Shown here piece after piece: positions 1 through 64,000 of a stretch of DNA of 64,000 bases. The DNA lies in NCBI RefSeq assembly GCF_003334385.1, contig NZ_QOWN01000021.1; one strand, written 5' to 3'. A program made the translations under genes and the position numbers. This stretch comes from Escherichia coli (GTDB taxonomy: Bacteria; Pseudomonadota; Gammaproteobacteria; Enterobacterales; Enterobacteriaceae). The notes under the pieces were generated by a model. It did not search any database. It was given only the letters and a program-made list of their open reading frames with translations, and was not told where the DNA came from. Numbering within the stretch: position 1 is the stretch's first letter; the number at the start of each line of letters is the position of its first letter.

Positions 1-10018: not shown

Positions 10019-10447
10019 TTAACGCACAACCAGCACCGGCAGATTGGCGTGGCGGATCACGCTCGAGGCGTTAGAACCTAACAGATGGGTCGAAATCGAT
10101 GGGTTGCGAGAACCAATAACTACAACATCAGCCCCCAGTTCTTCTGCCAACTCATTGACTTCATCCCGCACGCTACCAAAACGGACATGTTGTTTAATGC
10201 GGGAAGGATCGATGGTGAAGTGGCTGACCATCGTTTGCAGACGTTCTTGTGCTTCATGTTGCAGATGCTCTTCAAAACGACGCACATCAGCGGCAAAACG
10301 GTGCAGGCTCAGGCTGGCTGACCCGGGTAGTACGTGAAGTAGATGAATAACTCCGTCATCCTGGGCGAGGAATTCAGCGTGGCGAACAGCTTTGTCGCTC
10401 AATTCCATTTCAAATACATCAACTGGCATAATGATTGTCTTATACAT
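10019..10447 (-). CDS. uspG: Universal stress protein G
   Basis: 142-aa [29 protein letters not shown]..., UspA-family fold, recognised as UspG/YbdQ. Confidence 0.9.
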
Positions 10448-10667
10448 AACCCTTTCTCCCTGTTAATCATGAACAAATCATTCGCCATGATTATAATATT
10501 TATCCCTGATATTTGTCTGGTTCTTTTTCCTTACGAACTGTTTCTGTGATGAATATATTCTCACTGAACACCAGGAATTCTCCCAAAACCTGTGGTACCG
10601 CCCGTTTTCCCGCTGTGATAGCTACCCTTAAAGACTGACTCTTTTTTGAACTGTCTCTGGAGGTTGC

Positions 10668-11906
10668 ATGAAAGCATTGACTTATCACGGCCCACATCAC
10701 GTTCAGGTAGAAAATGTTCCCGATCCGGGCGTTGAACAGGCAGATGATATTATTCTGCGTATTACGGCAACGGCGATCTGTGGCTCTGACCTCCATCTTT
10801 ATCGAGGCAAAATACCTCAGGTTAAACATGGCGATATTTTTGGTCATGAATTTATGGGGGAAGTAGTTGAAACCGGAAAGGACGTAAAAAATTTGCAAAA
10901 AGGCGACCGAGTGGTAATTCCGTTCGTCATTGCTTGTGGCGACTGTTTTTTCTGTCGATTGCAACAATATGCCGCCTGCGAAAATACCAATGCGGGTAAA
11001 GGCGCTGCGCTCAATAAAAAACAGATACCAGCTCCAGCGGCATTGTTTGGTTATAGTCACCTGTATGGCGGCGTTCCTGGTGGGCAGGCGGAATATGTCC
11101 GCGTCCCTAAAGGGAATGTGGGGCCGTTTAAAGTACCGCCTTTGCTTTCAGATGATAAAGCGCTTTTCCTTTCTGATATTCTGCCAACGGCATGGCAGGC
11201 AGCAAAAAATGCGCAGATCCAACAAGGTTCAAGCGTTGCAGTCTATGGTGCTGGTCCTGTGGGATTGTTGACAATCGCCTGTGCACGGTTGCTCGGTGCG
11301 GAACAGATTTTTGTTGTTGATCATCATCCCTACCGCTTGCATTTCGCCGCCGACCGCTACGGCGCGATCCCGATTAATTTTGATGAAGACAGCGATCCGG
11401 CACAGTCAATTATTGAACAAACGGCAGGTCACCGGGGCGTGGATGCAGTAATAGACGCCGTCGGTTTTGAAGCGAAAGGCAGCACCACGGAAACGGTGCT
11501 GACTAACCTGAAACTGGAGGGCAGCAGCGGTAAAGCGTTGCGTCAGTGTATTGCGGCGGTCAGGCGTGGCGGCATTGTTAGCGTACCGGGCGTCTACGCT
11601 GGATTTATTCACGGTTTCCTGTTTGGCGACGCCTTTGATAAAGGGTTGTCGTTTAAAATGGGACAGACCCACGTTCACGCATGGCTGGGAGAATTATTAC
11701 CGTTAATTGAGAAAGGATTACTGAAACCAGAAGAAATTGTTACCCACTATATGCCGTTTGAAGAGGCCGCCCGGGGATATGAGATTTTCGAAAAACGTGA
11801 AGAGGAGTGCCGTAAGGTGATTCTGGTACCCGGTGCACAAAGCGCAGAGGCGGCGCAGAAGGCGGTTTCAGGTCTGGTGAATGCGATGCCGGGGGGAACA
11901 ATATGA
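10668..11906 (+). CDS. ybdR: Zn-dependent alcohol dehydrogenase-family oxidoreductase
   Basis: 412-aa ORF; medium-chain dehydrogenase motifs ([12 protein letters not shown], CGxCxxC, GAGPVG). Confidence 0.9.
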
Positions 11907-11909
11907 TCG

Positions 11910-11999
11910 TCAGGAGTGGTTTTCGAGGTAAAGGACAGCCATGACGATAATCGCCGCCATAATCAGAAATCCTATCAGGATGTAAAATGCTTCTGCCAT
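11910..11999 (-). CDS. Candidate 29-aa single-pass hydrophobic small protein (unannotated to my knowledge)
   Basis: ATG at 11999-11997, stop TGA at 11912-11910; MAEAFYILIGFLIMAAIIVMAVLYLENHS; weak GGGA Shine-Dalgarno 6 nt upstream; downstream of rnk on the same strand. Confidence 0.25.
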   Translation of the reverse strand: MAEAFYILIGFLIMAAIIVMAVLYLENHS

Positions 12000-12136
12000 G
12001 GTTATTCCCACAAACGAAACGGAATAATTTTGCAGCAAAAGTGAACAGTGAGAACCAGGAAAAATTGCTGATTTTGCGTAAAGAGGATGCGAGTGCATCC
12101 TCTGGGCAAAGCGAGTTATCGCTTGTGCAGATGGGA

Positions 12137-12547
12137 TTAAAGCAGGTAGTCGCCAGCAGCTTCTGGCTGGTATTCGAGTTCCAGCACTTCAAGGTGGGTT
12201 GCAACGCCGCCCGGAAGTTCCCAGTGAATGGAATCGCCAACGCGCAGCCCCAGCAGTGCGGCACCTACCGGAGCCATAACGGAAAGCTGAGTATTGCTAT
12301 CGGTCATTTTTGCCGGATACACCAGCGTGCGCACACGCACTTCGCCATCGCTAAGATTGCGGAATTTAACCCGGCTGTTCATTGTCACCACGTCGTGTGG
12401 CATCTCTTCTGGCGAACACATTTGGGCGCGATCCAACTCTGCGTTTAACGCGTCGGCGATTGGCAAACCAGCATAGGCGGGTTGCTCCAGCAGAATATCG
12501 ATGCGTTCGGCATCCAGGTCGTTAATGATGATAGTTGGTCTGGACAT
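12137..12547 (-). CDS. rnk: Regulator of nucleoside diphosphate kinase (GreA/GreB-like)
   Basis: 136-aa [26 protein letters not shown]..., recognised as Rnk. Confidence 0.9.
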
Positions 12548-12776
12548 TTTTACTCCATGTCGTCGGTGCTGCGAGTGTCGCAGATAAACATACCCAAAAG
12601 AAAACCCTCACCGTCAGGCGGCGAGGGTTTAACTCACATGATGATACTGACTGTTGCTCACTCTTTGAAGTGATTTGCGTCACATTCAGGGAATTCCTCA
12701 ATGCAGCGCATTATGTATAAATCTTAATCGCCTTGGTTTATGGAAGACGAATTAGCGTGTTTTGTAAATCAGATGA

Positions 12777-13583
12777 TTAATAACCCGCTTTATCAATCAC
12801 AAAGGTTTTGCCACAGTTACCTGGGTGAGGTTGTGGCAAGAATGAGTTTGCAGAAAGCGGAGCGTTGATGGCGTCAGCTTTGATCGAGATCTGAATTTCA
12901 GTCAAATACGCAGGGTTACCCTGGCACGTTAGCTTAACTGCTTTCACGTTCTCTTTTCCCCAGCTTTTGGCAAAGGCGGCGTCAAAGTCACGGCGGCTCA
13001 CTGTTTTACCGTAATTATCCGCAAGGAATTTTCCGGCTTCGCTCTCTTTAATTTCTTGATTCAGGCGTACCATCGTACCGAAGTATGCGTCCGGATCAAA
13101 ACCAAAGCAGGCACCGTGTTTGGCATATTCGTAGCGTTCCAGGCAGGAACGTCCGCCAGCTCCTGGCATGACTTCACTTAGTTTAGCGGCCGTTTCCAGT
13201 GATAATCCGGTTTCCGGCGATGAACACATTCGGCTGGCGCGCGCTTCTGGTAGATTCGGGATTGGGCGAGTAGCGCAACCGAAGCGCATCCAGCGGCGTT
13301 CATCAACACCACGGGCAGCAACCGATTTAGGCAATCCTGGCCACAGACCATGTACGGTCAGAAAATCAGCTTTGTTGGTCGTTTCGGTTTGCAGGCGACA
13401 TTCATCTCGTTCGTTACGATTTCGATCGTGTTGACTCTGGCAAAATCCGGTTTGCCAGGAGAGGGCCAGGACATAGCGATCAAAATCGCCATACTGTTTT
13501 GCCTGCAACGCTAAGGCGTTGGCAGAAGAGAAGGGAAGCAGAGAAACCGCGAGCAACGCGGCGTTACGCCAGAATGCTTTCAT
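12777..13583 (-). CDS. rna: Periplasmic ribonuclease I (RNase T2 family)
   Basis: Start set at MKAFWRNAALLAVSLLPFSSANA (signal peptide) within ORF 12777-13601; RNase T2 motifs (HGLWP, KHGACF). Confidence 0.9.
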   Translation of the reverse strand: MKAFWRNAALLAVSLLPFSSANALALQAKQYGDFDRYVLALSWQTGFCQSQHDRNRNERDECRLQTETTNKADFLTVHGLWPGLPKSVAARGVDERRWMRFGCATRPIPNLPEARASRMCSSPETGLSLETAAKLSEVMPGAGGRSCLERYEYAKHGACFGFDPDAYFGTMVRLNQEIKESEAGKFLADNYGKTVSRRDFDAAFAKSWGKENVKAVKLTCQGNPAYLTEIQISIKADAINAPLSANSFLPQPHPGNCGKTFVIDKAGY

Positions 13584-13631
13584 AATGGGTGTGGAACTCA
13601 TACATACACTGAATACTATCTATTAAATCAT

Positions 13632-13665
13632 AAAAAAGCCCGCCAGGTGGGCTTACCTGGCGGGC
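13632..13665 (-). terminator. Rho-independent terminator of citT (minus strand)
   Basis: Hairpin gcccgccaggt...acctggcgggc; on the minus strand it is followed by a T-run (plus-strand aaaaaa 13632-13637). Confidence 0.6.
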
Positions 13666-13696
13666 GTGATGATTTATTCAGCGTTTGGCGAACGTA

Positions 13697-15160
13697 TTAG
13701 TTCCACATGGCGAGAATCGGCCAGCCAACCAACAGCAACATAGAGATGTAAATCACCCCGAAGATTGCGCCAAGACGCCAGTAATCTTTTGATTTCACAT
13801 AGCCACAGCCGTAAATAATCACCCCAGGACCGGTTGCATACGGCGTCAGACAGCCCATGATACCGATAGACAGCACCAGCAGGATACACAGTTGTTCCAT
13901 TGGTACGCCCGGAATACCTTTACCGACGGCCAGAATAACCGGCAGCATGGTTGCGGTGTGCGCAGACAGGCTGGCAAACAGGTAGTGTGCAAAGTAGAAC
14001 ACCAGAACCAGTACAATCACCGTTGCGTTTGGTGAGAATCCTTCCAGGTGCGTACTCATGGTACCGGCGAACCAGTCAATAAAACCAGAACGAGTCAGGC
14101 CGTTAGCCATCACAACCAGAGTTGCCAGGTTGACCAGTGTGTTCCATGCGCTGTTATAGCGGGTAATGTCTTTCCAAGGCACAACGTGCAGGGCCAGCAT
14201 TAGCGAAACTGCCAGCAGACCAACCGCAGTAGCATTAATGACTTCACTGCCAAATACCCACAAACCTAAGCTGAGCAATACAAGGCCAATCAGTGTCCAC
14301 TCTCTGCGTGTCAGCGCACCCATGGTTTTCAGTTCATCACCCGCCCAGGTTGCCACTTCTTCACTGTGTGTGATTTCCGGTTTGTACAGCACGTAGGAAA
14401 GCCACGGCGCAATGATAAGCAAGATAACCCCAACCGGCAGGAAGCAGAGGAACCACTGCAACCAGCTAATCTGGATACCGGCAATTTTGCTGACGAACTC
14501 CAGACCCAGCACGTTTGGTGCCGCACCGGTGACAAACATGGACGAACTCAGACTGGTACTAATGACCATCATCCACATCAAATAGCCGCCAATACGACGC
14601 GCGGACGGATCGTTCGGGAATGATTTAAACAACGGCGGCAGGTTTTTAATGACCGGAAAAACCGTACCCCCGGTACGCGCGGTGTTGGAAGGTGTAAACG
14701 GTGCCAGCAGAATGTCGATAATGACAATCGCATAACCCAACGTCAGCGTGCGTTTGCCCATGAATTTCACCAGGAAAAGGGCAATGCGACGACCTAACCC
14801 GGAAACTTCATACCCTAATGCAAAAATAAATGCGCCAAATACCAGCCATACCGTGGTGCTGGAAAAACCAGCCAGGCCCCATTTCAGCGCCTGTTTTTGC
14901 GCATTAAACGCTGGGTCAGCTAATTCTTTGGCATCAAAGAGCAGGTAATTACTGCCAATAACGCAAATAGTAACCGCAATAAAACTGATCGCTGTTGCCG
15001 GAATTGGCTCGAGGATCATGCCGACAATCATTGCCACAAACACAGCGAAGTAATGCCATGCCTGCGGCGGCATACCGTCGGGGACAGGGATAAGAAACAT
15101 GACACCCATCACCACCAGTGGGGCCAATAGTTTCCATATATTATCTTTTGCTAAAGACAT
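13697..15160 (-). CDS. citT: Citrate:succinate antiporter (DASS family)
   Basis: 487-aa polytopic membrane ORF; located directly downstream of citG on the same strand. Confidence 0.9.
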   Translation of the reverse strand: MSLAKDNIWKLLAPLVVMGVMFLIPVPDGMPPQAWHYFAVFVAMIVGMILEPIPATAISFIAVTICVIGSNYLLFDAKELADPAFNAQKQALKWGLAGFSSTTVWLVFGAFIFALGYEVSGLGRRIALFLVKFMGKRTLTLGYAIVIIDILLAPFTPSNTARTGGTVFPVIKNLPPLFKSFPNDPSARRIGGYLMWMMVISTSLSSSMFVTGAAPNVLGLEFVSKIAGIQISWLQWFLCFLPVGVILLIIAPWLSYVLYKPEITHSEEVATWAGDELKTMGALTRREWTLIGLVLLSLGLWVFGSEVINATAVGLLAVSLMLALHVVPWKDITRYNSAWNTLVNLATLVVMANGLTRSGFIDWFAGTMSTHLEGFSPNATVIVLVLVFYFAHYLFASLSAHTATMLPVILAVGKGIPGVPMEQLCILLVLSIGIMGCLTPYATGPGVIIYGCGYVKSKDYWRLGAIFGVIYISMLLLVGWPILAMWN

Positions 15161-15210
15161 ACGGGTTCTCCGAAAATTAATATTTCCAAATTTATCAAGT
15201 GCTTAAATAA

Positions 15211-16615
<1,405 letters not shown>

Positions 16616-16618
16616 GGC

Positions 16619-18151
16619 TTATTCCTTCACCTGATGCACAACATCGATCACCGAGCCATCGCGGTAACGCACAACGGCAACGACGCGGTCTGTGAATTCA
16701 ATCGGCTGTGGTTCACCGGTCAGCAGACGCGCACGTTCGCGCAGCCACTCAATGGAAACCACTTTAATGCCCGCTTCCTGCAGACGTTCTGCCAGTTCCG
16801 GACGTGCCGGGTTAACTGCGATACCGTGGTCTGTGACCAGAATATCGACACTGGAGCCTGGGGTGATGCAGGTCAGTACGTTATCCACCAGAGTCGGAAT
16901 ACGACCGCGTACCAGCGGCGCGACGATGATGGAAAGCGCAGAGGCAATCGCGGTATCGCAGTGACCACCGGAAGCACCACGCAGTACGCCGTCAGAGCCG
17001 GTCAGCACGTTAACGTTGAACTGGGTGTCAATTTCCAGCGCGCTCAGTACCACCACGTCGAGACGATCAACCGATGCGCCTTTCGAACCCCAGTTAGCGT
17101 ACTGGTTGGCGCTGATTTCGATGTGATTGGGGTTACGGGCCAGCGATTGCGCAGCATGGCTGTCAAAGCTCTGCACATCCAGCAGTTTGCGGATCAGACC
17201 TTTTTCGTGCAGGTCAACCATCGTCGCGGTAATACCGCCAAGGGCGAAGTCGGCGCGAATATCGCGGCTACGCATTTTGTCTTCCAGGAAACGGGTTACC
17301 GCCAGCGATGCGCCGCCGGTGCCGGTTTGCATGGAGAAACCTTCTTTGAAGTAGCCAGAGTTGACAATCACATCCGCAGCGCTACGGGCAATAAGCAGTT
17401 CGCGCGGGTTAGTGGTCATACGGGTCGCGCCAGCGCCGATTTTTGCAGCATCGCCAACGCGGTCAACTTTGACGATCAAATCAACCTGATCTTGCTCAAT
17501 GCTTGCCGGATTATGCGGATAAGGCAGCAGTTCTTCGGTAAGCATCACGACCTGTTTTGCGTTGTCGGCATCAACCATTGCATAGCCGAGGGAGCCGCAG
17601 CAGGCTTTACCGGTGTAGCCGTTGGCATTACCGAATTCATCACAGGACGGGACGCCGAGGAAAGCCACGTCGATATTCAGTTCGCCGCTCTGTACCAGAT
17701 GCACACGACCGCCGTGAGAGTGGATCTGCACCGGTTCTGCCAGCAGACCACGGGAGATCTCTTCCGCCAGTGGACCACGCAGGCCGGAGGTATAAATGCG
17801 GGTAACCACGCCCTGGCGAATGTGTTCTACCAGCGGCGCATGGCAATCACTCAGGGAGCTGGACGCCAGGGTCAGGTTTTTAAAGCCCATCTTCGCGATG
17901 ACGTCCATCACCATATTGACGGTCAGGTCACCGCCACGGAAAGCGTGATGGAAGGAAACCGTCATGCCGTCCTGTAAACCAGAGCGACGAATCGCTTCTT
18001 CCAGGTTGGCGCACAGTTTGCGATCGCGCGCTTTTTCAGCCTGGTAGGTTTGCTTTGGCGAGTTCTGGAAAGCGGCAAGATCGCATTCAGCGCGACGATT
18101 CCAGGCCGCTACCCGTTCTTGTCGTTGAGATTGTTCAATTTTCTGCGTCAT
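16619..18151 (-). CDS. citF: Citrate lyase alpha subunit (citrate CoA-transferase)
   Basis: Start set at MTQKIEQSQRQERVAAW within ORF 16619-18193. Confidence 0.9.
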   Translation of the reverse strand: MTQKIEQSQRQERVAAWNRRAECDLAAFQNSPKQTYQAEKARDRKLCANLEEAIRRSGLQDGMTVSFHHAFRGGDLTVNMVMDVIAKMGFKNLTLASSSLSDCHAPLVEHIRQGVVTRIYTSGLRGPLAEEISRGLLAEPVQIHSHGGRVHLVQSGELNIDVAFLGVPSCDEFGNANGYTGKACCGSLGYAMVDADNAKQVVMLTEELLPYPHNPASIEQDQVDLIVKVDRVGDAAKIGAGATRMTTNPRELLIARSAADVIVNSGYFKEGFSMQTGTGGASLAVTRFLEDKMRSRDIRADFALGGITATMVDLHEKGLIRKLLDVQSFDSHAAQSLARNPNHIEISANQYANWGSKGASVDRLDVVVLSALEIDTQFNVNVLTGSDGVLRGASGGHCDTAIASALSIIVAPLVRGRIPTLVDNVLTCITPGSSVDILVTDHGIAVNPARPELAERLQEAGIKVVSIEWLRERARLLTGEPQPIEFTDRVVAVVRYRDGSVIDVVHQVKE

Positions 18152-18161
18152 TTTGATTGCC

Positions 18162-19070
18162 TTATTCTTCGCGGATGCCGGAAAGTTCTGCACGGGAGAG
18201 CACCAGACGGGCGCGATCGATAACCGGACCGTCCACCATCTTGCCGTTCAGGGAAACCACGCCGAGGCCTTCGCGAGCGGCGGCTTCAGCGGCTTCTACG
18301 ACGCGGCGGGCGTGATCCACTTCTTTCTGGGTCGGTGCGTAGAGGTTGTGCAGCAGATCAATCTGACGCGGGTTGATCAGCGATTTGCCGTCAAAGCCCA
18401 GCTGTTTGATGTGGGCGGCTTCTTGCAGAAATCCGGCTTCGTTGTTAGCGTCGGAATAGACGGTATCGAACGCCTGAATACCCGCAGAGCGCGCGGCCTG
18501 CAAAATGGAACAGCGTGCGAACAGCAGTTCAGTTCCTTCCGGGGAGCGTTCTGTACGCAGGTTGCGCACATAGTCTTCTGCACCGAGGGCGATACCGATC
18601 AAACGCTCGGAAGCGTGAGCGATTTCCACTGCGCGGGTAATCCCCAGCGGAGATTCAATCGCCGCCAGCAGGCCGGTGCTGCCGGGTTCACGACCACAGG
18701 CTTTTTCGATACGCAGGATCTCTTTTTCAATATCCAGAACATCCTGAGCGGTATCGGTTTTCGGCAGACGCACAACGTCCGCACCACCGCGAACGACGGC
18801 TTCCAGGTCGTTAACACCCCATTCGGAATCCAGCGCGTTGACACGCACAATGGTTTCAATATCGCGATACAGCGGATGTTGCAGCGCGTGGTAAACCATG
18901 CGGCGGGCGGTGTCTTTTTCACGCAATGCTACGGAGTCTTCGAGGTCAAACATCAGGGCATCAGCCGGGTAGATGAAGGAGTTGCTGACCATCGCGGCAT
19001 TGGCACCAGGCACAAACAACATGCTGCGGCGGGTGCGAGTTTTACGTTGTTGCAGCGAAGCGGAAATCAT
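18162..19070 (-). CDS. citE: Citrate lyase beta subunit (citryl-CoA lyase)
   Basis: Start set at [24 protein letters not shown] within ORF 18162-19085. Confidence 0.9.
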
Positions 19071-19363
19071 TGGCAATCCTCCCATGGCAGAGCCGGGATA
19101 CCGCTGGCGCGTGCCAGCAGGGCTTCCAGTCGTGCACGTAAAATGCAGTCCAGTGCGCCTTTGTCATCGACATTCAGCTGTACGCCGCGCACGTTGTAGC
19201 GGGCGAGAACGTCCAGAATGGTGGTGCGAATTGCATCGCCAAACTGTTTCTCAACGCTGCTATTGATTTGCAGGTCGATATCCTGCGTATCGAGTGGGGC
19301 GATGCGTATCATCACATCCCCAGACTCAAGGGTGCCTGCAACGGCGGGCTGGTTTATTTTCAT
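19067..19363 (-). CDS. citD: Citrate lyase acyl carrier protein (gamma subunit)
   Basis: 98-aa [26 protein letters not shown]...; 4-bp overlap with citE. Confidence 0.9.
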
Positions 19364-19377
19364 TTTTCACCTGTTTC

Positions 19378-20436
19378 TCATGCGGGGGTCTTTTGACGAG
19401 CTGCCGCGTCCTGGCGGGAGTGCTCAAGCAGGTTCTGCAAATAATGCAGCGTGACTGCAGGGACCAGCGGCGCGATAGCCGTGAGATCGTTTTTCGCCAG
19501 CAGTTGACGTACCCGGGAAGCGGATATCGGCATCTCCTGGTAACGCAGCCGCTCAATTTCAACCAGTTCGATGGGCGGTGCGGAGATAGTCGGCGTTTCC
19601 AGCCAGTAGCGCATATCCTGGTTGTACTGGGCGGTAACGCGACAAAAGGGTTCAGTACCGACAAAGCGGTGAGTTACACCCAGCGCGGGAGCGAGGTACT
19701 GACGGAAAATCTTCAGATCAATTTCGGTGTAACAATGGTTAATGACGCTCTGTTCTTTAATGAAGTAGCAAGGGAACGTAGCGCGGGAGATGATGTATTC
19801 GGAGCCACGATGCACAGTCAGGCGTGGAATATCGGCGGTGCCTTTTAACACCAAATCCAGCCGGTCTTCATAGGGGAAGCGTGAAGAATCTTCTTTGACT
19901 AAAAACAGATGCAACCAGTCGCACTGTGCCGCAGCCTGTTGAATCAGATAACGGTGACCATTCGTAAAGGGATTGGCGTTCATCACAATGCAGCCAATCT
20001 TGTTCCCTGGATGACGAAATTTTTTCAGCGATTCGGCATAGCGTTTCAGTCGCGTGGCGCTGTTTTCCATCAGCACCATCACGCCGGGTACGCTGGTCAG
20101 CGTGGAAAAACCGCACTGGCGGAACAGCGCCTCGTATTCGGTTTTGGTATAAATAAACAGATGCGTGCTGTGCCGCTCATAGGCGAGGTTTATCAATTCA
20201 GTGGCTAATGTCAGCGCCAGTCCTTCACCGCGGACGGATTCACTGATAGCAACGCATTTAATAATATTTCCGGCAATTCCACCGCACGCGATAAGCTTTT
20301 CATCGCGGGTTACGGTAATAAATACTTCGACTGTGGTGTCAACGCTCAAATCATTTTCATGCAGGAATTGGGCGATTTCCGCCATTTTTTTATTTTCTGA
20401 ACGTTTTACGCGGGTGAAAATATCATTGCCGAACAT
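19378..20436 (-). CDS. citC: [Citrate (pro-3S)-lyase] ligase
   Basis: ORF 19378-20523; start most likely at MFGNDIFTRVKRSENKK (352 aa), the longer 381-aa start is also possible. Confidence 0.85.
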   Translation of the reverse strand: MFGNDIFTRVKRSENKKMAEIAQFLHENDLSVDTTVEVFITVTRDEKLIACGGIAGNIIKCVAISESVRGEGLALTLATELINLAYERHSTHLFIYTKTEYEALFRQCGFSTLTSVPGVMVLMENSATRLKRYAESLKKFRHPGNKIGCIVMNANPFTNGHRYLIQQAAAQCDWLHLFLVKEDSSRFPYEDRLDLVLKGTADIPRLTVHRGSEYIISRATFPCYFIKEQSVINHCYTEIDLKIFRQYLAPALGVTHRFVGTEPFCRVTAQYNQDMRYWLETPTISAPPIELVEIERLRYQEMPISASRVRQLLAKNDLTAIAPLVPAVTLHYLQNLLEHSRQDAAARQKTPA

Positions 20437-20814
20437 AATAAATAGTATCCTGAAGGTGCATGTTGTTATCGATTTGCAACGAATGTTGTTCAATGTTGCA
20501 AACTGATAACCTTTTATTTTCACTTGGGAGAAAGGGGGTGATCGAGGTATATCTTTTTCTCCTTTCGCTATACATCCTAAGGAGTATTTCGGCGTGAAAT
20601 TTTGATTTATTTCACATAGAGTTAGTGGTTTTTTATTTATTTAATGATTTTAAGTTTTTTAATTAATGTAATTACGAAATGACTCGCAGGTTTAAGTGAT
20701 TTAATTGATTTAATGAATAAAATTTGCCACGATCATAATTAATATCTATGTATTTTGATTCAACATTTTAATTACATCCGTCAAAGAGGCTCGGGACAAC
20801 CCGCAAGGAAAACA
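20437..20814. promoter_or_regulatory. AT-rich divergent citC/dpiB control region with short direct repeats
   Basis: About 378 bp of very AT-rich DNA with repeated gatttaat/tttatttaatgatt motifs between divergent operons; DpiA (CitB) regulation of citC is established knowledge. Confidence 0.5.
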
Positions 20815-22473
20815 ATGTTGCAGCTTAACGAGAATAAACAGTTTGCATTTTTCCAAAGACTGGCATTTCCGCTGCGTATCTTTTTGCTGATTCTGGTGTT
20901 CTCAATATTTGTCATTGCAGCCCTGGCGCAATATTTTACGGCCAGTTTTGAGGACTATTTAACGCTTCATGTACGCGACATGGCAATGAATCAGGCGAAA
21001 ATTATTGCCTCCAATGACAGTGTCATCTCTGCGGTGAAAACGCGTGACTACAAACGGCTGGCGACCATCGCTAACAAATTACAAAGAGATACCGATTTTG
21101 ATTATGTGGTGATTGGGGACCGGCACTCGATCCGCCTTTACCATCCTAATCCGGAGAAAATTGGTTATCCTATGCAGTTCACCAAACAGGGCGCGCTGGA
21201 GAAAGGGGAGAGCTACTTCATTACCGGGAAAGGGTCAATGGGGATGGCGATGCGCGCCAAAACGCCAATCTTTGATGACGATGGAAAAGTCATCGGCGTG
21301 GTGTCGATTGGCTACCTGGTGAGTAAAATCGATAGCTGGCGGGCTGAGTTTTTATTACCGATGGCAGGTGTGTTTGTCGTGCTGTTAGGGATTCTGATGT
21401 TGCTGTCGTGGTTCCTGGCCGCGCATATCCGTCGGCAGATGATGGGCATGGAGCCAAAGCAAATCGCACGCGTGGTCCGTCAGCAAGAGGCGCTGTTTAG
21501 TTCGGTTTATGAAGGGCTGATTGCGGTGGATCCGCATGGTTACATTACCGCCATCAATCGTAACGCAAGAAAGATGCTGGGGCTGAGTTCCCCCGGACGG
21601 CAATGGTTGGGTAAACCCATTGTTGAAGTGGTCAGGCCCGCCGATTTCTTTACCGAACAGATTGATGAAAAACGTCAGGATGTGGTGGCGAACTTTAACG
21701 GTCTGAGCGTTATTGCCAACCGGGAAGCTATTCGTTCAGGTGATGATTTGCTGGGGGCCATTATCAGCTTTCGTAGTAAAGACGAAATTTCCACCCTCAA
21801 TGCGCAACTGACGCAAATAAAACAATACGTTGAGAGCCTTCGTACATTGCGACACGAGCATCTCAATTGGATGTCGACGCTCAATGGTCTGTTGCAGATG
21901 AAAGAGTATGATCGCGTGCTGGCGATGGTGCAGGGGGAGTCTCAGGCCCAGCAACAGCTTATTGACAGCCTGCGCGAGGCGTTTGCCGATCGCCAGGTGG
22001 CGGGGCTGCTTTTTGGTAAAGTGCAGCGCGCCCGGGAACTGGGGCTAAAAATGATCATTGTCCCCGGTAGCCAGCTTTCGCAACTGCCGCCAGGACTGGA
22101 TAGCACCGAGTTTGCAGCCATTGTGGGCAATTTACTTGATAACGCCTTCGAAGCCAGCCTGCGTAGCGATGAAGGAAACAAGATCGTTGAATTATTCCTC
22201 AGCGATGAAGGCGATGATGTGGTGATTGAAGTCGCCGATCAGGGCTGCGGCGTTCCAGAGTCTCTACGAGACAAAATATTTGAGCAGGGGGTCAGTACGC
22301 GTGCTGACGAGCCCGGTGAACATGGCATTGGGTTGTACTTGATTGCCAGCTACGTAACGCGCTGCGGTGGTGTTATCACTCTCGAAGATAATGATCCCTG
22401 CGGTACCTTATTTTCAATCTATATTCCGAAAGTGAAACCTAATGACAGCTCCATTAACCCTATTGATCGTTGA
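20815..22473 (+). CDS. dpiB: Sensor histidine kinase DpiB (CitA), citrate-sensing
   Basis: Start set at MLQLNENKQFAFFQRL within ORF 20755-22473; two transmembrane segments flanking a periplasmic domain, HATPase motifs (DQGCGVPE, GIGLYL). Confidence 0.9.
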   Translation: MLQLNENKQFAFFQRLAFPLRIFLLILVFSIFVIAALAQYFTASFEDYLTLHVRDMAMNQAKIIASNDSVISAVKTRDYKRLATIANKLQRDTDFDYVVIGDRHSIRLYHPNPEKIGYPMQFTKQGALEKGESYFITGKGSMGMAMRAKTPIFDDDGKVIGVVSIGYLVSKIDSWRAEFLLPMAGVFVVLLGILMLLSWFLAAHIRRQMMGMEPKQIARVVRQQEALFSSVYEGLIAVDPHGYITAINRNARKMLGLSSPGRQWLGKPIVEVVRPADFFTEQIDEKRQDVVANFNGLSVIANREAIRSGDDLLGAIISFRSKDEISTLNAQLTQIKQYVESLRTLRHEHLNWMSTLNGLLQMKEYDRVLAMVQGESQAQQQLIDSLREAFADRQVAGLLFGKVQRARELGLKMIIVPGSQLSQLPPGLDSTEFAAIVGNLLDNAFEASLRSDEGNKIVELFLSDEGDDVVIEVADQGCGVPESLRDKIFEQGVSTRADEPGEHGIGLYLIASYVTRCGGVITLEDNDPCGTLFSIYIPKVKPNDSSINPIDR

Positions 22474-33781: not shown

Positions 33782-34894
33782 TTACACGCTTTTCGACAAC
33801 ATTTTCCTGTGGGTGTGGATTGACATTACAATCCCGAACCCAGCCATCAGCACAATTAGCGCCGATCCTCCATAACTGACCAGTGGGAGCGGAACCCCTA
33901 CAACCGGCAGAATACCGCTTACCATACCAATATTTACGAAGACATAAACGAATAATATCAGCATTAAGCCGCCAGCCATGACGCGACCAAAGGTGGTTTG
34001 CGCTCTGGCGGCTATCCACAGCCCGCGCATGATCAGCAGAATGTAGAGAGCGAGCAGAATCAGAATGCCCACTAATCCCAGCTCTTCCGCCAGTACCGCG
34101 AAGATAAAGTCAGTATGGCGTTCGGGGAGAAATTCAAGCTGTGACTGAGTGCCGTGCAGCCAGCCTTTGCCGCGTAATCCGCCGGAGCCAATAGCAATTT
34201 TAGACTGAATAATGTGATAGCCCGCGCCGAGTGGGTCTGATTCCGGGTCCAGGAGCATCATTACGCGCTGGCGCTGGTAATCATGCATCAGGAAGAACCA
34301 CAGAATCGGAATGAACGCCGCTACCAGCACTACTGCGACGCCAATCAGACGCCAGCTAAGGCCAGAGAGGAACAGTACAAACAGACCGGAAAGCGCAACG
34401 AGGATTGATGTTCCCAGGTCAGGCTGTGCAGCCACCAGCAGCGTGGGCATAAATATCAGCACCAGCGCGATGCCAGTGTTCTTCAACGATGGCGGGCAAA
34501 CGTCGCGGTTGATAAAGCGCGCAACCATCAGTGGTACGGCTATTTTGGCAATTTCCGACGGCTGAAAACGAACAATACCGAGGTCCAGCCAGCGTTGAGC
34601 ACCTTTAGAGATGGCACCGAAAGCATCTACCGCCACCAGCAAAATAATACAGATGATATAGAGATAGGGGGCCCAGCCTTCATAAACGCGTGGAGGAATT
34701 TGCGCCATCACCACCATGATGACCAGACCCATCGCGATTTGGCCGATTTTACGCTCCATCATGCCAATATCCTGACCGCTGGCGCTCCAGATAACCAGGG
34801 CGCTGTAAACCAGCAATGCCAGTAAGATCAGCAGCATTGTGGGATCGAGATGGACTTTATCCCAGAATGTTTTTTTATTCGGATTATCCGTCAT
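33782..34894 (-). CDS. mrdB: Peptidoglycan glycosyltransferase RodA (SEDS family)
   Basis: 370-aa polytopic membrane ORF immediately downstream of mrdA. Confidence 0.9.
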
Positions 34895-34896
34895 GA

Positions 34897-36798
34897 TTAA
34901 TGGTCCTCCGCTGCGGCAACCGCTGGATTTTCCGCAGGCAGATCGGTGTTGTTATCACCCAGCATAATGTGGTCGAGGATCTGGCGCATCAGTGTACCAA
35001 CCGCCGGACCCGCACCACCGTTCTCCAGAATCATGGCGACAGCCACTTGCGGATTGTTGTATGGCGCAAAGGCGGTCATCAGTTTGTGGTCACGTAAACG
35101 CTCGGCAATTTTGTGCGCATTATAGGTTTCGTTCGCTTTCAGACCGAAGACCTGAGCGGTACCGGATTTCGCCGCAATTTTGTACGGTGCGCTAGCAAAG
35201 TATTTATGCGCCGTACCGTTAGGGCGGTTAGCAACACCGTACATACCGTCTTTCGCCAGCTCCCAGTAACCGGAATGAATATCGCCGACGGGCGGTTCAT
35301 GCGGCTGTACCCATGGCACCTGTTTGCCGTCTTCGGCGGTGCTCATCAGCAAATGAGGAACCTTCACGATACCGTCATTAATCAGGATCATCAGTGCCTT
35401 ACTCATCTGGATTGGGGTCGCTGTCCAGTAACCCTGACCGATACCAACCGGAATGGTGTCACCCTGATACCACGGTTTTTTAAAGCGTTTCTGTTTCCAT
35501 TCGCGGGTAGGCATGTTGCCGGAACGTTCTTCCGCCAGGTCGATACCGGTGTAATGACCATAACCGAATTTACCCATCCATTCGGAGAGGCGATCGATCC
35601 CCATATCGTAGGCCACCTGATAGAAGAAGGTATCCGCAGATTCTTCCAGCGATCTTGTGACATTCAGACGCCCGTGGCCCCATTTTTTCCAGTCACGATA
35701 ACGTTTTTCCGAACCTGGCAGTTGCCACCAGCCTGGGTCAAACAGCGTCGTATTGCGCGTGATCACCCCGGCGCTCAATGCCGAAACCGCCACATAGGGT
35801 TTAACTGTAGACGCGGGAGGATAAACCCCCTGTGTGGCGCGGTTCACCAGCGGTGTATTCGGATCGTTCAACAAGGCGGAATAATCTTTGCTGGAGATAC
35901 CGTCAACAAACAAGTTTGGGTCATAACTAGGCGTGGAAACCAGCGCCAGCACCCCACCTGTACGCGGATCGGTGACTACCACAGCTGCGCGGCTACCCGC
36001 CAGCAGCGTTTCAATATATTGCTGGAGTTTGAGATCCAGCGTCAGGTAAATATCGTGTCCGGCTTGCGGTGGTACTTCTTTTAACTGGCGAATAACACGC
36101 CCACGGTTGTTAACTTCAACCTCTTCATAACCGGTCTGACCGTGCAGCACATCTTCATAGTAACGCTCAATGCCCAGCTTACCGATATCATGCGTTGCCG
36201 CATAGTTGGCCAGTTTGCCGTCATTATTCAGGCGTTCGACGTCTTTATCGTTGATTTTCGACACATAGCCGATGACGTGGGTCAACGCCGAACCGTAAGG
36301 ATAGTAACGACGTTTATAGCCTTTAACTTCGACACCCGGAAAACGGTACTGATTGACGGCAAAGCGAGCTACTTGTACTTCGGTCAGGTTAGTTTTCACC
36401 GGAATAGAGGTGAAACGGTGTGAACGTGCGCGCTCTTTTCGGAATGCAGCAATATCGTCATCGGTCAGATCTACCACGCTGCGCAAAGCGTCCAGCGTTT
36501 GCTGCACGTTATCGACTTTCTCCGGCATCATTTCTATCTGGTAGATAGTGCGGTTGAGGGCCAGAGGGATACCGTTACGATCGTAGATAATGCCGCGGCT
36601 GGGCGCGATAGGCACCAGCTTAATGCGGTTTTCATTAGAGCGGGTCTGGTAGTCGGTAAAGCGAACAATTTGCAGATTATACAGGTTGGCGATAAGCACG
36701 CCGGTCAGCAGCAAAATCCCCAAAAAGGCGACCAGCGCCCGGCGCACAAACAGCGCGGACTCTGCCGTATAGTCGCGAAAAGAGTTCTGTAGTTTCAT
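34897..36798 (-). CDS. mrdA: Penicillin-binding protein 2 (elongasome transpeptidase)
   Basis: 633-aa ORF; transpeptidase motifs STVK, SGT/KSGTA. Confidence 0.95.
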
Positions 36799-36828
36799 CC
36801 GCTGCGTTTTCTACTCAAAGCTCCCTTA

Positions 36829-37296
36829 TCACTCACGGTGATAAGGATGGTTGGTGGTGATGCTCCACGCCCGGTACAGACTCTCTGCGACCAGCACGCG
36901 AACCAGCGGATGGGGGAGGGTAAGCGCCGACAGCGACCAGCTCTGCTCAGCCGCCGCTTTACAGGCAGGCGACAACCCTTCAGGCCCGCCAATCAGTAGA
37001 CTGACGTCGCGACCATCCAGCTTCCAGCGTTCCAGCTCAGCGGCTAACTGCGGCGTATCCCAGGGCTTGCCTGGAATATCGAGGGTGACAATGCGGTTTT
37101 TGCCTGCGGCCGCCAACATCTGCTCACCCTCTTTGTCGAGTATGCGCTTGATGTCCGCATTCTTGCCGCGTTTTCCGGCCGGAATTTCAATCAGCTCGAA
37201 GGGCATATCTTTCGGAAAACGACGCAGGTACTCGGTAAAACCGGTTTGTACCCAGTCCGGCATTTTCGTTCCCACGGCGACAAGTTGCAGCTTCAC
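36829..37296 (-). CDS. rlmH: 23S rRNA (pseudouridine1915-N3)-methyltransferase RlmH
   Basis: 155-aa SPOUT-family ORF. Confidence 0.9.
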
Positions 37297-37299
37297 GCA

Positions 37300-37635
<336 letters not shown>

Positions 37636-37876
37636 TCAAATAGATAAAAATGGTCTGTCAGTATACCTGAACCAGAGGCGATTTCGGGACAATTGTCGCC
37701 GAATCGGCTTTCGAAAGTGGGCTATCATCCCACCCCGCGCCGCAGATTGCATCGCCATTTTTGTAAAACAATTTCTACAAAGTCGTGTCTGGCGGAAAAA
37801 GTCTGGCTGCGGAGAATATCAGCCTGCCCGGGTCTGTCAATGGTCGTTGCGGCTTACCCGTAAAAAAACAGAAAAG

Positions 37877-38488
37877 TCATGCATTCTCGACCCCGATGGC
37901 ACGGCTATTGAGGACGCGTAGCGTCGCGAATTTTTGGTTGATATCAATGGCGCTCCAACACCCCTGGTCAACGCGAAAATGCCACATAGCCTCGGCAGGC
38001 ATGCCAATTAAACGGGCGATTAACAGACTCAGTACACCCTGATGGCTGACGACTAAAATATTCTGATAGTGCTGAAATTCACTAAGCCTTGCGATAAAGC
38101 GTTCCACACGTTGCGAAAATGCCTGAAATCCTTCACCGTTCGTGGGGATTGCATGCTGCCAGTCATTGCACCACGCGCTATAGTTTTCGGCATCTTCTTG
38201 CATGAGGTCGCGATGATGTCGCATCTCCCAGTCGCCAAAAAACATTTCGTTGAGTTCAGGTATGATTTGCACGGGGAGCTGGCGGTCACTGAGAACCAGT
38301 CGCGCGGTATGCTGTGCCCGTTCCAGTTCACTGCATAAAACCAGATCAAAGGAAACACCATGTAGCAGCGTATGCAGATTTTGCGCTTGCTCAATACCGC
38401 GCGCGGTCAGGGGGGTGGGCGCATGACCGCTGTAAAGACCATCGATATTCGCTTGCGTTTCACCATGACGAATTAACCACAGTCGCAT
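37877..38488 (-). CDS. cobC: Histidine-phosphatase-family adenosylcobalamin/alpha-ribazole phosphatase (CobC/PhpB)
   Basis: RHGE motif at the N-terminus (MRLWLIRHGETQ); start at second Met of ORF 37877-38491. Confidence 0.85.
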   Translation of the reverse strand: MRLWLIRHGETQANIDGLYSGHAPTPLTARGIEQAQNLHTLLHGVSFDLVLCSELERAQHTARLVLSDRQLPVQIIPELNEMFFGDWEMRHHRDLMQEDAENYSAWCNDWQHAIPTNGEGFQAFSQRVERFIARLSEFQHYQNILVVSHQGVLSLLIARLIGMPAEAMWHFRVDQGCWSAIDINQKFATLRVLNSRAIGVENA

Positions 38489-38511
38489 CATGCCCTCCGT
38501 AACGACAGGTA

Positions 38512-39153
38512 TCAGCGATACAAGCCTTGTTGGTTAATGTAAGTCAGTACCGGTTCCGGCAATAAATCCTCACATGATTCACCGTTTTGCAAACGTTCGC
38601 GGATGATGGTCGCCGAGATGTTAAACCACGGCGTTTCAGCCAGATAAATTTTACCGGCAGGCTGAAGGTGAAGATCTTCCGGGTTATGTGTCAAATGATC
38701 TTCCAGCCATTGCTGGTATTGCGGTTGCGCCATTTCAAGTGGGTAACCTGGACGCCGACAGACGATCAAATGTGCATTGTCGAGTATCGTTTCGTATTCG
38801 TACCAGGTCGGAAAGGTCAGCAGTGAATCCTGACCAATAATAAACGCCAGCGGCACGTCCGGTCCTTGTTCCTGCCGCCACTCTTTCAGTGTTTGCGCAG
38901 TGTAAGAGGGGGCATTGCGCTTTAGCTCGCGTTCATCAAGAGTAAATAATGGCTTGTCGGCAATCGCCAGTTCAAGCATGTGTTTACGCTGCACGCTGTT
39001 CGCTTCCGGCTGGGGACGATGCGGAGGAACATTATTAGGGATGATTGTGACCCGCGTCAGACCAATCAAATTCGCCAGCGTTTCCACGGGTTTTAGATGA
39101 CCATAGTGCACCGGATCAAAGGTGCCGCCAAACAGAGCCTGTAAAGATTTCAT
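38512..39153 (-). CDS. nadD: Nicotinate-nucleotide adenylyltransferase
   Basis: 213-aa [14 protein letters not shown] nucleotidyltransferase motif. Confidence 0.9.
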
Positions 39154-39154
39154 A

Positions 39155-40186
39155 TCAACCGTCGATAAATACGTCCGCCAGGGGTTTATGGCACAACAGA
39201 AGAGATAACCCTTCCAGCTCTGCCCACACTGACTGACCGTAATCTTGTTTGAGGGTGAGTTCCGTTCGTGTCAGGAGTTGCACGGCCTGACGTAACTGCG
39301 TCTGACTTAAGCGATTTAACGCCTCGCCCATCATGCCCCGGCGGTTCTGCCATACCCGATGCTTATCAAACAACGCACGCAGTGGCGTATGGGCAGACTG
39401 GCGTTTCAGGTTAACCAGTAACAACAGTTCACGTTGTAATGTGCGCAACAAAATAACCGGTTCGCTGCCTTCCAGACGCAGTTGCTGAAGAATATGCAAT
39501 GCGCGCTTACTTTTTCCCATCAACAAAGCATCAACCCAATGAAAAGGGGTGAAATGCGCGGCATCATTCACCGCCTGTTCAACGCGCGGTAATGTCAATT
39601 TGCCGTCTGGCCAGAGCAGCGATAAACGCTCCAGTGCCTGAGCCAGCGCCAGCAGGTTACCTTCATAACAGTAGCAGAGCACCTGATTTGCCGCGTCATC
39701 CAGTTCTAAGTTGAGCTGTTTTGCGCGCGCAGCAACCCAGCGGGGAAGCTGAGCCTGCTCCGGTGTCTGACAGGTCACCTGCACGCTGCGATTCGCAAGC
39801 GCAGTAAACCAGGCGGCATTTTCTTGCGCTTTGCTTAATTTATTACCGCGGACGATCAACAGCAGGTCGTCATGCAGAAGTCCGGTGAGTGTGAGAAGTT
39901 GCTCATTGATCGCCGCATTCGGTCCGTTTTCTGGTAACAACAGCAATAGCGTTTGTCGACTGGCAAACAGACTCATAGCCTGGCATAACGAAAAGATCGC
40001 ATTCCAGTCAGTGTTGGGATCAATGGAAAAAGTGTGGTGTTCTTCGAATCCTTGTGCCGCAGCTACCTGACGAACAGCGTCCTGGCTTTCCTGCAATAAC
40101 AGAGGATCGTTACCAAGTAAAAGATACGCCGCGCGCAGCCCTTCATTGAGCTGCGCGCGGAGTTGTTCCGGGTACAACCGAATCAT
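39155..40186 (-). CDS. holA: DNA polymerase III delta subunit
   Basis: 343-aa [33 protein letters not shown]... Confidence 0.9.
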
Positions 40187-40767
40187 CAGTTACCCAGCGT
40201 GGTGGAGACGCGTGCAGGCGTTGCCGGAGTATCCGTTGTGGTCGACGTCTGTTCTTCGTCGGAACGAATATCCGCAGCACGGATGCTTGGCAGCTTACGA
40301 ATCAGCTGTTCGGCAGCACGGTCGTACATCTCTTTTACGATCATGTCTTGTTCGTTATCTTTCGCTAACGCCATTTGCGGGTTATCGAAGAACGAACGGA
40401 AGACTTTGGCGCTAATCGGGTAGATATCACGGCCGGGGATCAACACGGTCGCATTAACCGTCATGATCATCTGATACTCTGCTGTTTGACCGTTACGGAA
40501 TACCGATGCGGTATCTTTCGCGATGCTCACTTTACCCAAACGCAAGGATGGAACGTCCTTACGCGTGGTTTCTTTATCAAGCAACTCGACACCATTCAGA
40601 CGTAACTGGTTACGCACCGCACGGCTTAATGGCCCGTTCGGATCGCCTGAGTCCAGGATCATGACCTTCATAGTGGAAGGAACCTGCGTGGTATCACGCA
40701 GATGCCAGCCACACCCGGCGGTGATTAACACCGCCAGAGATAACAACAATGTTGCCAGATATCGCAC
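40186..40767 (-). CDS. lptE: LPS assembly lipoprotein LptE
   Basis: 193-aa ORF with lipoprotein signal (LITAGCGWH); 1-bp overlap with holA. Confidence 0.9.
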
Positions 40768-40781
40768 GCTTCCTCCCGCGC

Positions 40782-43364
40782 TTAGCCAACGACCAGATTG
40801 AGGAGTTTACCTGGTACGTAAATCACTTTACGTACAGTAACGCCATCAAGATATTTTGCTACCAGATGTTCCTGGCCAGCACGTTCGCGAACCTGTTCTT
40901 CCGTTGCGTCCACCGGAACGGTGATTTTGGCACGGACTTTACCGTTAACCTGCACCACGACCAGCGTGGAGTCTTCCACCATCGCTTTTTCGTCAGCAAC
41001 CGGCCACGGCGCGTTGTCGATATCGCCTTCGCCTTTCAGTTCCTGCCACAGCGTGAAGCAGATGTGCGGGGTGAACGGGTTAAGCATACGGACAACGGCC
41101 AGCAGTGCTTCCTGCATCAGAGCGCGATCCTGCTCGCCATCGGTTGGTGCTTTCGCCAGTTTGTTCATCAGCTCCATAATCGCCGCAATTGCGGTGTTGA
41201 AGGTCTGACGACGGCCGATATCATCGGTCACTTTAGCGATCGTTTTATGCACATCGCGACGCAGCGCTTTCTGATTTTCAGTCAGCGCATCAACGTTCAG
41301 TGCCGCAACATCACCTTTTGCTGTGTGCTCGTAAACCAGTTTCCAGACACGTTTCAGGAAGCGGTTAGCCCCTTCCACACCGGATTCCTGCCATTCGAGA
41401 GTCATATCAGCCGGAGAAGCAAACATCATAAACAGACGAACGGTGTCCGCGCCGTAACGTTCAACCATCACCTGCGGGTCGATACCGTTGTTCTTCGACT
41501 TGGACATTTTGCTCATGCCGGTATAAACCAGTTCATGGCCTGCCGCATCTTTCGCTTTCACGATACGGCCTTTCTCGTCACGTTCAACGATAGCATCAAC
41601 CGGGGAAACCCAGTTACGTTCGCCGTTTTCGCCAACATAGTAGAAGGCATCTGCCAGCACCATACCCTGACACAGCAACTGTTTCGCTGGTTCGTCAGAG
41701 TTCACCATGCCTGCATCACGCATCAGTTTGTGGAAGAAGCGGAAGTAGAGCAGGTGCATAATGGCGTGTTCAATACCACCAATGTAGATATCCACCGGCA
41801 GCCAGTAGTTAGCCGCTTCGGAATCCAGCATACCTTCTTTGTACTGCGGGCAAGTGTAGCGCGCATAGTACCAGGAGGACTCCATAAAGGTGTCGAAAGT
41901 GTCGGTTTCACGCAGTGCTGGCATACCGTTAACGGTAGTTTTCGCCCACTCCGGATCTGCTTTAATCGGGCTGGTAATGCCGTCCATTACCACATCTTCC
42001 GGCAGGATCACCGGCAGCTGGTCGTCCGGGGTCGGCATTACGGTACCGTCTTCCAGCGTCACCATCGGAATCGGCGCGCCCCAGTAACGCTGACGGGAAA
42101 CCCCCCAGTCGCGCAGGCGGTAGTTCACTTTACGCTCGCCAACGCCCATCGCAGTCAGTTTATCGGCGATGGCGTTGAAGGCCGCTTCATGGTCAAGACC
42201 GTTGAACTCGCCAGAGTTGAACAGCACGCCTTTTTCAGTCAGGGCTTGCTGAGAAAGATCTGGCTCAGAGCCGTCAGCTGCCAGGATAACCGGTTTGATG
42301 TTCAGGCCGTATTTAGAGGCAAACTCGTAGTCGCGCTGGTCGTGCCCCGGTACCGCCATAACTGCGCCCGTGCCGTACTCCATCAATACGAAGTTTGCTG
42401 CCCAAACGGGAATTTCTTCGCCCGTTAATGGGTGAACCGCTTTAAAGCCAGTATCGACGCCTTTTTTCTCCATCGTCGCCATTTCAGCTTCGGCAACTTT
42501 GGTGTTACGGCATTCGTCAATAAAGGCCGCCAGTTCAGGATTATTTTCCGCCGCTTTCTGCGCCAGCGGATGACCCGCAGCTACCGCCAGGTAGGTACAA
42601 CCCATAAAGGTGTCCGGGCGGGTAGTGTAAACGGTCAGCGTGTTGTCATAGTCGTTAACGTTGAAGGTGATCTCCACGCCTTCGGAACGACCGATCCAGT
42701 TACGCTGCATGGTTTTAACGGTGTCTGGCCAGTGATCCAGTTTATCCAGATCGTTGAGCAGCTCGTCAGCGTAAGCAGTGATTTTGATAAACCACTGCGG
42801 GATCTCTTTACGTTCAACTTTGGTATCGCAGCGCCAGCAGCAGCCGTCGATAACTTGTTCGTTCGCCAGTACGGTCTGGTCGTTCGGGCACCAGTTGACC
42901 GCAGAAGTCTTCTTATATACCAGGCCTTTTTTATACAGCTCGGTGAAGAATTTCTGTTCCCAACGGTAGTATTCCGGCGTACAGGTTGCCAGCTCGCGGC
43001 TCCAGTCATAACCAAAGCCCAGCATTTTGAGCTGGTTTTTCATATACGCGATGTTGTCGTACGTCCACGGTGCCGGAGCGGTGTTGTTTTTCACCGCCGC
43101 GCCTTCCGCAGGCAGACCAAACGCGTCCCAGCCGATCGGCTGCAGGACGTTTTTGCCCAGCATACGCTGGTAGCGGGCGATCACGTCACCGATGGTGTAG
43201 TTACGTACGTGGCCCATGTGTAGTCGACCAGAAGGATAGGGAAGCATAGACAGGCAGTAATACTTCTCTTTGCTCTCGTCTTCGGTTACTTCAAATGTGC
43301 GCTTCTCATCCCAATGAAGCTGTACTTTGGATTCTATCTCTTCCGGGCGGTATTGCTCTTGCAT
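40782..43364 (-). CDS. leuS: Leucine--tRNA ligase
   Basis: Start set at [20 protein letters not shown] (860 aa) within ORF 40782-43505; HMGH and KMSKS motifs. Confidence 0.95.
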
Positions 43365-43598
43365 GGCAGCCAGTGGTCCTGTTTTCAATACGGCTACAAA
43401 TGTAGCGTTGAGGTGGTTTTTCAGATCCGCATAGCATAGCCCAAACGTCCGCGTCAAAACAGCCTTTCGCGCACTCGACGTTGAAATGATGCCCGGATTA
43501 TTCATACATTAATTTACAGAGTTTGTGGGCGTATTAGCAAAGCAAGGAACAAAGAACGTCTATTATTATAGTCAGTTAACGACCCGGGAGATGAAACG

Positions 43599-44081
43599 AT
43601 GAACAAGGTTGCTCAATATTACCGTGAACTGGTTGCGTCACTGAGCGAACGCCTGCGCAATGGCGAACGTGATATCGACGCACTGGTGGAACAGGCGCGC
43701 GAGCGCGTAATAAAAACAGGGGAGTTAACGCGAACCGAGGTCGATGAGCTGACGCGAGCTGTCAGACGTGACCTGGAAGAGTTCGCCATGAGCTATGAAG
43801 AGAGCCTGAAAGAAGAATCTGACAGCGTCTTTATGCGGGTGATTAAAGAAAGCTTGTGGCAGGAGCTGGCAGACATCACCGATAAAACGCAGCTTGAATG
43901 GCGCGAAGTTTTCCAGGACCTCAATCATCATGGGGTTTATCACAGCGGAGAAGTGGTCGGGCTGGGAAATCTGGTCTGCGAGAAATGTCACTTCCATCTC
44001 CCGATCTACACACCGGAAGTGCTGACGCTATGCCCGAAATGTGGTCATGACCAGTTCCAGAGACGCCCGTTTGAGCCGTAA
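43599..44081 (+). CDS. ybeL: DUF1451-family protein YbeL with C-terminal Cys-rich zinc-ribbon-like motif
   Basis: 160-aa ORF; CEKCHFH...CPKCGH Cys pairs. Confidence 0.85.
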   Translation: MNKVAQYYRELVASLSERLRNGERDIDALVEQARERVIKTGELTRTEVDELTRAVRRDLEEFAMSYEESLKEESDSVFMRVIKESLWQELADITDKTQLEWREVFQDLNHHGVYHSGEVVGLGNLVCEKCHFHLPIYTPEVLTLCPKCGHDQFQRRPFEP

Positions 44082-44113
44082 TAGTCTGATTTCGCACAGC
44101 AATAAAGAGAATA

Positions 44114-44146
44114 TGGGCCGAATGAAATTCCCCGGCCCTTGTTTTT
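44114..44146 (+). terminator. Putative terminator downstream of ybeL
   Basis: gggccgaatgaaattccccggccc hairpin followed by ttgttttta. Confidence 0.45.
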
Positions 44147-44150
44147 ATCT

Positions 44151-45128
44151 CTACAGTAAATCTTCAGTCTCACGAATTTCCTGACTGACATCTCTGGTTC
44201 CGGATGACTGAACTTTACGATACAGGTCGAGAGCCTGTCGGAGATCGACAGGTCTTCCTTCTCCGTAGTGATACATAATGGCCAGGTTATACCAGGCAGT
44301 GGCGTCATTGCATTCAGCGGCTTTCGTAAACCATTCAAAGGCAGCCTGATAATCTTTCTCAACGCCTTGTCCGTGTTTATACATATAACCGATGTTGACG
44401 TAAGCGCCGACGCTCCCCTGAGCGGCAGCCTTCAGATACCAGTACATCGCTTGCTTATAGTCCTGGTCCACCCCTTCGCCAGCGTTATAATCCCATGCAA
44501 TTTGAAACTGGGCGTGCCGATTACCCTGCTGTGCGCTTTTCAAATACCAGAATGCGGCGAGTGTCTTGTTTTGAGCAACGCCTTTTCCGTCTTCATAAAG
44601 ATCGGCCAGATTGTTTTGCGCGTCACTATGGCCTTGTAATGCAGCTTGTTTGTACCAGAAAAATGCCAGCGCATAGTCTTTTGCGACTCCGTTGCCATTT
44701 CTGTACATCCACCCAAGATTATTTTGCGCATAAGACATTCCGCTCTCCGCGGCTATCTGATACCAGACAACCGCTTCTTTATAATTGGGGGCTTCTCCAC
44801 GATCCAGTGTCCAGCCAAGGGCGTTGGAAGCGAAAGTATGGCCTTGTAGGGCAGCTTTTTTCAGCCAGAAGATGGCTTGCTCATTATCTTTATGACGGCT
44901 TTTATCCTCGGTATACTTTTGCCCTAAGGAATACTGTGCTTCACAATGACCTTGCTCAGCGGCCAGCTTCAGCCAGTAAAAGGCTTTTTCGTCGTCCGGA
45001 GAATCAATTGCGCTATCGCGATTATAATAAAACCCAACAATATATTGAGCCTCGCAATCGCCTTTTTCAGCACGTTCGATAATCTCATCTATTGATAAAT
45101 TATCGCAGCAACTTGACGTGAAAATCAT
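44151..45128 (-). CDS. ybeQ: Sel1-like repeat (TPR-like) protein, cytoplasmic
   Basis: ORF 44151-45134; repeated ~36-aa Sel1-type units (e.g. AQYSLGQKY..., AQNNLGWMYRNGNGVAKD...); no signal peptide. Confidence 0.85.
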   Translation of the reverse strand: MIFTSSCCDNLSIDEIIERAEKGDCEAQYIVGFYYNRDSAIDSPDDEKAFYWLKLAAEQGHCEAQYSLGQKYTEDKSRHKDNEQAIFWLKKAALQGHTFASNALGWTLDRGEAPNYKEAVVWYQIAAESGMSYAQNNLGWMYRNGNGVAKDYALAFFWYKQAALQGHSDAQNNLADLYEDGKGVAQNKTLAAFWYLKSAQQGNRHAQFQIAWDYNAGEGVDQDYKQAMYWYLKAAAQGSVGAYVNIGYMYKHGQGVEKDYQAAFEWFTKAAECNDATAWYNLAIMYHYGEGRPVDLRQALDLYRKVQSSGTRDVSQEIRETEDLL

Positions 45129-45291
45129 TATCATTTCCTTATGGTTGCAGATAAAACATATTATATTTTTATGTGTTCCATTTTTGCGTAAGCCTTATTT
45201 TATGCGTATTATGTCGCGTCAGAAAAGTATAAATAAACGAGCCTCGCAATGCGGCTAATATTCATTTAATGAATATTTAAGGATAAATTAT

Positions 45292-45999
45292 ATGGACATG
45301 GAGTCGCAAAAAATATTGTTTGCACTTTCCACTCCGATGGAAATACGCAATGAATGCTGTTTACCTTCGCATTCATCACCCAAAATGTATTTAGGTACAT
45401 GCTTTTTTGACCTTTCTTCCTCATGGGGAATTGATGACCGTGATGACCTGCTGCGCACAATTCACCGAATGATCGATAACGGTCATGCCGCTCGGTTGGC
45501 AGGGTTTTATCACCGCTGGTTTCGTTATTCGCCATGTGAATGGCGTGACTATCTTGCTGAACTAAATGAGCAAGGTCAGGCTTATGCGCAATTTGTCGCC
45601 AGCACCGCCGAATGCTGTGGCGAAGGGGGAATCAAAGCCTGGGATTATGTCCGGATGGGTTTTTTAAGCCGAATGGGCGTACTTAATAACTGGTTGAGCG
45701 AAGAAGAAAGTCTATGGATCCAGTCGCGCATTCATCTACGGGCTCTACGTTATTATAGTAACTGGCGGCAATACTTTGCCGGTTATACCTTTGGTCGGCA
45801 ATATTGGCAGTCTCCCGAAGATGATCATCTGCCTTTATTACGCGAATTCTTAGCGCGTAAAGAATACGACGATTCCGGCAATGATATGTTTTATCAATTA
45901 TTTGCCAGTGATGATGCGTATTACCCTACCTTGTCCTGGCAACCATTGGCTTACTATTCTGCATGCCCGGAAACGCTTAAGGATATGAGCGACCTATGA
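45292..45999 (+). CDS. ybeR: DUF1266-family protein, paralog of YbeU
   Basis: 235-aa ORF; stop overlaps djlB start (ATGA); ~60% identity by eye to the ybeU product. Confidence 0.85.
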
Positions 46000-47423
46000 A
46001 AAATTGCTGGAAGATCCTCGATATAGAGGAAACGACTGACGTCGATATTATCCGCCGCGCTTATCTGGCGCTGTTACCGTCCTTTCATCCAGAAACCGAT
46101 CCGCAGGGTTTTAAACAACTTCGTCAGGCGTATGAGGAGGCGCTACGGATTGCGCAGTCGCCTGCTAAATCTGTTTGGCAACCAGAAGAATATGAGGTAG
46201 CAGAACATGAAATTCTGCTCGCCTTTCGTGCGTTACTTGCCTCTGATAGTGAACGTTTTCTGCCCTCCGCCTGGCAGCGATTCATTCAGCAATTAAATTA
46301 TTGCTCGATGGAGGATATTGATGAATTACGCTGGTCGCTGTGCACAATCGCCATGAACACTGCCCATTTATCCTTCGAGTGCGTGGTGTTATTAGCAGAA
46401 AGATTGCGGTGGTTACAGGAGGAAAATACCGGGGAAATAGACGAAGAAGAACTGGAATCCTTTTTATATGCCATTGCGAAGGGGAATGTTTTTAACTTCC
46501 AGACCATTCTGCATCTGCCCGTTGCCGTGCAAAATGACACCATCGATTTTTACCCAATGTTCGCTCGGATTTGGTCATCGCATCCACAATGGCTGACATT
46601 GTATTTAGCGCAACATCGCGCAGTGATTATCCCCGATGATGCAAAACTGCACAGAAATTTACTCCGCTGGTATAGCGCAGGTCGCCTGGATATCCCCGAA
46701 CTTCTGGATTACGCCCAGTCATGGCGGGAAACTGAACCTGATAATGAAGATGCGCCTTATTATGAATACGCGCAACGCGTCTATTGTGGAGAAGGCGAAA
46801 GCCTGTTGGCAGAACTTTGTGACTACTGGCGCGAGTATCCCTCCACCCAGGCGGATGCTTTAATGTTGCAATGGTGCCGTCAGCATCGGGTCGATTATTA
46901 CCCATTACTGGTGATGATGATTGAAGCGCGTGATCTGGTTAACGATCAGGGAAAACCGCTACTTTATGTCCCCGGCGACAGCGCCCGTACGCGTTTTCAT
47001 TTATACGAAATACTCAGCGATGAAAAACTCTCTGCGCTGGGGCGTTCACTGGTCGAGATGGTTTTGCACAAAGGACGTAAGCCGCGGATCTCACTCACGC
47101 GTGATACAGAACATACCTTATGGCCATTATATCTAGTTGCCAAACAATTAGTGCAGGCCTGCCAACCTACAGAAGAATCATTAATGCCGATTGTGAGCCG
47201 CCTTGATGCAGAAAATCGTTGTCCACTGGAAGCATTAATTATTCGTCGATTATTAATTCAGGCGGCGAATTTTACCGAGAAGCAAACTGTTGAACCGGAG
47301 CCGCAACCGCAGCCAATGCCCGTTGACGATGGTGGGCCAGGCTGTCTGGGCATCATTAAAATTATTTTCTATATTTTTATCTTTGCTGGTTTGATAGGGA
47401 AAATACTCCATCTGTTCGGGTGA
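45996..47423 (+). CDS. djlB: Tail-anchored J-domain co-chaperone DjlB (HscC partner)
   Basis: 475-aa ORF; N-terminal J-like domain ([23 protein letters not shown]) and C-terminal hydrophobic anchor ([23 protein letters not shown]). Confidence 0.85.
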
Positions 47424-47432
47424 CAGTCGACG

Positions 47433-64000: not shown

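Follow-up and report, generated by a model that had tools for sequence, protein, structure and literature searches.

The region between ybdR and rnk

The DNA analysed here, which we call the window, is a stretch of 64,000 nucleotides from Escherichia coli (RefSeq assembly GCF_003334385.1, contig NZ_QOWN01000021.1). In the window, ybdR ends at position 11906 and the stop codon of rnk starts at position 12137. Hence, the two genes are separated by 230 bp. The minus strand of this gap contains a short ORF, from an ATG at 11999 to a TGA at 11910, that corresponds to the gene yldA. Translation of the ORF gives the peptide MAEAFYILIGFLIMAAIIVMAVLYLENHS, and the surrounding minus strand reads ...tgtGGGAataaccATGGCAGAAGCA...CACTCCTGA. 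A sequence-only reading of the window had already pointed to this ORF and peptide, to the 230 bp gap, and to a weak GGGA element (12009-12006) with a spacing of 6 nt. All are borne out by the sequence and, for the ORF, by the list of open reading frames. The features needed below are as follows.

11910..11999, minus strand: yldA coding sequence; ATG at 11999-11997, TGA at 11912-11910, 29 codons plus stop
12006..12009, minus strand: GGGA, weak and Shine-Dalgarno-like, 6 nt before the ATG; presumed to function as such
12027..12054, minus strand: best candidate sigma-70-like promoter, TTCTCA-16 nt-CAAAAT; 8/12 matches, its -10 element stopping 27 nt short of the ATG; weak and putative
12067..12071, minus strand: TCAGC, the K-12 form of a TCA-C(C) motif, lying some 10 nt past the rnk hairpin; conserved in aligned yldA-bearing loci
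12083..12102, minus strand: rnk 3' stem-loop, GAGGATGC-ACTC-GCATCCTC, followed by only three T (to 12080); upstream boundary of the yldA unit, belonging to rnk

Note that the ORF list contains dozens of ORFs of 20-60 amino acids nearby, within 4 kb, and that 29 codons alone are unremarkable. Hence, it is conservation, together with published detection of the protein, that places yldA beyond chance, rather than the size of the ORF.

The sequence-only reading took the ORF to be unannotated. This proved incorrect. Positions 10501-13500 of the window are an exact substring of the MG1655 locus, where yldA has the same position as our ORF (b4734, YP_009518757.1, NC_000913.3 643330-643419, minus strand, between ybdR and rnk). 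The gene is present in RefSeq for MG1655 and for the other E. coli records listed. When positions 11700-12300 were compared by megablast with 5426 complete E. coli genomes, 5423 proved to have the segment. Among the full-length matches listed, the annotated genes are ybdR, rnk, and 'yldA: small membrane protein YldA'; in strain E2863 the annotated yldA coding sequence coincides exactly with the ORF in the window. Similarly, the NCBIfam equivalog model NF041476 ('small membrane protein YldA') covers the ORF, aligning residues 1-29 with model positions 1-29 (57.9 bits, E = 7e-16, cutoff 45). The same model scores six YldA orthologues of other lineages at 52.9-68.1 bits. We regard it as virtually certain that the ORF is the known, annotated yldA (b4734), and that the gene is real. 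The finding is a rediscovery, yldA having been named, detected, and annotated in 2018-2019. It also means that a genuine small-protein gene could be picked out, by a reader, from raw sequence alone.

The name yldA comes from VanOrsdel et al. 2018 (Proteomics 18:1700064, PMC6001520). Their Table 1, of the small proteins that the study detected, gives yldA with flanking genes ybdR and rnk, coordinates 643330-643419, a length of 29 amino acids, and the same peptide (PMC6001520). Detection relied on an SPA tag, added to the C-terminus in the chromosome, and on anti-FLAG immunoblots of cells grown in LB and taken in the exponential and stationary phases (PMC6001520). Chromosomal SPA tagging had been suggested alongside the sequence-only reading as a way to check the ORF; a positive result was already in print (PMC6001520). 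The 13 new proteins that tetracycline ribosome profiling also picked up do not include YldA, and for no protein of the 2018 paper did a study by mass spectrometry yield a peptide (PMC6001520). For the RNA, tiling arrays in anaerobiosis place yldA in a cluster of 100 genes that rise dose-dependently with NaF; the cluster also contains psp, osmotic-stress, phoPQ, rstAB, mgtA, and mgtS genes (PMC10100675). We found no functional experiment on YldA in the literature.

Between Glu3 and the segment Leu-Glu26-Arg-His-Trp, YldA has a 22-residue hydrophobic core (mean Kyte-Doolittle hydropathy 2.7-3.1). From this hydropathy (core mean 2.7), and from the name in the annotation, we infer that YldA is a membrane protein. 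Its likeness to validated E. coli small membrane proteins, remarked on from the sequence, stands: YldA is of the small, hydrophobic, single-helix class, is conserved, and has a published SPA-tag detection. Taken as a whole, the identity of the ORF as yldA and the general reading as a small membrane protein are highly probable.

Purifying selection on yldA

Conservation of the ORF and synonymous-site variation had also been suggested as checks, and both come out in its favour. Orthologues were sampled by Rnk-anchored synteny from 80 species-representative loci of the Enterobacteriaceae. An ORF matching YldA, on the same strand, was present at 34 of the 80 loci, mostly ~138 bp after the rnk stop codon (range 126-310 bp). 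These loci are from Escherichia, several Citrobacter, Enterobacter, Lelliottia, Leclercia, Pseudenterobacter, Phytobacter, and one Kosakonia. The 34 orthologues and the window provided 35 DNA sequences, all distinct, for analysis of selection. Every one of the 35 has an ATG start and exactly 29 codons. The family consensus is MxExLxITLxFLIxxAIIVxAVLYLERHW, in which M1, E3, A21, V22, L25, and E26 are invariant across the 35 sequences. Third positions of the codons for these invariant residues vary, by up to 1.8 bits. Over the whole gene, mean entropies at codon positions 1, 2, and 3 are 0.66, 0.48, and 1.17 bits. The median dN/dS is 0.23 and the pooled pN/pS 0.39; the C-terminal half is more constrained (0.28) than the N-terminal half (0.48). 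Across yldA, the two remaining sense frames are uninterrupted in just 3 and 9 of the 35 sequences. We conclude that, in many Enterobacteriaceae, the yldA that follows rnk is held to a length of exactly 29 codons by purifying selection.

Two other readings of the ORF bear on this conclusion. Logically, an ORF could arise by chance in the spacer, or in the rnk 3' untranslated region, and the tagged band would then reflect spurious, functionless translation. Such an idea fits with the many similar-sized ORFs in the region, the weak Shine-Dalgarno, the failure to find a consensus promoter, and the absence of yldA from 46 of 80 species. It also fits with YldA being missing from the tetracycline ribosome-profiling screen, and with mass-spectrometry data that lack all of the paper's proteins. 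However, the constant ATG and 29 codons, the six invariant residues over variable third positions, and the low dN/dS all argue the opposite, as do the other sense frames, which are mostly closed. Furthermore, yldA is found in about 5419 of 5426 E. coli genomes, where two alleles with just 51 of 90 nucleotides identical share the motif AAIIV-AVLYLE. The codon-periodic conservation leads us to exclude a chance ORF, the probability of which we put at next to nothing. It is similarly hard to credit, to the point of being scarcely conceivable, that the true product is a 62-residue protein made from an upstream in-frame ATG at 12098. The frame is indeed open across 11910..12098 in the ORF list, but this ATG sits within the 5' arm of the rnk stem-loop. 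Moreover, 16 of the 35 sequences have an in-frame stop no more than 17 codons ahead of the conserved ATG, an upstream in-frame ATG occurs in only 3, and the upstream residues are unconserved. The NCBIfam model and the published protein are both of 29 amino acids.

Distribution of yldA and its neighbours

In E. coli, yldA is near-universal (about 5419 of 5426 complete genomes) and has two deeply diverged alleles. The first haplotype has the order uspG-ybdR-yldA-rnk, with the K-12 type of yldA, and accounts for 3601 genomes. The second, uspG-yldA-rnk, lacks ybdR and encodes the peptide MSEALGITAFYIFIAAIIVAAVLYLEQRW; it accounts for 1818 genomes (B2/E. albertii type). The two alleles are identical at 15 of 29 residues and 51 of 90 nucleotides. 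Their divergence starts directly after the rnk stem-loop. For the haplotypes as a whole, between uspG and the rnk hairpin, window positions 10668-12076 were set against positions 5707-6000 of a ybdR-less locus. The C-terminal tails are ENHS in the K-12-type allele and EQRW in the B2-type allele; the family consensus is ERHW. The B2-type protein is identical to that of E. albertii, and K-12 YldA is closest (22 of 29 residues) to the allele of the Citrobacter amalonaticus group. The latter resemblance suggests either an old recombinational replacement or a long-lived polymorphism. Separately, E. coli HS-02 is among the few E. coli genomes with only a partial match to the yldA region (NZ_CP172818.1 630519-630679; 94.4% identity over 73% coverage), and it lacks an annotated yldA. 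In this strain, the copy may be disrupted or further diverged.

No YldA-like sequence was found, in any frame within 3 kb of rnk, at 46 of the 80 species loci. Among these loci are those of Salmonella, the C. freundii group, Kluyvera, Trabulsiella, most Kosakonia, E. cloacae DSM 26481, and E. hormaechei. In nearly all of the 46, the next large gene is no more than about 170 bp from rnk, a distance too short for the ORF and its usual spacer, and no remnant of yldA was detectable at the yldA-less loci. Hence, yldA is dispensable in many lineages, Salmonella among them. Closely related Enterobacter species differ in this respect: E. cloacae M-7 and E. mori have yldA, while E. cloacae DSM 26481 and E. 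hormaechei have neither the gene nor a detectable remnant. For yldA and ybdR, all four combinations of presence and absence occur among the Enterobacteriaceae loci; the two genes have been gained or lost independently across the family. Useful comparison material is provided by the two E. coli alleles (52% identical) and by the clean loss of yldA in Salmonella, Kluyvera, and some Enterobacter.

The stop codons of ybdR (11906) and yldA (11910) are convergent and only 3 nt apart (11907-11909). The same 3 nt gap is seen in Citrobacter sedlakii, and the equivalent distance in Enterobacter-group loci is about 8-10 nt. We found no terminator-like structure between the ybdR and yldA stops. Hence, transcripts from the two genes must overlap. 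This agrees with a published analysis by ExcludonFinder, which counts ybdR-yldA among the convergent excludons, the transcripts overlapping in at least 50% of RNA-seq samples (PMC12288877).

Expression signals and the rnk 3' stem-loop

Most orthologous loci have a G-rich run (GGGGA, GGGA, or GGAA) at the site equivalent to the GGGA in the window. A match of at least 4 nt to AGGAGG is present in only 2 of 35 yldA loci. Scanning for sigma-70 consensus elements, with a threshold of 9/12, gave no promoter upstream of yldA; one match was inside the ORF and another was upstream of rnk. The best candidate below this threshold, TTCTCA-16-CAAAAT, is not conserved in position across genera. Similarly, a scan of 35 upstream regions for consistency of position found no promoter site common to the whole yldA family. 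The sole site that recurs across species, TTCACC-18 nt-CAAAAT, is present in several loci of the Enterobacter group, 45 nt ahead of the ATG, and there overlaps the conserved TCA-CC motif. In the alignment of this motif, T69, C70, A71, and C73 are invariant. The motif is a putative -35 element or binding site. Inspection by eye of the DNA upstream of yldA revealed no convincing match to a sigma-54 promoter, PhoP box, or PhoB box. A terminator-like match within the yldA ORF (11962-11939) was dismissed as chance, being in coding sequence and having only 3 G-C pairs.

Since the Shine-Dalgarno is weak, and no strong promoter was found, expression of yldA looks low. Transcription might start at a weak promoter of its own or might result from read-through of the rnk stem-loop, which is poor in T.

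The stem of this rnk structure is invariant in 20 aligned yldA-bearing sequences that span genera. The exact hairpin is present at 33 of 34 yldA-bearing loci and at 20 of 46 yldA-less loci (53 of 80 in total). Most other loci have close, partly compensatory variants, such as GAGGATGT...ACATCCTC and GGGGATGC, and only 2 of the 80 have an unrelated hairpin after rnk. We considered the hairpin as an element specific to yldA and rejected this, since it is equally present where yldA is absent. Note that conservation of the sequence GAGGATGC-N4-GCATCCTC-TTTCCG exceeds the needs of a plain intrinsic terminator. Such conservation might mark a site recognised by a protein or RNase. An Rfam scan of the ybdR-rnk gap identified no RNA family. 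Upstream of rnk, at 12593-12700 on the minus strand, is a match to RF01771, 'Enterobacteria rnk leader' (116.9 bits, gathering threshold 50), cut at its 5' end by the edge of the query. This known cis-regulatory leader is unrelated to yldA.

Sequence relationship between YldA and YoaI

YoaI is a small inner-membrane protein, transcription of which is induced by PhoB (PMC11429745). Its C-terminus is cytoplasmic, it binds EnvZ in two-hybrid assays, and it raises EnvZ-OmpR output; both of these activities need Glu31 (PMC11429745). The NCBIfam model for YoaI, NF041475, is the second-best match of every YldA variant, with YldA residues 3-29 in register with YoaI residues 8-34. Scores are 22.5 bits for K-12 YldA and 22.6-34.1 bits for other variants, all below the curated cutoff of 45. 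Hence, YldA is not a YoaI equivalog. In the reciprocal comparison, YoaI scores 14.1 bits against the YldA model. A profile of the YldA family scores E. coli YoaI at 18.9 bits, a value reached by none of 1000 composition-preserving shuffles (mean 0.45, sd 2.0). For eight further small proteins of E. coli, taken from the 2018 table, the profile gives -2.6 to 2.8 bits.

The families were also compared with each other, the YoaI alignment having been built from a search of 1.84 billion representatives. With hhalign, YldA and YoaI match at 96.7% (E = 3.8e-10) over 27 ungapped columns. The score of 39.4 compares with maxima of 17.1, when all YoaI columns were shuffled, and 24.6, when only the hydrophobic core was shuffled and the charged flanks were kept; in neither control did any of 300 shuffles reach the observed score. 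Furthermore, the invariant residues of YldA and YoaI coincide: E3 with E8, I7 with I12, F-or-Y11 with F16, V22 with V27, and E26 with E31; A21 pairs with S26. Glu26 is invariant in 35 of 35 sequences (34 of 34 distinct YldA proteins) and the aligned Glu31 in 18 of 18 YoaI sequences. The ENHS tail of K-12 YldA lacks the Arg that aligns with Arg/Lys32 of YoaI.

On this evidence, the YldA family looks related in sequence to the YoaI family, and we propose a YoaI-like superfamily. Convergence of short helices can also produce a likeness of this kind. We found no paper in the literature that names both YldA and YoaI; the relation, and the correspondence between Glu26 and Glu31, are new here as far as the literature that we found goes. 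The text of the paper on YoaI in low Mg2+ does not contain the name YldA (PMC11429745), so YldA is outside that paper's table of 17 induced proteins. The DNA near yoaI contains other small genes. Directly after dgcP, at MG1655 1878773-1878948, yoaK (32 amino acids, putative membrane protein) and yoaJ (24 amino acids) lie back to back. They are unrelated to yldA.

A possible role for YldA

We suggest that YldA would be a single-pass inner-membrane protein with a periplasmic N-terminus and, like YoaI, a cytoplasmic C-terminus, here the ERHW-type tail. Probably, YldA has no activity of its own. Its most likely mode of action would be packing of the transmembrane helix against a larger inner-membrane protein, so changing the activity of the partner. 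The invariant Glu26, placed at the cytoplasmic boundary of the membrane, could be the key contact. Judging from sequence features, we lean slightly towards YldA being a modulator of a membrane protein. Sensor histidine kinases are the leading candidate class of partner. Both this class, and contact via Glu26, are proposed because YoaI depends on the aligned Glu31 to bind and activate EnvZ. A sensor kinase as the specific partner is a tentative suggestion, made by analogy with YoaI, that we consider more doubtful than not. We are equally guarded about a broader conjecture: that YldA and YoaI might be ancient paralogues, from an unrecognised family of ~30-residue transmembrane helices bounded by Glu, and that YldA might dock on a histidine kinase (EnvZ or another) via Glu26.

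Two rather different roles can be imagined for yldA. Ibs, Ldr, ShoB, and DinQ are small hydrophobic type I toxins, which YldA resembles in size and hydrophobicity. If YldA were such a toxin, it would damage the inner membrane and be silenced by an antisense RNA, possibly the convergent ybdR transcript. The arrangement of the ybdR and yldA stops, convergent, 3 nt apart, and listed as an excludon (PMC12288877), would suit this, and a weak Shine-Dalgarno fits tight translational control. However, tagged YldA accumulates from the native locus in rich medium with no harm reported, and yldA is single-copy, syntenic, and near-universal in E. coli rather than multi-copy or repeat-associated. The ybdR transcript is the sole antisense candidate, as no Rfam family is found in the ybdR-rnk gap, yet a third of E. 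coli genomes lack ybdR, as do at least 19 of the 34 species loci that carry yldA, where uspG is next. In addition, the closest relative, YoaI, is a signalling modulator. A toxin is, in our judgement, very unlikely. We attach just as little weight to the idea that yldA is a regulatory upstream ORF, or leader peptide, of which translation itself controls uspG or, via transcriptional interference, ybdR. In favour, yldA precedes uspG by about 90-130 bp, on the same strand, in the arrangement that lacks ybdR, and there is the reported excludon relation with ybdR (PMC12288877). On the other hand, purifying selection acts on the amino-acid sequence of YldA, which is unexpected if translation alone matters. 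Similarly, K-12-type genomes keep yldA despite the oppositely oriented ybdR that separates it from uspG. Many species have rnk-uspG without yldA and, hence, uspG is independent of yldA.

Modulation of a larger membrane protein is thus the role that we prefer for YldA. If this involves a kinase, YldA would be one more small-protein input to two-component signalling, and the K-12 (ENHS) and B2 (EQRW) alleles might differ in partner or in strength. The YoaI-like pattern, including the glutamate used by YoaI to bind EnvZ, provides a testable hypothesis for a protein of no known function.

Comparison with known systems

The ORF does not differ from YldA of E. coli K-12 (b4734; NF041476): peptide, position, strand, and DNA are all identical. 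Like the type I toxins Ibs, Ldr, ShoB, DinQ, and TisB, YldA is small and highly hydrophobic. In contrast to these toxins, YldA has no cognate antisense sRNA known or found, is encoded by a single-copy, syntenic gene, and is expressed natively in rich medium. MgrB, which acts on PhoQ, and SafA and MzrA, which acts on EnvZ, are short, single-pass inner-membrane proteins that bind a larger membrane protein (PMC11429745). YldA would fall in the same class if, as we suggest, it also binds such a partner. However, MgrB, SafA, and MzrA are longer (47-127 amino acids), with periplasmic or cytoplasmic segments that YldA lacks, and we detected no sequence relation. The closest parallel is with YoaI (b1788, 34 amino acids; NF041475). 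In both proteins, one transmembrane helix, predicted in the case of YldA, lies between an N-proximal Glu (E3/E8) and a C-proximal Leu-Glu-(Arg/Lys) (E26/E31), and the predicted topology places the C-terminus inside. The N-terminus of YldA is shorter by 5 residues, lacking the MNDQM head, and hydrophobic residues replace the conserved (T/S)-S-S stretch of YoaI. The two genes are also at different loci and, whereas YoaI is undetected in rich medium, YldA is detected there.

Follow-up and report, generated by a model that had tools for sequence, protein, structure and literature searches.

We found that the AT-rich repeats between citC and dpiB in this Escherichia coli DNA are very probably operator sites of the response regulator DpiA (CitB), set in a control region shared by the divergent citCDEFXGT and dpiBA operons. 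The region, its regulator, its signals (citrate, anoxia and repression by nitrate) and its binding sites are already curated, and the feature is to that extent already known. The repeats exceed what chance would give; they are real and deeply conserved.

The citC–dpiB spacer and its repeats

The window, which is the whole stretch of 64,000 nucleotides that we analysed, contains the citC–dpiB spacer at 20437-20814 (378 bp), bounded by the citC start codon (ATG at 20436, minus strand) and the dpiB start codon (ATG at 20815). This spacer is 100% identical to MG1655 NC_000913.3 651857-652234, and window 20300-20950 was matched in 5420 of the 5426 complete E. coli genomes, with citC and dpiB as its two flanking genes in the RefSeq annotation. 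The citT-G-X-F-E-D-C genes lie on one strand and dpiB-dpiA on the opposite one; dcuC, pagP and cspE come next. CitC (594 bits), DpiB (1226 bits, NF011627) and DpiA (520 bits) all scored above the cut-offs of their NCBIfam equivalogs, and DpiA has the Pfam domains of a receiver (Response_reg) and a DpiA-like HTH_64. These flanking operons and gene identities bear out the preliminary description of the spacer as the divergent control region of the citrate lyase and dpiBA operons; it is the promoter region of a citrate-fermentation operon beside CitA/CitB-type two-component genes. The genes and the two repeat arrays are:

19378-20436, minus strand: citC, [citrate (pro-3S)-lyase] ligase, 352 aa, first gene of citCDEFXGT (NCBIfam)
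20437-20814, no strand assigned: citC/dpiB divergent intergenic control region (identity to MG1655)
20631-20675, plus strand: array D, five units TTTTAT, TTTAAT, TTTAAG, TTTAAT and TGTAAT at 20631, 20640, 20649, 20658 and 20667 (repeats, conservation)
20689-20717, plus strand: array E, GG followed by three units TTTAAG, TTTAAT and TTTAAT at 20691, 20700 and 20709 (repeats, conservation)
20815-22473, plus strand: dpiB (citA), citrate sensor histidine kinase (NF011627)
22442-23122, plus strand: dpiA (citB), response regulator (NCBIfam, Pfam)

The GC content of the spacer is 0.31 overall, with 0.37 at 20437-20599, 0.245 at 20600-20799 and 0.217 at 20620-20780, and the lowest-GC 200-bp windows of the entire 64 kb start at 20561-20601. 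The preliminary description had called all 378 bp extremely AT-rich; its length was exact, and its statement on composition holds for the dpiB-proximal half but not for 20437-20599. The repeated motifs that it quoted are present as written, with one occurrence each: tttatttaatgatt at 20636-20649, which falls within array D, and gatttaattgatttaatga at 20698-20716, which falls within array E.

Repetition in the segment 20600-20799 was compared with 300 dinucleotide-preserving shuffles of that segment. It holds 25 repeated 7-mers (8.0 ± 3.4 in the shuffles) and 12 repeated 8-mers (2.9 ± 2.2), and 0 of the 300 shuffles reached either count; the best direct repeat was equalled in about 1% of shuffles, and inverted repeats showed no excess over dinucleotide shuffles in this segment. 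A repeat finder reported two pairs at 77% identity each, one of 31 nt (20649 and 20691) and one of 26 nt (20631 and 20700), and Tandem Repeats Finder reported a 9-bp unit in 2.7 copies at 20691-20714.

These repeats resolve into two arrays in which TTTAAK units follow one another exactly every 9 bp, always in the same orientation (plus strand). The pattern TTTAAK-N3-TTTAAK-N3-TTTAAK occurs exactly twice in the 64 kb, at 20640-20663 and 20691-20714, both on the plus strand, where the expected number is 0; with one mismatch allowed, the pattern extends to 20631 and 20649 (reaching 20672). A weight matrix for the triple unit, which was trained on the citC–dpiB locus itself, scored 20.6-31.6 bits at five spacer positions, with the top score of the window (31.6 bits) in array E, and at most 8.6 bits elsewhere in the 64 kb. 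With three to five units per array and a 9-bp period, the arrays are AT-rich tandem direct repeats of the CitB-family operator type.

Conservation, promoter elements and other features of the spacer

A CitC scan of species-representative genomes yielded 80 loci. Among these, divergent citC/dpiB spacers measure 305-556 bp, mostly 320-390 bp, and the divergent pair is found in Escherichia, Citrobacter, Salmonella, Hafnia, Buttiauxella, Atlantibacter, Pluralibacter and Edwardsiella, and also in Leminorella, Limnobaculum, Pragia, Moellerella, Providencia, Pantoea and Erwinia. From Escherichia to Providencia, Erwinia and Edwardsiella, the repeats hardly vary in sequence or in spacing, but the spacer DNA around them is scrambled. 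When 47 unique orthologous spacers were anchored without gaps, the arrays and a TTGA-N6-TCAC element came near 2 bits per position and the flanks near 0; in the alignments and in the information-content profile, the AT-rich core is the best-conserved part of the spacer. The conserved blocks and predicted promoter elements are:

20437-20569, minus strand: predicted citC 5' leader, about 131 nt, with a start at 20566-20569 placed from the -10 position
20503-20523, no strand assigned: Block A, CTGATAACnTTTTnTTTTCA, conserved in Enterobacteriaceae, inside the predicted citC leader
20574-20579, minus strand: predicted citC -10 hexamer TAGGAT (TAnnAT), at a fixed spacing to the dyad; conserved as an ATnnTA hexamer
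20600-20616: Block C, TTTTGAtttattTCACA (conservation)
20601-20616, no strand assigned: CRP/FNR-family site TTTGA-TTTATT-TCACA (CRP core 9/10, FNR core 8/10), centre at 20608.5
Array D region: Block D, cTTAATGGTTTTtAtTTnnTTAATTA (conservation)
Array E region: Block E, GGTTTTTATTTGTTTAATTGATTTAAT (conservation)
20718-20735, no strand assigned: Block F, consensus (G)AATCTGYAACGAT or GAATCTGYAACGAT, K-12 taaaatttgccacgatca, conserved, between array E and the dpiB promoter
20761-20778, plus strand: Block G, AAACA-N7-TTACAT, conserved, holding the candidate dpiB -10

The spacing between these elements is as constrained as their sequence. On the citC strand, the first base of a TAnnAT hexamer lies 29.5 bp from the dyad centre, as for a -41.5 site, in 45 of 48 orthologous loci and also in the window, the other three loci being shifted by 1 bp; the distance from TTGA of the dyad to TAATGG of array D is 40 bp in all anchored orthologous loci but two (39 bp). 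Such fixed spacing, together with the base conservation, points to base-specific recognition by proteins in a fixed three-dimensional arrangement, beyond mere AT-richness. The module (the -10, the dyad, and GGTTTTAATGG..TTAATTA or TTTAATGG..TTAATTA) stands upstream of citC even at loci where dpiB is not a divergent neighbour, as in Ewingella (L056), Vibrio (L073) and the loci L025, L030, L034, L039, L044 and L049. Ewingella has three 35-bp tandem copies of GTGGAGTTTATGGnGTTAATTA, and upstream of the Vibrio citC we found TTTATGGCG-TTTATGAAT-TTTATTC, which makes three 9-bp-phased TTTATK units.

We propose array D (about -64 to -108 relative to the start predicted for citC) as the operator at which phosphorylated DpiA (DpiA~P) serves the citC promoter, and array E (about -94 to -68 relative to the start predicted for dpiB) as the operator from which DpiA~P, or possibly DcuR, acts on the dpiB promoter. 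We infer from the sequence both this assignment of arrays to promoters and a 9-bp grammar in which one unit would serve one monomer. The candidate dpiB -10 is TACATC at 20773-20778 in E. coli and TACATT in most genera, and dpiB transcription is predicted to start near 20785.

The dyad matches the CRP/FNR consensus (TGTGA-N6-TCACA or TTGAT-N4-ATCAA), and its TTGA-N6-TCA core does not vary among the aligned taxa. The left half-site, an invariant TTGA, is of FNR type; the right half-site is CRP-type TCAC in most taxa and TCAA or TCAT in some. A match of this quality is expected 0.25 times in 64 kb, and at least one was seen in 23 of 100 shuffles; a single match is thus not improbable by chance, and the case for the dyad rests on its conservation and geometry. 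Its centre would lie about -41.5 from the predicted citC start, which is class-II geometry. For FNR at citC/dpiB (or U00096.2 6509xx-6514xx), a ChIP peak and a predicted site are both absent from Tables S5-S7 and S9 of PMC3688515, in the wild type and in the hns stpA mutant, and the main text of the CRP SELEX paper does not mention the citC/dpiB locus. Occupancy by FNR or CRP is therefore not seen in these sources, a result of little weight since the cultures had glucose and no citrate. By analogy, the Klebsiella precedent favours CRP as the factor at the -41.5 dyad, and the ChIP data argue against FNR there, at least without citrate.

A scan for consensus promoters and terminators called none in the spacer, and the lack of a strong sigma-70 consensus promoter fits activator dependence. 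We rejected a small conserved ORF behind TAAGGAG at 20578-20584, which in E. coli is just a 3-codon GTG ORF and in Citrobacter and Salmonella has no start codon; the conserved bases are better taken as the minus-strand TAnnAT. The blocks at 20503-20523 (CTGATAACnTTTTnTTTTCA), 20718-20735 (GAATCTGYAACGAT) and 20761-20778 may be sites for NarL (nitrate repression) or DcuR, or parts of the dpiB promoter.

The K-12-type sequence, to which this window belongs, has A at 20647 (TTAATGA), within the most conserved operator unit. The same position is G (TTAATGG) in six sampled diverse E. coli, in five other Escherichia lineages and in nearly all Enterobacterales; this derived G-to-A change might weaken citrate induction in K-12-type strains. 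The K-12-type sequence also has a 1-bp deletion in the G-run near 20533.

Two further features overlap the citC-proximal end of the spacer:

20201-20506, plus strand: nog1, overlapping orphan ORF with a GTG start, 101 aa, antisense to citC (ORF list, Fellner 2015)
20465-20521, plus strand: hairpin with arms 20465-20480 and 20495-20510, then a T-rich run (folding z = -2.4 to -2.6)

Fellner 2015 described nog1 as a 306-bp GTG-initiated antisense ORF, offset by 823 nt from the 3' end of citC in its long annotation. The ORF is intact in our window, where the offset equals that of EDL933 (732757 relative to 731934), an exact match to the Fellner 2015 coordinates. Given the 352-aa citC start, the last 70 nt of nog1 with its stop (20437-20506) lie in 'intergenic' DNA, and nog1 is not fully embedded in citC, unlike in the description based on the older 381-aa annotation. 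We rejected that longer CitC (a 29-codon GTG extension to 20523), whose reading frame differs between genera. The hairpin is likely the nog1 terminator and Escherichia-specific; the consensus terminator scan did not call it. We also rejected a structured RNA or riboswitch: Rfam at E <= 1 gave only a meaningless scaRNA match (15 bits), and RNAalifold found no conserved base pair among 14 genera-level leaders. In the minus-strand RNA, leader positions 20515-20523 have perfect 9-nt complementarity with 20414-20422 (citC codons 5-8), a pairing (folding z about -2.4) that would enclose the RBS and AUG in the E. coli fold and is not supported as conserved across genera.

In other strains IS1 has inserted into the spacer, and about 47 genomes gave split matches. 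In strain Ecol_AZ155, a 768-bp IS1 that duplicated 8 bp of target DNA (20595-20602) parts the citC -10 from all the activator sites. An IS1 end abuts about 20738 in the BL21(DE3) assembly CP081489, and the DNA beyond it is joined to the secE/tufB region (IS1 spacer loci L083 and L082).

Regulation, rival readings and a proposed mechanism

Yamamoto et al. are said to have carried out gSELEX and a footprint of DpiA (CitB) on the E. coli citCp / dpiBp region in 2008. Entries in RegulonDB give 15 CitB/DpiA gSELEX interactions with Yamamoto 2008 as their source (PMID 18997424). DpiA sites in the E. coli citC–dpiB spacer are curated in EcoCyc and were used by Robinson et al. 2025 (PMC12405535), who placed 'DpiA-binding sites' in Citrobacter rodentium by alignment to the EcoCyc MG1655 entry. 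Under anaerobic conditions, and with glucose present, their C. rodentium dpiAB-PcitC biosensor reacts to citrate; nitrate inhibits it strongly. In an E. coli host, construct DTR304, which has the whole spacer but lacks the C. rodentium dpiAB genes, keeps its response by way of the host DpiAB, and in DTR305, where the 'DpiA operator sites' are truncated, citrate switching of the C. rodentium citC promoter is abolished (PMC12405535).

We mapped the DTR305 primer to window 20601-20628. DNA past the equivalent of 20628 is absent from this construct: the -10 and the TTGA-N6-TCAC dyad are still present, and both arrays, D and E, are gone together with blocks F and G. As DTR305 is inactive although it still has the dyad, the dyad by itself does not suffice. 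The preliminary description had staked its reading on repeat deletion altering citC or dpiB expression, and in the orthologue induction was indeed lost, the deletion there taking all DNA beyond 20628, which is more than the repeats.

Table S3 of Myers et al. 2013 (PMC3688515) gives an H-NS ChIP-chip peak under anaerobic conditions at 650481-652224 (U00096.2), which converts to about window 19838-21581 (offset checked via the dcuC and dpiB positions) and covers the spacer; the region is thus H-NS-enriched, as an H-NS-bound silenced region should be. In the same study, O2-dependent expression of citC, D, E, F, X and T was confined to the hns stpA double mutant, where the ratios were about 0.2; set against genes of known aerobic or anaerobic expression in the tables of PMC3688515, this ratio means about five-fold higher anaerobic expression. 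Both kinds of site that had been thought plausible for the repeats thus have published support: response-regulator sites from the EcoCyc DpiA sites and DTR305 (PMC12405535), and nucleoid-protein sites from the H-NS peak (PMC3688515).

Genomic SELEX with the RpoS holoenzyme alone gave a peak in the citC/dpiB spacer (PMC5493296), placed at the dpiB start (U00096.2 651466, window about 20823). A sigma-70 ChIP-seq peak with higher anaerobic occupancy lies about 370 bp inside dpiB (U00096.2 651824, window about 21181). The LysR regulators YbdO (CitR) and YbeF were considered and set aside, as their published effects on expression are indirect only and binding to the spacer is not reported.

It might be objected that the repeats are only low-complexity AT-rich DNA, an H-NS/StpA nucleation or silencing tract or a piece of curved DNA, with no base-by-base reading. 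H-NS prefers AT-rich DNA and needs only AT-richness; the tract is the lowest-GC segment of the 64-kb window, and both the ChIP-chip peak over the spacer and the confinement of the cit O2 response to the hns stpA mutant fit such a reading. AT-richness does not, however, account for conserved G positions (TTAATGG, TTGA and the GG before each array) and exact spacings kept across orders, next to equally AT-rich bases that drift, nor for the single orientation of all repeat units, and in Ewingella the core TTTATGGnGTTAATTA sits within the GC-richer 35-bp tandem repeats. Moreover, removal of the tract in DTR305 abolishes induction instead of de-repressing the promoter, and we regard this explanation as quite improbable. 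Still less credible, and in our judgement highly improbable, is the proposal that the phased T-tracts belong to the promoter itself, as UP elements or as sites for sigma-S or another holoenzyme. The RpoS SELEX peak in the spacer speaks for it, as does the AT-richness of UP elements, but UP elements range from -40 to -60 and the arrays lie beyond this, at -64 to -150 from either predicted start. A consensus sigma-70 promoter was not found in the spacer, and the construct in which the -10 and all DNA as far as about -61 remain shows no activity.

A closer competitor, although we still consider it rather unlikely, is that some or all of the units, especially those of array E, are DcuR sites serving a DcuSR -> citAB cascade. 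In 2012, Scheu et al. reportedly found a DcuR binding site ahead of the citAB operon. The closest paralogue of DpiA is DcuR (DpiA scores 135 bits to the DcuR model), and the dcuB upstream region holds TTAATTAA-like elements. Yet that same upstream region, the classic DcuR target, lacks an array of three 9-bp units, its best score being 1.7 bits against 27-32 bits at cit; the arrays accompany citC even where dpiBA is not adjacent, and the response that depends on host DpiAB needs the array DNA (DTR304 and DTR305). DcuR may nonetheless share part of array E or the TTAATTAA element, and individual units may serve proteins other than DpiA.

If the repeats are DpiA operators, as we prefer, then citrate and anoxia would lead DpiB (CitA) to phosphorylate DpiA, and DpiA~P would oligomerise head-to-tail on the same-orientation arrays D and E. 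From array D it would activate the citC promoter together with a CRP/FNR-family dimer at about -41.5, beside the weak TAGGAT -10; from array E it would activate dpiB, giving positive autoregulation. H-NS would coat the AT-rich tract in the off state, and activation would probably be in part a relief of silencing. This scheme draws on data for the identity of the locus, the repeats and their conservation, the loss of induction when DNA was removed from the C. rodentium promoter, and H-NS occupancy; the -10 elements, the starts, the class-II geometry and the anti-silencing role are its predicted parts.

We think it possible, if somewhat doubtful, that the fine structure (the CitB-box 9-bp grammar, the rigid 40-bp link to the dyad and the derived change at 20647) has not been formally described before. 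Judged from sequence comparison, the CitB-box grammar may be pan-Enterobacterales and would extend upstream of a Vibrio citC, and the dyad may be absent from genome-wide FNR/CRP studies. A map of the 9-bp units, the -41.5 dyad and the -10 is useful for engineering PcitC sensors or dissecting DpiA recognition; the orthologue has already been exploited as a gut biosensor, and in K-12 the most conserved operator unit departs from the consensus at one base.

Comparison with known systems

The citCp / dpiBp region of E. coli K-12, as curated in EcoCyc/RegulonDB, has the same sequence as our spacer, with no difference. The citS-citC2 region of Klebsiella pneumoniae (Meyer, Dimroth & Bott 1997 and 2001) is likewise a divergent citrate-fermentation region; passages of PMC2735749 state that CitB binds A+T-rich targets there and that phospho-CitB and CRP-cAMP activate both divergent promoters. 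The E. coli-type spacer resembles it in combining AT-rich arrays with a CRP/FNR-type site. The K. pneumoniae cluster is, however, paralogous, with citS-oadGAB-citAB opposite citC2, whereas in E. coli dpiBA lies opposite citC; at the Klebsiella locus from our CitC scan (L068), coding sequence lies directly upstream of citC.

Like class II CRP/FNR promoters, the citC promoter has a 16-bp dyad with a TGA-N6-TCA core, centred 29.5 bp upstream of the TAnnAT hexamer, which would place it at about -41.5 from the predicted start. It differs from them in that the dyad is a hybrid (FNR-type left half, CRP-type right half) and does not suffice without the upstream arrays (DTR305).

Another likeness to the arrays is found with a different regulator of the CitB family, MaeR of Lactobacillus casei, which binds three tandem TTATT(A/T)AA repeats in the divergent maeP-maeK spacer; mutation of these repeats impairs phosphorylation-enhanced binding (PMC5457438). 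A form of the MaeR repeat, TTATTTAA, is present at 20637-20644, inside array D and inside the motif at 20636-20649. The two systems differ in regulator, signal (malate for MaeR) and phylum, and where the MaeR repeats are variably spaced, the units described here keep a strict 9-bp period and form two arrays.
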